From positions 5,472,001-5,536,000 of the forward strand of contig CBDCJO010000002.1 in NCBI GenBank assembly GCA_965217865.1: 64,000 bases of DNA. Reading direction: 5' to 3'. Positions 1 through 64,000 of the stretch are shown here, piece after piece; within the stretch, counting starts at the first letter, position 1; each line of letters starts with the position of its first letter. The notes beneath the pieces are model-generated. The model was not told the origin of the DNA. It worked only from the letters and a program-made list of their open reading frames with translations, and made no database searches. This DNA comes from Candidatus Latescibacterota bacterium (GTDB lineage: Bacteria > Latescibacterota > UBA2968 > SICM01). The position numbers were made by a program, and so were the translations under genes.

Positions 1-214
1 GTGGAGAGGACAAATCGATTAGTTTTCCACAATCTGCAAAAATCATGATGCCTTGTAGACGCCCACTTTCTAATCTGTGTTGGGTGACTATATGCCCTTT
101 AATTTCATTGAGTAAGCTGCTGTCTTCTGGGCCGTCAATAAACGGCAAAGGCGGCGATGTATCCCCACAGGAGATACATGACAATATCAGTAACAAAAAT
201 AATATCTTTTTCAT
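1..214 (-). CDS. Putative lipoprotein, runs off the window edge
   Basis: Hand translation MKKILFLLLILSCISCGDTSPP...; signal peptide with lipobox-like Cys; open to position 1; AT-rich; not in the ORF track. Confidence 0.5.
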   Translation of the reverse strand, partial: MKKILFLLLILSCISCGDTSPPLPFIDGPEDSSLLNEIKGHIVTQHRLESGRLQGIMIFADCGKLIDLSSP

Positions 215-633
215 GATTGTATGCTGGGCATGACGCCTAACAATTTGCAGGCACATAAAATGGTCACCCTATCGAAAGGATAAATTGCCTTACAAAAGCC
301 GGAAGGCAAGACCGTGGCCATTTGGGTCGAGCTTTAACCGTTGACGGCCAATATCGAGTGTCCAAATGTTGTGCTATCAAGTGTCCAAAACCTTACAAAC
401 ATCTCCAAAAAAATACTAACCTAAAAGTCGATCCAGAACAATGAAAAAAGAGAGGGTTACACAGCTTTGTCAAGGATTTGCCTCTCGGCGCGACTCGGCA
501 CTGCTCGGCATAACTGAGCCCCATAAGAGGGAACCCCGCCTCTCGTGTCTGGGCTCATGAAAAACGGGGCTTTTTTGTGGGGGTGTTAGGGGAAGGATTA
601 GCCCGGTTGCCGATTAAAGAAATTCTACCTCAT

Positions 634-675
634 AAAAAAGCCCCGGAGAGACAATCCTCCGGGGCTATATTTTTT
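634..675. terminator. Intrinsic terminator, bidirectional-looking
   Basis: Stem AGCCCCGGAG/CTCCGGGGCT flanked by A and T runs, downstream of 734..1159(-). Confidence 0.75.
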
Positions 676-733
676 CTCGCGGAATACCGCCACCATACGT
701 GCCCCTTTGCGCACAGCTTTGTCGAGAAGGCCG

Positions 734-1159
734 TCAGGAGGCCAAGCCGAGTTGCTTCATCATCGTCGCCATGTCGAAGTACTGGCGTATCTCCTTGACC
801 TTGCCATCCTCAATCTGGGTAACCTGGCAGGTGCGAAGCTCCATGGATTTGTTGGTTGGGGGGATCTCGCCGTCGGGGATGCCCATCACCCCAGTGTGAA
901 TCCCTGTCCAGGTCCCCTCAAAGACGACGGTATTTCCGCTGACGCAGACAGGGTCAAACGAGCCCTTGGATTCGGGGAAGGCAGTTTCCCAGCCCTGCCA
1001 TATCTCGATCACCTGCTCGACCCCCTCGGCACGGCGATGAGTCGCGACCTCATCATAGACGAAGTCCGGAATGACGGCGGCACGAAGGGCATCCCAATCT
1101 TTATTATTATAGGCTGCAGTTGGTGCCAAAGCGGCCTCTATCACTTCCTGTTCAGACAT
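734..1159 (-). CDS. SnoaL-like ester cyclase (NTF2 fold)
   Basis: AFP..., WTGIHTG...IPPTNKS...DGKV...YFD pattern; RBS AAAGGAG. Confidence 0.85.
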   Translation of the reverse strand: MSEQEVIEAALAPTAAYNNKDWDALRAAVIPDFVYDEVATHRRAEGVEQVIEIWQGWETAFPESKGSFDPVCVSGNTVVFEGTWTGIHTGVMGIPDGEIPPTNKSMELRTCQVTQIEDGKVKEIRQYFDMATMMKQLGLAS

Positions 1160-1384
1160 GGTGCGTCTCCTTTGGGAAAGAGAAACGGGTTACTACTGGA
1201 TGGCCGAGGTGGGGGGGTATGCTTTATCGGTTGGAGGTATCAAATTTCCATCCTTTAATTGCCCCACGGCACTGATTGGATCTTCTGGTCTTAAGTTATT
1301 ATATATATTTGACCTAATTTTTATCCTCATAGGAACCCCTCCGTTCGTTCCTCTTTGTCGGTATTTCGGATCACGCGAAAGTTG

Positions 1385-1642
1385 TTATGGCTGGTGTTTG
1401 ACAATGATCCCATTCCTTCGAATCGCGTACCCGAAACCGAGGATTCCCCCGATCACATTGACTTCATAGACCGCCTTCTCCCCCTCCTCCTCAGCTTCAA
1501 AGTGGTGCACGCCGACCACGGTTTTGATGTTTCTGAAACTGGATTTAACCTCCCCGTCGCAACTCACGGTTTCCCTCCCGCTCCATCTGCTGGCGAAGAT
1601 ATCGATCTGGTGCCCGTTTATCTCTGTTTTGAATTTCGCCAT
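1385..1642 (-). CDS. Small hypothetical protein
   Basis: 85-aa ORF with GAGG RBS, co-directional with neighbours. Confidence 0.6.
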   Translation of the reverse strand: MAKFKTEINGHQIDIFASRWSGRETVSCDGEVKSSFRNIKTVVGVHHFEAEEEGEKAVYEVNVIGGILGFGYAIRRNGIIVKHQP

Positions 1643-1732
1643 ATTTCACCTCGGATAAACGTTTCACCGCTGGAGGACTGTTTCGAAAGTCAAAGGAACG
1701 GGGAGCGTATCTCGGACACCTGCCTTTGCTCT

Positions 1733-1824
1733 TTCTGCTACTGCCACTGCTACTGCTTTTCCCTGGCCCCTGACCTCCTCTGACCCTTGCCTTCGCTCTT
1801 CCTGCCACTGCCACTGCTACTGCC
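1733..1824. repeat. Intergenic CTGCYA hexamer tandem repeats, two blocks
   Basis: ctgcta-ctgcca-ctgcta-ctgc and ctgcca-ctgcca-ctgcta-ctgc. Confidence 0.7.
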
Positions 1825-1835
1825 TTTCCCGTCCC

Positions 1836-3332
1836 CTATGGCCACTCCTCCAGTCTATTGAACGATTCCTGGCTGTCCCATTGCTCGCTCAGGTCGTGGT
1901 TTAAATATCGGTTGGCCTCGCGGATCTGTTCGATATGGGCCCTGGACCCCTGTACATAGTCCCAGACCGCCTTCCCGTCCCAGTGTTCCCCGAGCTCAAA
2001 CAGCAGTTCGTTGCGTTGACGCTCATATTCCGGATCCTGGCCAAGGTCATCGTTCTCGCCCGGATCGGCAGCCATGTCGAAAAGTTGGGGGTGCGCGTAG
2101 TCGTGATGGGCGACCAGTTTCCAGCAATCCTTACGGACCATGGCCGAAGGATTATCTCCTTTCACATCTCCCAGGATTGAAATGACCGCACGGTCGGCAT
2201 CGGGCGGTTCTTTACCCGTCAGCACAGGTGCAATATCTCGCCCATCCGGATCCGGAAGGGCAGAAGCACCTGCAAGACTCAGGAATGTTGATCCGAGATC
2301 CATCAGGCTTGTGGGTGTATCGATCCGTCCCCCCGCGGCAATCTGCGCCGGCCAATGATAGATTATCGGAACGCGTGCCGATCCTTCGTAGAAATTGCTC
2401 TTCCAGAACATACCGTGTTCCCCGTTCATCTCTCCATGATCGGAAGCGTAGACGATGACCGTCTCTTCAAGGCCCAGGTGCTGCTCCACGGCCTCGAGGA
2501 TTTCGCCCACGTATCCGTCCATCAATTCCACGACTCCGTAATAGGCCGCCCGTGAACGGCGGACGGCCTCCGCGGGAACGTCAAGCATATCCCGATTTTC
2601 GAACCACTTCCGGATCGCCGGATGTGCATTTTCCGCGAACGCGGACGGGGGTTGGGGTTCCGGTAGGGTTTCGTAGTAGTGTGCGAAGAGGTCCCGCGGA
2701 CACACAAACGGGCAGTGAGGCCCGTAAAGACCGACTGTCGCAAACAGAGGCTGCGATTTGGGATGCGCACTGATCAAGCGACACGCAGCTTCGGTCACGT
2801 CGCGATCGTAGGCCATGACGCTTGATCGCCCCGGCCCCGACTTGATCAGGACTCTACCCTTCTGATCGGTCGTACCATCGAGCTCTCCCATTTCCAGATC
2901 GATTCCCAAAGCCACCGCCGTGAAGTCGCCGACCAGACGCTCCCGATAACCGTGACGCTGATCAGGACCCGTGAAATGCATGCGTCCGCAGAGCACGGTT
3001 TCGTAGCCAGCTGCAGTCAGTCCGTGGACAAAAGTCGGCCGGTCCGATCGCAGGGTTTGAAAATTCGTGAAGACCCCAGTCTTCGTGGGGAGCTGACAGG
3101 CGAGCATCGACATCCGGCTCGGCGCGCAAAGCGGCGATCCACAATAGGCGTTGGTCAACGAACTGCCCCCACTTGCGAGCCTGTCGAGATTGGGCGTTCT
3201 CGCATAGGGATCCCCCCACGCGGAGATCAGGGAGGCGTTGTGTTGATCGGAAAGTATGAAGATGATGTTTGGGGGCATTTTCCCGGCCACGGATTCGAAG
3301 GGAAGATTTGATGCTCTTATAAAGAGCATCAA
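1836..3332 (-). CDS. Sulfatase (choline-sulfatase-like)
   Basis: PNIIFILSDQH, CAPSR formylglycine motif, GRMH, SDHGEM. Confidence 0.9.
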   Translation of the reverse strand: MMLFIRASNLPFESVAGKMPPNIIFILSDQHNASLISAWGDPYARTPNLDRLASGGSSLTNAYCGSPLCAPSRMSMLACQLPTKTGVFTNFQTLRSDRPTFVHGLTAAGYETVLCGRMHFTGPDQRHGYRERLVGDFTAVALGIDLEMGELDGTTDQKGRVLIKSGPGRSSVMAYDRDVTEAACRLISAHPKSQPLFATVGLYGPHCPFVCPRDLFAHYYETLPEPQPPSAFAENAHPAIRKWFENRDMLDVPAEAVRRSRAAYYGVVELMDGYVGEILEAVEQHLGLEETVIVYASDHGEMNGEHGMFWKSNFYEGSARVPIIYHWPAQIAAGGRIDTPTSLMDLGSTFLSLAGASALPDPDGRDIAPVLTGKEPPDADRAVISILGDVKGDNPSAMVRKDCWKLVAHHDYAHPQLFDMAADPGENDDLGQDPEYERQRNELLFELGEHWDGKAVWDYVQGSRAHIEQIREANRYLNHDLSEQWDSQESFNRLEEWP

Positions 3333-3652
3333 TCCAGATGAAAAACCTCCTCAAGCTCCAGCATCATCCGGTCCGGACGGGCCCCGTCAGGCGATTCGAA
3401 AAACGGCGCCATGAACTCCTGCCACTTGGTGTTGACCTCCTCCTGGGACATTCCGTCAAGAGCAGCTTGAAAGTTTTCCGGGGTTTCGAAACAACCAAAC
3501 ATGAGCCCATCGTCCCGCATAAAGAGCGAGTAGTTATGCCAGCCTGTTCGTCGAAGGGCATCCAGCATTTCGGGCCATACTTCCCGGTGATGTTTCTTGT
3601 ATTCTTCGATTCTGTCCTCTTTAACTTTGAGCAAAAAACCGATTCGTTTCAT
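3329..3652 (-). CDS. rhaM: L-rhamnose mutarotase
   Basis: EEYKKHH.EVWPE, NYSLF, LEEVFHLD. Confidence 0.85.
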   Translation of the reverse strand: MKRIGFLLKVKEDRIEEYKKHHREVWPEMLDALRRTGWHNYSLFMRDDGLMFGCFETPENFQAALDGMSQEEVNTKWQEFMAPFFESPDGARPDRMMLELEEVFHLD

Positions 3653-3748
3653 CTTGTATTCTCCTTTGCCATCTCACCTCCGCAAATGAGACACTTATCA
3701 AACGGCCTCATGGACCGATTCTCCTTCCTCGCCAGTTGATCCTGGTCA

Positions 3749-4306
3749 TCAATTCTTCTTTATCCCATCAACAAACCTTTCGAACGAGCCTTTCCACGAT
3801 TTCACCGTCTCTTCAGGGCCGGTGAGCTTAAAGAAATACGATCCCTTTGAGCTCTCGACGATAGCAGCAAGCATCCGACAGTTCGGTTCCGGATCCGGGG
3901 CGGGCATCATTCGGCCCATAGCCGATGGGGCGTAGGTCCCGCTGATATCCGCGATCGTCACCGGCATACCGGAAACCTCCCTCTTGCTCACCCGGGCTTT
4001 GTCCCTGGACGAGGTTCCATCAGGCTGGTGAAACTGACCGTACCATCGTTCCAGGTTGTCCTCGACGCTCCCTCCCTGCCTCTGCCCGAAATAGTATACG
4101 ACCAGATGAGCATCCCCGGCGCCTCCCGGCAAAAGATACTGAGCTTTGCGCATAGAAGAACTGGGCCTCTCTGTCTTCCAGTCCTCAGGGACACGAACCG
4201 TGATCGCGCCCAGATCCTGGGTCTTTCCGCATTCCATCCCTTCACATCCGATCAGAAACATTGATGAGAGGAAAATCAAATTAGGATTGATTGATATTTT
4301 AGCCAT
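3749..4306 (-). CDS. Conserved hypothetical exported/lipoprotein
   Basis: Signal-like N-terminus; PSSSMRKAQY and GGSVEDNLERWYGQF motifs. Confidence 0.7.
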   Translation of the reverse strand: MAKISINPNLIFLSSMFLIGCEGMECGKTQDLGAITVRVPEDWKTERPSSSMRKAQYLLPGGAGDAHLVVYYFGQRQGGSVEDNLERWYGQFHQPDGTSSRDKARVSKREVSGMPVTIADISGTYAPSAMGRMMPAPDPEPNCRMLAAIVESSKGSYFFKLTGPEETVKSWKGSFERFVDGIKKN

Positions 4307-4322
4307 TGGGAATCCCTTGTAG

Positions 4323-5417
4323 TTAACCTTCCAGCACCTCTTTCAAACGCCTGGCAACGATCTTCTCGTCTCCAGCCAAAAGGGTCATCGGATCCACCCT
4401 GAGCTCCTTCCCGCTCCCATTTATGACCACGGGCGGCTCACCCTCGAGCATGGCCTGAACCACCTCTTCGGCCGTACGGTCACCCTCCAGCTCGATGCGG
4501 CAACGGGGTGCGAACCCGGGTGCGTCCTTGTCTTCTACGATCGTCGCCCGGACTCCCGACACGTCACCTACGGTCTCAATGATGTGGGTGACCTGCATCA
4601 GCCAGGCCTCCCGGTCCTCTTGGTCCGTTCCTGACAGAAACCGATCGACCGCCGCGATCAACCCCATGATCTCCTCTTTTCCAACCTTCATCCCACGCCC
4701 TATTGCACTGTTCGGGCTTGCATTCAACTGGACCGCGTCTATATAACCTTTTTCACCCAGGACGATCCCGGTGTTTTGTGGGCCCCTCATCCCTTTTCCA
4801 CCGCTGAAGACAGCAAGGCTGGCCCCCATTCCCACTAGATTTGTCAGGTTCGACCGGGGAGGAAGCTGGGCAGCGGCATCCACAACGACCGGAACGCCCA
4901 TCTCTTTTGCCCCGATGATGATCTCTCTGAGCTGATCCTCGCTCTGTTTTCCCAGAAAGTGAACGATCGCCGCGGTATTTTCTCCGATCCCGGCCAGGAT
5001 ATCATCCGTTTCCACCTGATCCTGAGTTCCGACCGGTATCAGCCTTCCGCCGCAGGCTTCGATCCCCTGATGGATATAGGTATGCCGATCGACACTGCTG
5101 ACAACAAATTCATTTTTCCATCCTTCGGTATGGGGTAAGCGTCTGGTCTTATCGGGATCCGTTCCCGTCAGACACGCAGCGGCCGACAACTGCATCCCGC
5201 TGGCCGCCCCGCACGATATAAAAGCCCCTTCCACGCCGATCCGTTCCGCAAGGTATTCCCCGGCTTTCTCGTTCAGGAGGTTCAGGTCGACAAATGATCC
5301 CGCTGCCTCCTGCATCGCCGCCAGCACCCTGGAGTGCATGATACTTCCTCCCAGGGTGGTGACAGTCCCACGCGCGTTGATAAAGGGACGAACACCCAGA
5401 TCTCGGTAGGTGACCAT
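4323..5417 (-). CDS. SelA-like PLP-dependent enzyme (DgaE-like)
   Basis: INARGTVTTLGGS, VDAAAQ, FSGGKGMRGPQ, IGRGMKVGKEEI; start moved to ATG 5417 after AAAGGAG. Confidence 0.85.
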   Translation of the reverse strand: MVTYRDLGVRPFINARGTVTTLGGSIMHSRVLAAMQEAAGSFVDLNLLNEKAGEYLAERIGVEGAFISCGAASGMQLSAAACLTGTDPDKTRRLPHTEGWKNEFVVSSVDRHTYIHQGIEACGGRLIPVGTQDQVETDDILAGIGENTAAIVHFLGKQSEDQLREIIIGAKEMGVPVVVDAAAQLPPRSNLTNLVGMGASLAVFSGGKGMRGPQNTGIVLGEKGYIDAVQLNASPNSAIGRGMKVGKEEIMGLIAAVDRFLSGTDQEDREAWLMQVTHIIETVGDVSGVRATIVEDKDAPGFAPRCRIELEGDRTAEEVVQAMLEGEPPVVINGSGKELRVDPMTLLAGDEKIVARRLKEVLEG

Positions 5418-5591
5418 TTCAAACTCCTTTAAATCATAAAACGGCAACTGTGAAACGGCATACGGTTCTCCCCTTCTCTCAACGTCCGATGAAGGGAGCG
5501 AATCATAATCGTCCGTCTTACATCTCAAGTGTGACGGAATGTACATCTTCCTTTCGGAAAAATCAAGGAATGCCCATTCGCAACTTCTGCC

Positions 5592-5620
5592 TTGACTTCA
5601 TCAGTTTCACCCTTTATATT
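5592..5620 (+). promoter_or_regulatory. sigma70-type promoter of the ABC/egt operon
   Basis: TTGACT-17 nt-TATATT. Confidence 0.55.
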
Positions 5621-5699
5621 CGGCCCAATTTGCTCAGATCGAGAATATGGATCCGCTGGAGATCACAAGGTTATCGATAATAAATCTGTCGAGGAACAT

Positions 5700-6449
5700 A
5701 TGCTCAAATTGAGGGGTATCTCCAAGGCATTCGGCGGGTTAAAAGCCTTGAATCCGTTAGACTTGGACATCCGACCGGGGGGGATCACAGTTCTTATCGG
5801 TCCCAGCGGATGCGGAAAATCCACACTCCTGCGGCTGGTCATCGGCCTGATCCGACCGGATTCAGGCCTTGTCCATTTTGAGGGGCATGAAGTCACCTTC
5901 GAAAATGCGCTGACCTTTCGAAAGAGAATGGGTTACGTGATTCAGGACGGAGGTCTTTTTCCACATCTGACCGCCCGCGGGAACGTGGGCCTCATGGCAC
6001 GCTACCTGGGCTGGAGCGATGATCGTATTGAAACGCGTCTCCTCGAGCTGTCTGACTTAACCCGGTTCCCGCGCGACGGCCTGGAGCGATTCCCTGCGCA
6101 GCTATCGGGCGGTCAGAAACAACGGGTTGCTCTGATGCGGGCATTGATGCTCGATCCCGATCTGCTTCTGCTGGACGAACCCTTGGGGGCCCTTGACCCG
6201 ATGATCCGCTCCGAGCTCCAGGTCGATCTTCGGAAGATCTTCAGGGCACTAGGCAAGACCGTTTTGATGGTCACACACGATATCGGTGAGGCCGGATATT
6301 TCGGTGACTCGATCGTATTGATGCGCGACGGGTGCATCGTGCAACAGGGCTCACTGGAAGATCTGGTCCATTCGCCGGAAGACCCCTTCGTGACCCAATT
6401 TGTGAACGCTCAGCGGAGTCCTCTCGAGGGCCTGGGAAATCAGAACTGA
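5700..6449 (+). CDS. Osmoprotectant-type ABC transporter ATPase
   Basis: GPSGCGKST, GYVIQDGGLFPH, LSGGQKQR, LLLDEP; start ATG 5700. Confidence 0.9.
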   Translation: MLKLRGISKAFGGLKALNPLDLDIRPGGITVLIGPSGCGKSTLLRLVIGLIRPDSGLVHFEGHEVTFENALTFRKRMGYVIQDGGLFPHLTARGNVGLMARYLGWSDDRIETRLLELSDLTRFPRDGLERFPAQLSGGQKQRVALMRALMLDPDLLLLDEPLGALDPMIRSELQVDLRKIFRALGKTVLMVTHDIGEAGYFGDSIVLMRDGCIVQQGSLEDLVHSPEDPFVTQFVNAQRSPLEGLGNQN

Positions 6450-6505
6450 ATTCTACGAGAAACTGCGCCGGGATATTTGATTTGAAATCTTTTAAGGACG
6501 ACGCC

Positions 6506-6906
6506 ATGATGACACGGCCTGAAGTATCCCGGTATTTCATGCGGGTACGGAGGGTCACAGAGGAGTTCTGCCAGCCGCTTCCGCACGAAGATCAGGTGCC
6601 GCAACCGATCGTCGACGTAAGTCCGCCCAAGTGGCATATGGGTCACACCAGGACAGCGAGTCTCTACATCAGATGTTGGGGGATGTCTGGGAACGGAAGG
6701 GAAGTGCATATCTTCCCTATCCCGGTTATCGTCGCGTCCAGGGGCCTCTTGGAGAATACAATGGCAAATTTATGGTGAACCAGATGGTCTTGCGGGGTGG
6801 ATCCTGTGCAACTTCCGAGGACCATATTCGAATCACATATCTATATTTTTACAAACCAGATAAACGGTGGCAGTTCAATGGCTTACGACTGGCCGAAGAC
6901 GGTTAA
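6506..6906 (+). pseudogene. egtB: egtB (ergothioneine sulfoxide synthase) remnant with large internal deletion
   Basis: N-terminal [21 protein letters not shown] joins out of frame at about 6649 to C-terminal GDVWE...[20 protein letters not shown]...[10 protein letters not shown]. Confidence 0.85.
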
Positions 6907-6951
6907 CGAATGACCTTTCCGAATTCTGGATCTTGCAAGTAAGGATTTGCG

Positions 6952-7947
6952 ATGGGGGTTTTAAAAGGGGAGGGTCGTTTAACCCTGATTCTAGATGAGG
7001 TTGATTCAGGGGTGAACGGATTTTCCCAGGATGTCGAGGCAGGATTGACGAATTCACCCAAGCGGCTTTCCTGCCGATTTTTTTACGATAGCGTAGGGTC
7101 TCGTCTGTTCGAGGAGATCTGCAAGCTGCCTGAATATTATCTGACCCGGGCGGAGCGCGAGATCCTGGAGAAAAAAGCGGAGGAGATCGCGTCGGTGTTT
7201 CCTCTGCCGATCTCGCTTGTCGAGTTCGGGAGCGGAAGCGCAGCCAAGACCCGACTTCTGATCGAGGCGTTCCTGGAAAGGCACGGGAGGCTGCAGTTTG
7301 TTCCAGTTGACATATCCCGGATAATGCTGGAAGAGAGCTCGGCATCACTATTAGGGTCCTACCCGGACCTTGAGATCCTCGGAATTGTAGGAGAATATCA
7401 GGCCGGGCTTCAGCGATTGAAGGACAAATCCAGGGGCCCAAGGTTGATCCTCTGGTTGGGATCGAGCATTGGAAATCTCCATCGCCCCGACGCCCTTCGC
7501 TTCCTGTCCGTCGTGCGGAAGACGATGACAGAGGGGGACCGGATGCTTCTCGGAATCGACCTCCGAAAGGACCCTAAGGTGCTGGAGGCCGCGTACGACG
7601 ACGCCCAGGGTCTCTCGGCAAGGTTTAACCTGAACCTCCTGGGCAGGATCAACCGGGAACTGGGTGGACAGTTCCACCTGAAAAACTTCAGACACCGTGC
7701 GGAATACCACCAGGACGACGGTCGGATCGATATGCATCTGGCGAGCATATGTGATCAGCAGATCACAATAGAAGACCTCGGACTCGAAATCTCATTCACC
7801 AAAGACGAAACAATCCATACCGAAAGCGCCTACAAATATTCGGAGGCGGAGATCGAAGCGATGGCCGATGGGGCGGGATTGGCGTTGGAGCGACAGTGGT
7901 TCGATAACGAACGGCGGTTCAGCCTGAACCTGCTAGAAAAGCAGTAA
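6952..7947 (+). CDS. egtD: L-histidine N-alpha-methyltransferase
   Basis: FFYDSVGSRLFEEICKLPEYYLTRAE, EFGSGS..KT, LGSSIGN, AYDD.QG, IHTE...KY. Confidence 0.9.
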   Translation: MGVLKGEGRLTLILDEVDSGVNGFSQDVEAGLTNSPKRLSCRFFYDSVGSRLFEEICKLPEYYLTRAEREILEKKAEEIASVFPLPISLVEFGSGSAAKTRLLIEAFLERHGRLQFVPVDISRIMLEESSASLLGSYPDLEILGIVGEYQAGLQRLKDKSRGPRLILWLGSSIGNLHRPDALRFLSVVRKTMTEGDRMLLGIDLRKDPKVLEAAYDDAQGLSARFNLNLLGRINRELGGQFHLKNFRHRAEYHQDDGRIDMHLASICDQQITIEDLGLEISFTKDETIHTESAYKYSEAEIEAMADGAGLALERQWFDNERRFSLNLLEKQ

Positions 7948-8039
7948 ACCAGTTTGGGAGTTTTGAGGCATGGAAGTATGGGGAAAAATCGTTACAACTT
8001 TCCAGACTTCACACCCCTCTTGGGAGATCTGACATCCTG

Positions 8040-9548
8040 TTGAAAACGCCACAAGGTCTATTGTTCATCCTCACCACCACCCTCTTTATCCTGGGGCAAA
8101 GCTGCGCTCGCGAAGCGATGAAGGTGAAGATCGGCTCAAAGTCCTTTACCGAGTCGGTGATCCTGGGTGAGATGGTCGCCCATCTGGTCCGGAGTGTGGA
8201 GGCCAAACCGATACACCGGCGGGAACTGGGCGGCACTCGGGTGCTCTTCAACGCCCTGGTGGACGGTGAGATCGATGTTTATCCGGAGTACACCGGCACG
8301 ATCAGCCAGGAGATTCTGGCCGGTGAGGGAATCACGGGCGAGGATGCGATCCGGGCGGCGCTGGCAGCACGGGGCATATTAATGAGCCGTCCCCTAGGGT
8401 TCAACAACACCTACATCCTAGGAATGAAGGAGGAAGTCGCAGAGCAGCTGAATATCCGAAAGATATCGGATCTGCGCGGACATCCCGACCTGACCTTTGG
8501 ATTCAGCAACGAGTTTATGGACCGTGGAGACGGCTGGCCTAGTCTGCGAGACCGTTATCAACTGCCCCAACAAAAAGTTCGCGGCCTGTACCACGATCTC
8601 GCCTATCGGGGGATCGAGAGCAATTCGATCCAGGTGATCGATCTCTACGCCACGGACGCTGAGATCCGGTTTTACGGTTTACGTGGATTAAAGGACGACC
8701 TGTCTCACTTTCCCGTATACAATGCGGTCCTGATATATCGGGCCGACCTCCGGGAGAGAGCCCCGAATGTGGTGAACAGGTTGCTAAATCTGGAGGGACG
8801 TATCTCCGACATGTCCATGGTGGAGATGAATTCGCGGACAAAACTCGAAAAGGTGTCCGAGATTCGCGTAGCAGCCGATTTTCTGGCGGCGACGATGGAC
8901 CTGAAGGCTGAGGTCCGCGAGGAGACCTGGTTCGATCGTTTGTTGCGCACCACCCGGGAACACCTCTTATTGGTGTTGATATCACTTTCTGCCGCGATCT
9001 TGACCGCCGTACCCCTGGGTGTCCTTGCCGCCAAGCTCCCAAGGTTCGGGCAGGCGATCCTGGGCTTCGTGGGAGTCATCCAGACAATTCCGGCCCTTGC
9101 CTTACTCGTTCTGATGATACCCACGCTGGGCCTCGGTGGCCCTCCTGCGATTGCCGCGCTCTTCCTCTACAGCCTACTGCCGATCGTACGCAATACCTAC
9201 GCCGGTCTTCACGATATTCCACTGGAGATGCGCGAATCGGCAGAGGCCTTAGGACTTCCCCCTAAGGCGCGCCTCCGGCTTGTGGAGCTTCCGATGGCCA
9301 CCCGAGGAATCCTGGCCGGGATCAAGACCTCGGCCGTGATCAACGTCGGCTTCGCCACCCTGGGTGCACTCATTGGCGCGGGCGGATATGGACAGCCTAT
9401 TCTGACAGGAATCCGGCTGGCCGATACCGGACTGATCCTTCAGGGGGCAATCCCCGCAGCGGGCCTGGCGCTCCTCGTGCAGGGTCTGTTTGAAGGCGTT
9501 GAACGCGTGCTTGTGCCAAAAGGCCTTCGCCTGAAACCCGAAGCTTAG
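8040..9548 (+). CDS. Fused betaine-type substrate-binding protein + ABC permease
   Basis: IGSKSFTES, DVYPEYTGT, LGFNNTY, then QTIPALALL and EAA-loop permease. Confidence 0.9.
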   Translation: MKTPQGLLFILTTTLFILGQSCAREAMKVKIGSKSFTESVILGEMVAHLVRSVEAKPIHRRELGGTRVLFNALVDGEIDVYPEYTGTISQEILAGEGITGEDAIRAALAARGILMSRPLGFNNTYILGMKEEVAEQLNIRKISDLRGHPDLTFGFSNEFMDRGDGWPSLRDRYQLPQQKVRGLYHDLAYRGIESNSIQVIDLYATDAEIRFYGLRGLKDDLSHFPVYNAVLIYRADLRERAPNVVNRLLNLEGRISDMSMVEMNSRTKLEKVSEIRVAADFLAATMDLKAEVREETWFDRLLRTTREHLLLVLISLSAAILTAVPLGVLAAKLPRFGQAILGFVGVIQTIPALALLVLMIPTLGLGGPPAIAALFLYSLLPIVRNTYAGLHDIPLEMRESAEALGLPPKARLRLVELPMATRGILAGIKTSAVINVGFATLGALIGAGGYGQPILTGIRLADTGLILQGAIPAAGLALLVQGLFEGVERVLVPKGLRLKPEA

Positions 9549-9666
9549 TCCCCCCTATATCAATTTCCAAACCCTCCTCTTTCCTCACCAACCCGTTTCA
9601 ATTCGCGTCACTCGTTTACCATACTCCGTCATTCCCCTCTCTGATTCCCCTTTTTCCCCTCTTCAC

Positions 9667-9784
9667 TGTTGCCAAAATTCACAGGTTGCACCTAAGGCAC
9701 AGGCCATCCAGAGCCAGTTCCTTCCATATCACTAATGATATCAATAAATTATAGAAATGTTGCGGGGATGGCACGGACATTGAT
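9667..9784 (+). promoter_or_regulatory. Putative sigma54 promoter with IHF site and upstream activator sequence
   Basis: TGGCAC-N5-TTGAT at 9769-9784; WATCAANNNNTTR match TATCAATAAATTA at 9739-9751; TGT-N11-ACA at 9667. Confidence 0.5.
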
Positions 9785-9854
9785 AGGTAAATTTCATGAT
9801 CATCACCAAATCACTCTCGATCGGGGTTCATAATTTGCCGGAGCGAGAAGAATC

Positions 9855-11213
9855 GTGATTCTTCGCATATGTCCTTTGATCTTCCTGCTTTTTATCTTTG
9901 GATGCGCGGGCTATGCATCCTATGTAGTTGGATTTCGGGACAGGCTTGCAAGCAAGGATTATGAAGGCGTTCGTCTCAGCCTGAACAAGGCAAGTAAGGG
10001 ACGAGACAAACTCCTTTACTTCCTGGAAAAAGGGCTCGTGGATCGTTACCAGGGCGACTATCGGGGGTCGAATATACACTTTGAACTGGCGGAACGGCTG
10101 GCCGATCAGCTCTATACCCGCTCCATTTCACGGGAAATGGCAGCCCTGCTCACAAACGACGCCGTTCGTGCCTATCGAGGGGATAAATTTGAACTCGTCT
10201 TCATCAACTACTATCGTTCGCTCAATTACTGGCAGTTGGGACTTCAAGAGGATGCACTGGTTGAATGCCGCAAGGCGAACGAAAAATTGGCCCGATATGC
10301 TGCCACCGCCAAATATCCCACCAGCTACCGAAACGACGCCTTTATCCACTGGATGACCGGCCTGTTTTATGAAGCCACGGATGAATTAAACGATGCATAC
10401 GTCGCTTATCGGCACGCCCACATGGCATATCTCACTTACCGGAAGGCCTTCGGGATTTCACCCCCCCCGTCCCTTTCCCAGGATCTGATCCGGGTCGGCA
10501 TGAAGCTTGGATTTGCTGATGATGTAGAAGGGTTGATCGGATCGGATTCTTCAACCTCCCCTGAACCCCTCGGCGGGGAACTTATCCTTTTATGCGAAAC
10601 CGGTTTTGTCTCACGGAAGATCCAGGAGGAGATCAATCTTCCCATCTTTGAAGAGGACATCGACCTGAAACGAGGATTGGGTATGATTGCTCTTTCGCAC
10701 CGGGTAGCCCGGAGATACCGAAGGAGGTATCCCCCCGACTTGAAATTAAAGTACTGGCTTCGGGTAGCGGTTCCTGTTTATCGGGATACCCGTCCCAAAA
10801 CCCATCGGTTTCGTTTGAAAGCATCGGGACGCAACACCGGAACCGTCCTTGTGGAAGACCTCTCAGGCATTGCCCGTCAGACTCTTCAGGACAGGTTCCC
10901 GGTTATCCTTGCGCGGACGGTCGCGCGAGGACTGACCAAGTACCTTGCATCGGAATCGATCGAGAATAAAAATAAATTATTAGGATTTTTCGCCAACCTC
11001 TTTACCGCATCCACAGAGGCTGCAGACACCCGGAGCTGGATTTCGCTGCCTGGAAACATTCAGATGGGCAGGATCCGGTTGCCGGAAGGCTTCCACGATA
11101 TCAATGTTGAGGCAATCGATTCGAGAGGACGGATTATCGAGACCTACGGATTCCCTTTGGTTGAGATTCGAGACGACCGGCCCACATTTTTGAGCTATCG
11201 AACCTATCAATAA
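9855..11213 (+). CDS. COG3014-family TPR-like lipoprotein
   Basis: Lipobox FGC; ALVECRK; ADTRSW.SLP motif; upstream of LpoB-like gene. Confidence 0.75.
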   Translation: MILRICPLIFLLFIFGCAGYASYVVGFRDRLASKDYEGVRLSLNKASKGRDKLLYFLEKGLVDRYQGDYRGSNIHFELAERLADQLYTRSISREMAALLTNDAVRAYRGDKFELVFINYYRSLNYWQLGLQEDALVECRKANEKLARYAATAKYPTSYRNDAFIHWMTGLFYEATDELNDAYVAYRHAHMAYLTYRKAFGISPPPSLSQDLIRVGMKLGFADDVEGLIGSDSSTSPEPLGGELILLCETGFVSRKIQEEINLPIFEEDIDLKRGLGMIALSHRVARRYRRRYPPDLKLKYWLRVAVPVYRDTRPKTHRFRLKASGRNTGTVLVEDLSGIARQTLQDRFPVILARTVARGLTKYLASESIENKNKLLGFFANLFTASTEAADTRSWISLPGNIQMGRIRLPEGFHDINVEAIDSRGRIIETYGFPLVEIRDDRPTFLSYRTYQ

Positions 11214-11297
11214 AACCGTGAAGCGTACCTCGTGAAGTGTGAGGAGGAAAAAACGGTTTTCACCAGATACGAGACACAGACTTTTGAGGAGACGGCT

Positions 11298-12110
11298 ATG
11301 AAAACGAGATTTGGAACCATCGTCACACGGACCCTGGTGTTCGTCACAGCACTTGGGTTTGGGCCCGACACGGCCCATCCAAAGGATATCTCTTCCCGCG
11401 TGGTCAACATTGTCGAGTGGGACGGTGGTCGGCTCCCACCCGTCTACGAAAGGTCGAGCCAGCTCCCCCTCGATCGGGATGATCTGATCCACATGAACAA
11501 GAATGGGTTTGAACCGGGCCGAATCGTCCGGATGATCGAGGAGCGTCGATTTGTGGGAGATGCCTCAGTGGATGGCCTTATCGAATTGAAGAATGCAGGT
11601 TCCACTCCCGAAGTTCTTCAGGCCATCTCGCTTCATGCCCTGCCCCCCAACAGATCCCTGAACCTTTTGATCGAACTATTCTTCGAAGGCGGGTCCAGTC
11701 AAGCTCGCAGGCGATATCTTTATGTGATTTTTCCAGATGGACCCCTTGAGAGGATCTTCACTGCAGACCTGGGAGCCGTTCTATCCGGGAGCTGGCAAAG
11801 GGATATCCTGACGGATCATACGGATATCCTCCTCCCGAGACGAATTCGGCGAATAACTTTTTCCGGACACGTCCCCCTCAAGACCCACGGTGAAAAAAAG
11901 GCCCTTGTCTTCACTTCGACCATGCCCGATATCCATCGGTCCGGAGAAATTCCGGAATACGATCGTATGGAAGTTCGAGAATACACCTTCAATTATCCGG
12001 TAAGTTCGCTCCGAAGCGACTGCACCCTACAGGTTCGTTATCGCCAGGACTCGGCCTTGGCTTATAAATGGCACATGGTTCGTTCACATATCCAGTTTGA
12101 ATGGGAATAG
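11298..12110 (+). CDS. Exported hypothetical protein
   Basis: RBS GAGGAG, ATG 11298, signal-like N-terminus. Confidence 0.65.
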   Translation: MKTRFGTIVTRTLVFVTALGFGPDTAHPKDISSRVVNIVEWDGGRLPPVYERSSQLPLDRDDLIHMNKNGFEPGRIVRMIEERRFVGDASVDGLIELKNAGSTPEVLQAISLHALPPNRSLNLLIELFFEGGSSQARRRYLYVIFPDGPLERIFTADLGAVLSGSWQRDILTDHTDILLPRRIRRITFSGHVPLKTHGEKKALVFTSTMPDIHRSGEIPEYDRMEVREYTFNYPVSSLRSDCTLQVRYRQDSALAYKWHMVRSHIQFEWE

Positions 12111-12130
12111 TTTTCCAAGGAGGAAAAACC

Positions 12131-12733
12131 ATGACAAGCAAATTTCCTATGACGGCTGCTATCGCATTATTCATCCTGGGCGTGGGCTGTGCCGGTCCGA
12201 GGGCATTCACCAAGGGGACTTATGAGGGCCCTGAGACTATTGCCTTGCTCGACGACCGGTTCAACGAAAACGACATTCAACTCATCGCCAAAGTTATGGC
12301 CAACTCTCTGGGCAGGCTTGCGGCATTTGCGGGAAACAGCGAAAAATCAGCAATCCTTGTCGGGAAGATGCGCAACCGCACCACCGAACACATCGATATG
12401 CAGTCTCTCTCCGATAAGATCCGGACGTATTTGATCCAGAGCCGAAAGTTCAAGTTTGTCGATGGGGTCAATCGTACCGATGTTGCCGAGGAATATGAAT
12501 ATCAACAATCTGGATATGTAGATCCGGAACAGGCCATAGGCCCGGGGGGGCAAACAGCGGCGAATTATCTCCTTACCGGAACACTCACTTCCAATGTCCA
12601 GCAAGTCGGGAAAGACAAGCTCGTTTACTACAAGGCCACTTTTCAACTGACAGGACTTCGCACTTCGGAAATTATTTGGACAGAGGAGAAAGAGATCAGG
12701 AAGGCCTACAGGAAGCGAAGCATCGGATTGTAA
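12131..12733 (+). CDS. Penicillin-binding protein activator LpoB-like lipoprotein
   Basis: Lipobox VGC; NRTTEHID; IIWTEEKEIRK. Confidence 0.8.
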   Translation: MTSKFPMTAAIALFILGVGCAGPRAFTKGTYEGPETIALLDDRFNENDIQLIAKVMANSLGRLAAFAGNSEKSAILVGKMRNRTTEHIDMQSLSDKIRTYLIQSRKFKFVDGVNRTDVAEEYEYQQSGYVDPEQAIGPGGQTAANYLLTGTLTSNVQQVGKDKLVYYKATFQLTGLRTSEIIWTEEKEIRKAYRKRSIGL

Positions 12734-12792
12734 CATGAAATTCAGGAAAGTCGCAGAATTCGCAGCCATCAACTCTTACGGGAGATTCGGTT

Positions 12793-13335
12793 ATGAAAAC
12801 ATTTGCACTTGGACTCTGTCTCGTCCTCCTCCTCATCGCGCCTCCGGGTGTTGCCCAGGAAGGACGCACAGACGGCCCCGAAGGGAGCGAATACGGGAAG
12901 GGGGGCTATCCCTTTAGCGGAAGGGAAGCACGACTATATCTCAATCCGTCATTCGGCTCGGGCATCTTCGAGGTCGCCGGGGCCGGAGACCAGACGGGTC
13001 TTCTTTACGGGTTGGACGTGGGATATGAGATGGAGGAATGGATCGGTCTCGAGGGGAGCTACAGCTACCTGAGGGATCGGGAACTCTCAATATTCGGCCT
13101 TGGTTCCCGGTTTTCCTACAATCGCCACCCGTTCATCTATTCCTTCACCGTCCAGGCAGGTCTCTATAGCCAGAAAACCGGGGACAATAACTTCGGACTG
13201 GCGCCGGGGACGGGCGTTGATATCGTCGTCGGGGAACGCTATCGGGTGGGGCTTCACTATCGCCGGGACTTCGTCTTCTCCGATTCACGCACCCGGCTTA
13301 ATCGCGTCTTCGCCAGAATCGGGTTCTATTTTTGA
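12793..13335 (+). CDS. Outer-membrane beta-barrel protein
   Basis: Signal peptide, amphipathic strands, C-terminal GFYF. Confidence 0.7.
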   Translation: MKTFALGLCLVLLLIAPPGVAQEGRTDGPEGSEYGKGGYPFSGREARLYLNPSFGSGIFEVAGAGDQTGLLYGLDVGYEMEEWIGLEGSYSYLRDRELSIFGLGSRFSYNRHPFIYSFTVQAGLYSQKTGDNNFGLAPGTGVDIVVGERYRVGLHYRRDFVFSDSRTRLNRVFARIGFYF

Positions 13336-13624
13336 CGTCGGAAGATTGACAAACCGTCAAACGTGAGAAGGAAGTCGGGGGTGGGAGGTCCGGTTCGGGG
13401 AAGTCAAAACGGGTCAGGGGGGTCAGGAATAGTGTGGGGTTTCAGAGGTCAGGGATTGGAGAGGCGATTAGATGGGAGGGACGCTCGCGGGGTCGCGGGC
13501 CCTCCCAAAACCTGGTCGTTCAGGTCCCTTTTCGAGATATCATCGACGGTCCGATCCCCGAATCACGATCCACGATCCACGATTTTTCGAACCCCGGGTC
13601 CTCTGACCACGGCTTTTTACGGCT

Positions 13625-15298
13625 TCATAATTTCACCCCGTGATTGTCCGCAAGATACGGATTCGTAAATTCCGTCAATACGTTGATGCACGCCGGTAAT
13701 CCCGAATCGAAAGCCCGCTGTATGGCAGGCCGGATTTCCCGCGGATCTTCCACCAACTCGCCATAGCCCCCCAGGGCCTCTGCAACCTTGTCGTACCTGG
13801 TCATTCCCAACTCCGTACCAAACGTCCTCTCTGGTCCAAATTCCTTTACCTGGTCGTGACGAATGATCCCCCAGTAGCGGTCCGTGCTCACCACCGTTAC
13901 GAATGGGATCTTCTCTTTGACGGCCACATCGTACTCCATCCCCGCGAAACCGAACGAACCGTCCCCTGAAATAAGAATTACCCGCCCCTCGGGTCGGGCA
14001 AGTTTCGCGGCCATTGCGTATGGAATTCCGTTTCCGATTCCCAGAATCGGGCCGACGGTGATCCAGTTTCGGGGATGCCTGGGATGTGCTGCGATCTTCG
14101 CCCATTGGCCTACATCCCCGCCATCGGAAACAATGACGTCGCTTTCTTCCATGAACTCGAACACCTCACGGCAGAGTCGTAACGGATGGACCGGCGTTCG
14201 ATCAGATCGGGCTGCCATATCCCACAGGTCACGCACCTCCCTTTCAAAATCGTTCAACTCTGAAATCCAGGGATTGCGATCCCACTCGAATCGCTTCGAT
14301 TCAACGATCAGGTCCAGAAGCGCGGATCTGGAATTTGCAACGATGCCGACATCCACCGGCAGCCTCTCCCCCAGATCCTCCGGGGATTCCTCCACCCGAA
14401 TGATCTTGGCGTCGGACGGAAAAAACGGAGGCCTCCCAAATCCCGAGCGAAAATCGATCCGCATACCAAGGACCATAACCACGTCGGCCGTCCCGATCCG
14501 TCTTGCAACCGGGTTGACCCGCGTCGATCCCAGCCCGGCGTAAAGCGCATGGGGATAAGAGACACATCCCAGGTCGTCCTCCTTAGAAAAATATGGTATT
14601 TTTGTATGATCCGTGAAACGGCGCAGGGCCTGCTCGCCGTGGGACCAGGCCACTCCTCTGCCCGCCAGGACCACAGGCCGCTTCGCCTGATGCAAAAGGG
14701 AAACGGCCTTCTGAATCAAGGCGGGATCCGATCGCATGTCCGCTCCCGTTCGGGTTCTATGGACTGGAATTGCTGCTGCCTCGGATTCATCGCACATTCC
14801 CCCCAGAATATCCCCCGGGATATCCAGGTGCACCGGACCCGGCTTTCCGACAAGGGCGTGCCGGTACGCCGATGACACATATTCGGGAATCCGCGAGGCA
14901 TTCAAAACCATCCTGCTCCACTTTACGATCGGTCTTGCAACCGAGATGTGATCCATCTCCTGCATGGGGCCAAGATCGAACGCCGCGGCATCGGTATGTC
15001 CGCTGATGAACAACATCGGATTGTCGGCGAAGTGGGCGGTGGCAACACCGGAGAGGGCATTCAGCACCCCGGGGCCTGTTGTTACGACACAGACACCCGG
15101 CTTCCCGGTCAATTTTCCCCATGCGTCAGCCATGTAAGCGGCTGAATGTTCGTGGCGCGTGATCAAGATCCGAATCCCATGTTCGGCGCACGCATTGTAG
15201 ATCGGGACGATGGAGCCTCCCGACAGGGAAAAGATGACCTCTACCCCTTCCCTCTTGAGTCCCCTTACAAGCAGATCGCCGCCGGTTACCTGATCCAT
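13625..15298 (-). CDS. ThDP-dependent enzyme (acetolactate synthase/2-hydroxyacyl-CoA lyase family)
   Basis: TRHE, GPG, PGPVHLDIP, GDGSFG. Confidence 0.9.
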   Translation of the reverse strand: MDQVTGGDLLVRGLKREGVEVIFSLSGGSIVPIYNACAEHGIRILITRHEHSAAYMADAWGKLTGKPGVCVVTTGPGVLNALSGVATAHFADNPMLFISGHTDAAAFDLGPMQEMDHISVARPIVKWSRMVLNASRIPEYVSSAYRHALVGKPGPVHLDIPGDILGGMCDESEAAAIPVHRTRTGADMRSDPALIQKAVSLLHQAKRPVVLAGRGVAWSHGEQALRRFTDHTKIPYFSKEDDLGCVSYPHALYAGLGSTRVNPVARRIGTADVVMVLGMRIDFRSGFGRPPFFPSDAKIIRVEESPEDLGERLPVDVGIVANSRSALLDLIVESKRFEWDRNPWISELNDFEREVRDLWDMAARSDRTPVHPLRLCREVFEFMEESDVIVSDGGDVGQWAKIAAHPRHPRNWITVGPILGIGNGIPYAMAAKLARPEGRVILISGDGSFGFAGMEYDVAVKEKIPFVTVVSTDRYWGIIRHDQVKEFGPERTFGTELGMTRYDKVAEALGGYGELVEDPREIRPAIQRAFDSGLPACINVLTEFTNPYLADNHGVKL

Positions 15299-15758
15299 AG
15301 AAAATCCGAGACCTTCCCAATAAACCTTTCAAACAAACCCTTATATGCTTCCCCGATAGTATCGCATTTTCCCACTTCCATAAAAAGCCGTCGTCCGACA
15401 GAAGCGGTGTAGGTTTCATCCAGGGTTCCTGAGATCCTGAACGGATATTCGTGGATTCCGAGGTTCATGATATCGATCGAAACCCCTTTCAACGATCGTT
15501 TAAGATGACCAACAGATCCGTTTTCGGCTCGCAGGTTCCGGTTGGAATGAACAGCGAAAATTCAAACCGGATATTCTCCTCCCAGATCCGGTCCTCCTCC
15601 AGCAGGAGGGGATAAGATGAAGATTCGAATCGGATGCGCTCAACCCGGCGACCATTCCCCTCCAGCGGTTCAGAATTCTTCCGACGGTACGCATCATACA
15701 ACTTACTGGCATCAAAACGAATTTCAGTTGATGGACCGGTCAAAAACAGTGACTCCAT
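15286..15758 (-). pseudogene. DUF6051-like alpha/beta hydrolase remnant with internal deletion
   Basis: EENIRFEFSLFIP...LVILN breaks off, and the C-terminal HEYPF...FIGKVSDFL follows in another frame. Confidence 0.5.
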
Positions 15759-16169
15759 CGAAAGAAGTGATCTCCAGCTTATAAATCACTGAAAAAAATG
15801 TCAAGTGAATAATAGAATGATATTGGATTCCTCGAGTCAAACACCAGGAGGGATCGAGTTTTAAGCTTAGGATATTCCCGGAAGTCAAAACAAAATACGA
15901 GGGACCTAACAAACTGATTCCTTGATCTTTATGACCCTTTGGGCTTGACTTCCAATGAGACATGGCGTATTATTTCCTAAGTCCCTTTAGCGTGGTGGAA
16001 AGGCTGCTCTTGGGTAGTTTTTGGGGCCATATTTAGTCCTCAACAATTCCGCATCTATCCCCTGAGATGCAATAATATACACAGGAGGCATTGACTCTCC
16101 CCCGACCCCCTTGATGCAAAAAAGGAGTCGGCCATTTTTAAATACCGCTGGACTGTTATCCCACTGCTG

Positions 16170-17504
16170 ATGTTTCTGTGTGCCGAATCGGGTTATACAC
16201 AGGAAGAAGAAGAAGAGCAGTACGAGACTTCGGGCGTAAAGGCTATCATGTCCGGGATATTCGGGACAGTCACCGTTGATGGGGCTCAGTGGCAACGGAT
16301 GGCCCTCCGACCCCTATTTACCGCCGGTAGATTCGAAGCTTTATTCGACATCGAACTATTTATCGACGAGAGGGGTCAGTTCCGGGACCGGGGGTGGAAC
16401 TTTGACTCGGGCACCCAAGGTTTTGAAAGCATCCTGAGGAAAATCTCGTATCTTCAATTCGGAGGGTTGGACTGGGAGGATCCCTTTTATCTCCGTATCG
16501 GGTCGCTTGAAGATGTCACCCTGGGTTACGGCCTGATTTTGAGCGGATATCGGAATACCCTGGAGGCCCCGGGCGTCAAAAAAACCGGTCTGGATATAGC
16601 CGTTCGGGGAATATCATCCTGGAGTTTCGGAATCCGTGCGATCATCAACGATTTTGTCGATCTGTCCAAAGGAGGTCCCTTGGTCGGGGTCCGGGTTTCA
16701 GCGCGACCGGTTTTTCGTCCCCAGGACATGGAAGTTGGACGCCTCGAGTTTGGCATGACAGGGGTTTCGGACATCGACCAATATGAAGGTCTCCGGAATT
16801 CACTGCCGGTTCCCCGGCCACCCAGAGACGGAATCACCATGGCGGGTCTCGATGCATCCTATCTGATCTGGGACCGCGAATTTTCTGAATTGATCCTTTA
16901 CGGACAGTATGCCCGCATCGTTGAAGGGGACGGCATTAAAGGGGAAGGATTCGGCGCCCCAGGACTCAAACTCAAGCTCGGTCCGTTGAAAGGCAGGGCC
17001 GAATATCGCCAGTTTTCCGACCAGTTCCGGCCTCAGTACTTCAACGATCTCTACGAAAACGCGAGAGCCCGTTACGACGAAACGAATAACCTGGCCATCC
17101 CCAAGACCGCGACACTGTCCGATACCTCCATGAAAGGAATATACGGACAGGCCTCGCTGTCTCTTGGACCTCTCATGACGGCTTCGGCCTCTTACCAGCA
17201 CCTGAAAGGCCAGGGTGCTTCCAACCAGAGACTCCTCGGAATGGCATCCCTGAACGCCGCATTTCTTGGAAAAGTCCCATATTTCAGCCAGGCGTCGGCC
17301 TATTACGAGAAATATAACATCGATACCCGCCAGGCGAGATTCTTTGATAGCACGCTCGATACCTTCTACGGATATATCCTGAGCATCGACATCTCCCAGG
17401 ACGTATCGGTGATATGGGACACGCGACACACCTTCAGTCCCGGGACCACGACCCCTCTCAAAAGAAATAAGTTATTAAACATACAGGCTGTTGCGCACTT
17501 TTAA
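16170..17504 (+). CDS. Hypothetical outer-membrane protein
   Basis: 444-aa ORF; LEDVTLGYGLI motif; terminal Phe. Confidence 0.7.
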   Translation: MFLCAESGYTQEEEEEQYETSGVKAIMSGIFGTVTVDGAQWQRMALRPLFTAGRFEALFDIELFIDERGQFRDRGWNFDSGTQGFESILRKISYLQFGGLDWEDPFYLRIGSLEDVTLGYGLILSGYRNTLEAPGVKKTGLDIAVRGISSWSFGIRAIINDFVDLSKGGPLVGVRVSARPVFRPQDMEVGRLEFGMTGVSDIDQYEGLRNSLPVPRPPRDGITMAGLDASYLIWDREFSELILYGQYARIVEGDGIKGEGFGAPGLKLKLGPLKGRAEYRQFSDQFRPQYFNDLYENARARYDETNNLAIPKTATLSDTSMKGIYGQASLSLGPLMTASASYQHLKGQGASNQRLLGMASLNAAFLGKVPYFSQASAYYEKYNIDTRQARFFDSTLDTFYGYILSIDISQDVSVIWDTRHTFSPGTTTPLKRNKLLNIQAVAHF

Positions 17505-17545
17505 AAATCCGCCCCATTTCACAAACCCGCCTACCGTGAAATCTG

Positions 17546-18700
17546 ATGCGCGCCGTATACCTCGATCATAATTCAACCACCCCCCTCAGGCCGGAAGTCA
17601 CCGAGGCCATGCTCCCCTACCTTGGACAGCTCTTCGGGAACGCGTCGAGCGTACACGCATTCGGCCGTGAGGCCCGTGTTGCGGTCGAGGAGGCAAGGGA
17701 GACTGTGGCAGGGGCAATCGGGGCAGATCCCGCTGAAATCCTGTTTACAAGCGGGGGAACAGAATCAGACAACACGGCCATCCTCGGGACTGCCTATAGC
17801 CTCCGCGATAAGGGAAAACATATCATCACCTCGGCCGTCGAACATCACGCGGTCCTGCATACCTGCCGGTTCCTTTCAGAAAACGGTTTCGATTTAACTG
17901 TTCTTCCCGTCGATTCCTATGGGCGGGTTGACCCCGATGACGTACGGAAGGCCATCTCGGCGGACACGGTGTTGATCTCGATTATGCACGGAAACAACGA
18001 GATCGGCACGCTCCAATCTGTGGCGGAGATCAGCGCCATAGGGCGCGAACGCGAAGTCCTGCTTCACACTGACGCGGTCCAAACATTCGGAAAGATCGAC
18101 GTGGACGTAGATGCCCTTGGTGTGGATCTGCTTTCGATTTCCGCTCATAAAATTTACGGACCCAAGGGCATTGGGGGGCTCTATATCCGTCGGAAAACGC
18201 CCTTCTCTCCAATTTTTCACGGGGGCTCCCATGAGTCCGGTCGCCGACCGGGTACCGAGAATGTGGCAGGCATTGTGGGATTTGCCAAAGCAATCGAACT
18301 GGCCGCACTGGACCGCACCCAACAGGCCGTTCACTTGAACGTCCTCACGCGCGCGCTATGGTCGGGGATATCTTCCCGGATCGACAGGGTCCGGCTTAAT
18401 GGCCATCCGACAGATCGACTTCCCAACACCCTCAACGTCTCATTCTTTGCAGCAGAGGGAGAATCCCTCATCCTCAGCCTTGATCTAGACGGGGTGGCAA
18501 CTTCCAGCGGGTCCGCGTGTACATCCGGGACGGAGGAACCATCTCACGTTCTGATGGCTCTGGGAATCGAACCCAGGCTCGCTCAGAGTTCCGTACGTTT
18601 CAGCTTTGGCAGGGACAACATGATGGAGGACGTTGACTACATCCTCGAAGTACTTCCGCCGATAGTGAAACGCCTCCGAGAGATCTCCGTCTTTGCGTGA
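17546..18700 (+). CDS. iscS: Cysteine desulfurase
   Basis: YLDHNSTT, FTSGGTES, SAHKIYGPKG, SSGSAC. Confidence 0.93.
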   Translation: MRAVYLDHNSTTPLRPEVTEAMLPYLGQLFGNASSVHAFGREARVAVEEARETVAGAIGADPAEILFTSGGTESDNTAILGTAYSLRDKGKHIITSAVEHHAVLHTCRFLSENGFDLTVLPVDSYGRVDPDDVRKAISADTVLISIMHGNNEIGTLQSVAEISAIGREREVLLHTDAVQTFGKIDVDVDALGVDLLSISAHKIYGPKGIGGLYIRRKTPFSPIFHGGSHESGRRPGTENVAGIVGFAKAIELAALDRTQQAVHLNVLTRALWSGISSRIDRVRLNGHPTDRLPNTLNVSFFAAEGESLILSLDLDGVATSSGSACTSGTEEPSHVLMALGIEPRLAQSSVRFSFGRDNMMEDVDYILEVLPPIVKRLREISVFA

Positions 18701-19893
18701 CTTGCTGCACCCGGGTCAATCCTCACCCTCACCCGATATTTTCTTCGGTCAACCCAAAGAGACATCTCAACGTGGTGACAAAAGAACTTATCCTGGAAGC
18801 GCTCAGGGGGGTAATCGAACCAGATCTCAAGCGGGACATTGTGTCTTTGGACATGGTTCGAAACCTGACCATCCGGGACGGCGAAGTGAGCTTGGATATA
18901 GCCTTGACCACCCCCGCCCACCCTCAAAAGGCACAAATACGCGAAAAAGTTGAAAACGCTGTCAGAGATCTCCAGGGCGTGAACCGTGTTGACGTGAACC
19001 TCACTGCCACGGTCACGCACGGGCCGCCACCCAGCAACAGGCCCCCTTTACCCGGCGTCAAGAATATCGTCGCTGTGGCCAGCGGAAAGGGCGGAGTCGG
19101 GAAATCCACGGTGGCGGCCAACCTCGCCGTCGCCTTAGGTCAATCCGGCGCAGCCGTTGGCTTGATGGACTCCGACATTTATGGGCCGAATATCCCGATT
19201 ATGATGGGAATCAAACAACGGCCTGATGCCGAAGAGGATAAGATCATCCCGCTCGAAGCCCACGGCGTCAAGCTCATGTCGATGGGCTTCATCAGTGGAG
19301 ACAACGTTCCGGTCATATGGCGTGGGCCCATGGTGACAAAAATGATCGAGAAATTTCTCCACAATGTATCCTGGGGTGATCTCGATTACCTGATCCTCGA
19401 CCTTCCTCCCGGAACGGGGGATGTGCAGATTACAATCCGTCAATCCGTGGATGTTATAGGGGCAGTGATCGTCACCACACCGCAAAACCTGGCCCTTGAA
19501 GATGTGAAGCGCGGAATCCTGATGTTTCAGCAGGTCGAGGTCCCGATCCTGGGGCTAATCGAAAACATGAGCTTTTTTAACTGTCCAAAGTGCCAGAGCC
19601 GAAGCGATATTTTCGGTCACCATGGCGGCCGGGAGATGAGCGAACAGATGGGAATCCCTTTCCTGGGCGAGATCCCCCTGGATGGCCAGATCCGCGATGC
19701 GGGAGACATCGGCGTTCCAATCACGGTCGGACAACCCGACTCCGCAACCGCCCGGACTTTCCAGGATATCGTGGGGAAACTGGCTTCAAGCATCAGCATC
19801 GTCAATGCGGCGCGAATAGAACAGGAGAAAGGCCGGCAGGTCGAACGGATGGAGCAGGAGAAACTGAATGCGGGTTTGCAGATGCTGGAATAA
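18697..19893 (+). CDS. mrp: Mrp/ApbC Fe-S carrier ATPase (true start probably GTG 18772)
   Basis: ASGKGGVGKST, WRGPM, DLPPGTGD, ENMS..CPKC. Confidence 0.93.
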   Translation: MTCCTRVNPHPHPIFSSVNPKRHLNVVTKELILEALRGVIEPDLKRDIVSLDMVRNLTIRDGEVSLDIALTTPAHPQKAQIREKVENAVRDLQGVNRVDVNLTATVTHGPPPSNRPPLPGVKNIVAVASGKGGVGKSTVAANLAVALGQSGAAVGLMDSDIYGPNIPIMMGIKQRPDAEEDKIIPLEAHGVKLMSMGFISGDNVPVIWRGPMVTKMIEKFLHNVSWGDLDYLILDLPPGTGDVQITIRQSVDVIGAVIVTTPQNLALEDVKRGILMFQQVEVPILGLIENMSFFNCPKCQSRSDIFGHHGGREMSEQMGIPFLGEIPLDGQIRDAGDIGVPITVGQPDSATARTFQDIVGKLASSISIVNAARIEQEKGRQVERMEQEKLNAGLQMLE

Positions 19894-20011
19894 GAACGTG
19901 AAGCGTAGCGCCGGATAGAATTTCGTTGTGTCGATCCAGAAGGCGCGATGATCTCGCCTCAATCTTCATTCTCCTCTTCCCCTGTCCACTGGCTTTTGCA
20001 TTTTCCATTTT

Positions 20012-20716
20012 TCACTTTACAATTCTATTCCCCCTCCTTCCGCGTTTCCCTATCTTCTCCAGCATTCGCAAAGTCTCCGGAGCTTCGGGTTTTCCTCCCG
20101 AAAGGGAGATCGCTTTCATGTGTACTGCGAGAAAGTCGAGTTCCTCAGGGGTGTCCACATCGTACCACGGGGGAAGCATGGAGAGACTTGCGTTGATTGA
20201 CCCGATCCGCTCCAGGGTCTGCCCCAAAACGCGATCGGTGCTCCACGCCACTTTGTGGAAAATCTTCGGATAGGGACGCGACGCTCCGATCAGATAGTAT
20301 CCTCCGTCCATGCTCGGTCCCAATACCAGATCGCGTGTCATCAAACCACCGAACGCCTCCGATACTATCGTCGGGGGTAATGATGGGCTGTCGGCTCCTA
20401 CCAGCACTGTCTTGTCGGCCCCCTCGGCAAAGCTCAGGTTGAACGCCTCCGCCATTCGGGCCCCCAGATCACCTTCCCCCTGTTGTTGCAGTTCCCAACC
20501 CATTCCCGCAATCCCCCGAATTGCCTTCTCACCATCCATCGGCGCATAAAATATTGTTCGGCGTTCGCACGGGACTTTTGCTCCGTTGCTCAAGACATCT
20601 ATGATGAAGGCCTTGCAAAACGCCGCGGCCTGTTGGGGGGTATATTGTTCGTGGAGTCGGGTCTTTACGCTTCCGGGAACCGGTGCCTTTGCAAATACGA
20701 TCAGATGACGGTTCAT
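20012..20716 (-). CDS. DUF2064/TIGR04282-family glycosyltransferase-like protein
   Basis: FAKAPVPGSVKTRL, QGEGDLGARM, LGPSMDGGYYLIG, DVDT. Confidence 0.85.
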   Translation of the reverse strand: MNRHLIVFAKAPVPGSVKTRLHEQYTPQQAAAFCKAFIIDVLSNGAKVPCERRTIFYAPMDGEKAIRGIAGMGWELQQQGEGDLGARMAEAFNLSFAEGADKTVLVGADSPSLPPTIVSEAFGGLMTRDLVLGPSMDGGYYLIGASRPYPKIFHKVAWSTDRVLGQTLERIGSINASLSMLPPWYDVDTPEELDFLAVHMKAISLSGGKPEAPETLRMLEKIGKRGRRGNRIVK

Positions 20717-20770
20717 TCCTGCTCAAAGCCTTTAAATGCCGAAACCCATTCGCGGACTTCCTCAATGGCA

Positions 20771-21523
20771 TCACTCAAACGATTTTTTTGCGAGAACGAT
20801 CATGCTCGCGGAATTCCAGGAAAACGCTCCACCCTCGAAGTCTCCCCATACTCCGTCTACAGCCAACCCACTTGCCGAAAGAAGCATGTCAAGTTCCGTG
20901 AAGGTATAGAGGCGGATATCGTGATGTAAGCGGGTCTCCGTCCCATCCTTGATTACCGTCACATCGACCGTGGATCGAGCCGACACAGGATCGAACATCC
21001 GCTCCTCGATCACGATCATCCCATCAGGGCGATACACTTGGGTGGGTCGGAAATGCCGAACGATCGCATCTCTGTTGACGGTCTGGATCAGAACCGCCCC
21101 CCCGAGTTTTAAAGATCCCCTGATTTCACCCAGCACATGAAAATTTTCGGTTTCATCGAAGTACCCAATGGATGTGAACATGCTGATCACGGCATCGCAG
21201 CACCCTTCAAAGGGCAAATGGCGCATGTCCCCCCGGACCAGGGACGGAATCGCCCCGTCCGCGTTCTTAAGACCCGGGAGACTTTTTTGAGCTTCCTTGA
21301 GCAAAGCCGGGGATAGGTCGAAACCCACAAGATCGAGACCCTGACTTGCCATGGGGATGGTATGCCTACCGTATCCACAACAGAGGTCCAGGACTCGCAT
21401 ATTCGGTTTTAGCCCCAGCGTCTCGACAATGAATGCCACTTCTTTCGCGGTGTCCGGATGGTCGTCGAACAGGAGGTATTCCTCTCTGAAAAACCGACGG
21501 AACCATGGTTCTTGTTCACTCAC
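20771..21523 (-). CDS. Class I SAM-dependent methyltransferase
   Basis: VLDLCCGYGRH, GDMR, FTSIGYF. Confidence 0.88.
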   Translation of the reverse strand: MSEQEPWFRRFFREEYLLFDDHPDTAKEVAFIVETLGLKPNMRVLDLCCGYGRHTIPMASQGLDLVGFDLSPALLKEAQKSLPGLKNADGAIPSLVRGDMRHLPFEGCCDAVISMFTSIGYFDETENFHVLGEIRGSLKLGGAVLIQTVNRDAIVRHFRPTQVYRPDGMIVIEERMFDPVSARSTVDVTVIKDGTETRLHHDIRLYTFTELDMLLSASGLAVDGVWGDFEGGAFSWNSASMIVLAKKSFE

Positions 21524-21691
21524 GGGTCTCCCCTAACGGTTCAGGAAGTATGCTAACGTGCCCTCCTTTTAAAGGATGGCTCGCGAACCGCTCCTACACA
21601 AATAAGTATCCACTCGAAAAAAAAAGAGAAGGGGCATACAGGATAAGAGCACGCCCCTTAATGGTCATACACTACGATTTAAATGTTCGAT

Positions 21692-22492
21692 TCAATCGAT
21701 CACAAACAGGACTTTTCCCAAAGCCAGAAATCCACGAGCCGCGTCGCGGACATTCTGTGAATCTTCGGCAGATAGGATCACATCCGTTTTGTTTTTACCT
21801 GCTCCCCGGAGACTTTTCGCGATGAGGGGATTCGTTCCTCCTCTCAAGTTCCTCCTGGCGCTTTCAAGATCCTTTACATAGCCGACGACCCCCTTTTCCA
21901 CAGCTTCGGCCCGGGTAAGAAACGATGCCCCGTAGATAATCGTTTCTTTGTCATCGATCAATTTCGGGGAAAGGGAGGCGGCTAGATGGAGCCCCCTGGT
22001 GTCGATGATCAGTCCGGTATACCCCTCAGGATAGGTTTCTTCGGTAAGGGGTGGGGATGGGGAGAATCCCTCCATCGGGAGCACCAGGTCTGCCAGTCCG
22101 CTGCGATGTATCTCAATAGCGAGAGAAATAGAACCGTCCTTCAGATACTCGGGAGGGCCTACTCGCCGTGCCCCGCGTAAAAGGGATTCGACCCGATCCC
22201 GAACGACCTCGTTTTCATCGACGAGGTCCTGAACGGTCGTCTCTGCGTTAATAGGCAGGTTGTAAACAAGCCATCCCAGTTTTTTCTGAGCATCAACGAT
22301 GGCCCCCCGGATGGCAATCGTTCTTGCGTGGGCTATATTTGTGGGATTGGGAGGGGGTTCACCGACCCCAACGGCCTTGATGGTGTTGGAATCCCAATCG
22401 TTCCCGAGGGCGAGTGGGGGGGTCTGGGAAAAGAGGGGAACTCCTGTGACAAGGGGATATAGGAAGACGGCAACGATCGTGAATTTCAACAT
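21692..22492 (-). CDS. LPP20-like exported protein
   Basis: Signal peptide; YTGLIID.RGL, NPLI motifs. Confidence 0.65.
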   Translation of the reverse strand: MLKFTIVAVFLYPLVTGVPLFSQTPPLALGNDWDSNTIKAVGVGEPPPNPTNIAHARTIAIRGAIVDAQKKLGWLVYNLPINAETTVQDLVDENEVVRDRVESLLRGARRVGPPEYLKDGSISLAIEIHRSGLADLVLPMEGFSPSPPLTEETYPEGYTGLIIDTRGLHLAASLSPKLIDDKETIIYGASFLTRAEAVEKGVVGYVKDLESARRNLRGGTNPLIAKSLRGAGKNKTDVILSAEDSQNVRDAARGFLALGKVLFVID

Positions 22493-22639
22493 CGATTTAC
22501 ACCATGCAGAAAAATCGATCCGGTTATCGTATTGCCCCGATTGTCTGAAATTATAGTCTCATCCACACCCTGTCAAGCGGATTCTGTACCTGGTTAATGG
22601 CTGTTGAAGACAAAAAAAAACGCCCATAGGGCGATTCAA

Positions 22640-22714
<75 letters not shown>

Positions 22715-22828
22715 TCATTGGTTCGTTATCAAATTAAAGATAAGCTATCCCTTTTTTGAAGTCAATCAGAAAACGAGACGGGATCCGGGATTCGCACATC
22801 TGTGTTCAACTTATATATTATCAACTCT

Positions 22829-23746
22829 TTATTCATGCTTTTTGTTAAGAGCCGATAGGACCTCCCCTACGAGATTCGCCGAGAAAGCATTCAACCACTG
22901 AACACGACTTTCGCCACGCAGCCAAGTCATCTGGCGCTTGGCATAACGGCGCGATTCTTTCTGGATCTCCCGCACCGCCTCGGCCAGCGGAATCCTTCCT
23001 TCCAGAAAAGCGAAAACTTCCCGATAACCAAAAGTACCAACTGCCGAATTTTCCGGAACATATCCCCGGCTACGAAGCCGAATCGTCTCTTCAACCAGGC
23101 CTTGCTGCACCATACGCTCCGCCCTATCCTCAATCCGCTCATAGAGATCGGACATCTCCATTCGAAGTCCGAGAACAACAGACTCCCCCTCGAACTTGCC
23201 CCTTCGAGGTTTGGTCTGCCAAAAAGAAAGCGGATCTCCGGTTACCTCGTAGATCTCAAGGCCCCGCACGATCCGTTGCCGATCTGTGGGGTGTATCCGC
23301 TTAGCGAAAATTGGATCGACTTCCTGAAGCCGTTTGAATAAAATCGCCAAATCCGATTTTGCCTCAGCTCGGATTCTCTCCCGCACTTTCCCATTTACGT
23401 CGGGCATCGGGGAGAGGCCATCGAGAAGGCTACGTATGTAAAGACCGCACCCCCCCACCACGATGGGCAAACGGCCTCGAGCCTGGATATCCCCGATAAC
23501 TGATAGGGCATCCCGGCGGAAACGGCCAGCGTTATAACGATCACAAGGATCCACAAAATCGATCAGATGATGCGAGACCATTTGCCTCTGAGAGGGTGTG
23601 GGCTTGGCCGTCCCGGTGTCCATATGCCGATATATCTGCCTGGAATCCGCCGACACGATCTCCCCATCCAGGAGCCCGGCGATGCGGATGCCCACCTCGG
23701 TCTTTCCGGTCGCCGTGGGACCTGTAATTACCAGTAAGGGTGCCAA
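22829..23746 (-). CDS. miaA: tRNA dimethylallyltransferase
   Basis: GPTATGKT, SADSRQIY, GTAKP, YAKRQMTW. Confidence 0.95.
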   Translation of the reverse strand: MAPLLVITGPTATGKTEVGIRIAGLLDGEIVSADSRQIYRHMDTGTAKPTPSQRQMVSHHLIDFVDPCDRYNAGRFRRDALSVIGDIQARGRLPIVVGGCGLYIRSLLDGLSPMPDVNGKVRERIRAEAKSDLAILFKRLQEVDPIFAKRIHPTDRQRIVRGLEIYEVTGDPLSFWQTKPRRGKFEGESVVLGLRMEMSDLYERIEDRAERMVQQGLVEETIRLRSRGYVPENSAVGTFGYREVFAFLEGRIPLAEAVREIQKESRRYAKRQMTWLRGESRVQWLNAFSANLVGEVLSALNKKHE

Positions 23747-23814
23747 TCTCGAACCTCTTTGGAGTACAGGTAAGCGGGAGAAAAGGGAATAGGCTACGAG
23801 CGCCGTACGACCAG

Positions 23815-25629
23815 CTATCTCCCGAATCGACGGTGAATCTCATCCAGCGCCATCTTGACTACGATCGGGCGGCCGTGCGGACAGACAAACGGATCATCAG
23901 CTGCGAAGAGTCGATCGATCAGGGTTTTCATCTCCCTGGTGGAAAGGCGCTCTCCAGCCCGTATGGCGGTATGGCAGGCATATGAGGTGGCCACCTGCTC
24001 CTCCAGCCTCGATTTCGGCTTCTCCTCCTCCCTGAGGTCTTCGATGATCTCTTTCAAAAGTTTGCCGTCGTTCCACTGCCGGAGGCCGGTGGGAATAGCA
24101 TCCACCACCGCGGAATTACCCCCCAGATCCCTGATGCCGAAACCCAAACGCTCGAACAGGGGGGATACTTCCTTCAGGAATACCATCTCGGGCAAACTGA
24201 GGGAGACAGAGAGGGGAAATAGAAGCTGTTGGCCGGCCGTTGGCTGAGACTGGAAAGCCCGGAGGGTTTCTTCGAAAATGATGCGTTCGTGGGCGACATG
24301 TTGGTCGACGATGATCAGACCATTCTTGATCTCCGCCAGGATGTATGTCTCGTGCATCTGCCAGACCGATACGGTTTCGGACTCCGGATCCACCTCAGCC
24401 CCAGTTTCCCCTCCCTCAGAATCCCCATCCGATGGTTTACGCTCGATCAGAGGCAGCGAAATCTGCGAATCCAGATCGAAGGGGGTGTTCTCGAAATGGC
24501 GCCGATCCTTTCCTTTGCGGCCATACCCGTCGGACGGTTCACGGACGAGTGAAGGTCGGGTATAAGGTCCTCCGTACGAACGATGCCCAGCCTTCTCATC
24601 CTGAAGGTTTTCCAGGGAATCGGGGGAGACTTCGGGGATCACGTCCGCATCCCGCATGGCACGCCTGACCGCATTCGAGATGACTTTATAGAACCTGCGC
24701 TCGTCATCCAGGCGTACTTCCCTCTTGGTCGGATGCACATTGACGTCCACCCTATCGCCTGGAACCTCGATGTAAAGAACGTAAAACGGAAAATTCCCTC
24801 GGGATATCAGTCCACCGTAGCCATCCAAAACTGCTTTTGTGAACGTGCGGTTCTGGATCGGCCGATCATTGATCAAGAATACCTGATGGGTTCCTGAGCG
24901 GCGGACGAAGTTCGGCTTTCCAAGAAATCCGTTGACCCGGATCCCCTCCTCCTCTGCCTTCGCCACTACCGCCTCCCGATCCAGGTTCAACCCGAAAACC
25001 TCCTCGATCCTTTGCTTTCGGTCTCCCGGTGAAAGACGTAGCAGAGGCCGGCCATTGTGGGACAGGATCAGATTGATGCCTGGGAACGCAAGGCCGACTT
25101 TGCTCACGCAGGCGACAATGTGTCGCATCTCGGTTTCGATCCCCCTCAGATATTTTCTTCTCGCAGGCACGTTGTAGAACAGGCCGAGCACACTGACGGT
25201 CGTCCCAGCATCCCTACCGACGGTATTCACTTCACGAACAACACCCCCCTCAACCGATATATAGGTTCCAGCATCAGCCTCTGATACGCGGGTCTCCAAG
25301 ACCAACCGGCTGACGGCTGCGATGCTCGGCAGGGCTTCCCCCCTGAAACCCAGGGTTGAAATAACGTTCAGATCGGAAAAATGTCGGATCTTGCTTGTCG
25401 CGTGACGCTCCAGCGCAAGGAGAGCATCCTCCCGATCCATTCCGGATCCATTATCGCTGACCCGGATGGCCTCCCGCCCTCCCGCTGCCACATCGATGAC
25501 GATCCTATCCCCCCCGGCGTCGATGGCATTCTCGACCAGCTCCTTTACCACGGCTGCCGGTCGTTCAACGACCTCACCGGCCGCGATCTTGTTGGCCAGC
25601 TCGTCCGGAAGGATTTGTATCGTAGGCAT
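23815..25629 (-). CDS. mutL: DNA mismatch repair protein MutL
   Basis: IAAGEVVERP, GFRGEAL, DQHVAHER, CPHGRP. Confidence 0.97.
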   Translation of the reverse strand: MPTIQILPDELANKIAAGEVVERPAAVVKELVENAIDAGGDRIVIDVAAGGREAIRVSDNGSGMDREDALLALERHATSKIRHFSDLNVISTLGFRGEALPSIAAVSRLVLETRVSEADAGTYISVEGGVVREVNTVGRDAGTTVSVLGLFYNVPARRKYLRGIETEMRHIVACVSKVGLAFPGINLILSHNGRPLLRLSPGDRKQRIEEVFGLNLDREAVVAKAEEEGIRVNGFLGKPNFVRRSGTHQVFLINDRPIQNRTFTKAVLDGYGGLISRGNFPFYVLYIEVPGDRVDVNVHPTKREVRLDDERRFYKVISNAVRRAMRDADVIPEVSPDSLENLQDEKAGHRSYGGPYTRPSLVREPSDGYGRKGKDRRHFENTPFDLDSQISLPLIERKPSDGDSEGGETGAEVDPESETVSVWQMHETYILAEIKNGLIIVDQHVAHERIIFEETLRAFQSQPTAGQQLLFPLSVSLSLPEMVFLKEVSPLFERLGFGIRDLGGNSAVVDAIPTGLRQWNDGKLLKEIIEDLREEEKPKSRLEEQVATSYACHTAIRAGERLSTREMKTLIDRLFAADDPFVCPHGRPIVVKMALDEIHRRFGR

Positions 25630-25761
25630 AGCAAAAAGGAAGCGTTCAGCTGTCAGTCAACGTTCCAGGGGAGATCAGGTCTAAGGATCCAAGTCCTACC
25701 CGTAACCAGTGATCATCCCGTTCGGAAAGCTGACTTTGGAAGACTGAACGCTCGTAGAGGG

Positions 25762-27019
25762 TTAACCTGTCCTGAGGGCCAACAGGAACGATTGCGCGTC
25801 CTCCAGGTCATTCTTGGCCGCTTCGGCCAGGATCTGGATTCCCTTTTCCGTCATCGCGAAACGGTCCATCACCGACTGGTCGATCGCCGGAATCAAATTA
25901 TCCCCCCCATTCCCGAACTCCAGGGTCCGGCAGATTATATCCGCAAGGTGGATCACGCCGACAAGCCGCTGATACCGCCGGACATACTGTGGGTTGTGGT
26001 GGCTCTTGATGCTGTTCTGGAGGTCTTCGCCTTTTCCACCACTTCAATGTAATATTCCGAGAAGAAGCTGTCCAGAACCAGCTTCCCCACGTCGTGCAGC
26101 ATCCCCGCAAGAAACGCCGACTCCGACTCTGTCTGAAGCTTCTTGGCCACCGTACGGGCGACAAATCCCGTCCCCACCGAGTGACGCCAGAACGCCATCA
26201 GGTCCAACCCTCCTTCTTCTTCTTCGCACCTCCCAGCTTTTGGAATACCTGTGCGGACATCACCAGATTCGCGATCTCCTCGAAACCCAGTAGCGAAACC
26301 CCCACTTTCAGAGAACTCACCTTCTTACGAAGCCCGTAGTAAGCCGAGTTCACCAGTTTCAGGACCGTGGCCAGGAGGCTCGGGTCCATCTTGATCTGTT
26401 CGGCCAGGGCCTCGCTGGTGGCATCTTCGCTTTTGGCGAGTTTCATGATCTCGGCGTGGGTGGTCGGGAAAGAGGGCAGCCCCTCGATCTTCTTCACCCG
26501 TTCACGGATTGTCTGCCGGGCGGGATCACCTTCTTCCTGTGCATCCTCCGAAGCATCATCCGAACCCGCTTCCCCCGGCTGACCGGATGGCTTGTCCTCG
26601 GTCTCCGGAGCGACAGGTCCGGACAGGGCCTCTTGGATCCGGTTCACAAGCTCGCTGGGCCGGAAGGGTTTGACAAGATAGGAACTGACACCCGCGTCCC
26701 TTGCCTTAATGACGATGTCCGCCGACGGGTTGGCTGAGGTCAGGATGACCGGAATGTGATTGAACTTCGGGCTTAATCCTACCAGCTCGGCCAGCCGAAT
26801 CCCATTGCCGGGGATCGATATCTCCACAACTATCAAGTCGGCAAAAGAATCCTGGAGATAACGCACGGCAGACAGACCGTCGACCACCGCAGTGGTCTCA
26901 TACTTGGGCGATAGCATCTGGCTGATCAAATCACTGAACCGCTGTCTGTCCACTACCAGGACCTGCTTGGCCCCGTCGCTTTTTTGTGCTTCGGTGTCCA
27001 TTTGTGCTTCGGTGTCCAA
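25762..27019 (-). pseudogene. REC + HDOD domain protein, disrupted
   Basis: Three ORF pieces: frameshift near 26225, then a jump from KTSRTASRA to HHNP near 26000 lacking the usual H..G..L...W segment. Confidence 0.75.
26983..27018. repeat. Perfect 18-bp tandem duplication at the gene start
   Basis: TTTGTGCTTCGGTGTCCA twice (encodes MDTEAQ twice). Confidence 0.9.
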
Positions 27020-27056
27020 TGGAAGAAATCCTTAAATTACTCTGGTTGGTTAGAAA

Positions 27057-27944
27057 TCAAGAGTCGGCAACAAGCCGCTGATAAGCCTCCTGATATTTCT
27101 CAGCGGTCTGAGATACGATCTCTTCCGGCAAATCCGGAGCAGGAGGTGTCTTGTCCCAATCGAGCGTGTCCAGGTAATCACGGACAAACTGTTTGTCAAA
27201 GCTTTCCTGAGACCGTCCGGCTTGATACCGGTCCTTCGGCCAGAATCGGGAGGAGTCCGGAGAAAGGATCTCGTCGATCATGATGATCTCCCCATCGACT
27301 GTTCCAAACTCGAACTTTGTATCTGCGAGGAGGATCCCTCTCCCTTCCGCATAACTCCAGGCCTTCCGATAGATAGCGATGCTGATCTCACGGAGTGTTT
27401 GCACGATATTTTTCCCGATCGCTTCAGCAGCCTGTTCGACCGAAATATTCTCATCGTGGCCCGAATCAGCCTTGGTTGCAGGTGTAAAGATCGGTTCGGA
27501 CAACCTTTCCGATTCCTGCAATCCCGGTGGAAGGCGGTGTCCCGAGGTCATTCCCGTCGCCCGATAATCCCTCCACCCGGACCCGGCCAGATATCCCCGG
27601 ACCACACATTCGAGGTCGATCCGTTTCGCCTTCTTGACAAGCATGGATCGTCCCTCAATCTGGTCTGAATAACGATGCAGTCCCTCAGGATATTCCTCCA
27701 CGTTCGCAGTTATCAGGTGGTTCGGGACGATATCTTGGGTGATTCCGAACCAGAAGAGGGACATCGCCGTAAGAACCTTCCCTTTTTGTGGGATACCGTT
27801 GGGCATGATAACGTCATAAGCCGATATCCTGTCCGTGGCCACGATCAACAGTCGGTCGTCCAGATCGTAGATATCCCGAACCTTCCCTCGGGCAAACAAT
27901 CGGACTCCGTCCAGTTCAGTGTGAAGCAATGCCTTCGTTTTCAC
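27057..27944 (-). CDS. purC: SAICAR synthetase
   Basis: RGKVRDIY, TDRISAYD, DTKFEFG, DE.LSPDSSRFW, DKQFVRD; start moved to GTG 27944. Confidence 0.95.
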   Translation of the reverse strand: MKTKALLHTELDGVRLFARGKVRDIYDLDDRLLIVATDRISAYDVIMPNGIPQKGKVLTAMSLFWFGITQDIVPNHLITANVEEYPEGLHRYSDQIEGRSMLVKKAKRIDLECVVRGYLAGSGWRDYRATGMTSGHRLPPGLQESERLSEPIFTPATKADSGHDENISVEQAAEAIGKNIVQTLREISIAIYRKAWSYAEGRGILLADTKFEFGTVDGEIIMIDEILSPDSSRFWPKDRYQAGRSQESFDKQFVRDYLDTLDWDKTPPAPDLPEEIVSQTAEKYQEAYQRLVADS

Positions 27945-28160
27945 AATTGCCGCTATCCGGGGTTTGAAGTTTTTTCGGCAAATGGTTGGGGGATAAAACC
28001 AGAAAAATATTTGATAGATATTATCAAATCCAATCCTCAAAGTCAAGCCGTTTTAAGGGCGTTTCGGATTGAAAATGATCCCTGCGCCACCGACAGAGAT
28101 AAAAAAAACCAGGCTCATATGGCCTGGCTTCGAATCGTGAACAGCTCGACAGTCCGGATA

Positions 28161-28784
28161 TTATGGTGGATGGCCGGGTGTATATTCCGGCGGTCTCATT
28201 CGGAACTTCCTTCCTTCCCCCCCACGTCTTCGCCGATGCTGCATGATATCCATAATGGCGTCGCGAAGGACGTGATCGAATCTTTGTTCAAACAACATCA
28301 GATGGGCTTGCTGCCTCACTGAGAGGATTTTGGCGGCCTCAGACCGAAAAGTTGATTTTGCCTGACGAAGGAGTTCCTCTTCCCGTTGGATGGCCAACAT
28401 CGTGTCGACCAGAGCTTTTTCCGTAGTCTCGGGTCGTCGGATCATCCTCATCAGGACTCTGGAGAGCTGCTCACGTCCGTCGTTCAATCTGTCCTGCTCG
28501 GCGTCAGAGCGCTTGAGTGCGAGAAAGAACCTTTCGGATTGGCCTTCCTCCAGGTCAAGGATATCGATTAAACGCCACATCCGCACCATACGTATCCGGT
28601 CCCGACGCTCCTCGGGAGATCCCTGGAACCTCTTCCCGGGCGGAGGTTGGGCATTTCCAGACGAGACAGTGAACCCTGGGAACACGAATCCGAACAGGAG
28701 CAGCCACGCGAAAGATGAGGACACGAAGCACCGCCTGACCCGACGGAGATTTGTGGAGCTATCTGAATGGGTCAAAAAAGTCAT
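28161..28784 (-). CDS. Periplasmic Spy/CpxP-like helical protein
   Basis: Signal peptide, LDL.E.Q and ILS..QQ motifs; in ECF operon. Confidence 0.65.
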   Translation of the reverse strand: MTFLTHSDSSTNLRRVRRCFVSSSFAWLLLFGFVFPGFTVSSGNAQPPPGKRFQGSPEERRDRIRMVRMWRLIDILDLEEGQSERFFLALKRSDAEQDRLNDGREQLSRVLMRMIRRPETTEKALVDTMLAIQREEELLRQAKSTFRSEAAKILSVRQQAHLMLFEQRFDHVLRDAIMDIMQHRRRRGGEGRKFRMRPPEYTPGHPP

Positions 28785-29428
28785 ACCGTTAACCGCTCCT
28801 CGATCTTCTTTAAAACTTGATCAATCTCCTCATCATCGAGATCGTAGAGAAGGGATTCGATCTGAACGCCCCGAAGGTACTCATCCCTGTAATCGATCCA
28901 TGGGTCGGGATCATCCTGGACGCCCACCGTGCGTTCGAAGGCTTTCCCGGGTGGACTTCGATCCGTTCCGTTGAAACTCACAACCCCCACGTCAATGTCC
29001 ATCAGCTCCGTCATGACTTCATCGAATAGTTCTGGATCCTGAGCGACCACGGCGATCCTGTTCGAAACGGATAGGTAGTCGCTCTCTATGGGTTCATCGA
29101 AATCCGTTTCCATGTCTCTCAACCCGATGACCATCAATAGGAGTAAAGCCGCAGTCGCAAACATGGCGGGTACCAGGCGGAAGGCATAGCGCTTGCGGTG
29201 TTGTTCTATCCCACTTCGAATTCGGACTAACATCCGGGATGCAGACTGATCGGACCGGACCGGTACCCGATAGGTTTTCGCCATATCCAGGGTTTGCTGG
29301 ATGGGCTGGAGCGCAGCCTGACAATCGGCACAAGAGGCGAGATGGGACTTGATCATCTCTGCCCTGACATCGTTAAGGTCCCCATCGGCATAAGGTATCA
29401 GATCTTTTTCGATCTCGCGGCAGTTCAT
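28781..29428 (-). CDS. zf-HC2 anti-sigma factor
   Basis: MNC...HLASCADC plus one TM. Confidence 0.85.
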   Translation of the reverse strand: MNCREIEKDLIPYADGDLNDVRAEMIKSHLASCADCQAALQPIQQTLDMAKTYRVPVRSDQSASRMLVRIRSGIEQHRKRYAFRLVPAMFATAALLLLMVIGLRDMETDFDEPIESDYLSVSNRIAVVAQDPELFDEVMTELMDIDVGVVSFNGTDRSPPGKAFERTVGVQDDPDPWIDYRDEYLRGVQIESLLYDLDDEEIDQVLKKIEERLTV

Positions 29429-30048
29429 AAGCCACCTTCCTCCATATACCGTTGAAATCCCGTGAGCTCTCGCTGAAGCCGTTTCACAGCGTGAAAATAG
29501 TTTGCCTTCACCGCTCCCACGGACCTTTTCAAGACATCGCCAATCTCCTCGTGAGACAGACCTTCATATTGCCTAAGCAGGAAAACCGCCCTCTGTTTTG
29601 GGGGAAGCTTATCAATCGCCTTTTTCACGGCGGCTCCCACATCACCCCGCGCCAATTCCTCTTCCGGGCTTACCCCACGCCTTCCACGCCAACGCATCGT
29701 ATAGTCTGCTAAGACAGTTTCTCTTATCTTATTCCGGCGCAAATGATTAACGCAATAATTTACAGTGATTCGATAAAGCCAGGTATAGAGGGTCGAATCT
29801 TCTCTGAAACGGTCAAGGGCGTGGTAGGCTTTCACGAATACTTCCTGACAGATATCTTCGGCATCCTCGGAACCCCTAACCATGCGAAGGGCCAGGTTGT
29901 ATACCCGGTTCTGATGCCGGAGAACCAATTCATTAAAGGCCTGCTCGTCGCCGGACTTGAATCTCTGAACGAGCACCTGATCGGTATCATGGCCGACCAC
30001 CATACCCTCTGTATCGAATCGTCGGAGACATCTCAGGTTCTGATGCAT
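29425..30048 (-). CDS. ECF sigma factor
   Basis: DAEDICQEVF, TWLYRI.VN, GLSHEEI; start may be ATG 30003. Confidence 0.92.
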   Translation of the reverse strand: MHQNLRCLRRFDTEGMVVGHDTDQVLVQRFKSGDEQAFNELVLRHQNRVYNLALRMVRGSEDAEDICQEVFVKAYHALDRFREDSTLYTWLYRITVNYCVNHLRRNKIRETVLADYTMRWRGRRGVSPEEELARGDVGAAVKKAIDKLPPKQRAVFLLRQYEGLSHEEIGDVLKRSVGAVKANYFHAVKRLQRELTGFQRYMEEGGL

Positions 30049-30193
30049 AGGCCCGAACGCTTCAGATGGTTTGTTTTGTATCTATTTATATTCTAATTGT
30101 TAGACTCATATACACGAGAAAAAGTTTAACCAAATTTAACAATCCGAGCAGAAAATATGGGGGATGATGATACCGTGTTTAAGCCAATTAATA

Positions 30194-30673
30194 TTAAACT
30201 CTTATATCAGACACCTCGTCAAGGATTGATGTGAGGTTTTCCACCACCTCACCCTTACAGGTTTCGATCCAGGTCAGGTCCTTCTCAAGAATTCGGCCGT
30301 CTTCGGCGCACGCTCGAACCTCCTCCTCATCCAGCACTGATACCCGGCCTTCTGATGATACCCAGATGTCCAGAAGCATATCCAGATAAGACACCCTGTC
30401 ATCTTCAATTCGAACATCCCTGCAGATGTGAAAGACATGTCCTTTCAGGTCTCCTGCCGGACCGTACATCCGCCACGCAACATATCCCCTATCTGACCAG
30501 TAGTGTGCCAACGTCGTTGAACCAGGGTCGAAAACCACATCTCCGATACGTCCGGTCCGATCGCTGACATACCGAAGCACCAGATGGTCCGGCTCCCTTA
30601 CTACCAGCTCACAACGGAACGCTTGATCGGGTTTGTTGATGTGGCGTTTGATCTCGGTGATGTATTCGGCCAT
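30194..30673 (-). CDS. DUF402-like protein
   Basis: YLDMLLDIWV...VLDEEE motif; start ATG 30673. Confidence 0.7.
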   Translation of the reverse strand: MAEYITEIKRHINKPDQAFRCELVVREPDHLVLRYVSDRTGRIGDVVFDPGSTTLAHYWSDRGYVAWRMYGPAGDLKGHVFHICRDVRIEDDRVSYLDMLLDIWVSSEGRVSVLDEEEVRACAEDGRILEKDLTWIETCKGEVVENLTSILDEVSDIRV

Positions 30674-30827
30674 CTTTAGAGCCACACCAGCAGCCAGAGT
30701 AACCCCAGCGCGACGACGACCCCCCCCCAGTGATAGTAACCGAGCAGCTTCCAATTTTTCCCAGAAGCAAACGATTGAATGGAAAAAATCGCGACGAGGC
30801 CGATCAAGAGAATCATGCCCCTCAGAC

Positions 30828-31226
30828 TCATTTTATACCTTTCTGTATCGATCCGCCAATTCCCTCAAAAATCTTGTTGGCGGCCTGAAGCCCCTCCCAG
30901 CAGGCCGGGAAACCCGCATAGGGGGCCATCTGAAACATGACTTCTTTGATCTCCTCTTCGCTGGCCCCGTTTACCAGAGCCATCTGAATATTGAGATTCA
31001 GGGCGCTCGGGCGGCCAAGAGCCGTCAAAGCGGCGATTGTACACAGACTCCGGGTCTTTAAATCCAGATGAGGGCGGGACCAGATCTCGCCCGCGAGAAA
31101 ACCCACGACATACTTTTCGAATTCAGGATCCGCCTCCAGGAAGGCGGTTCTTACGTCATCAAACTTTGATCCGGTCATTTTTTTCAGGACCTTCAGACCC
31201 TTGTCGTAGGTTTTTTGATCGATCAT
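30828..31226 (-). CDS. Carboxymuconolactone decarboxylase family protein
   Basis: GEIWSRP.LD.KTRSL, YAGFP. Confidence 0.88.
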   Translation of the reverse strand: MIDQKTYDKGLKVLKKMTGSKFDDVRTAFLEADPEFEKYVVGFLAGEIWSRPHLDLKTRSLCTIAALTALGRPSALNLNIQMALVNGASEEEIKEVMFQMAPYAGFPACWEGLQAANKIFEGIGGSIQKGIK

Positions 31227-31251
31227 CAGACCTCCTTAAAAAGCATCCCAG

Positions 31252-32220
31252 TTATAAGATCCCTGAGCTTATCGGCTTACCGGTTTCTGCGGACCGATTG
31301 GCCGCCAGACATACCATCGCCGATTTCAACCCGTCCTCATAGGAGGATTTGATAAAAGAACGGTCCCCGGTTTCAATCGCCTTGATGAATGACGAATCGA
31401 TGTCCATCATCCCGTCTTGGCGAATCGGGATATCTGCAGCCCCCTCTGGCGATACGGAAATCCCTTTCCCGTAATGGATCGCCAGGTCCCGAAGGATTAT
31501 CGTAAAATCCGTCTGTCCCCCGCCCTTATCCAGAGCACAACTTGTCGTTATGGCGCCTATAGCGCCTGAGGCAAACTGAAAAGTTGCTATCTGGACGTCC
31601 GGAATCGTTGCGTCTTCCAGATCGCCGATCACGCGCTGGGCGAATCGGGCATGGACCTCGCCGATCTCCCCAACCAGGTAGCGCATCAGGTCCAGCTGGT
31701 GAGTGGTCTGCTCCACCAGTTGTCCCCCTGATTTTTCCATGACACGCCACCAGTGCCCGGCCCCTGGTAGGCCTCCCCAACGATTGGACGTCACCATCCC
31801 GATGGTATTGTCTTTCAGAAATTCCCGGATCGCTTCGACTTCAGGCGTGTAGCGAAGGCTATAACCCACTGACGAAATCACCCCGGATTTCACATTCTCA
31901 TCGCTGATCCTCAAACCCAGATCCTGGTCGAGCACTACGGGTTTCTCTACGAAAAGATGGACCCCCCGTTGGGCAGCGAGGATCTCGGCGTCGCTGTGGG
32001 CAAACGGCGGGATGCAGATATAAAGGGCGTCGAGAACCTCTTCATCCAGCATCTCCCTGTAGTCTGAATAGACCTTCCCGCCGTACTTGGCGGCGGCGAC
32101 CTTTGCCCTGGCCTCATCCAGATCACAGAGCGAGACGATCCTCGTCCCCTCCATCCCTTTCAGCTTTTCAAGGTGATGATTGGCGATCAAACCGGTCCCT
32201 ACAAAACCGATTCGGACCAT
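31252..32220 (-). CDS. Gfo/Idh/MocA oxidoreductase
   Basis: GFVGTGLIA, EKP, SGGQLVEQTTHQLD. Confidence 0.9.
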   Translation of the reverse strand: MVRIGFVGTGLIANHHLEKLKGMEGTRIVSLCDLDEARAKVAAAKYGGKVYSDYREMLDEEVLDALYICIPPFAHSDAEILAAQRGVHLFVEKPVVLDQDLGLRISDENVKSGVISSVGYSLRYTPEVEAIREFLKDNTIGMVTSNRWGGLPGAGHWWRVMEKSGGQLVEQTTHQLDLMRYLVGEIGEVHARFAQRVIGDLEDATIPDVQIATFQFASGAIGAITTSCALDKGGGQTDFTIILRDLAIHYGKGISVSPEGAADIPIRQDGMMDIDSSFIKAIETGDRSFIKSSYEDGLKSAMVCLAANRSAETGKPISSGIL

Positions 32221-32418
32221 ATTTCAATAACCTCCTGGATGCTCCCACGGTATTTTATTCATCAAGTTGTGACAAAATTAGGTTAAACCATCCGGTCTGT
32301 CAAGGGAAGTTGTGGGTAAGATCTCTACGCCGACCTGAAACCGTCGAACCGCATTTGGGGTTGATAAACAGTGGAAAATCAGATTCCGATTGACCCAAAA
32401 ACCCTTTCCGATTAGATT

Positions 32419-33084
32419 GTGAGCCTTATGAGGGAAAAATTAATGTCAACAAGGGTTCTGGCCTTTTTGGTCCTCGCCATCCCATTCGGAAACTGCTCCG
32501 AACCAGAGGAACCGAAGCGCCCCTCGAAGCAGGCGGCAGTCCTCTCCGCTGCCTTTGGAGACATCTTCTTCAGGGGTGGGGCTGGTAAAAGCTGGCACTC
32601 CGCAAGAAAGGGCTATGCCCTAAAATCAGGCGATGCCGTTAAGTCCGGAATGAGATCCAAAGCCGAGATTCAGACCAGGCGTCCGGCAACACTTCTCCGA
32701 ATCGAAGAGAACACGACCATTGTGTTCGAGCAGTCCGAGGATGACGATGTCAGACAGGTGAGTGCCCGTATTCTTAGGGGAAGCGTTTGGGGGAAGGTGA
32801 AGCGACTAGAATCAGGAGAAGCTTTCAAAATCGAAGGCCCTGCCTCCGTGACGGCATTTGGGACCTCCACTTTCAGGGTGGAGGTGCCCGTTCATGGACC
32901 TGCGGCTATCTTCGTCTATGGCGGGACAGTCGAGGTCAAGCGTAGGATTGTCGATCAGAAAAAACCGAAAGTCCAGATGATCGGCAAAGGTGAGGGGCTT
33001 CTGATGCCCGAAGGGGAGCAATCCCGAAAGGTGAAAGTCTCGGCGAGCGATCCCTTGCGTCGAGGGTGGAGAAAAATTGAGTGA
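32419..33084 (+). CDS. FecR-domain exported protein
   Basis: GDAVKSG..S.AEI, GTSTFRV, VYGGTVEV. Confidence 0.7.
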   Translation: MSLMREKLMSTRVLAFLVLAIPFGNCSEPEEPKRPSKQAAVLSAAFGDIFFRGGAGKSWHSARKGYALKSGDAVKSGMRSKAEIQTRRPATLLRIEENTTIVFEQSEDDDVRQVSARILRGSVWGKVKRLESGEAFKIEGPASVTAFGTSTFRVEVPVHGPAAIFVYGGTVEVKRRIVDQKKPKVQMIGKGEGLLMPEGEQSRKVKVSASDPLRRGWRKIE

Positions 33085-33181
33085 CAGCAGAACCTTCGGT
33101 CCCTTGCAAGTCTATTAAGGCCGTGTCGGTACCCTACACCCCCAACCCGAACTTTTTAACGATTCGTGAAAGGCCTTACTC

Positions 33182-33631
33182 ATGGGCAACGACATTTCCG
33201 CACCCGACCTGACTCAACGGCCACCCCGAAGTCCACGAGTGCGCATGGGCGGTTACGTTATCCTTCCGCGAATGCTGGATAAGGGGCGTGCCACCATCGT
33301 CGATAAAAATGGTCTTTACCATTACGCCTGTCCCCTCGATCAACGCTTCCTCACATACAAGGGCATCGACCCTGAGGAACTGAAGGAGGAACTCGGAAGT
33401 GGAAAGGGGGACGTCGAAATACTAGAATGGGTCGAAGCCCGGTGCCGGCACGAACCCTGGGAGATCGTTCAGTGGTCCGCTTTTCAAGAAGCCCGGGTCG
33501 CCACGGACATCGAGTCACGCAGCTTTTTTAGCGAAATCCATAAATCAGCAGGCGAGAAGCGGGAAGATATCAGTACCTGGTTCGAATTGCTCGACCTGGA
33601 CGACTACGCGACATTTGGCGGAAAAGTATGA
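33182..33631 (+). CDS. DUF5069-like protein
   Basis: PPRSPR..MGGYVILPRMLDK.RA, CPLDQRFL, LDLDD. Confidence 0.75.
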   Translation: MGNDISAPDLTQRPPRSPRVRMGGYVILPRMLDKGRATIVDKNGLYHYACPLDQRFLTYKGIDPEELKEELGSGKGDVEILEWVEARCRHEPWEIVQWSAFQEARVATDIESRSFFSEIHKSAGEKREDISTWFELLDLDDYATFGGKV

Positions 33632-33650
33632 CGGTCAGGAGGATCATCGA

Positions 33651-34316
33651 GTGTTCATCGGTCATTATGCCTTAGCTCTTGGAGCTAAGAAAATATCTCC
33701 AAAACTTTCGCTGGGAACATTGTTTATATCGACCCAGCTCGTTGATATGATGTGGCCGATCTTTCTGCTGCTGGGTCTAGAGCATGTACGGATCGATCCT
33801 GGAAACACAGTGGTTACGCCGCTGGATTTCTATAATTATCCCATTACCCATAGCCTTGTCGGAAGCCTGGGTTGGGGACTTGGTCTTGGAATCGTGTATT
33901 GGCTTGTGCGAAGAAATTTGCGCGAAGCGTTAGTGGTAGCAGCTGTTACGCTGAGCCATTGGATCCTCGACGCTATTGTTCACCGGCCCGATCTCCCGGT
34001 GATTCCCGGAAGCGGACCGATGATCGGCTTTGGACTCTGGAATTCCCTTATCGGTACAATAGTGGTCGAACTGGGAATTTTCGCTTTAGGCTTATGCCTC
34101 TATCTTCGGTCCACGCGTTCTCAAGACCGTATCGGAATCTATGGGATGTGGGGCCTGATGGGATTTCTAATCTTGATCTGGTTGGGTAATATTTTTGGAC
34201 CGCCGCCACCGTCCGACACGGCAGTTGCCGTATCCTGTTTTGGTTTATGGCTCGTGGTGCTGTGGGGATATTGGGTTGACCGGCATCGTCAAACTGTTGG
34301 AGGGGACGTAGCTTAA
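33651..34316 (+). CDS. Membrane-bound metal-dependent hydrolase-like protein
   Basis: FIGH, THSL, SHWILD..VHRPDLP, GLWNS. Confidence 0.75.
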   Translation: MFIGHYALALGAKKISPKLSLGTLFISTQLVDMMWPIFLLLGLEHVRIDPGNTVVTPLDFYNYPITHSLVGSLGWGLGLGIVYWLVRRNLREALVVAAVTLSHWILDAIVHRPDLPVIPGSGPMIGFGLWNSLIGTIVVELGIFALGLCLYLRSTRSQDRIGIYGMWGLMGFLILIWLGNIFGPPPPSDTAVAVSCFGLWLVVLWGYWVDRHRQTVGGDVA

Positions 34317-34409
34317 AGCTTCACAGGGTGGGAAGCCGAAAAGGACAGCTTTTAAAGCTGAAAGGAATGGTCACACCTCCATCAATGATTGTTCACGAGA
34401 GGATACGGG

Positions 34410-35246
34410 ATGGAGATCTCAGGATATACCTACCCATTTGGTGGGATGGTAGAGCGGGTCAAAGTGGATCACGGCAGGGTCATTGAATTCTACCGAGAGA
34501 TGGGTATCAGGACCATCGAGATCTACGATATGTTGATAGAAGACGATAGCGAGATCCCAGGGATCATCGACCGACTTGGCGAGGCCGGGATGACGGTGTG
34601 CGTTTCCGATGTCGAATGCAACGTCGTATCCCGTGATCGAGACATCCGGAAGGCGAGAACCGAGAAATTCCATAAGCGGCTTGAAGTCGCGAATCAGATG
34701 GGTTCCCCCAAGGTCCTGATCCTTCCAGGCCTACCCGCACCGGACAGCGGCTTCGGAGCCGAGGAGTGCCGGGAGTGGCTCAATTCGGCCATCGAGGAGA
34801 GCATACCCGTGGCAAAAGAGCTGGGTATCATGCTGATGGTCGCAAACCTCGGATTTTGCGCCCACATCTACGGCCAGACCGATTATATAATTAAGACCTG
34901 TCAGGCGTTCAAACCTGATATAAAAACCGTTTACGACATAGGGAACTACCTCATGGCAAACGAGGACTCCATTGATGCGCTCAATAAAGTTTATCCTTAC
35001 ACGACGCACGTCCATTTAAAGGACTGGGAAATAGTGACCGACGAGCAACCCGCCGCATGGCCGGGCATCGACGGACGGCTGTTTATGGGCAAACCGATGG
35101 GCCAGGGAATCGTCAAGCTTCCCGAGGTCATCACACGACTCAAAGAGCTTGACTATCAGGGGATCATCACACCGGAGTACGAAGGACCAAGCGACCCGTT
35201 TAAGGCCATGAATGAAAGTCTCAGCTACTTGGGCACTATACTGTAG
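34410..35246 (+). CDS. Sugar phosphate isomerase/epimerase (TIM barrel)
   Basis: YDIGNY, HVHLKD, G.G.V, Y.G..T.EYEG. Confidence 0.85.
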   Translation: MEISGYTYPFGGMVERVKVDHGRVIEFYREMGIRTIEIYDMLIEDDSEIPGIIDRLGEAGMTVCVSDVECNVVSRDRDIRKARTEKFHKRLEVANQMGSPKVLILPGLPAPDSGFGAEECREWLNSAIEESIPVAKELGIMLMVANLGFCAHIYGQTDYIIKTCQAFKPDIKTVYDIGNYLMANEDSIDALNKVYPYTTHVHLKDWEIVTDEQPAAWPGIDGRLFMGKPMGQGIVKLPEVITRLKELDYQGIITPEYEGPSDPFKAMNESLSYLGTIL

Positions 35247-35340
35247 GTAGGAATGATTAGGAATAAGCAGGGCCTCGCAACTCAATTCATTCAAGGCATA
35301 GCAAGGAGAGCCCAGCACGATCTCGAAATTTGAGTATCTG

Positions 35341-36850
35341 TTGGTTTTTTTTATCCTTGCTCAGACTCTATTCATATGGAGCACCAGGTATAATTTGTAC
35401 ATCAAATCCCTTCTTACTTCTGACATAGCTATTGATTGCAATATGCTGTGGAATACCAATTTTACAGACCAAATCCTTTACACTGATATCTTTTATTTCA
35501 GATACGGTTTCAAAACATTTTTAAACGAACATTTCCATCTGACTTTTCTCCTCCTTGTCCCAATTTATCACCTTTTCCCATCGCCGTTAACTCTCATCGT
35601 TATTCAGACCTTGATGCCGGGACTAACTTCAATTTTTATTTATAAATTTTGTATACGGGTTTTTAACAAAAAGGAAAACTCTCAACCAAGTACGGTTTCT
35701 CATCCATCGCCAAATAATCAATACAACAGAAATGGCAGGGAAGGGGGTTCACTTCAGAAAGGAGGTTTCCTCCACTTCTTCGGATTTGCCCATAAGCAAC
35801 TGATATCACTTATGATATCAGTTGCTTACCTCTTCCTCTACTGCGGCTGGCAACATTGGACAGTGTATATGGTTTTCATATTGATTGCCTGATTCCGCCA
35901 TTGGTTGTATTAGTTGCTCTCTTTCTGTTTGAAAGAAAAATCGGTGCCTTTATTGCATTCCTATTGATGTTATTAGGCGTGAAGGAAAACATTCCTATCA
36001 TTGGATCATTGCTGGGTCTTGGGTTAATTATTCTCAATAAACCTTACTATAGGAAAATGGGATCGATCACACTCATTCTATCGGTTTTTATTCTCTTTAT
36101 CGGGCTGATTCTCCTTCCGTACTTTACTGGTATGTGGAATAGGAATAGTGAATTAATAACTCAATTATCGTCGCCGGGGAACGTTATTCAATAATATTGA
36201 TGTGACGATTCATTGGGGGAAAATGTTTATGTTCTTCCCATCGATCTTTGCTCCGGAGATTCTCGCTCTGGCTATTCCGGAACTGGTGATGTATACCATC
36301 GCCAGGAAGCCGCCATATGATTGGCATATTTACGCTACAATTTCCATTTTTGCTATTGCTTGCGTCATCGGTATGTCGAGGCTTCTTTTTTTAACAAAAG
36401 GTAAACCATCATGGTTTTGGAAATCGCCTAAATCGAAAACAACACTATTCATAATATCACTTTTAGCTCTAACAGCTAACCCCCTTGTGAACTTTTACCA
36501 TTCATACAACATCTGGAAAGTCGAAGATTATCACATTCAAGAAGTTAATCTAGAAGCGCTTCGCCAGGTCAAATCTTATGTCCCTCCAAACAGTTATCTT
36601 GCAGTAACTTCTGATTTAATGATTCACTTTGTTAATCGGTCTCATCTACTTGGGCCCGAGGAATATCATCACGCGGATTATATAATGGTCAATGTGAGGA
36701 CTAAAGGAATACATTATAGACATGAAGTATGATCTTAGACTCATAAGAGAAGTACGCGAGTTGGTGAAAACGAATGTGGTTGACTTTATTGTTTCAGCCG
36801 ATGATGGCTACTTTAAACTGTATCTATTTAAGAAAATCAAGAAATAGCAA
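35341..36850 (+). pseudogene. Low-GC DUF2079-like membrane glycosyltransferase remnant, fragmented
   Basis: Pieces with EHFH..LL.P.Y..FPSP.TL..IQ, GFH, LL.VKE motifs in different frames. Confidence 0.6.
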
Positions 36851-36898
36851 ACCGAAGCGTCTTGACGCAACCTCAGAGAAGCCAACGCCAGGGGCATA

Positions 36899-37433
36899 GT
36901 CCTGATCCTTCCCGGCCTACCCGCACCGGACAGCGGCTTCGGCGTCGAGGAGTGCCGGGAGTGGCTCAATTCGGCCATCGAGGAGAGCATACCCGTGGCA
37001 AAAGAGCTGGGTATCATGCTGATGGTCGCGAATCTCGGATTTTGCGCCCACATCTACGGCGAGACCGATTACATAATTGAAACCTGCTCAGGCGTTCAAA
37101 CCCGATATAAAAACCGTTTACGACGTAGGGAACTACCTCATGGCAAACGAGGACTCCATTGATGCGCTAAATAAGGTCTATCCTTACACGACGCACGTCC
37201 ATATAAAGGACTGGGAAATAGTGACCGACGAGCAGCCCGCCTCATGGCCGGGCATCGACGGACGGCTGTTTATGGGCAAACCGATGGGGAAAGGAATCGT
37301 CAAGCTGCCCGAAGTCATCACACGGCTCAAAGAGCTCGACTATCAGGGGATCATCACACCGGAGTACGAAGGACCGGGCGACCCGTATAAGGCCATGGAG
37401 GAAAGTATGGCATACTTGCGAACGCTTTTGTAA
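36899..37433 (+). pseudogene. 5'-truncated, frameshifted duplicate of the 3' half of 34410..35246
   Basis: Near-identical to 34713-35246 (offset about 2186 bp); 1-nt insertion near 37087; last 60 nt more diverged. Confidence 0.9.
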
Positions 37434-37473
37434 TACCTGACCTGATGATGGTATCTCTGGCCTTATGTAGACC

Positions 37474-37502
37474 AAAAGGGCTCCCGAATTGGGAGCCCTT
37501 TT
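37474..37502. terminator. Bidirectional terminator
   Basis: AAAAGGGCTCCC-GAATT-GGGAGCCCTTTT between convergent genes. Confidence 0.8.
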
Positions 37503-37545
37503 GGTTGTTGATTGCTTCCGGTTCAATGAAAAAAATCATTTACCC

Positions 37546-38706
37546 TCAAGTTCCGGTTGGCCCCAGTTGATTGATAACGTACTTCAGTCCGGTGGTCCAC
37601 CCCATCAAAGGGTTGTCCTTTTGCCGCAGGTCTATGGCCACCGAAACCACCAGTACGTCCCCGTTGCTCAAAAGCGCCATCACCGGCGCGTCGAATGGGG
37701 CCAGGTTCTCCGGGTCCGGCGAAGTGAACAGGACGTCACGCTGCCAGGTCCTCCCATGATCGTCGCTGAAAAACAGCCCGGAGTAAGACGTGTTCGGGGG
37801 CCCTTCGTACACCCGGTTGCCGTCCATGCAGTCCAGCGACCCCACCGCCAGGAGGATCCGGCCGGAGGGCAGCACGAGCATGTCGGGCATCTTGCCCCAC
37901 ATTTCGATGAGTCCGGGTGTCTCCCAGCTTCGTCCGCTGTCCTTTGAGCTCGTCTGACGGAATTGACGCCGGGGTCCGGCTTCACCGTCGCGAAGCATCG
38001 CCACGATATCCTCGTTTTGAGCCAGCGCCAGGGTCACCTCATTGTAACCGGCCGGTCCGGTCGCGATCGGTTCCAGTTCACCCCAAGTCTTCCCATGGTC
38101 TTTGCTTCGGACAAAACCGCAAATCAATAAGTTCGGGTCACGCGAGTGCAGGAACGTGCTGCAACCCTGGTATAACGGCACAATGGTCGAGCCGTCAGGA
38201 ACAGTGAGGGGACGGCCCCCCGTCCACACATCGTTTCGATCGGGCAGGATCCGTGTCGGCTCGGACCAGGAATGGCCGTGGTCCGTCGAGCGAACGATTA
38301 AACCCTCGAACACGCTGTGCGCAGACCCGATATGCCATATTTTTTCCGGCGACTTTTCATTCGGGTCGACTTTCGGCCTTTTCGGGGTTTTCATATGTGC
38401 GTAGGACATGATCAGAGATCCATCTCCCATCAGGTGCAGCCCGGACCACATTTGGATATTCCACTCGGGCGTACGAGGACGGGCGACGACCTGTGGATCG
38501 GACCAGGTCTGCCCCTCATCGCTGCTCCGATGCAGGTTGACAAATCCACCCGTAGGAACAGTTTCCCACACCGTACTATTTCCAAGAATGAGATCATTGT
38601 TGCCCGCCCGGCACAACCCCGGGTTGCCGCCGGGATCGTCCAGGACAACCTCGGAACGGATCACCCTGTATTCATTCCTGGATTGCGAATCGATTACCAT
38701 TTCCAT
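37546..38706 (-). CDS. BNR/Asp-box sialidase-family protein
   Basis: Repeated S.D.G.TW boxes. Confidence 0.85.
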   Translation of the reverse strand: MEMVIDSQSRNEYRVIRSEVVLDDPGGNPGLCRAGNNDLILGNSTVWETVPTGGFVNLHRSSDEGQTWSDPQVVARPRTPEWNIQMWSGLHLMGDGSLIMSYAHMKTPKRPKVDPNEKSPEKIWHIGSAHSVFEGLIVRSTDHGHSWSEPTRILPDRNDVWTGGRPLTVPDGSTIVPLYQGCSTFLHSRDPNLLICGFVRSKDHGKTWGELEPIATGPAGYNEVTLALAQNEDIVAMLRDGEAGPRRQFRQTSSKDSGRSWETPGLIEMWGKMPDMLVLPSGRILLAVGSLDCMDGNRVYEGPPNTSYSGLFFSDDHGRTWQRDVLFTSPDPENLAPFDAPVMALLSNGDVLVVSVAIDLRQKDNPLMGWTTGLKYVINQLGPTGT

Positions 38707-38942
38707 TCCTCATTTCAATGACACCTCGCTGTGCACACTTCATCGCTATTGGAACACCAAGCGAACGTTATACGTCTATAGAAAAAAACCCCGACGCGGG
38801 AAGATTCGAATTATATTCCACAACCGTAAGTATATAGGGCGTCTCTGGGGTACTCGAGCACAAAAGATAGCACCTTGATTGGGACGCATCAAGGGAATAG
38901 GCTTTAAAAACTTGAGCCTGGAAAAAGATCAGAGGAGTTTCC

Positions 38943-40607
38943 ATGAAGCTGACAGGTTCACACCTGATTGCCCGAGCCTTAAAGGCGGAAGGCGTTGAGA
39001 AGATTTTCGCCCTGGCCGGTGATCACACTCTACACCTGATGGATGTGCTGGCGGGGGAAGGATTCCAGTTCATCGACACCCGGCATGAGCAGGCTGCGGT
39101 GGACATGGGAAATGCCTGGGGACGGATTACCGGCTCTCCCGGGGTTTGTATGTTCACCTCTCCGGGTCACGCGAACGCTATTCCAGGGCTGACGCTGGCC
39201 TATCACATGGAGTCCCCGGTCATCAACATCTCGGGTTCCGCCGCCCAGAGCAGACTTGGACACGGCATCTCGCCACAGGAACTGGATCAGCTCGGAATGG
39301 CAAAATCCGTCACGAAAGGCGCGTGGTTTATCCCCGACCCCCACCGCATCCCGGACTACTTCGCCCGGGCTTTCCGGACAGCCTTGGCAGGCCGGCGCGG
39401 CCCCGTGCACCTGACCATCCCCGTGGATGTCCAGGCGGCCGAGGTGAACGAAAGCCGGGTCCATTTCTATCCGCCCGGAACCTACCGGCACACGGGTCAA
39501 GTTCAGGGTGACCCGGATCTTGTAAGCGAGGCGATCGCACTGCTCCGGAGCGCCCGGTGTCCTATGGTGGTGGCTGGAAACGGCGCCTACTCGGTAGGAG
39601 AGGATTTACAGCGGTTTCTGGAGGTGACCCATTTGCCCCTGTTCACTGAGGAAGCCGCTCGGGGCGTCGTCCCGGATACCCACCCCTGCTGTTTCGGGTT
39701 CGCGGACGAGCGAGCGAATGTTGTCGGACGTTGTTTGAGATCCGCAGATGCTGTGCTGTTCCTGGGCAAGAAACTGGACTTCACCGTCTCCTACGGCGGA
39801 CCTCCGACATTCGCCCCTGAAGCACGCATGATCCAGGTGGAATCTTCATCAGATTTGGTCGGTCTCTCCCGCGGTGTGGACATCGCCATATTAGGGGATG
39901 TCGGAGCGGTTGTGAAGCAGCTCCTGCAAGAAGCCGAGGGGCACCGCTGGAGCGAGAATCCAATGCAAAGCGAGCTTGAGTCAACTTCCAAAACACAGGA
40001 GCAAAGCCTGGAAAGCCTTGCAGAATCTGTGCCTTTACACGCGATGTCAGTACACAAGAGCCTGCGCCCGCTTCTGAACGACAACGCTTGTCTGATCTTT
40101 GAAGGGTGTGATTTCTCTTTCTACGGGACACCCTATTATCCCAGTTTGCGCCCGAACCGGTGGTTTACGAATGGGACTCTCGGAATGATCGGCTGGGGGG
40201 TCCCCTATGGGGTTGGCGCTCAGGCCGCGCTTCCCGGGTCCAGGGTGGTTGTCATCACCGGTGATGGCGCTTTCGGGTTTAACGGCATGGAACTCGACAC
40301 AGCCGTGAGACACAATCTGCCGATCGTAATCGTGGTGGGAAACGATAGTGTTTGGGGAATAGACTACCATCAGCAGGTGCAGCTCTTCGGAAAGAGCGTG
40401 GCGACAGAGCTGCTGCCGTCACGTTACGATAAGATGGCGGAGGCCCTGGGTGCCCACGGCGAATACGTGGAGGAGGCCTATCAACTGATTCCCGCCTTTG
40501 AGCGAGCCTTTTCCTGCGGTAAGCCGGCCTTGGTGAACGTGCGGATTAAACCGACACCGAGCCCGTTGACGGAATACATCATCGAGCAGAAGATTGCTTT
40601 CAAGTGA
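38943..40607 (+). CDS. ThDP-dependent enzyme (acetolactate synthase-like)
   Basis: TRHEQ, GPVHLTIP, GDGAFGFNGME...N..WG. Confidence 0.9.
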   Translation: MKLTGSHLIARALKAEGVEKIFALAGDHTLHLMDVLAGEGFQFIDTRHEQAAVDMGNAWGRITGSPGVCMFTSPGHANAIPGLTLAYHMESPVINISGSAAQSRLGHGISPQELDQLGMAKSVTKGAWFIPDPHRIPDYFARAFRTALAGRRGPVHLTIPVDVQAAEVNESRVHFYPPGTYRHTGQVQGDPDLVSEAIALLRSARCPMVVAGNGAYSVGEDLQRFLEVTHLPLFTEEAARGVVPDTHPCCFGFADERANVVGRCLRSADAVLFLGKKLDFTVSYGGPPTFAPEARMIQVESSSDLVGLSRGVDIAILGDVGAVVKQLLQEAEGHRWSENPMQSELESTSKTQEQSLESLAESVPLHAMSVHKSLRPLLNDNACLIFEGCDFSFYGTPYYPSLRPNRWFTNGTLGMIGWGVPYGVGAQAALPGSRVVVITGDGAFGFNGMELDTAVRHNLPIVIVVGNDSVWGIDYHQQVQLFGKSVATELLPSRYDKMAEALGAHGEYVEEAYQLIPAFERAFSCGKPALVNVRIKPTPSPLTEYIIEQKIAFK

Positions 40608-40792
40608 TATTTATTTTCAATCAATTTCCGGGTGAATCGACGTCGAACCACAGGATTCGGTTGGGTTATAGTGCTATAACACCTGTTGGTACAACAAAAG
40701 GGCTCCAATATGGAGCCCTTGTTATTTGTTTCACCCCCCCCCAGAAAGGAGTTGGTGTGTGTGTAAATACTGTCACCTGCACACACTGCCCT

Positions 40793-41090
40793 TACTTCTC
40801 CGCCGCTGTTTGCCAGTTGTGAAAAAGCTGGTTGCCAATGGAACCCACCTAGAATAGCTCCAAGCGACCGTCTGCGTTCTGCCCTACGGCAATCTGATTC
40901 GCTTATCCTTAAGGCCTTTTTAGTCGGTCCAAACATTGCTGTTGGGAGCTTTTTTGGCTGTTGTACCAGATTCTTTTGTCGGTGCCAATATAGAATAGCA
41001 TCAAACTACCGTCCTTTTTCTCCCCCACAGCAATCTGCTCGTCTATACAGACTTTGCCTTTGACGACGCCCACTGGGCAAGATACGCAGG
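40793..41090 (-). pseudogene. Beta-propeller lectin (PLL/DUF346-like) repeat remnant
   Basis: Two repeats: EQIAVGEKKDGSLMLFYIGTDKRIWYNSQ and NQIAVGQNADGRLELF*VGSIGNQLFHNWQT, with a frameshift and a stop. Confidence 0.6.
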
Positions 41091-41094
41091 GGAC

Positions 41095-41290
41095 TTGAAG
41101 TCCCTCTACGAGCGCGGTCTGGATCCCATCCATCTGGTCTCGCAGAAGGCGCACGAGGTCGGTATGGAGACTCACCTGTGCTTCCGGATCGGCATGTTGT
41201 CCTTCTACGAGAATTCATATCCGTCCAACTCCCGGGAAAGGCCTTTCTGCGCGGCGCATCCCGAGTGGCGCTGCCGCGACTGGAGACGAG
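41095..41290 (+). pseudogene. Glycoside hydrolase family 10-like (GHL10) fragment
   Basis: GLDP....AHEVGM......R...F..AHPEWR.RDW; truncated at both ends. Confidence 0.5.
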
Positions 41291-41300
41291 TGTATCCCTA

Positions 41301-42828
41301 TCAGCCCGTTGAAGAACTACCTTTCAACGCACATAGACGGAAAAGACGCCTGGAGTGCGGGTCAGATAAATCAAGGTAAGGAGATTGAGCAGGAGACGCT
41401 GATAAGAGGTTAAAAAGGTGACCGAGGGCAGCAAACGTGATTGTAGGACGAGCAGTAGACGCTGCAAGGCCTTGGCCAGGTCCTGGAGGGCCTTCGGAGT
41501 ACCTACGCCCATCACTTTGCGCATGAGCAGAGCCAGGTTGCAGCCCCCGATGTGGATCAGCAAACGCTTGAGGATATTGCCGCGGTCTCTCAAGTGCAAC
41601 CTGCGCATGCCACCGGTATCATATGTGTGAGCGATGGTTCTTTCCACCCGTTCTGCACGACTTCGGCGCAAGGCCTTGCCGCGATCTCCCTTGATCCGGC
41701 GTCGATTCGCATATACCGCGGCCTGCTCATCTCGTCGGCCGTTCCACTTGCGGCGTCCCCGATCCGGTTCTGAAATGTAACTCCGGATGCCGCCTTGCTT
41801 CAGACTGGTCAATACATCGTTGCTATGATATCCTTTGTCCGCAACCACCTCCCGTATACGCTGTCTGTGCAAACGTTTGGCAGCTTTTTCGTCCTTCGCG
41901 ACCTGCTTGAGATTGAGCGGCGCCTCGAGCAGCGTCCAGGGCAACGACTCGGTATCTCCTTCATCTGCTCCCGACAACGCCACTGCCACAATGGCATTGG
42001 TGTCCAGATCCACCGCGTGCTCCACCTTGTGCGCCATGTGCGTGCGACCGTCCTTCATCTTAGCGATCTTGGCATCCGGGTCGTGCGGGTGCTCCCAGTC
42101 CTGGTTCGATCCCTTCTTCGGTCGCTTCTTATCGATCTTGGACAAGTCCTCGCGGGTAGGCGTTTCAATGCCCGAGGCCTTGGCCAGATTCTCAAGGAAT
42201 GCCTGGTAGCCTTCACCCGTGTCACGGCGTACAATGCTGCGCATCGCGGCGTTGGCCTCCAGTGTCGTAGCATCCACGCCCAACGTCTTCCCCTTCACCA
42301 GACCCGCTTTGCACAAGACCCTCAGGATCCACTTGAAAACCGCTTCGTGAACTTCCAAGGGAAGCCGATGCCGGATGCGAGACAGGCTGGAATGATCCGG
42401 GGTCTGTTCGTCAAGGGCATACCCCAAAAACCGGCGCAACGTCAGCGAGTCAGATACACGCCATTCGATCCCACGTTCCGAATCAAGTCCCTCGAAATAC
42501 CCAATCAAAAGCATCCGAAAATAAACCCCGGGCGGAATGCCCTTGCGACCCATATGAGGAGCGTAATACCGCTGGCAAAGCCCCTCGACGAACTCGTCGA
42601 AGCCGTTCGCCCCCAATACCTGATTCAGCTTCTCGTAGAACGGATGACCCGGAGATTTCACCAAAGTGTTCGATGCGATGAACAGGTTTTCCTGTCTCTG
42701 TCGTCCTCGTTTTCCCATTGCCATTTGCTCGTCCTCCCTTCTCAGTTTGAACCTGATATATCATAGGACCAAACCACAAGGAAAGACAACAGTCATCTTG
42801 GCATAAACGCACTTTTTCAACAGGCTGA
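41301..42828 (-). mobile_element. IS1182/IS5-like insertion sequence
   Basis: IRs TCAGCCCGTTGAAGA / TCAGCCTGTTGAAAA (rc); TA flanks both ends. Confidence 0.85.
41324..42724 (-). CDS. DDE transposase (DUF772 + DDE_Tnp_1-like)
   Basis: SERGI, PDHSSLSR.R, VDATTLEANA, ADKGY, VER. Confidence 0.92.
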   Translation of the reverse strand: MAMGKRGRQRQENLFIASNTLVKSPGHPFYEKLNQVLGANGFDEFVEGLCQRYYAPHMGRKGIPPGVYFRMLLIGYFEGLDSERGIEWRVSDSLTLRRFLGYALDEQTPDHSSLSRIRHRLPLEVHEAVFKWILRVLCKAGLVKGKTLGVDATTLEANAAMRSIVRRDTGEGYQAFLENLAKASGIETPTREDLSKIDKKRPKKGSNQDWEHPHDPDAKIAKMKDGRTHMAHKVEHAVDLDTNAIVAVALSGADEGDTESLPWTLLEAPLNLKQVAKDEKAAKRLHRQRIREVVADKGYHSNDVLTSLKQGGIRSYISEPDRGRRKWNGRRDEQAAVYANRRRIKGDRGKALRRSRAERVERTIAHTYDTGGMRRLHLRDRGNILKRLLIHIGGCNLALLMRKVMGVGTPKALQDLAKALQRLLLVLQSRLLPSVTFLTSYQRLLLNLLTLIYLTRTPGVFSVYVR

Positions 42829-42979
42829 TAGGGGTCGCGAAGTGCAGCTCGAGTCCACGAGCAGAACTCGCGATCGGTCACAAACCCTACCACGTACCGT
42901 AGCTCCTACGAATCCAACGCAAAGCCCCTGGCAAACCTGCTACAGAACCCTCCGAGAGGCCCCAACCCGGGCCACCCGT

Positions 42980-43005
42980 CCTCCGTAGCAGAGCTACTGC
43001 GGAGG
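42980..43005. repeat. REP-like imperfect palindrome
   Basis: CCTCCG-TAGC-AGA-GCTA-CTG-CGGAGG. Confidence 0.5.
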
Positions 43006-43020
43006 GAGGATACCCGGACG

Positions 43021-43070
43021 CCGCTACCCTCGCATAGGTAGGAAAGACCCCGTTTATTCTTCCTATCCGT
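43021..43070 (+). repeat. IS91/ISCR oriIS-like end, copy 1
   Basis: CCGCTACCCTCGC...CGTTTATTCTTCCTATCCGT, repeated at 44471. Confidence 0.7.
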
Positions 43071-43219
43071 TCTCCGCGCAATTCGTATCGGCAAGGCGAA
43101 AGCGGTGAGATGATCAGCTTTGCGAATCAGTACCTCAGGATGTGGTAATACGGCCACCCTGACCGCCTGGCCATCTCGGGCCGGACCAGATGAGCGTAGG
43201 GGAGCGTCCTAAGCCCGGC

Positions 43220-44377
43220 TCACTGCCAGAGCTTCTCCGTCGCCAGTTGTGCGCCCTCTGCCATGGCCTGGAACTTGGCCCACACGATGCTCGGATGCAC
43301 CTCGGTGTTGTACGTGGCCTGCGTGGAGAAGCCGCAATCGGAACTGGCGATCACGTTCTCCCTGCCCACCCGTTCGGCGTACCGAGTGATGCGCTCACAG
43401 ATGAGCTCGGGGTGTTCGACGATGTTGCTCACGTGCGCGACGACCCCAGGGATCAGCAGCTTGCCCTCCGGCAGCTTCACGTCTTCCCAGATGTGGTACT
43501 CGTGCTCGTGGCGCGGGTTGGCGGCCTCGAACGAATAGGCGCCGGCATTCACTTTCAGCATGACCTCCAAGATGTCCTTCAGCGGCGTGTCGTGGATACG
43601 CGGCCCTTCATTGATCCCGTAGCACGTGTGCAAGCGCACCTTCTCGGGGGGTATGTCTCGGAGGCCGGCGTTGAGCGCCTCGACAAACGTCTCGACCTTC
43701 TTCCGTCGCTCGGCCGCGCTCAGTGTGCCGTCACCGTGCACGACCGTGAGCCAGGGGTCGTCGATCTGAACGATGAAGCCCGCGTCGATGATCGCCTTGT
43801 ACTCGGTATGCATGGCCTCGGCGACTGCATGGAGGTACTCCTCTTCTGTCGGGTAGTACTCGTTGCCGCCCGCGCCGCTCGGCGCCACGGCGGGCATGAA
43901 CACATCCTCCGTGTCCACCCCCTGAACGGCGGCCTTCAGGTTTTCAATATCGCGGCGCACGGCGTCGTGACCTCGATAGCTGACGGGACCCGTGCACATC
44001 ATCGGGTCTATCTGAGCGACAGCCCCCCCGTGCATGCGCTGGCCGAAATACTGTTCGTAATATTCCGGGAAGGCCGCAACTTCATCTGCGAATTGAGCTG
44101 GGTCCACAGCGCCCGGCCTCGCTTCGAAACCGGCCAATCGCTCACTCACGTACGTCGAGAACCCGAGCTTGCCCTGCTCGCCGTCGGTGGGTATGTCGAT
44201 GCCGCATTCGACCTGCTTGCGGACGATCTCAGCGACAGCGGTCTCGACCCTCCCGGTGTAGCCATCGTCGTCGAAGGACCCAGCGTCCACCTTTGCCTTC
44301 ATCAGATCGAGCAGATTCCTGGGGCGCGGCAGGCTGCCGACGTGGGTGGTCAGAATGCGATCAGTACTACGCTTCAT
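43220..44377 (-). CDS. Cobalamin-independent methionine synthase II-family protein
   Basis: ILTTHVGSLPRP, DGE, QIDDP, H.CYG...GP, DCGF. Confidence 0.9.
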   Translation of the reverse strand: MKRSTDRILTTHVGSLPRPRNLLDLMKAKVDAGSFDDDGYTGRVETAVAEIVRKQVECGIDIPTDGEQGKLGFSTYVSERLAGFEARPGAVDPAQFADEVAAFPEYYEQYFGQRMHGGAVAQIDPMMCTGPVSYRGHDAVRRDIENLKAAVQGVDTEDVFMPAVAPSGAGGNEYYPTEEEYLHAVAEAMHTEYKAIIDAGFIVQIDDPWLTVVHGDGTLSAAERRKKVETFVEALNAGLRDIPPEKVRLHTCYGINEGPRIHDTPLKDILEVMLKVNAGAYSFEAANPRHEHEYHIWEDVKLPEGKLLIPGVVAHVSNIVEHPELICERITRYAERVGRENVIASSDCGFSTQATYNTEVHPSIVWAKFQAMAEGAQLATEKLWQ

Positions 44378-44394
44378 GTTTCAGTCTCCTGCTG

Positions 44395-44519
44395 GCCCCC
44401 TTTTGTCCCGCCGCCTCGTCTCAACCTTTTCCGTTACCACGGCGTCCTCGCGCCGAATGCCGCCGCCCGCCCGCTACCCTCGCGCAGGTAGGAAGGACCC
44501 GTTTATTCTTCCTATCCGT
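44395..44519 (+). mobile_element. Internally deleted IS91-family remnant: transposase C-terminal motif + oriIS-like end, copy 2
   Basis: Encodes FVPPPRLNLFRYHGVLAPNA and runs directly into the 49-bp repeat. Confidence 0.7.
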
Positions 44520-44603
44520 ACAAAGGCGAAAACTATGTCGACAATCACCGCTTCGTTGGCGCTGTGCGCGCTTCCGTCAGGTGGCTCCGCTGTGGTCCAA
44601 ACG

Positions 44604-45667
44604 TTACTTCTCCACCTTGATACTGACACCCACGATGCTATTGAAGCGCGATTCCAGCCATCCGAAGGCCTGATCGTCATAGACGTAGAGCAACTCTCGT
44701 TGGGGCGAATCTCCAGCAGGCCTGTGTAGCCCGTGCTCGGTCCGTGGAAGATCCGCGTCGGGTCCGACCAATTCCGCCCACCGTCTTCGCTGAAAAAGAC
44801 CTGGTCGCCGATGCCTGGCCGCCGCGGCGCCAGGCGGCCGGAACTGCAGGCCACGACACCGTTGGCTAGGAGGCACAGCTTGGGTTTGACGCCGCAGGCC
44901 TCCATACGCTGGAGCTCCCAGGACTCCCCGTCGTCCATCGACTTCGCCTGGTACATTGGCTGGCCTCCACCGGTGCGGATCACCGACAGCAGGACGCCGT
45001 CGGGCAGGCGGATCAGATCCGCCTCGGAGAAGTGCGTCTTCCACTTCTGGGGGTCCCCGATAGTGGTAACGTAGTCCCAGCAGCCCGACGCCTCGGTGTA
45101 GCGAAGCAGGCACAGCCGCCAGCACTCGTCGCCTACGAACTTGGTCGTCACCTGCAGCAGCAAGCTGCTCCCGTCGGCAGACTCGATCAGACCGCCATGG
45201 GGAAACACATAGCGCCTGGTTCTGATGGGCCCTTCCTCCGATAGTCTCAGGACACCCTCGGGCAGGCGAACGGGCACGATCTGAGGCTCGTCCCAGTTGA
45301 TGCCGTCTTGCGATAGCATCTGGAGGACATAAAGTTCACCGGAATCCTTCATGTACGCGCCAGTCATCCCCATCAGAGTGCCGTCGCTGAGCTGATAGCG
45401 AGGCGACTCCCCGCTGAATCCGCCAAGGTTGGTGCCCAACAGGATCCAGTTAGTCCCGTCATCGATGCTCTTGAGCAGGCAGTGCGGCTCGCCTTCAGCC
45501 AGATCCGCAGGATTCCCGGCAGTGTCTGGGCAAAGGGAGAAGCCCAGCACGACGCCCCCCTCGTTCAGCCGAAAGAGCATGGTCGAGTACCAGTGGTGGC
45601 GACGGGGATGACACTGGCTGATTACGACCTTCTCGCCTATGGTGACGTTCAAATTCGACGTTGCCAT
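44604..45667 (-). pseudogene. BNR/Asp-box sialidase-family protein with a 3' frameshift
   Basis: Asp boxes, STGYTGLLEIRPN; natural tail ELLYVYD...IKVEK is in another frame (shift near 44695). Confidence 0.7.
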
Positions 45668-45848
45668 GGTTGTCTCCTTTCGGTTATTCGCTGACCAACC
45701 ATTAACGCCGGGTAACTCTTTATGAGTTCATCCCTGGCCCCCATGGCCTCCACCGATTTCCTGCGTCACCTTTGCGACACCGAGCAGTCTATGCAAATGG
45801 GCCCCCGGCTGGGAGCCCTTGCATTTTGTTGTTAAACAATGTATTATA

Positions 45849-45925
45849 TGGCGGCCCTGGCGCGACTCGAACACGCGACCAACGGTTTAGGAAACCGCTG
45901 CTCTATCCATCTGAGCTACAGGGCC
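45849..45925 (-). tRNA. tRNA-Arg(CCT)
   Basis: GGCCCTGTAGCTCAG...GCGGT-TTCCTAA-ACCGT...GTTCGAGTC...CAGGGCCGCCA. Confidence 0.95.
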
Positions 45926-45983
45926 GCAGGAAATTCGTTGGAGGAATGTAACGATCCTCCCAACTCCAGGCAAGCGGGATTTC

Positions 45984-47801
45984 ATGAAAGCCTCCACTGA
46001 GATCGGCATGAATTGGGACCTGACCAGCTACTTCCCGGAATTTAACGGACCTGAGATGATCAAGTTCAAGACATCCCTTCAGAGCGACATGGCCTCCCTT
46101 AAGGAGAAATCGAGCGGTCTTCGACCTCTGGACGACCGGAACCAGGACGAATGGGAGGCCGTCTTCCTGATGTCTGAGGACATTCTAAAGCGGGTGAGCC
46201 ACTTGAGTTCCTATGTCGGCTGCCTGTCCGCTGCGGACGCGCGCAACGAGGCCTATCTCCGAGCCGAGTCCGAAATGGCCTCGATGGAAGCCGAACTTTC
46301 AAAACTCACGATACAGTTGATTCGGGCGATAAAAGAAGTCCCTGATGAGGTGTTTTCCAGATTTATCGGACGGGTGGCTTTTGAGGGAGCTCGTTACACC
46401 CTGGGCCGTCTGCGGGAAGAGTCCATCCGCACCATGGCCCCAGAAATGGAAGAACTCGCGGCCGAACTGGGCGTAGATGGAATCAACGCATGGGGCCGGA
46501 TCTACGACAACATATCCGGTAAACTGGAATTCGAAATGAAATTTCCGGACGGAACCAGTAAGCGCCTTCCAATATCCCAGCGCCGCTCACTCATGGAGAA
46601 CCCGGATCGACGGGTCAGGCGTGCGGCTTTCGTGGGAGGAAACGCTGCCTGGGAAACCGTTGAAGATGTTGCGGCCGCAGCGCTCAACGCCATTTCAGGA
46701 ACCCGGCTAACCCTCCAGCGCCGCCGGGGTGTGGAACACTTCATGGAAACCGCACTTTTCCAGGCCGCGATCAAACCCCGTACCCTGGGAGCCATGTTCG
46801 AGGCGATATTTGCGGAGCCTGAACTCCCCCGGCGCATCCTCCGGCTCAAAGCCGGGATGATGGATTCCAAAGCCGTTTCATGGTACGATCTGGGTGCACC
46901 CCTCCCCCTCCCGGATCAGGAGCCGGTCTCGTGGGAAAAAGGCAAGACCCTCGTACTGACCGCTTTCCAAAAGGCCCATCCTTCGCTGGGGGAATTCATC
47001 CAGATGATGTTCGACCGGAATTGGATCGAGTGGGAACCTCGGGCGGGTAAACGACCCGGAGGGTTCTGTACGAGTTCCCTCCTGATCGGAGAGTCGCGTA
47101 TTTTTATGACGTTCAACGGGACCCTGGGCGACGTAATGACCCTCGCCCACGAGGCAGGCCACGCGTTCCACAGTTACGTGATGCGAACCCTCCGCCCCTT
47201 TGAGAGTCAATGTCCCATGACCCTGGCGGAATCCGCTTCGACAATCGGCGAAATGATCCTTATCGAGGGAATCACCGGCGAGCCTTCGATCAACGATGAG
47301 CAAAAGGCCATGATCCTGGACGTGTCGGTGGGACATGGCGCCATCTATCTGATGGACATTCCGGTGCGATATCAATTCGAAAAAGTCTTGTACGGTGAAC
47401 GATCGAAAGGCGAAATCAGCGTCAGCAGGCTAAAAGAAATGATGGTCGAGACACAGCGCAGAATTTTCGGGGATCTCCTCGAGAATGGAGGCGAAGATCC
47501 CTATTTTTGGGCTTCCAAGCTGCACTTCTATATCACAGGGCTTATGTTTTACAACTTTCCTTACACATTCGGCTACCTGCTTAGCCGAGGCCTTTTCGCC
47601 GAGTTCAAGAAAAAGGGGCCGGAATTCTTGCCTGAGTTTGAGGCCTTCCTTCGTCTCTCCGGGAGCGAATCACCCGAGGATGTAGCCAGGGAGACGATCG
47701 GTTGCAACCTGGAATCCCCTGAATTCTGGACTGACGCCATAAAAACCCTGGAAAGGCCCCTTGAGCGCCTCGAGGAACTTTTACCAAAAGTCCTGCCATA
47801 G
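45984..47801 (+). CDS. pepF: M3 oligoendopeptidase F
   Basis: GKRPGGFC, LAHEAGHAFH, LAE.AS, FYNFPYTFG. Confidence 0.9.
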   Translation: MKASTEIGMNWDLTSYFPEFNGPEMIKFKTSLQSDMASLKEKSSGLRPLDDRNQDEWEAVFLMSEDILKRVSHLSSYVGCLSAADARNEAYLRAESEMASMEAELSKLTIQLIRAIKEVPDEVFSRFIGRVAFEGARYTLGRLREESIRTMAPEMEELAAELGVDGINAWGRIYDNISGKLEFEMKFPDGTSKRLPISQRRSLMENPDRRVRRAAFVGGNAAWETVEDVAAAALNAISGTRLTLQRRRGVEHFMETALFQAAIKPRTLGAMFEAIFAEPELPRRILRLKAGMMDSKAVSWYDLGAPLPLPDQEPVSWEKGKTLVLTAFQKAHPSLGEFIQMMFDRNWIEWEPRAGKRPGGFCTSSLLIGESRIFMTFNGTLGDVMTLAHEAGHAFHSYVMRTLRPFESQCPMTLAESASTIGEMILIEGITGEPSINDEQKAMILDVSVGHGAIYLMDIPVRYQFEKVLYGERSKGEISVSRLKEMMVETQRRIFGDLLENGGEDPYFWASKLHFYITGLMFYNFPYTFGYLLSRGLFAEFKKKGPEFLPEFEAFLRLSGSESPEDVARETIGCNLESPEFWTDAIKTLERPLERLEELLPKVLP

Positions 47802-48275
47802 CCTTTCCATCCAAGATCAAATAACTCCTGCTCATATGAGCTCTAATGCCTTTATTTCTAAAGCTATTAGCTTTTCTGTCGATATTAATAATGAACACCT
47901 TTATCAAAGGCGGTGATCCACGTGTTAGATCCGATTAAGACAATCGTGAACCCCACAAATGAGCGATCTCCAGATCGTAAGCTTCCCAAGCAACAAAAGA
48001 AAAGAAAGACCGCCCGGCAAAACCACCCGCATCTCCAGCTGGAAGCCACAGGGGAGCAGATCGATTTTACAGCATGACATGCCGCTGGATCACCAACCCC
48101 TCGTTCCACCGCTTTCCTGACACCGTTTTTCCCCCGGATCTCTTCGTTTCTTCTTAATAATTTCCCCACTAATCCACATCAACCCATCCCTCCAAAGAGC
48201 CAATTCGACGTTGGAAGTCCTATCCGCATTCGGTATATTGCAAAGCAAAATTTAGATACCAGAGGAGCGAAGTTT

Positions 48276-49088
48276 ATGGCCCGGACTTTAATCTTTCAGT
48301 TTTTTTCCCAGTTGGCCGTTGGTGGGGTCTGGACACTCCTTCTCGTACCGCTTCGAGAGGCCGGACATGGATTCTTCCGTTTCTGTGGAATCCTGATCGC
48401 TTCTTTCCTGACCATCTCCCTGTGGGCCGGTCCTTACACGGTGCACGGTATGTTGTCACACCGGCTTCAATTCCTGACGGTCGTGCTTTTTGTCCTCTCT
48501 GTACCGGCTATACTCATCCACGTGTGGACATGCGTGTCTGATCGCCCTCCGTGGGACAGGCGGTTTCTTTTTGCAACCGCGCTTTTGGGGTCGGCCGCCC
48601 TTGTGACGGACGGTCTCCTTCACACAACGCTATATAGCCATCCGTGGTGGGCGACAATCCTTTTCCCAACCTCCTTTCTTGCTTCTGCCTGTTTTCTTGG
48701 CTCCGTCTGTTTTACAATGATATTAGGACACTGGTATCTCATTTCTCCCGCCCTGTCGATCCAACCGCTCAGGCGGGCAACGAGGCTGATTCTAATCTCC
48801 CTTGGGGTTAAGGCGATACTGCTTGTAATTGGGTTATATCTATATGGTTTCGTTTCCGATCAAGGTCGTGGCACCGATATCCTCCTGGGAAGCGGGGCGT
48901 TTTTCGTCTGGGCGCGTGTCCTTTTCGGATTGGTCGGCCCAGCAATAATCGGCGCAATGATCTGGTCAACTGTAAAAATTCATTCCACTCAATCTGCGAC
49001 CGGACTTCTTTACGTGGCCACCGTCCTTGTCCTGATGGGAGAGCTTCTCGCCAGGTATATCTTCTTCTCGACTTCGGTGCCGATTTGA
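48276..49088 (+). CDS. Multi-pass membrane protein
   Basis: Several TM segments; MILGHWYL and QSATGLLY motifs. Confidence 0.75.
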   Translation: MARTLIFQFFSQLAVGGVWTLLLVPLREAGHGFFRFCGILIASFLTISLWAGPYTVHGMLSHRLQFLTVVLFVLSVPAILIHVWTCVSDRPPWDRRFLFATALLGSAALVTDGLLHTTLYSHPWWATILFPTSFLASACFLGSVCFTMILGHWYLISPALSIQPLRRATRLILISLGVKAILLVIGLYLYGFVSDQGRGTDILLGSGAFFVWARVLFGLVGPAIIGAMIWSTVKIHSTQSATGLLYVATVLVLMGELLARYIFFSTSVPI

Positions 49089-49202
49089 TGAAAGTCCTTT
49101 GTCGGTCGTGCGGGATCCCGAGTCCCAGGCCAAAAACGGATCTCATGGATTAAGGGGTTCCTGAAACCTGTATTCCCATGGGGGTGATGTGGGTAGGCGT
49201 AA

Positions 49203-49661
49203 ATGCTAATCCGATTCCGATGTCCTGAATGTTCAACCGCCCTTGAGATCGAACCGACTCAAGGTGGCGTTGTGGAGAAACCCTGCCCGTCCTGCGCAAA
49301 AAATAATCGCCTCGACTTCACCGAAGCGATCCATGGTCGGCAGGTCATCGACCGTTGTCCCCTTTGCGGATGCCTTCATCTTTATGTACAGAAAGATTTC
49401 AATCAGAAAATCGGTCTCGGAATCGTTATTCTAGCCGGAACTATCGGTTTGATCTTCGTTGCCATGGACCGGCCTATAGGCTTTTACTTATCCCTCCTTA
49501 CGGCTGTGGTCGTCGATGCCCTGCTCTACTGGCTCCTCCCGAAGATCACCATCTGTTACAGATGTAAAACTGAATTCCGGGACTTCAACGCGAACCCCGA
49601 ACACGGACCTTTCGACCTCAAAGTCGCAGATGTATACGACAGAAAAGAAAAAGGTAGGTAG
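49203..49661 (+). CDS. Zn-ribbon membrane protein
   Basis: Four CxxC pairs, QKDFNQ, 2 TM. Confidence 0.75.
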   Translation: MLIRFRCPECSTALEIEPTQGGVVEKPCPSCAKNNRLDFTEAIHGRQVIDRCPLCGCLHLYVQKDFNQKIGLGIVILAGTIGLIFVAMDRPIGFYLSLLTAVVVDALLYWLLPKITICYRCKTEFRDFNANPEHGPFDLKVADVYDRKEKGR

Positions 49662-49711
49662 CGGAATCATCCCGCTCCCTACCTTCATTCGCAGCTAATG
49701 TTGATTCAGTC

Positions 49712-49999
49712 CTATTCGATCCCCAGCTCGTCGTTGGCTTCCGAAGCTGAGTAATATCGGATGCCTTTTAGAAGCAGGCGTTCCCTTGCCCGATTCGCCC
49801 TTTTTCCTCCACCCCTCACCTGGGATAAGAGCCGGCGGGTTTCTTCCAGATCCCTGTTCACATACCCTGTTTTGACGAAACGGCCTCCCTTTTTAGGACT
49901 CTCGATCCGGAAATAATTGAAAAGTGCGTAGAGTGTTTCGGTAGATGTATTCAGGGTTTTTGTCAGATCCGCGAGACGCATCTTTGTCCGGCGATCCAA
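49712..49999 (-). CDS. Basic hypothetical protein (frame stays open to about 50095)
   Basis: ORF track; possible HTH-like segment. Confidence 0.45.
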   Translation of the reverse strand: MDRRTKMRLADLTKTLNTSTETLYALFNYFRIESPKKGGRFVKTGYVNRDLEETRRLLSQVRGGGKRANRARERLLLKGIRYYSASEANDELGIE

Positions 50000-50211
50000 C
50001 AGCCACTGTTCCGGCGGGCGCTTTTCAGGGTTTAAGGATTTGTCTTCTTTAATCTTACGTATAATTTCGCGTTGCCGTTGCGTCAGGGTTTTCAGGTTTC
50101 TCCCCCCTTTCTGGGTTCGAAATAACGCTTCGTTCTCCCCTCACCTCCCATATTGAGACTTATGAATTCCTTCTCGGTTTCTAGCAAAACAATACCAGCC
50201 CGTTGACTCTT

Positions 50212-50790
50212 CTAAAATCTTTCCCTCCTCAGGCTGATGAGGTTCATAAACTCCTCGCGAACACCCTTATCCTCGAAGCAACCGCGAATCCCAGAAGTAA
50301 CAGTAAGAGCTCCGGGTTTCTCCACCCCGCGCATCTCCATACAGAGGTGCTGAGCTTCGACGACCACCATGACCCCTTTCGGACTGATCTTGGATACGAT
50401 GAACTCGATGACCTGATCCGTAAACTGCTCTTGAATTTGAGGCCTCTTTGCAAAAAACTCGACGATCCGAGCAAGCTTGGAAAGGCCGATGATCTGTTCG
50501 TCAGGAATATAGCCCAGGTGCACCCGACCAAAAAAAGGGATCAAATGATGAGAGCAAACCGAGAAGAATGGAATGTCCTTCACGGTAATCATATTGCTGT
50601 ATCGCTGATCATTCGGAAAAGTTTTTATCTCGGGTTCACTATCTTTTTCGAGTCCTCCGAAGATTTCGAGGTACATCCTGGCCACACGTTCCGGCGTTTC
50701 GGTGAAGTTCGGATCCCGCAAATCCAGGCCGAGCACCTTCATGACCTCGGTGATGTGGAATTTGATCCGATCAACCTTGTCTTCAGACAT
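50212..50790 (-). CDS. folE: GTP cyclohydrolase I
   Basis: ETPERVA, S.CSHH..PF.G, GLSKLAR, QIQE, HLCM.MRG. Confidence 0.95.
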   Translation of the reverse strand: MSEDKVDRIKFHITEVMKVLGLDLRDPNFTETPERVARMYLEIFGGLEKDSEPEIKTFPNDQRYSNMITVKDIPFFSVCSHHLIPFFGRVHLGYIPDEQIIGLSKLARIVEFFAKRPQIQEQFTDQVIEFIVSKISPKGVMVVVEAQHLCMEMRGVEKPGALTVTSGIRGCFEDKGVREEFMNLISLRRERF

Positions 50791-50974
50791 GTGTTATTTT
50801 CTGGCTTTCATTAGAGATGGCAAAAACGTAATGATTCCGTATATAAAAAATCCATCAATTGCCGGTATCAGCTAAGGGGCACACTCCACAACTGCCACCG
50901 ATCGCTGATAGTTGGCCTGATGGAATTCCGAATGGCTTGCGTCCTGTACAAAGCGAATAATGAATTCTCGAGTA

Positions 50975-51994
50975 TTAATTTTTCGCAGCCTCTCGACAGT
51001 TCTCACAAAGCCCAAAGACCTGGAGGCTGCGATCGCTCGAAATGAAACTGGAACGCCACGAGATCGCCTCAAGGTGAGCGTCAACCGTTTCATCGAAAAA
51101 CTCTTCGACCTTTCCACACGTTTCGCAGATGAGATGACCATGCCGTTTTCCGACTCCCCGGGGTAGTTCTTGGCGGGCGTATGGACTCTCATAAAGGATT
51201 CTGTCTTCGCCCATCCACATACGGCGTACCAGACCGCATTTAACCAGCAGGCTCAAAGTTCGATAAGCCGTCGCCCGAGAAACCGTAAGACCCTTTTCTC
51301 GCATCCTCGAACAGAGGGACTCGACGTCAAAATGGCCGACCATGGATGACACCTCGGAAAGGATCTTCTGTCTTTCTGCTGTCATCCGCAAGCCAAGAGA
51401 TTCGAGGTGTTTTGCGAATCGACTCTCCGATCCCTCCTCTTCGACGCGGTCCAAAGGATTCTCGCCATATGCGAACGGGTCAAAATTGAACTGGCTGAGC
51501 CGATCGGACCGTATGACTTCCTGCATCTCCTTGAGTATCGTCAAGTGGCGATCTTCATCCGCGGCGAGGTGATCGAACAACTGGCGGACATGAGGTGTTT
51601 TAGAACGTTCCTTTAGATTTTCAAACAGGGATTGGCTATCCTGCTCTTCATCGATTGCCATCGTCACGGCCCCGAGGGCGTCGTCCGGTGGGGTGAAGCT
51701 CTCCAAATCGGATCCAACTGCATCAGAGGTCGGAAAAGGATCCTCGCTTGAACGACGAATCTCCGCCTCGAGCACATCAAGATGCTTCTGTTCCTGCTCG
51801 GCAAGGTAAAGAAAGGCGTCTCTGCCGATGGAACTGGGCGTTAACTCAGCTGCCAATTTATATAACCGAACTGCATCGCCTTCCACGCTCAGAGCGTGGT
51901 GGAGCGCCTCAAGATCTTCACTGTCCAGGGGCTCGGTCCTCCGCTGGTTGGCCTCCTCTTTCATGGGCCCTCTCGTCACGTCTTTTGGCTTCAA
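50975..51994 (-). CDS. Rubrerythrin/ferritin-like domain fused to a Fur-family regulator
   Basis: E...EQKH...E...EDRH, then RMTAER, SRATAYRTL, HGHLICETCG, GLCENC. Confidence 0.85.
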   Translation of the reverse strand: MKPKDVTRGPMKEEANQRRTEPLDSEDLEALHHALSVEGDAVRLYKLAAELTPSSIGRDAFLYLAEQEQKHLDVLEAEIRRSSEDPFPTSDAVGSDLESFTPPDDALGAVTMAIDEEQDSQSLFENLKERSKTPHVRQLFDHLAADEDRHLTILKEMQEVIRSDRLSQFNFDPFAYGENPLDRVEEEGSESRFAKHLESLGLRMTAERQKILSEVSSMVGHFDVESLCSRMREKGLTVSRATAYRTLSLLVKCGLVRRMWMGEDRILYESPYARQELPRGVGKRHGHLICETCGKVEEFFDETVDAHLEAISWRSSFISSDRSLQVFGLCENCREAAKN

Positions 51995-52095
51995 TACCTA
52001 AATATCGGGTTTTATAAGAATATACAGAAAAAAACCGGACTCGGCAACCGATTTTCCAAAATCCTACTTAGATTTGAGTCATCTAAAATAATATT

Positions 52096-53033
52096 TTATG
52101 GTATAAATTTTGTTCTTTCATTTACCTTAAGCACAAATGCCGCTATCAGCCGCGCAGTTTGTTCTAAGTCTTTGAGTGACAGCAATTCAACGGGTGTGTG
52201 CATATAACGCAATGGAACACTCACAAGTCCGGTTGCGACTCCTGCTCGCGCCAGCTGCATTTCGTGGGCATCAGTACCGGTTGCTCCAGCTGCCGCTTCG
52301 AACTGATAGGGGATCTTCGCTCGTTTCGCTGTTGAGACAAGAAGATCCAGTACTACAGGGTTCACGTTTGCACCACGTGTCAGCACAGGTCCCTTACCTA
52401 TTTCCATGCTGCCGGATTGGCGGGGATCAACGCCGGGATGGTCTGTAGCCCAGGTCACGTCCACCGCTATCCCGACAGAGGGATCTACGCCAAAAGTGCT
52501 CGTTCGCGCACCTCGGATGCCGATCTCCTCTTGAACGGTAGCCACTGAAAAAAGCGCGGCTTTATCGGATCGCCAATGGCCACGAGGGACAAGGCATCCT
52601 TACGCGACTTGGCCCCGATGTCAATCCATAATTCGTGAATCTCATGAACTTTTCTCCTCTCAGAACCAGTCATTAAGTGGATGGGCTTTTTCCCGATTAC
52701 ACCCAGGATGGTCCCTTTCGAGTTTAGAATTCGGACCTTCCGGCCGGGGATTGGTCCGGGATCGAATCCCCCGATCGTTTGAAAGTATATAAATCCATTG
52801 TCATCAACGTGTACGATTTGGAATCCCAGTTCATCACAGTGGCCAGCAAGCATAATCCTTGGATTACCCTTTGGGTTCAAGGATGCAATGACATTGCCGT
52901 GCAGGTCTTCCCTGACTAAGTCCGCATATTTGGACACCTCTGTTCGGAAGACCTTACGAATGGCCTGTTCGAAACCGGATGGGCTTGGGGTCTCCAAAAG
53001 ACGTTTTAGAAATTCCAGCGATGTTCGGCGCAT
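52096..53033 (-). pseudogene. M42 aminopeptidase with internal deletion/frameshift
   Basis: AGHCDE...IGDPI joins out of frame to KAALFSVATVQEEIG; the D-D/N-R metal-ligand segment is missing. Confidence 0.85.
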
Positions 53034-53213
53034 AAATTGCCTCAGTTAACGAAGGTCGGTTACTAGTACTTAGCTGCGCAAGTTTATGCGTGCAAATCCG
53101 CCCTTAACATCCTGTTTTTGCTAGGAAATCAGATTACGCGAATTTCCGCAGGTTAGTACTAGTTTGGAACCGGGCAAGTCCCTCTGATAAGGTACTTCGG
53201 AAGGATATCCCAC

Positions 53214-53249
53214 AAAAAAGGCCGACCTCATATGGTGAGGGTCGGCTTT
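53214..53249 (-). terminator. Intrinsic terminator
   Basis: GCCGACC...GGTCGGC followed by CTTTTTT on the minus strand. Confidence 0.75.
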
Positions 53250-53272
53250 CATCGTCTTTTGTGTGTTTAAAC

Positions 53273-53402
53273 CGGGCCCGACCCGCCTTATGGCAGACCA
53301 CCGGAAACGTATCCTCCTCAGCAGGTAGGGAGCTCCGTCAAGGAGGGGGGAGCCGGCAGGGACAACATCGAAGGTTGTTCCATCGGGCCCGTGGGGAGAT
53401 GT
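53273..53402 (-). ncRNA. Candidate structured ncRNA, family unassigned
   Basis: 9-bp closing stem enclosing three arms; promoter-like TTGATT-18-TATTTT upstream; terminator downstream. Confidence 0.45.
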
Positions 53403-53741
53403 ATGCGAAAAATAACTATTTGGGGGGGGGGAAATCAAGTATAAAGCGGCGGGAAACACGTTAGAAAATCTTAAAAGTCAATATATTGTGTTCTTTTTTC
53501 TGACCTCTACATCTCATAGGTCAAGTATCAAAAAATTCTATCCGAAGTCTCGTTTTTGATGTTCCTCCAGACCGGAATACCATCCTGAAATATATTCGAA
53601 CACTTGTGAAATCGGGATAAATAGAAAGCAGACTCAGAAAAATTCCTTCTTCCTCATTAGAGCAGCTGGCTTGATATGCCCCCGTAACGGACGCCCCCTC
53701 CCTTCCGAGTCCCGGTGTGAGTGAACTTTACAGAAGTCTTG

Positions 53742-54147
53742 TTATCCACTTTCTTCACTCAATTCCCGTATCTGCTTCCGTACGGTCTTCAACTGTTCCG
53801 TCAAATTCATCAACCGCTTGAACCGCTCAGGCGAAACCGGTTTCGACATGAGCAAATCCGCGAAATTGTCCACATTCTGCAAACCGTCGGCGTCCATGAG
53901 ATACCCCGAAATAATCGCGATCACTGCATGGGGACAGAGGCTTCTGACCACAGACAGAATATCCAATCCCGTGACACCTGGCATCCTGATATCGAGCGTA
54001 ACCAGATCATAAGTCATTCGAGTGGCAAAAGGCGAGGGCCTCCTCCCCGCTCGATGCTTGATCCACGTGTTCGGCCTTGAAAAGTCTGGCGGTGTCAGCG
54101 AGGAACCGAGCAACATCGGCACTGTCGTCAACGATCAAAACGCGCAT
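53742..54147 (-). pseudogene. Single-domain response regulator with +1 frameshift
   Basis: MRVLIVDD...SGEEALAF, then shift in a T run near 54027 to YDLVTLDIRMPG...KP. Confidence 0.8.
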
Positions 54148-54215
54148 AAGAAACCCCTGGATGAGTACAATTGGTAATCTCGACCTTGAATCCCACCCTT
54201 CACTTTAGGAGAGCG

Positions 54216-55310
54216 CTAAAAGACTCTTCCGAACATGCCAGCAAACAGGAAAAAGTCTTCTAAACCGACGAACCCATCCCGATCCGTGTTGATCCGGGAC
54301 ACCGACCCGAAATATTGATGAATTCCTACAGCAGGATAGCCCAGGTCCAGGAATGCCTGATGGTCTGAACAGTTGCATCCTTCCCGGGTTCCGGTCGAAA
54401 TCAGCTCGAAAGGCCCCGTTCCTGCTCGGTTTCTCGGAACCAGATCCGTATAGTCGTGAGCCGCCTGAGCGATCTCCTCTGCCAAATCCAAAGAGCGGCT
54501 AGAGGTATCGATCGTGAATGCAGTCGGGAACTCTGCCGATCGGGTTCCAATTGCATCCACGTTAAGCACTGCCGAGATGTCATCGACTCGCTCTCGGATT
54601 AGTTCCGCATAACTTCGGCTCCCCCATAGGCCCAACTCCTCCCCATCGAAAAGGACGAAGACAACTGACAGATCCAAATCGGTAATAAAGAGCAACCGGG
54701 CAATCTCCAATACAACGGCCGTTCCGGTCGCGTTGTCGTCCGCCCCCGGGGCATAGGTGGTGTCAGGCTGGGTAACCGAACCCGGGTTACTCAAATTGAT
54801 CGAATCGTAATGTGCTCCCAACAACACAAACTTCTCCGGACGAAGGACACCGGGTTTAATGACTGCGACATTTCGCCCTTCGACCCCGTCCAGGATAAAC
54901 CGACGTCCCAGAAGGGTACGATCGAGGCTGATGGTAAACGGTTCGAACCGGACTTCCGGATAACCCGCGTTGAGGAGTCGGGCGCTGATCCAGTCCCCGG
55001 CGGACCGGTTGGAATTCGTTCCGACAAAACGGGTTCGAAACCCCACCAACCGCTCCCCGACCGCTCGAATACTATCCTCAAGGATTCCTTCGACCAAGCT
55101 CTGAATATCCGGATCGGGGGCGGCATGTGCGGGAGAAGAAAACGTGACCATCCAAACAAAGACGATCGTCCATCCGGTTGAGGAACAGCGTGATCCCTGA
55201 GCAGTCTCATGATTCTTCGGATGGGAATCGGAAAAAAATGCGCAGGGTAGAAGACCCTGCGCCTGTTCCCAAAACTTTGGAAGGATGTCAGACCGACGCT
55301 CTGATTTCAT
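54216..55310 (-). CDS. M28 peptidase, probably internally deleted before an EF-hand/dockerin-like tail
   Basis: GAHYDS, PGADDNATG, GEELGLWGS, SDH; ends abruptly in DRDGFVGLEDFFLFAGMFG. Confidence 0.75.
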   Translation of the reverse strand: MKSERRSDILPKFWEQAQGLLPCAFFSDSHPKNHETAQGSRCSSTGWTIVFVWMVTFSSPAHAAPDPDIQSLVEGILEDSIRAVGERLVGFRTRFVGTNSNRSAGDWISARLLNAGYPEVRFEPFTISLDRTLLGRRFILDGVEGRNVAVIKPGVLRPEKFVLLGAHYDSINLSNPGSVTQPDTTYAPGADDNATGTAVVLEIARLLFITDLDLSVVFVLFDGEELGLWGSRSYAELIRERVDDISAVLNVDAIGTRSAEFPTAFTIDTSSRSLDLAEEIAQAAHDYTDLVPRNRAGTGPFELISTGTREGCNCSDHQAFLDLGYPAVGIHQYFGSVSRINTDRDGFVGLEDFFLFAGMFGRVF

Positions 55311-55412
55311 GTAAATCGGTGCCGAGCCTCATTGCTGCGCTGGTGATAGGGTCGGGTCGCCTCTGGTTGGCCGCCTCCCTTCGGATCAACTATCGTGCGG
55401 ATCCCTAGGGAT

Positions 55413-55550
55413 CTATTCGCTGCTCTTTATAGTCGTCGTGGTTTTTGTCCCTGCTTTCCGACCTTCCTGAACTCGGGCTTTGATCGCCTCCTTGCGACGT
55501 TTCCGTTTTCGGCGAAGTTCCCGGCTCCGTTCCGTTCCACGTCCTGACAA
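55413..55550 (-). CDS. Small basic protein, 45 aa (not in the ORF track)
   Basis: AGGAGG RBS + TTG; MSGRGTERSRELRRKRKRRKEAIKARVQEGRKAGTKTTTTIKSSE. Confidence 0.6.
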   Translation of the reverse strand: MSGRGTERSRELRRKRKRRKEAIKARVQEGRKAGTKTTTTIKSSE

Positions 55551-55819
55551 TTAGGCCTCCTCTCAGATGATTTTCATAACCGGGGGCTTCCCAAAGAGCC
55601 TTCCGGATAAGATTATCCTTTTCGATTGAATATACTTAAGGTTCTCTGGAATGTCAAACAAAACAGTCAGTTGGGTTGTCTTCTTTCAACTCTGTTATGC
55701 CAGTGGTAGGGTCCACTGGATCTTTAAGGGGAAAAAATTCGGCCCCCAACCCAAAGGGCTGGAGGCCGTTCTTCGTCCGTAGGGGTAGGGGTGATCGACG
55801 GACGAATGGAATAGATTCG

Positions 55820-56965
55820 TTATTGGAGGAGCGTCAGGGCATTCTGAGGTAGCGCGTTCGCCTGAGCCAGGAGTGCGGTGCCCGCATTTGTCAGGATTTG
55901 GCTCCGGGTGAATTCGGAGACCTCCTCGGCAACATCCGTGTCTCGAATGGTCGATTCCGAAGCCTGAAGGTTTTCAAATGCGATGTTGTTGCGGGCGATC
56001 GTGAAGCCCAATCGGCTTTGCTGGATCCCGAGTTCCCCGCGCACCTCCGTGACGGTATCGATCGCCAGATCCAGGGATGAAAGGGCGGATCGGGCGCTGG
56101 ATTGGGAGTTGATCGAAATCACGCCAAGGTTGAGCTTTGCCCCTGTGGCCCTCATGTCTTCAATCGTGACGCTGATTCGATCCGTCGAGGCGGCGCTCCC
56201 ACCCACCTGGATGTCACCACCGGTCCCTGCGGAGATCAGCAGGGTGGTATTGTCTAGGTCTCCGTCCGAATAGGTATCGTTAAGGGTGATGGACAGCCCG
56301 AGCCGATCGAAGTTGACAAGGGCGGTTGTCCCGGTGGCAACCTGGTTGCCGTCGAGGACCGTACCGATATTGACTGTCTGAGTAATCGTACCGTTGCCGA
56401 TCGTGACCTGGCTATCTGTGGTGCCAGAGTCGACGAAAGTATAAGTCCCTGACTGCGCCCCGGACAGGATGACCTGCGTCAGGCCGGTGTTGGCGGAGAT
56501 CAGCGACGTCGAAACCGAGGTATCTCGACTGACCGTGTTTCCGAATCCGGTCAGGAGAGTACTTCCATTGTAAGTCGTCGAATTCGCGATCCGATCGATC
56601 TCCGAGACAAGCTGGATCACTTCTGAGTTTAACGACAACCGATTCGTGTCGTTCAGTGTGGATGAGGCCCCCTGCATGGCAAGTTCCCGCATCCGGAGGA
56701 GCATTGCACTGACCTCGTTGAGGGCGCCTTCCGCTGTCTGGATCAGGTTGGTACCCTGTTCGGCGTTCTTCGTCCCAACAGATAGGCCAATCAATTCCGC
56801 GCGCATCCCCTCGGAGACACTCAAACCTGAAGGATCGTCCGCGGATTTATTGATTTTTAGCCCTGAAGAGAGTCTCTCCAATCGCTTGCCCAGGTCCTGG
56901 CTGTTGATACCCAGGTGCCTTCGGCCGTTGAGGGAGATAATATTATGATTGACGCGTAGTGGCAT
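55820..56965 (-). CDS. fliC: Flagellin
   Basis: ERLSSGLKIN.SADD, QTAEGAL.E, S.IRDTD.A.E, QAN..PQ..L.LL; start ATG 56965 after AAGGAGGT. Confidence 0.93.
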   Translation of the reverse strand: MPLRVNHNIISLNGRRHLGINSQDLGKRLERLSSGLKINKSADDPSGLSVSEGMRAELIGLSVGTKNAEQGTNLIQTAEGALNEVSAMLLRMRELAMQGASSTLNDTNRLSLNSEVIQLVSEIDRIANSTTYNGSTLLTGFGNTVSRDTSVSTSLISANTGLTQVILSGAQSGTYTFVDSGTTDSQVTIGNGTITQTVNIGTVLDGNQVATGTTALVNFDRLGLSITLNDTYSDGDLDNTTLLISAGTGGDIQVGGSAASTDRISVTIEDMRATGAKLNLGVISINSQSSARSALSSLDLAIDTVTEVRGELGIQQSRLGFTIARNNIAFENLQASESTIRDTDVAEEVSEFTRSQILTNAGTALLAQANALPQNALTLLQ

Positions 56966-56994
56966 TTTAAACCTCCTTGTCGCAACCCGCTCGT

Positions 56995-57059
56995 TAGCTT
57001 CCGTGCTTGATGTTACCAATTGGTATTTAGTAGTATCTGTATTATCGTTCGATCCTTTA
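56995..57059 (-). promoter_or_regulatory. Putative sigma28 promoter and CsrA-type hairpin
   Basis: TAAA-N15-ACAGATAC; AGC-ACGGAA-GCT hairpin in the leader. Confidence 0.5.
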
Positions 57060-57529
57060 ACCAATTTTATGCGGATTTTGTTCTCAAATATAATTTTAGC
57101 CTTTCCATCCTCAATAAAATCAAGTTCAAGTTCTTTACTTCGAATATTTTTTACCTATACTTATCTACAGCGAAGGCCCGCTTTGAGCCGACTTCATTCC
57201 CCTTGACTAATTCAATCCCCCCCGGTATTTTCCTGGGGGCCCACAGAATTAGAGTCTTACATTATAGCTTCTACGCAAGATGGGTACATCTTTTTGATTG
57301 CGGCTCAGCGGATAGGCTCTCCCCTCGGCCGCCCCCCGTCAATAGAATGCCCGCTCCTGGGCCGAAGACACCCGCAATAGCACCCGGTGGTGGCTCCAAC
57401 CCAATTGTGAATACGTATTCACAATTCCAAACGGGCGGTACATTCGAAGCGCCTCATACATCTTTTTGTTTGCGGCTGAGTGGAAGCGAAGCGCAAGAGG
57501 CTTTTAAAAATTAATCGGAGCTCTTCTCC

Positions 57530-58198
57530 TTGAACACGGAAATCCATCCAAAAAGAGTATTAATCCTCGACGACCAGCCGGTGGTTCTCGAACAGCTCGA
57601 TCGCTGTCTTCGGAATCACAACTTCGAACCGATCCCGACCACCAGCTGGACCACAGCAATCGACCTGGTGACTCACAATACCCCCGATCTTGCCATCCTG
57701 GACTTACAGATGCCGACAATTCAGGGGAATTCGGTTTTAGACCTGATCCGGCAGGATGGACATTCCTTTCCCATTATTGTGATGTCTGCCTATCTAAACG
57801 AAGAGAAAATGGATGAACTCCGGCTCCTCGGTGCAAATGACTTTTTATCCAAACCTTTTCATCTTAACGACTTAGTGAACACGGTCCAGAGGCTTCTTGG
57901 ACAACCCCCCGTACCTGAATCCCCTCAAGAATCCGAGGAATCGGAAAGCTCTCCGAAAGAGGCCACAGCAATATTACCTGAAGAACTCGCCGATTCTGCA
58001 GTTCAAGAGACACAAGAAGACGACCCTCCCAAATATCCGAGGAAGCAGCGGATACACAAGCGGGAACTCCTGACTTATGCAAGAATAGCCTTGATCTGCC
58101 TGTTCGGGGCGTTCATCATCATCGTGATCAAAATGGGCTACACATCTGAAGACTTCGTCTCACAGGTGAAACAATTTCTTTTCGCAATTAGAATCTAA
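57530..58198 (+). CDS. Response regulator receiver + acidic linker + C-terminal TM; last codons supplied by the IS
   Basis: ILDD, DLQMP, KPF; hydrophobic segment near the C-terminus. Confidence 0.8.
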   Translation: MNTEIHPKRVLILDDQPVVLEQLDRCLRNHNFEPIPTTSWTTAIDLVTHNTPDLAILDLQMPTIQGNSVLDLIRQDGHSFPIIVMSAYLNEEKMDELRLLGANDFLSKPFHLNDLVNTVQRLLGQPPVPESPQESEESESSPKEATAILPEELADSAVQETQEDDPPKYPRKQRIHKRELLTYARIALICLFGAFIIIVIKMGYTSEDFVSQVKQFLFAIRI

Positions 58199-58279
58199 GG
58201 GCTTGACTTTTACCCTCTTTTCGGTTATATTAAGTGTAGTGAAAACAACCAACTTAACCAAAAAAGAGGAGGAAGGAAA

Positions 58280-59164
58280 ATGAACTTGTTGACGGCGATT
58301 GAAAGGTTCCCTACTCAGGAATCATGCATTGATCACCTTGAGCGGGTGAGATTCGGAGATGATCCGTTTTGTCCGCTCTGCGGTGTCGTTGGTGACGTTG
58401 CCCGCAAGAAGGACCGTAACCGCGTTGGACGCTGGAACTGTCATGCCTGCGGGTCCAGCTTCAATGTTCTTTCAGGGACAATATTTCAGAAAACGTACCT
58501 GCCGCTTCAGAAGTGGTTTATGGCAATCGCCTTGATCGTGAACGCCAAGAAGAGCCTGTCCAGTTGTCAGCTTGCCCGGGACCTGAACCTTACCCAGCGG
58601 TCGGCATGGTATATGCAACAGCGGATTCGTGCCGAGATGGCGACAAGGAATGGTAGAGTGCTCTTGCGAGGAATCATCGAGGCAGATGAGACCTACGTAG
58701 GAGGCAAGCCACGGAAGCGTAACAAGCGGTCAGGAGGCGGCGGCAACGCTCCCAGGGGGCGCGGAACCCGCAAGACTCCGGTTATAGGGGCAGTGGAGCG
58801 TGGCGGGAAGGTGGTTGCCCGTGTGGCGGACGATCTATCTGGCAAGGGAGTTCTGGCCTTCGTCAAGCAGGCGATAGACCCCGAAGGGTCGATGCTTGTC
58901 ACGGATGAATACAGTGCTTATAATACCGTAAGGCAAATCATGAGTCACGCTGTGATCCACCATGCCAGGCATTATGCGGACGGTGACATACACACGAATA
59001 CGATTGAAGGCGTGTGGTCTCTGCTCAAGCGTGCCTGGTACGGTTCCCATCATCACTACACGAAGCGTTACACGCCGTTCTATGTGGCTGAGGCGTGTTA
59101 CAAATACAACAACCGGAAGAACAAGCGGACGTTTGACACGTTCATGAAGGGGTGCTTCGCGTAG
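58280..59164 (+). CDS. IS1595-family (ISXO2-like) transposase
   Basis: CPLCG/CHACG Zn ribbon, EADETYVGG, TDEY, HTNTIEGVWSLLKR. Confidence 0.93.
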   Translation: MNLLTAIERFPTQESCIDHLERVRFGDDPFCPLCGVVGDVARKKDRNRVGRWNCHACGSSFNVLSGTIFQKTYLPLQKWFMAIALIVNAKKSLSSCQLARDLNLTQRSAWYMQQRIRAEMATRNGRVLLRGIIEADETYVGGKPRKRNKRSGGGGNAPRGRGTRKTPVIGAVERGGKVVARVADDLSGKGVLAFVKQAIDPEGSMLVTDEYSAYNTVRQIMSHAVIHHARHYADGDIHTNTIEGVWSLLKRAWYGSHHHYTKRYTPFYVAEACYKYNNRKNKRTFDTFMKGCFA

Positions 59165-59165
59165 A

Positions 59166-59696
59166 GTGTTTCTTAATATGGAGGTCGCAGAAATGAAGCC
59201 AATGACTCAACTTATTAATAGAATTGAAGAGAAAGACAAACTGTTCTTCAGCTTGTCGGACACACTTGACGTCAAAGCAAGCGTTTCGTTGATTCTGATC
59301 ACGTTTCTGTCCACACAAACCGCTTATTTTCTTAACCTTGACACTGCACACGTAGTTGTATCATCTGCCCAAACTCTCTCTGCAATAGCCCTTAGTGTGG
59401 GCGGAATTCTGGCACTGATTATTCTCTGGCCACGTTGCCATGAGACCGAAAGCATAGAGAAATGGGATCCCTGGTATCAAGAACTAAAAAAGTATTTTGA
59501 GGGCAAACCGGAAGCCGATCAAAAAGCTGATGAACTGTTTGAACGTGAAAGGTTCAATGGTCTGAAGAAACAAATAAAACACAACCGCTCCATCGTTGGC
59601 CAGAAGGCATGTCTTGCCACGTGGTGCTATGGATGCATAGCACTCTCTGTTTTATTAAATCTCGCGTGCCTTCTCTTACACAACACACTTCGCTAA
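59166..59696 (+). CDS. 3-TM membrane protein, Pycsar-effector (DUF5706)-like architecture
   Basis: LDVKAS-TM-TM-WPR-soluble loop-N..I...K-TM. Confidence 0.6.
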   Translation: MFLNMEVAEMKPMTQLINRIEEKDKLFFSLSDTLDVKASVSLILITFLSTQTAYFLNLDTAHVVVSSAQTLSAIALSVGGILALIILWPRCHETESIEKWDPWYQELKKYFEGKPEADQKADELFERERFNGLKKQIKHNRSIVGQKACLATWCYGCIALSVLLNLACLLLHNTLR

Positions 59697-59800
59697 CCGC
59701 CTTTAGTGACTCGTTCTGGCTGGGGCGGAGGAGGCGGTGGTGGCGGTGGTGGCGGTGGTGGCGGTGTCTGTTTTTGGTCGTTGTTTTTTTCGTCTGCCAT
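59693..59800 (-). CDS. 35-aa poly-proline peptide (not in the ORF track)
   Basis: AAAGGAG 7 nt before ATG; MADEKNNDQKQT-P14-QPERVTKGG. Confidence 0.65.
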   Translation of the reverse strand: MADEKNNDQKQTPPPPPPPPPPPPPPQPERVTKGG

Positions 59801-59818
59801 TTGAATTCTCCTTTCGAT

Positions 59819-61042
59819 TTACAGGATACCATCCGCCTTCAATTTGGAGATCAGATGTTCCTGTGTGTTGGATCCCTTGACGCTGTTGCAGGCTCCGCAT
59901 AGCAGTTGCAGGTTGTCCAGATGATCGGTTCCTCCTTTGCTCTTGGGCGTGACATGATCCACCACGAAGTTTCTGAAGTGAAATGTTGAACGGCACCCTT
60001 TGCACATTCCTTCCTGCTTGCCGAACAGGACATGCCTATGTGTACGGTAGTTGGGAAGCTTGCCTACGTCCGTTCGTTTTGGAACGTCGGTTCGCTTGAC
60101 GGGCGTGAAGTCGCTGAACAGGTCGAGTTGCCGGATGCGGACCTGAACAAGATCAACCGCTTTCTCCGATATGTCTATACCCACCCATTGGCGGTGCAGC
60201 TTTTCGGCAGCAACGCAGGCGGTGGCGCAGCCCGCGAATGGGTCCAGGACAATATCTCCCTCCTGGCTCGACGCTTTAACGATTCGCTCCAAGAGGGCAA
60301 GGGGTTTCTGGGTAGGATAGCCGACACGTTCGCGTTGATTGGTCAGCTTTGGAATACCGACCCACCAGTCTTCCGGCACCTTGCCAACCCCAAGCATGGT
60401 TTCAACGTCGGCCCTGCTCCGCTTTTCGTTCGTGAACCAGCTGTCATCTGCGCGTCCTTTCCGGGCGAGCGTTTCAGGATGATACGGTACGCGCACGGCA
60501 TCACGGTAAAACGACGCAGTCGTTTTGCGGCAGTACCACAAAACCGTGTCATGCTTGCGTGGAAACCATCGAGGTGTATTGCTCGCACCTGTATAGCACC
60601 ATACAATTTCGTTCCTGAAATTGGATTTTCCGAACACAGCATCCATGAGCAGCTTCAGGTAATGGCTGGCCGTGGGGTCGCAATGCAGGTACAGACTTCC
60701 GGTTGTCTTGAGCAACCGCTTCATTTCGAGCAGCCTTACGGCTATCATGATCAAATACGATTTCATGCCTTTCCCGTGCGCCAAGCCTGATGCGTCAATG
60801 ATCGAATATAGGGCCGGTTGCTTGTCTGCGATCTCTCCGTGCCATGCTTCGTCCACGTCCGAAAGCGTCCACGTGTCTTTGAATGCAGCCCCGGCCGCCT
60901 CGCTCCCCACGGGTGCGGCATAGTTCCGCTTGCTATTGAAAGGAGGATCGAGGTAGATCAGGTCTACGCTCCCGGAGTTCATACCACGCATGATGTCCAG
61001 GTTGTCACCCGTCCACATCGTGCGGTTCTTAAAGTTGGGCAT
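59819..61042 (-). CDS. N6/N4 DNA methyltransferase (beta class) fused to an HNH endonuclease
   Basis: DPPF, YPTQKP, DPFAGCAT; C-terminal CKGC...DHVTPKSKGG...NLQLLCGACN..K. Confidence 0.9.
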   Translation of the reverse strand: MPNFKNRTMWTGDNLDIMRGMNSGSVDLIYLDPPFNSKRNYAAPVGSEAAGAAFKDTWTLSDVDEAWHGEIADKQPALYSIIDASGLAHGKGMKSYLIMIAVRLLEMKRLLKTTGSLYLHCDPTASHYLKLLMDAVFGKSNFRNEIVWCYTGASNTPRWFPRKHDTVLWYCRKTTASFYRDAVRVPYHPETLARKGRADDSWFTNEKRSRADVETMLGVGKVPEDWWVGIPKLTNQRERVGYPTQKPLALLERIVKASSQEGDIVLDPFAGCATACVAAEKLHRQWVGIDISEKAVDLVQVRIRQLDLFSDFTPVKRTDVPKRTDVGKLPNYRTHRHVLFGKQEGMCKGCRSTFHFRNFVVDHVTPKSKGGTDHLDNLQLLCGACNSVKGSNTQEHLISKLKADGIL

Positions 61043-61218
61043 GGCGTGAATTTACTCATTCCGGCTTGGAAAGTCAAGCCCATGAGGTCTAATTGCGTTT
61101 CTTTTTAAGGGGGCTTTTAATCGGTAACCTTTGATGTGTACCGGGTGAAAAAAAACCGGCACTCCCCGATCGGTATCGTGGTGCCTGGTAATCAAATGAT
61201 TTGAAAGTCTCTTCCGAT

Positions 61219-61556
61219 TCAACTCCGGGATTTGCAATTATCCCGGAGTTCCCCGTTCAACCAGTTAAAATACCCCTCGCTTCCCTCAACAACCGGCGTT
61301 GCTAAAATCTCAGGTTCTTCATAGGGATGAGCCCTTCGGATAAACTGCTCAAGTTCCTCATAGAGATCCAGCCTGCTCTTAGTGACACAAACCCATTCAT
61401 CCTCGACCTCCAACTTCCCTTTCACCGGAAAGTGCTCGTGATGGGTTTGTATACCTGGACGCAACCGGCCAGTCTTTCTTCCACGACCGATCTGGCAATT
61501 ATTTGTGCTTCTTCTTTTTTTCCTACCGTGGTCATCACCTGGATAAATTCTCCCAT
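61219..61556 (-). pseudogene. cutA: CutA with a 1-nt deletion
   Basis: LAGCVQ...ITSTFR then TGA where TGG is expected; continues KGKLE...HPYEEPEI in the shifted frame. Confidence 0.85.
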
Positions 61557-61586
61557 CCTATCCTCCTGAGGACGTTGAGGTCAATA

Positions 61587-62690
61587 TTATACGTGAAATA
61601 AGATCTGAACGACGTCTCCGTCTTCAATCACGTGTTCTCGACCCTCGGTTCGAACAAGACCCAACTTGTGGAGCTCTGTCATGGACCGGTGTTGAATCAG
61701 TTCCTCACAGGTAACCACTTCCGCCCGAATAAATCCGCGCTCCATATCAGAGTGAATTTTCCCCGCGGCACTTGCTGCGTTTGTCTCCTTGGCGATTTGC
61801 CAAGCCTGTAGCTTCTGATTCGCGATGGTGTAGAAGGTGATCAGGTTTAGGAGTCTAAAACCAACCAAGATTAATCGATTCAGACCTGTCTCCGACAAAC
61901 CCATGTCGCTTAGGAAAACCTTCCGTTCTTCTCGAGGCAGCTGTCCAATCTCCTCCTCAATTTTTGCGCTTATCGGAAGTACGCGATCCGGGCCATATCT
62001 TTCCCAGAGGGCGTTCAACTTAGGGGTTTTCTTCGCGACAACATTTTCTTCATTGACGTTTGCCACCCAGAATATCGGCTTGGCCGTCAAGAGATGATTA
62101 TCGCGCACGGACTCCCTCTCCTCCGGAGTCAACTCCACCCCTCGAACCGGACTGCCGGCCTCCAGCGTGTGCTTGATTTTCTGGAGCGTATCGTGTTCGA
62201 GCACCACCTCACGGGCGACCCCCTTAGCATTGGATCTGATGAGATGATTCAACCGGTGGAGACCGCGTTCGCAGGTATCCAGGTCCGAAAGCATCAACTC
62301 TGTTTCAACAACCTCTGCGTCCCGAATAGGATCCAAGCTCCCATCCATGTGTGCCACCGCATCATCGTCAAAGCAGCGAAGGACGTGCACCAAGGCATCG
62401 ACCTCGTGGATGTGGGAAAGAAAACGATTCCCCAGTCCGTCGCCTTTGCTAGCTCCCCGGACCAGCCCTGCGATGTCGGTAAATTGAATGGTGGCGCGTG
62501 TACAAGAATCCGGTTTGAGGATTTTGTAGATCCGGTCCAGCCTGCTGTCGGGTACCCCGACCACACCAAGGTTCCGGTCCACCGTACAGAAAGGGTACGG
62601 CGAAGCCTCTGCCTCGCCCTGCGTGAGGGCGTTAAACAGGGTCGACTTCCCCACGTTGGGCATTCCGATGATACCGATGCTGAGTGACAA
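61587..62690 (-). CDS. ychF: Ribosome-binding ATPase YchF
   Basis: GMPNVGKSTLFNALT, YPFCT, DIAGLV, AAGKIHSD..GFIRAE. Confidence 0.95.
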   Translation of the reverse strand: MSLSIGIIGMPNVGKSTLFNALTQGEAEASPYPFCTVDRNLGVVGVPDSRLDRIYKILKPDSCTRATIQFTDIAGLVRGASKGDGLGNRFLSHIHEVDALVHVLRCFDDDAVAHMDGSLDPIRDAEVVETELMLSDLDTCERGLHRLNHLIRSNAKGVAREVVLEHDTLQKIKHTLEAGSPVRGVELTPEERESVRDNHLLTAKPIFWVANVNEENVVAKKTPKLNALWERYGPDRVLPISAKIEEEIGQLPREERKVFLSDMGLSETGLNRLILVGFRLLNLITFYTIANQKLQAWQIAKETNAASAAGKIHSDMERGFIRAEVVTCEELIQHRSMTELHKLGLVRTEGREHVIEDGDVVQILFHV

Positions 62691-62778
62691 GATTTTCCCC
62701 CAAAAAAAGGATGGGAATATGGAGGTGTGGGAGAAGTCCCTCGATTCACCTCCGCACTTCCACGCTGCTATCGGTTTC

Positions 62779-64000
62779 CTATCCCTTGATCACTCCGACG
62801 GGCTTCAACCTTGCGACTTTGAGGGTGATGCCGGCACGATGCATCACATCGGCTACCATCTCCACATCCTTATACGCCTCAGGCATCTCCTCCGCCAGCG
62901 TCTGCCGCCCCCTTGACTGCACAAATATCCCTTGATCCTCCAATTCCCGGTTGATGGAACGGCCTTTCGCTTGTTTTTTTGCGGCCGAACGGCTCAACAC
63001 GCGTCCGGCCCCGTGGGCCGAACTTCCGAAAGTCTCCTCCATCGCCCGCTGGGTGCCACAGCAGACGAACGAAGCCCTTCCCATGTCTCCGGGTATCATG
63101 ACCGGCTGACCGACTTCTTTGTATGCCTGTGGGGTTTGCGGATGATGGGGAGGAAAAGCCCTTGTGGCTCCCTTCCGGTGGACACATACACGTCGAACCC
63201 TCCCGTCGATGACGTGTTCCTCGAATTTCGCGATATTGTGCGCAACATCGTAGACCAGGCGAAACCCGAGATCCCGCTCGGATATCCCCAATGTATCGAT
63301 GAAAACACTCCTGGCAAGCTGCATCATGGTCTGGCGGTTAGCCCAGGCATAATTTGCCGCACAATTCATGGCTGCCAGATATGCCCGACCTTCCTTTGAG
63401 TCGATAGGAGCACACGCAAGCTGACGATCCGGAAGCTGAAATCCATATCTTTTGACAGCCTCCTGCATCGTCCTCAGGTAATCGTCACAGGTCTGGTATC
63501 CAAACCCCCTCGAACCCGAATGGATGAAAACCGTGACTTGCCCCTTCCTGAGCCCCAGCGTCTCGGCGATCTTTGGATCGAAGATCCGGTCTACGACGTC
63601 GACCTCAAGGAAATGATTACCGGAACCGAGTGTACCCAACTGCCTCGTTCCCCTCTCGACGGCTCGGTCCGATACGCGATCCGGATCTGCCCCCTCCACA
63701 CAGCCGTTTGCCTCTACATTTACCAGGTCGGCATCCGACCCGAAGCCCATCTCGACGGGCCACTCAGCACCCTTCACGGCCACCCGGGCCATGTCGTTCC
63801 TCGAGAGTTTTCGGATTGCGCCTTGAGAACCGACCCCGCATGGGATCCGCTCGAACAGGGCGGCGACGAGTTCTTTCATCCTGGGCTGGATATCTTGGAG
63901 TTCCAGGTGTGTGGCCGCCAACCTGACACCGCAATTGATGTCGAACCCGATCCCTCCCGGTGAAATCACACCCCCTTTCTCCGGATCCGTCGCGGCCACT
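62779..64000 (-). CDS. rtcB: RNA ligase RtcB, 5' end outside the window
   Basis: GFDINCG, LGTLGSGNHFLE, HSGSRG, HRKGAT, HGAGR, EEMPEAYK. Confidence 0.95.
   Translation of the reverse strand, partial: VAATDPEKGGVISPGGIGFDINCGVRLAATHLELQDIQPRMKELVAALFERIPCGVGSQGAIRKLSRNDMARVAVKGAEWPVEMGFGSDADLVNVEANGCVEGADPDRVSDRAVERGTRQLGTLGSGNHFLEVDVVDRIFDPKIAETLGLRKGQVTVFIHSGSRGFGYQTCDDYLRTMQEAVKRYGFQLPDRQLACAPIDSKEGRAYLAAMNCAANYAWANRQTMMQLARSVFIDTLGISERDLGFRLVYDVAHNIAKFEEHVIDGRVRRVCVHRKGATRAFPPHHPQTPQAYKEVGQPVMIPGDMGRASFVCCGTQRAMEETFGSSAHGAGRVLSRSAAKKQAKGRSINRELEDQGIFVQSRGRQTLAEEMPEAYKDVEMVADVMHRAGITLKVARLKPVGVIKG

Follow-up and report, generated by a model that had tools for sequence, protein, structure and literature searches.

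We explain the cargo-bearing insertion element in the window (the whole 64,000-nt stretch of DNA that was analyzed) as an active IS1595 element that would carry two independent passengers, a restriction-modification-like methylase-nuclease fusion and a membrane effector guarded by a micropeptide (probability of this whole explanation, roughly 0.5). That the cargo consists of two separate modules is highly likely: none of 100 methylase loci carries the membrane gene, none of 37 membrane-gene loci carries the HNH fusion, and G103 has a membrane gene, 80% identical, together with its peptide in a different IS1595 element that lacks the methylase. Judged from these loci, the conserved partnership is that of the membrane gene with its convergent peptide, which spans both transcription units. 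The sequence-only reading had joined the methylase-HNH protein and the membrane protein into one system, and the co-occurrence counts do not support it there; its claims of a single-chain methylase-nuclease and of defence- or addiction-like cargo are supported.

The element occupies positions 58183-61097 (2915 bp, ~2.9 kb) and is intact. Comparison of its two arms delimits 28-bp inverted repeats (IRs; left, 58183-58210, plus strand; right, 61070-61097, minus strand) that are 82% complementary over 28 nt each, and both ends are flanked by the 8-bp target TTTCTTTT (58175-58182 and 61098-61105, no strand), which occurs as a single copy at the empty site. A second copy in the same genome (G000:C2:4039344-4042258) is identical at 2915 of 2915 positions and sits in a perfect duplication of a different target, AAATTAAA. 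Contigs from two of four sequencing runs (X8 and X9, from different studies) fuse 58174 to 61098, omitting 2923 bases, that is, the 2915 of the element plus 8; a third run, X3, gave a short-sided joint at this empty site. The element thus moves as a unit and makes 8-bp duplications, and the identical copy and the empty site support a recent insertion that is mobile with its passengers. No flank match close enough to reveal an empty site was found in 41 whole genomes (the host's own and 40 relatives), and no circle junction was listed among the contigs of eight sequencing runs, a kind of data that cannot show absence. The insertion struck the 3' end of a host response-regulator gene (57530-58198, plus strand), exchanging its final six residues for four derived from the IR. 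The sequence-only reading, which had described a complete, recently inserted and mobile IS1595 element with imperfect 28-bp IRs, a perfect 8-bp duplication and four intact-looking genes, was borne out on all these points, the four frames being open. The copies, cargo variants and empty sites it had proposed to look for were met as the second copy, sister cargo and the empty site in the runs, although not in the 41 genomes; its picture of a window full of broken genes holds only in part, since cutA, an M42 peptidase gene and a DUF2079 gene are split whereas the majority of the 56 scanned ORFs look whole.

The transposase (58280-59164, plus strand, 294 aa) is an IS1595-family DDE enzyme with a zinc ribbon and the residues D136/D209/E243, identified by profile matches (181.6 bits on NF033547, cut-off 75; also PF12762 and PF12760). 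With this transposase, the IRs, the 8-bp duplication and co-moving passengers, the element resembles the IS1595 transporter ISs (tIS) described in PMC5704250, such as MTnSag1/tISSag10 and tISCpe8, which have ~25-bp IRs, 8-bp duplications and passenger genes. Unlike tISCpe8, whose cargo confers lincosamide resistance, it carries a methylase-nuclease and a membrane gene with a peptide, and, unlike the tIS described there, its sister elements exchange cargo at two slots, one directly past the transposase stop and the other directly past the HNH stop; ten further transposase copies (89-92% identity) are accompanied by other cargo. The vehicle is therefore ordinary, since cargo-bearing IS1595 elements are already known, and the novelty lies in the cargo. 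Each IR holds the -35 of an inward match to the sigma-70-type promoter consensus, TTGACT-N17-TATATT on the left (58203-58231, plus strand, 10 of 12 positions), the -35 of which is retained in the sister element ends, and TTGACT-N17-TAAATT on the right (61049-61077, minus strand, 9 of 12), the -10 of which ends 6 nt ahead of the methylase ATG. In keeping with these two consensus matches, the methylase and the peptide share one strand, the transposase and the membrane gene the other, and the left match is predicted to drive the latter pair. The fusion gene has no ribosome-binding site, and its mRNA is predicted to be leaderless.

The fusion (59819-61042, minus strand, 407 aa) joins a beta-class N6A/N4C DNA methyltransferase to a C-terminal zinc-binding HNH nuclease (PF01555, PF01844, PF14279). 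Its DPPF motif (residues 32-35) lies ahead of the PFxGC/SAM motif (267-274), with a variable recognition region at about residues 150-240, and its fold matches are M.BceJIV, M.RsrI and M1.MboII. The DPPF and PFxGC motifs and C347, C350, D362, H363, N377, C382, C385 and N386 are invariant or nearly so in 103 homologues, which are the top-scoring full-length matches, a choice that inflates invariance. Identity to the query falls from 0.75-0.81 in the core to 0.65 in the HNH domain and 0.30 in the recognition region; in comparisons with two sister copies, dN/dS of the HNH domain is ~0.17 and ~0.32, and at the sequence level both the methylase and the HNH domain are under purifying selection. The family crosses phyla and has at least 8000 members; their recognition region is hypervariable and their nuclease domain can be exchanged, an Mrr-like or GIY-YIG domain occupying the HNH slot in related methylases. 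An IS1595 transposase adjoins the fusion in 12 of 80 loci, and four transposase queries found none adjacent in the other 68. Broken copies are common in G000 (an internal stop, IS insertions, remnants) and occur elsewhere (P0009, frameshifted; L115 and L116, decayed). No plasmid record covered 80% of the fusion. Viral contigs contain it at 18 loci. A relation of the HNH domain to IscB or Cas9d was considered and set aside, the matches being confined to that domain and far below the cut-off, and we claim no RNA-guided role.

The fusion probably combines restriction and modification in a single chain, in a build that differs from Type IIG. The methylase would mark a site set by the variable region and the HNH nuclease would cut unmarked sites, and together the two activities may protect against foreign DNA and penalize loss of the element. 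Like the Type IIC/IIG enzymes, it has methylase and nuclease domains within one protein, the hallmark of Type IIC, and a conserved frame that bears a variable specificity region (PMC4081073). The enzymes treated in that review combine an N-terminal PD-D/EXK nuclease with a gamma-class methylase (MmeI, BpuSI) or, in BtgZI, an alpha-class methylase with a C-terminal PD-D/EXK variant (PMC4081073); the present fusion, known here from its sequence, is instead beta-class with a C-terminal HNH. The gamma-class methylase domain of Type IIG was not found in it, as DPPF precedes the SAM motif and the best matches are beta-class, and our search found no characterized member of the beta-methylase-HNH family.

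The membrane gene (59193-59696, plus strand) encodes a 167-aa protein that sequence, profile and model comparisons suggest to be a three-helix bundle distantly related to the Pycsar effector PycTM. Three hydrophobic segments appear in the family average, the first being weaker in the window copy, which also differs from its closest relative by a 7-nt insertion that alters the last few residues. The PADLOC search proposed by the sequence-only reading gave a PycTM match (E 3.2e-05) but no cyclase in the element. A PycTM match was obtained for only 8 of 109 family members, and Atlas linked the protein at 0.95 to clusters in which 19-37% of members carry PycTM. The window protein matched neither PF18967 nor any other Pfam entry, Foldseek with the model returned nothing at E 0.001, and a fold search returned generic helical bundles only (best Z 12.5, rmsd 5.6). 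Between the window gene and that of G103, dN is 0.10 and dS 0.26, and the gene appears to be under purifying selection. The family was found in 2 of 168 genomes of the host's own phylum and 3 of 401 of another, and not in the plasmids or viral contigs searched. One of the latter three, L191, is a weak match with no peptide. Its loci are IS-borne in 13 of 37 cases, with an integrase adjoining in 2, and the gene and its peptide travel, unaccompanied by the methylase, on IS1595 and IS1 elements and in prophage-like DNA. Eleven soil loci, which gave no mobile-element match, follow an ABC ATPase gene, a context that would also fit a housekeeping role.

Facing the membrane gene is a proline-rich micropeptide of 35 aa (59693-59800, minus strand), which shares its strand with the fusion gene and follows the HNH stop at a distance of 18 nt, has a GGAG ribosome-binding site and 14 consecutive prolines, ends in VTKGG (with Thr where the family's KKG has its first Lys), and overlaps the membrane-gene stop with its own stop by 4 nt. 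An overlapping convergent Pro-rich ORF of 29-52 aa ending in K-K/R-G is found opposite the membrane gene in 27 of 33 relatives, compared with none of 6006 other G000 ORFs and none of the 131 further ORFs at the soil loci themselves; the rule was derived from the loci on which it was scored, and these are related. The K-K/R-G end occurs in 23 of 24 distinct peptides, whose partner proteins are 25-38% identical, and conservation is confined to the last four to five residues, length and the remaining sequence varying freely; Pro, Arg and Gln are abundant in many of the soil peptides. In the last two codons of the membrane gene, the third base is T at 24 and 23 of 25 loci, respectively, against 26% over the gene body, whereas changes of the second base exchange Ser with Phe and Pro with Leu, so the antisense frame appears to be the one held, and by this codon pattern the peptide frame is under selection. 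We did not count the residue before KKG as evidence because its identity is linked to the stop codon of the membrane gene. In a second membrane family, 6 of 8 loci have this convergent layout, with overlaps of 26-131 nt. In the sister element, the methylase-HNH gene is paired with a different membrane gene and a peptide; since this gene matches the family profile at only E 0.087, it was treated as belonging to the second family.

We regard it as a serious possibility, though short of probable, that the Pycsar-effector-like protein is held inactive by the KKG micropeptide encoded opposite, the pair acting in addiction or abortive infection. The peptide, which is small and probably disordered, would be made continuously and bind the membrane protein through its C-terminal motif; if a phage shut off host expression or the element were lost, supply would stop and the membrane protein would oligomerize and damage the membrane. 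Pycsar consists of the cyclase PycC and the effector PycTM (PMC13069673, PMC13712596), and the present protein shares with the latter a similar size, a DxKA motif and weak profile and Atlas matches; unlike Pycsar as described, the element has a convergent micropeptide in place of a cyclase. No cyclase was found within the element, nor did the 79 ORFs neighbouring 26 loci, several on short contigs, include one, and seven control loci had no such convergent peptide, one having a cyclase-like ORF adjoining the PycTM gene. Membrane effectors kept off by a constantly made inhibitor are known from Panoptes and Hailong, to which the likeness is in the proposed logic only, their inhibitors being enzyme-made nucleotides or DNA (PMC13712596). 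The candidate inhibitor here is a peptide, and no inhibitor-making enzyme of either system was found in the element or among the neighbours. Type I and II toxin-antitoxin systems are likewise two small linked genes on mobile DNA, and some type I pairs overlap convergently at their 3' ends, as the membrane gene and peptide do. Type I systems pair a small hydrophobic peptide toxin with an RNA antitoxin; here, a 167-aa membrane protein faces a hydrophilic peptide that appears to be selected as a protein, and the arrangement is convergent, not operonic.

The same overlap could let the peptide ORF regulate the membrane gene in cis, with ribosomes slowed on polyproline or at KKG-stop setting the stability of the 3'-overlapping membrane-gene mRNA, so that the pair senses translation stress. 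The constant overlap (17 nt in 27 of 30 script-called peptides) and the restriction of conservation to the peptide's end agree with this, and polyproline stalling and arrest peptides are established; known arrest peptides, however, sit upstream on the same strand, and the overlap differs in the window copy and the second family, so we find this explanation unlikely. Also quite unlikely is a reversal of roles, in which a Pro/Arg-rich peptide is the toxin, akin to the proline-rich antimicrobial peptides that bind ribosomes, and is exported or sequestered by the membrane protein, or an activating role for the peptide as a ligand in place of cCMP. The composition of many soil peptides and the ligand activation of PycTM in Pycsar (PMC13712596) would suit it, but the window peptide is acidic at its start with one Arg, and only KKG is constrained. 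The sister element, moreover, keeps its peptide whole beside a membrane gene split by another IS, which a toxic peptide would hardly permit.

As to the fusion, it might be a solitary methylase whose nuclease nicks or is seldom active and serve the element itself, for example in transposition timing or as a shield from host restriction, beside a guarded or neutral membrane pair. The closest solved structures are beta-class methylases, the solitary CcrM included, copies lose the HNH domain or decay, and a single HNH site cuts one strand; against these stand the retained catalytic residues, the apparent purifying selection, three unrelated nuclease folds in the same slot and the Type IIC enzymes, which cut both strands with one catalytic site (PMC4081073), and we consider this improbable. 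That all three passengers form a single defence or addiction system is much less probable: they occur together in two copies, the sister element has an analogous trio, and the peptide closely follows the HNH stop, but the co-occurrence counts and the methylase-free pair of G103 oppose it. Cargo captured as neutral DNA would account for the frequent decay in G000 and is barely credible given the signs of purifying selection on the methylase, HNH and membrane genes and a peptide motif kept across such divergent partners.

Returning to the peptide-guarded effector, we tentatively suggest, as one possibility, that the pair represents an undescribed two-gene defence or addiction class, a cyclase-free Pycsar-type effector spread by IS1595, IS1 and prophages, with IS1595 elements serving as platforms for cassette exchange, on which it is combined with beta-methylase-nuclease fusions whose specificity changes. 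If these fusions are restriction enzymes, they would add a single-chain architecture and a source of new specificities. Most gene callers pass over ORFs as short as that of the micropeptide, so partners may have gone unseen beside many stand-alone PycTM-like genes, and, if the peptide gates the effector, this would be a new way of controlling a membrane immune effector.

The IS1595 element (58183-61097; 2915 bp) is a mobile unit carrying two modules, a methylase-HNH fusion and a membrane gene with a convergent proline-rich micropeptide (the pair). Its IRs, 28 nt each and 82% complementary, are both flanked by TTTCTTTT, and they enclose a transposase scoring above the IS1595 family cut-offs (58280-59164, + strand), the membrane gene (59193-59696, +), the peptide (59693-59800, −) and the methylase-HNH gene (59819-61042, −). 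All four frames are open, as the sequence-only reading had described for four intact genes between 28-nt IRs with an 8-bp duplication. Each IR contains TTGACT, a 17-nt spacer and a −10 match facing inward; because 6 promoter-like sites were found versus 2.8 expected, we regard these promoters as no more than matches to the consensus. The methylase ATG follows the end of the right-hand −10 by 6 nt, and no ribosome-binding site was found upstream of this ATG, suggesting that the methylase message may be leaderless.

That reading had also proposed a recently inserted, self-mobile unit, and the source genome (G000) indeed contains a second copy, identical at 2915/2915 positions, with a different perfect duplication. 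The exact empty site (58174 joined to 61098) was present in two of four runs, in contigs of 1468 nt (X8) and 1244 nt (X9). In the four closer runs, the filled left junction was present in X1, X2 and X5, and X3 showed an empty joint whose short side was only 22 letters. Since the site is empty in some runs and filled in others, the insertion is recent and polymorphic. The element landed in the final codons of a response regulator, of which only the last few residues are altered.

Elsewhere in the window, cutA (61219-61556, −) carries a frameshift near 61422 that splits it; at this point X8 and X9 contain one extra base and X1-X3 agree with the window, so the split is a real recent loss. An M42 aminopeptidase gene (52099-53033, −) and a DUF2079 membrane gene (35341-36191, +) are each broken into two ORFs. 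An M28 peptidase gene (54216-55310, −) may be truncated, and its final residues are similar to the beginning of the context of the neighbouring 55395-55547 region. Two 28-nt direct repeats (57285-57484), 89% alike and spaced 172 bp apart, lie upstream of a lone flagellin gene (55820-57064, −) together with a perfect 24-nt palindrome (57403-57426), and related sequence in other runs gives deep coverage near 57300-57456.

The sequence-only reading had joined the methylase-HNH and the membrane protein into one system. Gene content elsewhere argues against this: the membrane gene occurred at 0/100 methylase loci and the HNH fusion at 0/37 membrane-gene loci, which shows the pair and the fusion, as judged by co-occurrence, to be two modules that do not travel together elsewhere. 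An IS1595 or IS1 transposase was found at 13 of the 37 membrane-gene loci and an integrase at 2; at L149-L152 and L154 the pair lies inside elements that are delimited by IRs and duplications and encode an IS1-type transposase, and eleven loci lie downstream of an ABC ATPase gene with no mobile-element match. IS1 and IS1595 cargo elements repeatedly end in small basic ORFs that belong to no Pfam family (L149:3943-4242, L154:4197-4487, L190:2959-3126, L186:9461-9652).

For the fusion, all 8000 scored homologue candidates were matches (at least 8000). The 103 top-scoring homologues retain DPPF, PFxGC and every catalytic and zinc residue of the HNH domain, an invariance inflated by this selection, and their recognition regions are about 30% identical. 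The predicted structure (pLDDT 81.9) resembles beta-class methylases. The best 80 of 553 GTDB fusion loci cover many phyla and one archaeon, and many of the taxa named for them are presumably sponge-associated. Among these 80, an IS1595 transposase lies within 500 bp of the fusion at 12 loci (9 genomes) and at 3.8 kb at one, the other 67 having none. IRs and 8-bp duplications bound the fusion gene at 7 of the 12 IS1595-adjacent loci and at 2 of 20 further loci, and the L070 and L071 elements hold nothing besides transposase and fusion. Related methylases have Mrr-like or GIY-YIG C-terminal domains, and broken methylase-HNH copies are frequent; L058, L074, L109, L113 and L124 each contain several genes for methylases or methylase-HNH fusions, arranged in tandem or lying near one another. 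The conserved catalytic residues are consistent with restriction-modification, and the fusion is probably a Type IIC-like enzyme, not Type IIG. Type IIC proteins combine methylation and cleavage activities in one chain; the builds reviewed in the available part of PMC4081073 are gamma-class and one alpha-class, whereas the window fusion joins a beta-class methylase to HNH, a build not described in that part.

Ten further transposase copies in the source genome (89-92% identity) have related ends and different cargo: a different methylase-HNH plus a 96-aa gene (2 copies), an HNH remnant plus two small genes (3 copies), a methylase-HNH broken by a stop plus a second membrane gene and peptide, an HsdR-N protein, or a methylase whose C-terminal domain differs. 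In more distant elements the cargo is Panacea antitoxins or a DUF5678-aspartyl-protease pair. The sister elements share sequence as far as the transposase stop and just past the HNH stop and diverge beyond, indicating that cargo is swapped at two slots. In another genome, G103, the same pair, 82.6% identical in nucleotide sequence, sits inside an IS1595 element without a methylase, whose transposase is 31% identical to that of the window element. Just upstream of this pair is a 24-nt remnant of the window-type transposase tail, which matches at 20 of 24 positions (the best of 500 shuffles reached 16) and whose four differences are all synonymous; it points to cassette transfer between clades. 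Side observations in the source genome include a 1804-bp sister element in 3 copies (L193, G000:C2:1566616-1568419) that combines an HNH remnant with a further convergent small-gene pair, a 108-aa gene facing a Cys-rich 55-aa peptide whose stop overlaps its own; nested IS1595 elements spanning 10 kb within one end pair with a perfect duplication (L196, G000:C2:4583550-4593523), containing two methylase fusions, one interrupted by an IS3-type element; two IS ends fused into a 47-bp palindrome (G000:C1:432502-432548); and an internally deleted 397-bp element with a perfect 8-bp duplication (G000:C2:4210820-4211216).

The membrane family comprises 223 clusters at 50% identity; its predicted structure has three helices (pLDDT 95.3), and its links to PycTM, the Pycsar membrane effector, are weak. 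Our peptide rule required an ORF convergent with the membrane gene, a Pro content of 20% or more and K/R-G close to the C-terminal end. From the 37 metagenome loci, six were left out (three contig-end cuts, two with a truncated membrane gene and no peptide, and one script miss, in which the peptide is present) and L186 and L190 were added; 27 of the resulting 33 loci satisfied the rule. The six misses were two peptides with 18% Pro ending FKKGG, two contig-end cuts, one frameshifted peptide and one that ends in IEKGD and whose partner is frameshifted. The rule matched 2 of 6008 ORFs in the source genome, both belonging to this module, and 0 of the 131 remaining ORFs at the soil loci; a peptide of this kind was absent from seven control loci (six from a search with PF18967, the PycTM Pfam family, and one weak family match). 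Distinct peptides end in K-K/R-G in 23/24 cases, and many loci have a ribosome-binding site ahead of the peptide ATG. In the overlap, the last two membrane-gene codons have T at the third position in 24/25 and 23/25 cases (26% in the gene body) and alternate at the second (Ser/Phe and Pro/Leu), a pattern expected if the opposite Lys-Lys-Gly frame is under selection; this comparison shows selection acting, as far as codons can tell, on the peptide. The window peptide, ending VTKGG with a 4-nt overlap, has drifted slightly from the family. A second membrane family, of the same topology and unalignable with the first, has a convergent Pro-containing ORF at 6 of 8 loci (nine, one duplicate excluded), 3 of which adjoin an IS1595 transposase. 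In one soil clade (L160, L167, L168, L176, L180, L189) the peptide gene lies directly behind a same-strand Xaa-Pro aminopeptidase gene, a neighbour notable for a Pro-rich peptide and probably the product of a single insertion event.

We propose that the membrane effector would be held off by its micropeptide, a candidate inhibitor. One sister element has a broken membrane gene and a whole peptide, a single case that would fit a membrane protein being the harmful one of the two. The window also encodes a 466-aa DUF772 transposase (41327-42724, −) equal in length and score to the one splitting the sister element's membrane gene. According to the available parts of PMC13712596 and PMC13069673, PycTM acts in Pycsar by disrupting the inner membrane, and in Panoptes effectors of this kind can be silenced by a constantly made inhibitor. 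Here the peptide is the sole constant partner, and the 79 neighbour ORFs of the membrane-gene loci yielded no cyclase. In mainly openly available titles and abstracts, with the candidate-operon tables of PMC13069673 a supplement that could bear on novelty, we found no account of a methylase-HNH fusion on IS1595 or of a PycTM-like gene with a convergent peptide. IS1595 elements with passenger genes are already known (PMC5704250, available part). The vehicle is thus of a known kind, and one of its cargo modules may represent a new class of system.

Follow-up and report, generated by a model that had tools for sequence, protein, structure and literature searches.

Does a proline-rich reading frame of 35 codons, ending inside the stop codon of an oppositely oriented membrane-protein gene, encode a functional partner of that protein, and if so, of what kind? 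The locus that raises this question lies in a window of 64,000 nucleotides (the whole stretch of DNA analysed) from a Candidatus Latescibacterota bacterium. A preliminary description had reported a Pro-rich ORF with a strong ribosome-binding site (RBS), 18 nt after the stop of an MTase-HNH gene and stop-to-stop with a convergent gene for a protein with three transmembrane (TM) segments. These observations were verified: the four letters CTAA (59693-59696) are common to the stops of the peptide and the TM gene, the MTase-HNH stop (59819) leaves a gap of 18 nt on the side of AAGGAG and the peptide, and the spacing from AAGGAG to the peptide ATG is 7 nt. The peptide consists of 12 polar residues, 14 prolines (P14) and QPERVTKGG. 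The TM gene had been read from the GTG at 59166, but its start is most likely the ATG at 59193, which follows GGAGG (59180-59184) and gives a protein of 167 aa, the length of database protein P0001 and the 80%-identical P0002. The Pro codons of P14 are indeed mixed, with a 9-nt period (CCG CCA CCA three times); however, such codons alone do not demonstrate the coding selection that they had been said to fit, because P14 is a slippage expansion; it is the homologues that do so. DNA-run contigs of the source genome end at this Pro repeat.

It had been overlooked that transposase, TM gene, peptide and MTase-HNH sit together inside an IS1595 transposon of 2,915 bp (58183-61097; Table 1), in which the last three are cargo. 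Its ISXO2-like DDE transposase, zinc ribbon, terminal inverted repeats (TIRs), 8-bp duplication and mobility are those of the IS1595 family. A second identical copy of 2,915 bp with its own target duplication, TTTAATTT, is present in the genome, and a single contig from DNA run X3 shows the unoccupied target (joint 58174>61098, 8 shared letters). The element contains 6 promoter-like sites against 2.1 expected, with one inward site per TIR, and a sequence scan detected no terminator between the stops of the TM gene and the peptide.

Table 1 Features of the IS1595 transposon and of the gene pair that it carries (window coordinates)
Feature	Position	Strand	Remark
Left 8-bp target-site duplication TTTCTTTT	58175..58182	.	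repeated at 61098-61105
Left terminal inverted repeat, IS1595-family	58183..58210	+	28 nt, 82% complementary to 61070-61097
Inward sigma70-like promoter TTGACT-17-TATATT	58203..58231	+	consensus match only; predicted for transposase and TM gene
IS1595/ISXO2-like DDE transposase with zinc ribbon, 294 aa	58280..59164	+	PF12762 E 1.2e-36, PF12760 E 3.9e-8
Three-TM membrane protein distantly homologous to PycTM, 167 aa	59193..59696	+	RBS GGAGG at 59180-59184
Pro-rich micropeptide gene, 35 aa	59693..59800	-	stop shares 4 nt with TM-gene stop
C-terminal motif ERVTKGG	59696..59716	-	family form [VFIL][KR][KR][GS]; Thr replaces first Lys
P14 tract, 9-nt repeat expansion	59723..59764	-	tract length varies among relatives
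Shine-Dalgarno AAGGAG of peptide gene	59808..59813	-	RBS and start nearly the same in L007 and sibling L001
N6/N4 DNA methyltransferase-HNH fusion (MTase-HNH), 407 aa	59819..61042	-	separate cargo, outside the pair
Inward sigma70-like promoter TTGACT-17-TAAATT	61049..61077	-	consensus match only; predicted for MTase-HNH and peptide
Right terminal inverted repeat	61070..61097	-	repeat search
Right 8-bp target-site duplication	61098..61105	.	copy of left duplication

Ten more copies with about 90% transposase identity enclose other cargo within the same boundaries, and the siblings have a pair of exchangeable cargo slots in convergent orientation, each of which is read inward from its own TIR. 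Since sibling transposons swap the cassette for other cargo, it does not fix the element permanently. The peptide of sibling L001 shares its RBS and N-terminus with the one described here but differs at the C-terminus, and it faces a different TM gene interrupted by an IS. The closest relative outside the genome (L007, also Candidatus Latescibacterota; 80% TM identity) keeps TM gene, peptide and RBS, but differs in having another transposase, no MTase-HNH, an (AP)n stalk replacing P14 and the end KKGFG. We therefore regard the TM gene and the peptide as the unit. The MTase-HNH was rejected as a part of the module, being absent beside the 80%-identical pair of L007 and adjoining other small cargo in siblings. 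An IS1595 transposase is present in 13 of the 99 related loci described below.

Whether the peptide is a gene was judged from its homologues. We fetched 99 related loci, whose named genomes belong to Acidobacteriota in 17 of 18 cases, and set aside 20 in which the TM gene was broken, cut or followed by less than 150 nt, leaving 79 eligible. A convergent ORF of 20-90 aa with at least 20% Pro and a stop between -35 and +20 nt from the TM stop occurs in 62 of these 79, against 4 of the 370 other ORFs of the same loci; a search for short Pro-rich ORFs beside TM homologues, which the preliminary description had called for, thus came out in its favour. The pairing persists after clustering by TM identity (51/65 clusters at 90%, 18/22 at 50%). 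The stop offsets of this dominant layout are -17, -4 and -20, and an RBS-like word precedes 49 of the 62 peptide ORFs.

Coding evolution points in the same direction. Among 15 disjoint peptide pairs, single-base codon changes were 176 synonymous and 51 non-synonymous. Because protein alignment favours a synonymous excess, the test was repeated at the DNA level outside the gene overlap, where mismatches by codon position were 106/570, 91/561 and 227/559, against a flat upstream control (176/505, 206/491 and 192/495); besides this third-position bias, 1,701 of 1,811 aligned bases are in frame. The peptides are rich in Pro, Arg and Gln and are without signal sequence. Their conserved end, Pro-Pro followed after two to six residues by [VFIL][KR][KR][GS], was found in 46 of 55 distinct peptides independently of gene overlap (28/32, 9/12 and 9/11, the last without overlap), and 29/55 possess a second internal motif of the R[DE][SN] type. 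The window's own peptide misses the family pattern at one position, with Thr at the first basic site. The end-classes follow the TM clades (14 changes vs 46 when shuffled), which we interpret as co-inheritance rather than co-evolution, because kin share labels. Together, these data make us nearly certain that the pair is real and functional.

They also change which parts of the peptide seem to matter. P14 had been taken as its key feature, with dependence of its translation on EF-P as a consequence. A longest Pro run of seven or more is found in merely 3 of 55 distinct peptides (PPP in 47/55), and one clade has motif-like peptides with no poly-Pro; long Pro runs are not conserved, and EF-P would be secondary at most. 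Searches with the peptide itself yielded little: a query against the Atlas gave no usable match, and the reverse search with its motif returned 0 in viral contigs and 1 in 401 genomes, against 6 control matches. RBS-led Pro-rich short ORFs number 139 candidates genome-wide, mainly noise, of which this peptide (two copies) and the sibling peptide (two copies) are convincing.

The TM protein had been compared with Pycsar membrane effectors, and this comparison holds, albeit as a distant one. The window's protein matches the PADLOC model of PycTM (E 2.9e-5), PDLC02364 matches 47 of 106 members of its family, and its nearest Atlas clusters are PycTM (0.95). PF18967 matches 8/106 members at E<=0.01; the window's protein falls under the Pfam cut-off, and P0001 is not matched by PF18967 in Pfam. 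Moreover, it shares with the Pycsar/Pucsar TM effectors (PycTM, PF18967; pJV1-spdB3 3TM family) a size of ~170 aa and three TM helices, the first preceded by DxK and the third by N..K, in addition to the weak HMM and language-model matches. The sequence evidence thus argues for a distant PycTM homologue. There are 135 relatives at the 50% level. The AF2 model from a 106-sequence alignment is all-helical (pLDDT 94.9), and three hydropathy peaks with an N-in charge pattern run through the family. Judged from the charges, the N-terminal helix and residues 80-139 are cytoplasmic, and the conserved polar residues D15, D23, D26, K28, WPRxY, R127, N131, N135 and K138 lie on this predicted side; the window's protein departs from the family at Q127 and V135. 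Searches of solved structures (Foldseek, VIA-align) gave generic helical bundles, with no PycTM or PucTM chain among the matches listed, and NCBIfam left the window's proteins unmatched. Nothing was found by tblastn of P0001 and the L108 protein against plasmids and phages, or of the L138 protein against phages, and viral scans with TM2 (a sibling TM family) and tandem-type queries gave no confirmed match.

What separates the pair from Pycsar is the partner of the effector. The missing cyclase had already been pointed out, and none was found near the TM gene in the window or in related loci: a three-sequence profile, run over the window and 415,746 bp from the 99 loci (28 of which reach 6 kb), detected no PycC-like ORF, and Pfam detected none among 87 scanned neighbours (153 listed). 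Conversely, a convergent peptide occurs in 0 of 10 canonical PycTM loci, three of which have a confirmed adjacent PycC; these were selected from 13 loci of two family searches after dropping L130 and L131 (weak) and L129 (frame untraceable). A PycTM-type effector, although a distant one, is therefore combined here with a Pro-rich micropeptide instead of an adjacent PycC. As the defining cyclase is absent, the pair is not a Pycsar system; it likely works like a toxin-antidote or guard module.

Several variant arrangements show what is retained when the layout changes. We read the 17 rule-negative loci by eye, without control, and found a related peptide or an HU-fused motif in 16 of them. Two have the same peptide with less than 20% Pro, and in four the convergent peptides are different but end in a similar way. 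A clade of six loci (L012, L013, L065, L067, L069 and L078) possesses arrays of two or three RBS-led, Lys-rich convergent peptides of 20-30 aa, and it is here that poly-Pro is absent. In L042 the peptide is inverted onto the TM strand, and L104 is cut upstream. In L081, L086 and L102 a convergent peptide is absent and the upstream HU gene (identified by PF00216 in two of the three) ends in PPP[PD]RII[KR]KI; the HU-family proteins with this C-terminal extension of 12-13 residues, which bears the peptide motif, are encoded directly upstream of the TM gene (L081:3025-3336, L086:2957-3313, and L102). In a homologous TM subfamily (hhalign 97.8%), the peptide follows the TM gene in 7/7 loci, either on the TM strand or in frame with that gene, and possesses an RBS and a start of its own. 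Because the peptide is thus free in orientation (inverted, tandem, in-frame or as an HU tail), it is the peptide and not an antisense RNA that seems to be kept.

The same-strand or in-frame layout is also seen on Photobacterium and Vibrio plasmid records. One Photobacterium locus (L153:2854-3745) has a TM gene with a Pro-rich tail and an internal start, plus a separate Pro-rich peptide gene behind it; these genes are missing from the plasmid gene table. The AF2 model of a natural in-frame TM-peptide fusion (L107) shows no docking of the tail (pLDDT 47-56, with nil alignment depth over it), and the tail would be placed on the far side of the membrane. Outside the source genome, the sibling TM2 family, which gives no significant profile match to the present TM family, is represented by 8 distinct loci: six with RBS-led hydrophilic peptides in convergent orientation, and two (L148 and L151) in which the TM gene is intact and no peptide was found. 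Finally, the TM gene is broken with the peptide intact in L001, L024, L076, L119, L136 and L139, and broken with the peptide undetected in five loci (L070/71, L087 and L092/93). Assembly errors, or the larger target that a TM gene offers, may account for the broken TM genes.

The preliminary description had proposed a toxin-antidote or sensor pair, and the conserved pairing of TM gene and peptide fits this idea. In the form that we consider, whose chances we rate as about even, the locus would act without a cyclase as a toxin-antidote or guard module, a labile peptide keeping a predicted PycTM-type pore shut. The TM protein is presumed to oligomerise as hexameric PucTM does. The basic motif of the peptide would bind the conserved acidic cytoplasmic face (D15, D23, D26, K28, R127, N131 and K138), while the Pro-rich part would act as a variable stalk of a disordered peptide. 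If short-lived, a peptide translated from such a strong RBS would have to be replenished constantly; loss of the element, or shut-off of translation by a phage, would then free the pore and stop growth, with addiction and/or abortive infection as the outcome. The six loci with an intact peptide and a broken TM gene fit this antidote model, since they are what one would expect were the TM protein the harmful partner. As in type II toxin-antitoxin systems, the adjacent genes are conserved as a unit on mobile DNA. Weighing against the model are the distance of the PycTM homology, the one off-motif residue of the window's peptide, the two TM2 loci in which no peptide was found, the five loci with a broken TM gene and no detected peptide, and the exchange of the cassette in sibling transposons. 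The neighbours are mixed, some defence-like and many housekeeping (no control).

Published systems give the model some background. The accessible text of PMC11224242 describes canonical PycTM as ligand-activated, and the activated protein as disrupting the inner membrane, while PucTM, according to 10.64898/2026.08.12.744502, forms hexamers with a channel of 15 A and has an unresolved ligand site. According to the available sections of PMC13712596, a constitutive ligand can hold such effectors shut in Panoptes, and Panoptes (OptS/OptE) and Hailong share the logic proposed here, in which a membrane effector is released once its repressive ligand disappears. In those systems, however, repression relies on ssDNA or on a nucleotide produced by an enzyme, and acts on an effector of another family, whereas here a ribosomal peptide would be the repressor.

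Two other readings likewise assign the peptide a direct role at the TM protein. The latter could be a dedicated exporter or receptor through which the unfolded chain threads a narrow channel with the motif as its tag, serving in signalling or antagonism. This suits Pro/Arg/Gln-rich peptides without signal sequence and the reported PucTM channel width of 15 A, and Makarova et al. (2022, PMC8939145) proposed a role in peptide transport for the cluster 18 membrane proteins of thuringinin graspetide loci. These loci indeed resemble ours in that a small uncharacterised membrane protein of cluster 18 travels with a peptide gene, but here an ATP-grasp or other modifying enzyme is absent from the element and from the 87 nearest neighbours of 42 loci, in which no recurring ABC cassette or protease was found either. 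Since the motif on HU tails is hard to reconcile with export, and six loci retain an intact peptide beside a broken TM gene (so that the peptides do not seem to be toxic without the TM protein), we consider an exporter or receptor unlikely. Alternatively, the peptide may be an activator that replaces cCMP/cUMP as the opening ligand and is released or processed on infection. Canonical PycTM is ligand-activated (PMC11224242, accessible text), the peptide is present where the cyclase is missing, and the internal R[DE][SN]-type motif is a possible processing site. However, the strong RBS (49/62) and the TIR consensus promoter suggest steady expression, and a constant activator would be lethal; with no recurring regulator or protease among the 87 neighbours as well, we hold this reading to be quite improbable.

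The remaining explanations place the function elsewhere than in binding to the TM protein. As the preliminary description suggested, the convergent transcript might silence the TM mRNA as antisense, with the ORF holding ribosomes or sensing EF-P or tRNA-Pro. Convergent type I toxin-antitoxin loci, such as txpA/RatA and bsrG/SR4 of Bacillus, encode toxins that are short single-TM peptides and have RNA as the antitoxin. Our locus shares with them a membrane-protein gene on mobile DNA whose 3' end overlaps that of a convergent partner, and the dominance of the stop-overlapping layout (62/79), the inward promoters in both TIRs, the lack of a detected terminator between the stops and the frequent PPP (47/55) agree with such control. 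Yet our membrane protein has 167 aa, and selection on its partner acts at the peptide level whatever the orientation. The inverted, tandem, in-frame and HU-fused forms, the conservation of the motif as protein where genes do not overlap (9/11) and an RNA structure that is not unusual (z -0.11) all disfavour antisense as the core mechanism, and the orientation variants and coding selection do not indicate a cis-antisense RNA antitoxin. We find such control very unlikely as the main mechanism, but an antisense transcript may add a second layer. The terminal GG, earlier proposed as a handle for conjugation like that of ubiquitin or Pup, ends the window's peptide and 10/62 in total, whereas 52/62 end otherwise (GA 16, SA 6, SS 5, AG 5, SV 4 and others) and the closest homologue ends GFG. 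With no invariant GG(E/Q), no linked ligase and no ubiquitin-like, ThiF, E1, E2 or JAB family among 87 neighbours, conjugation is largely refuted and has a vanishingly small chance of being right. It is hardly credible that the ORF is a microsatellite that arose by chance on the antisense strand, although the 9-nt repeat expansion of P14 could be cited for this: the pairing of 62/79 vs 4/370 and the third-position bias, with 1,701/1,811 bases in frame, argue against a pure microsatellite.

A pairing of a PycTM-like gene with a Pro-rich micropeptide is undescribed in the full-text literature that we searched, which comprised few subscription papers and no supplements, and is not described in the available parts of PMC13069673 and 10.64898/2025.12.20.695498. 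PycTM-type effectors appear in the literature searched as receptors for enzyme-made nucleotides only. If true, a gene-encoded peptide partner would therefore provide a second route of control for this pore family and a natural probe of its unlocated ligand site, and would explain many 'orphan' PycTM-like genes, whose partner was overlooked because it has 24-70 codons, is of low complexity and is often antisense. The pair takes up ~600 bp. As a speculation that we ourselves doubt, the loci may belong to a large hidden class of immune or addiction modules in which a ribosomal micropeptide has replaced the cyclic-nucleotide signal, with the motif gating the pore, proline-heavy coding acting as a fast fuse for failure of translation and the HU-grafted motif serving as a guarded decoy; such a class would span at least Acidobacteriota, Latescibacterota and Vibrionaceae. 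Should the antidote model fail and the pairing hold, there would still be an unannotated micropeptide family under purifying selection.

Passenger-carrying elements of the IS1595 family are known as "transporter IS". The present transposon shares with these the ISXO2-like transposase, the TIRs, the 8-bp duplication and the passenger genes, and differs in that its siblings have two convergent exchangeable cargo slots. The source genome is unusually rich in IS, with more than 50 IS1595-related transposase matches of several subfamilies. Several IS1595 elements of the genome carry further versions of the MTase-HNH as variable cargo, at 50-73% identity and with a swappable middle region. In three sibling elements (G000:C2, transposase starts 1568322, 3963364 and 5273972; L002) the MTase-HNH gene is reduced to a 3' stub, and a small four-cysteine ORF of 56 aa follows the same RBS stem in all three copies. 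In the L001 element (G000:C2:3670300-3674950) the TM gene is split by a nested IS with a 466-aa transposase, and the MTase-HNH is in two ORFs. A second copy of this type has its left and right halves about 225 kb apart (C2 near 3359026 and 3583453), which suggests an IS-mediated rearrangement. Finally, an RBS-led ORF of 22 codons recurs about 14 times in the genome (e.g. C1:582511-582579) and is probably the end of another multi-copy IS.
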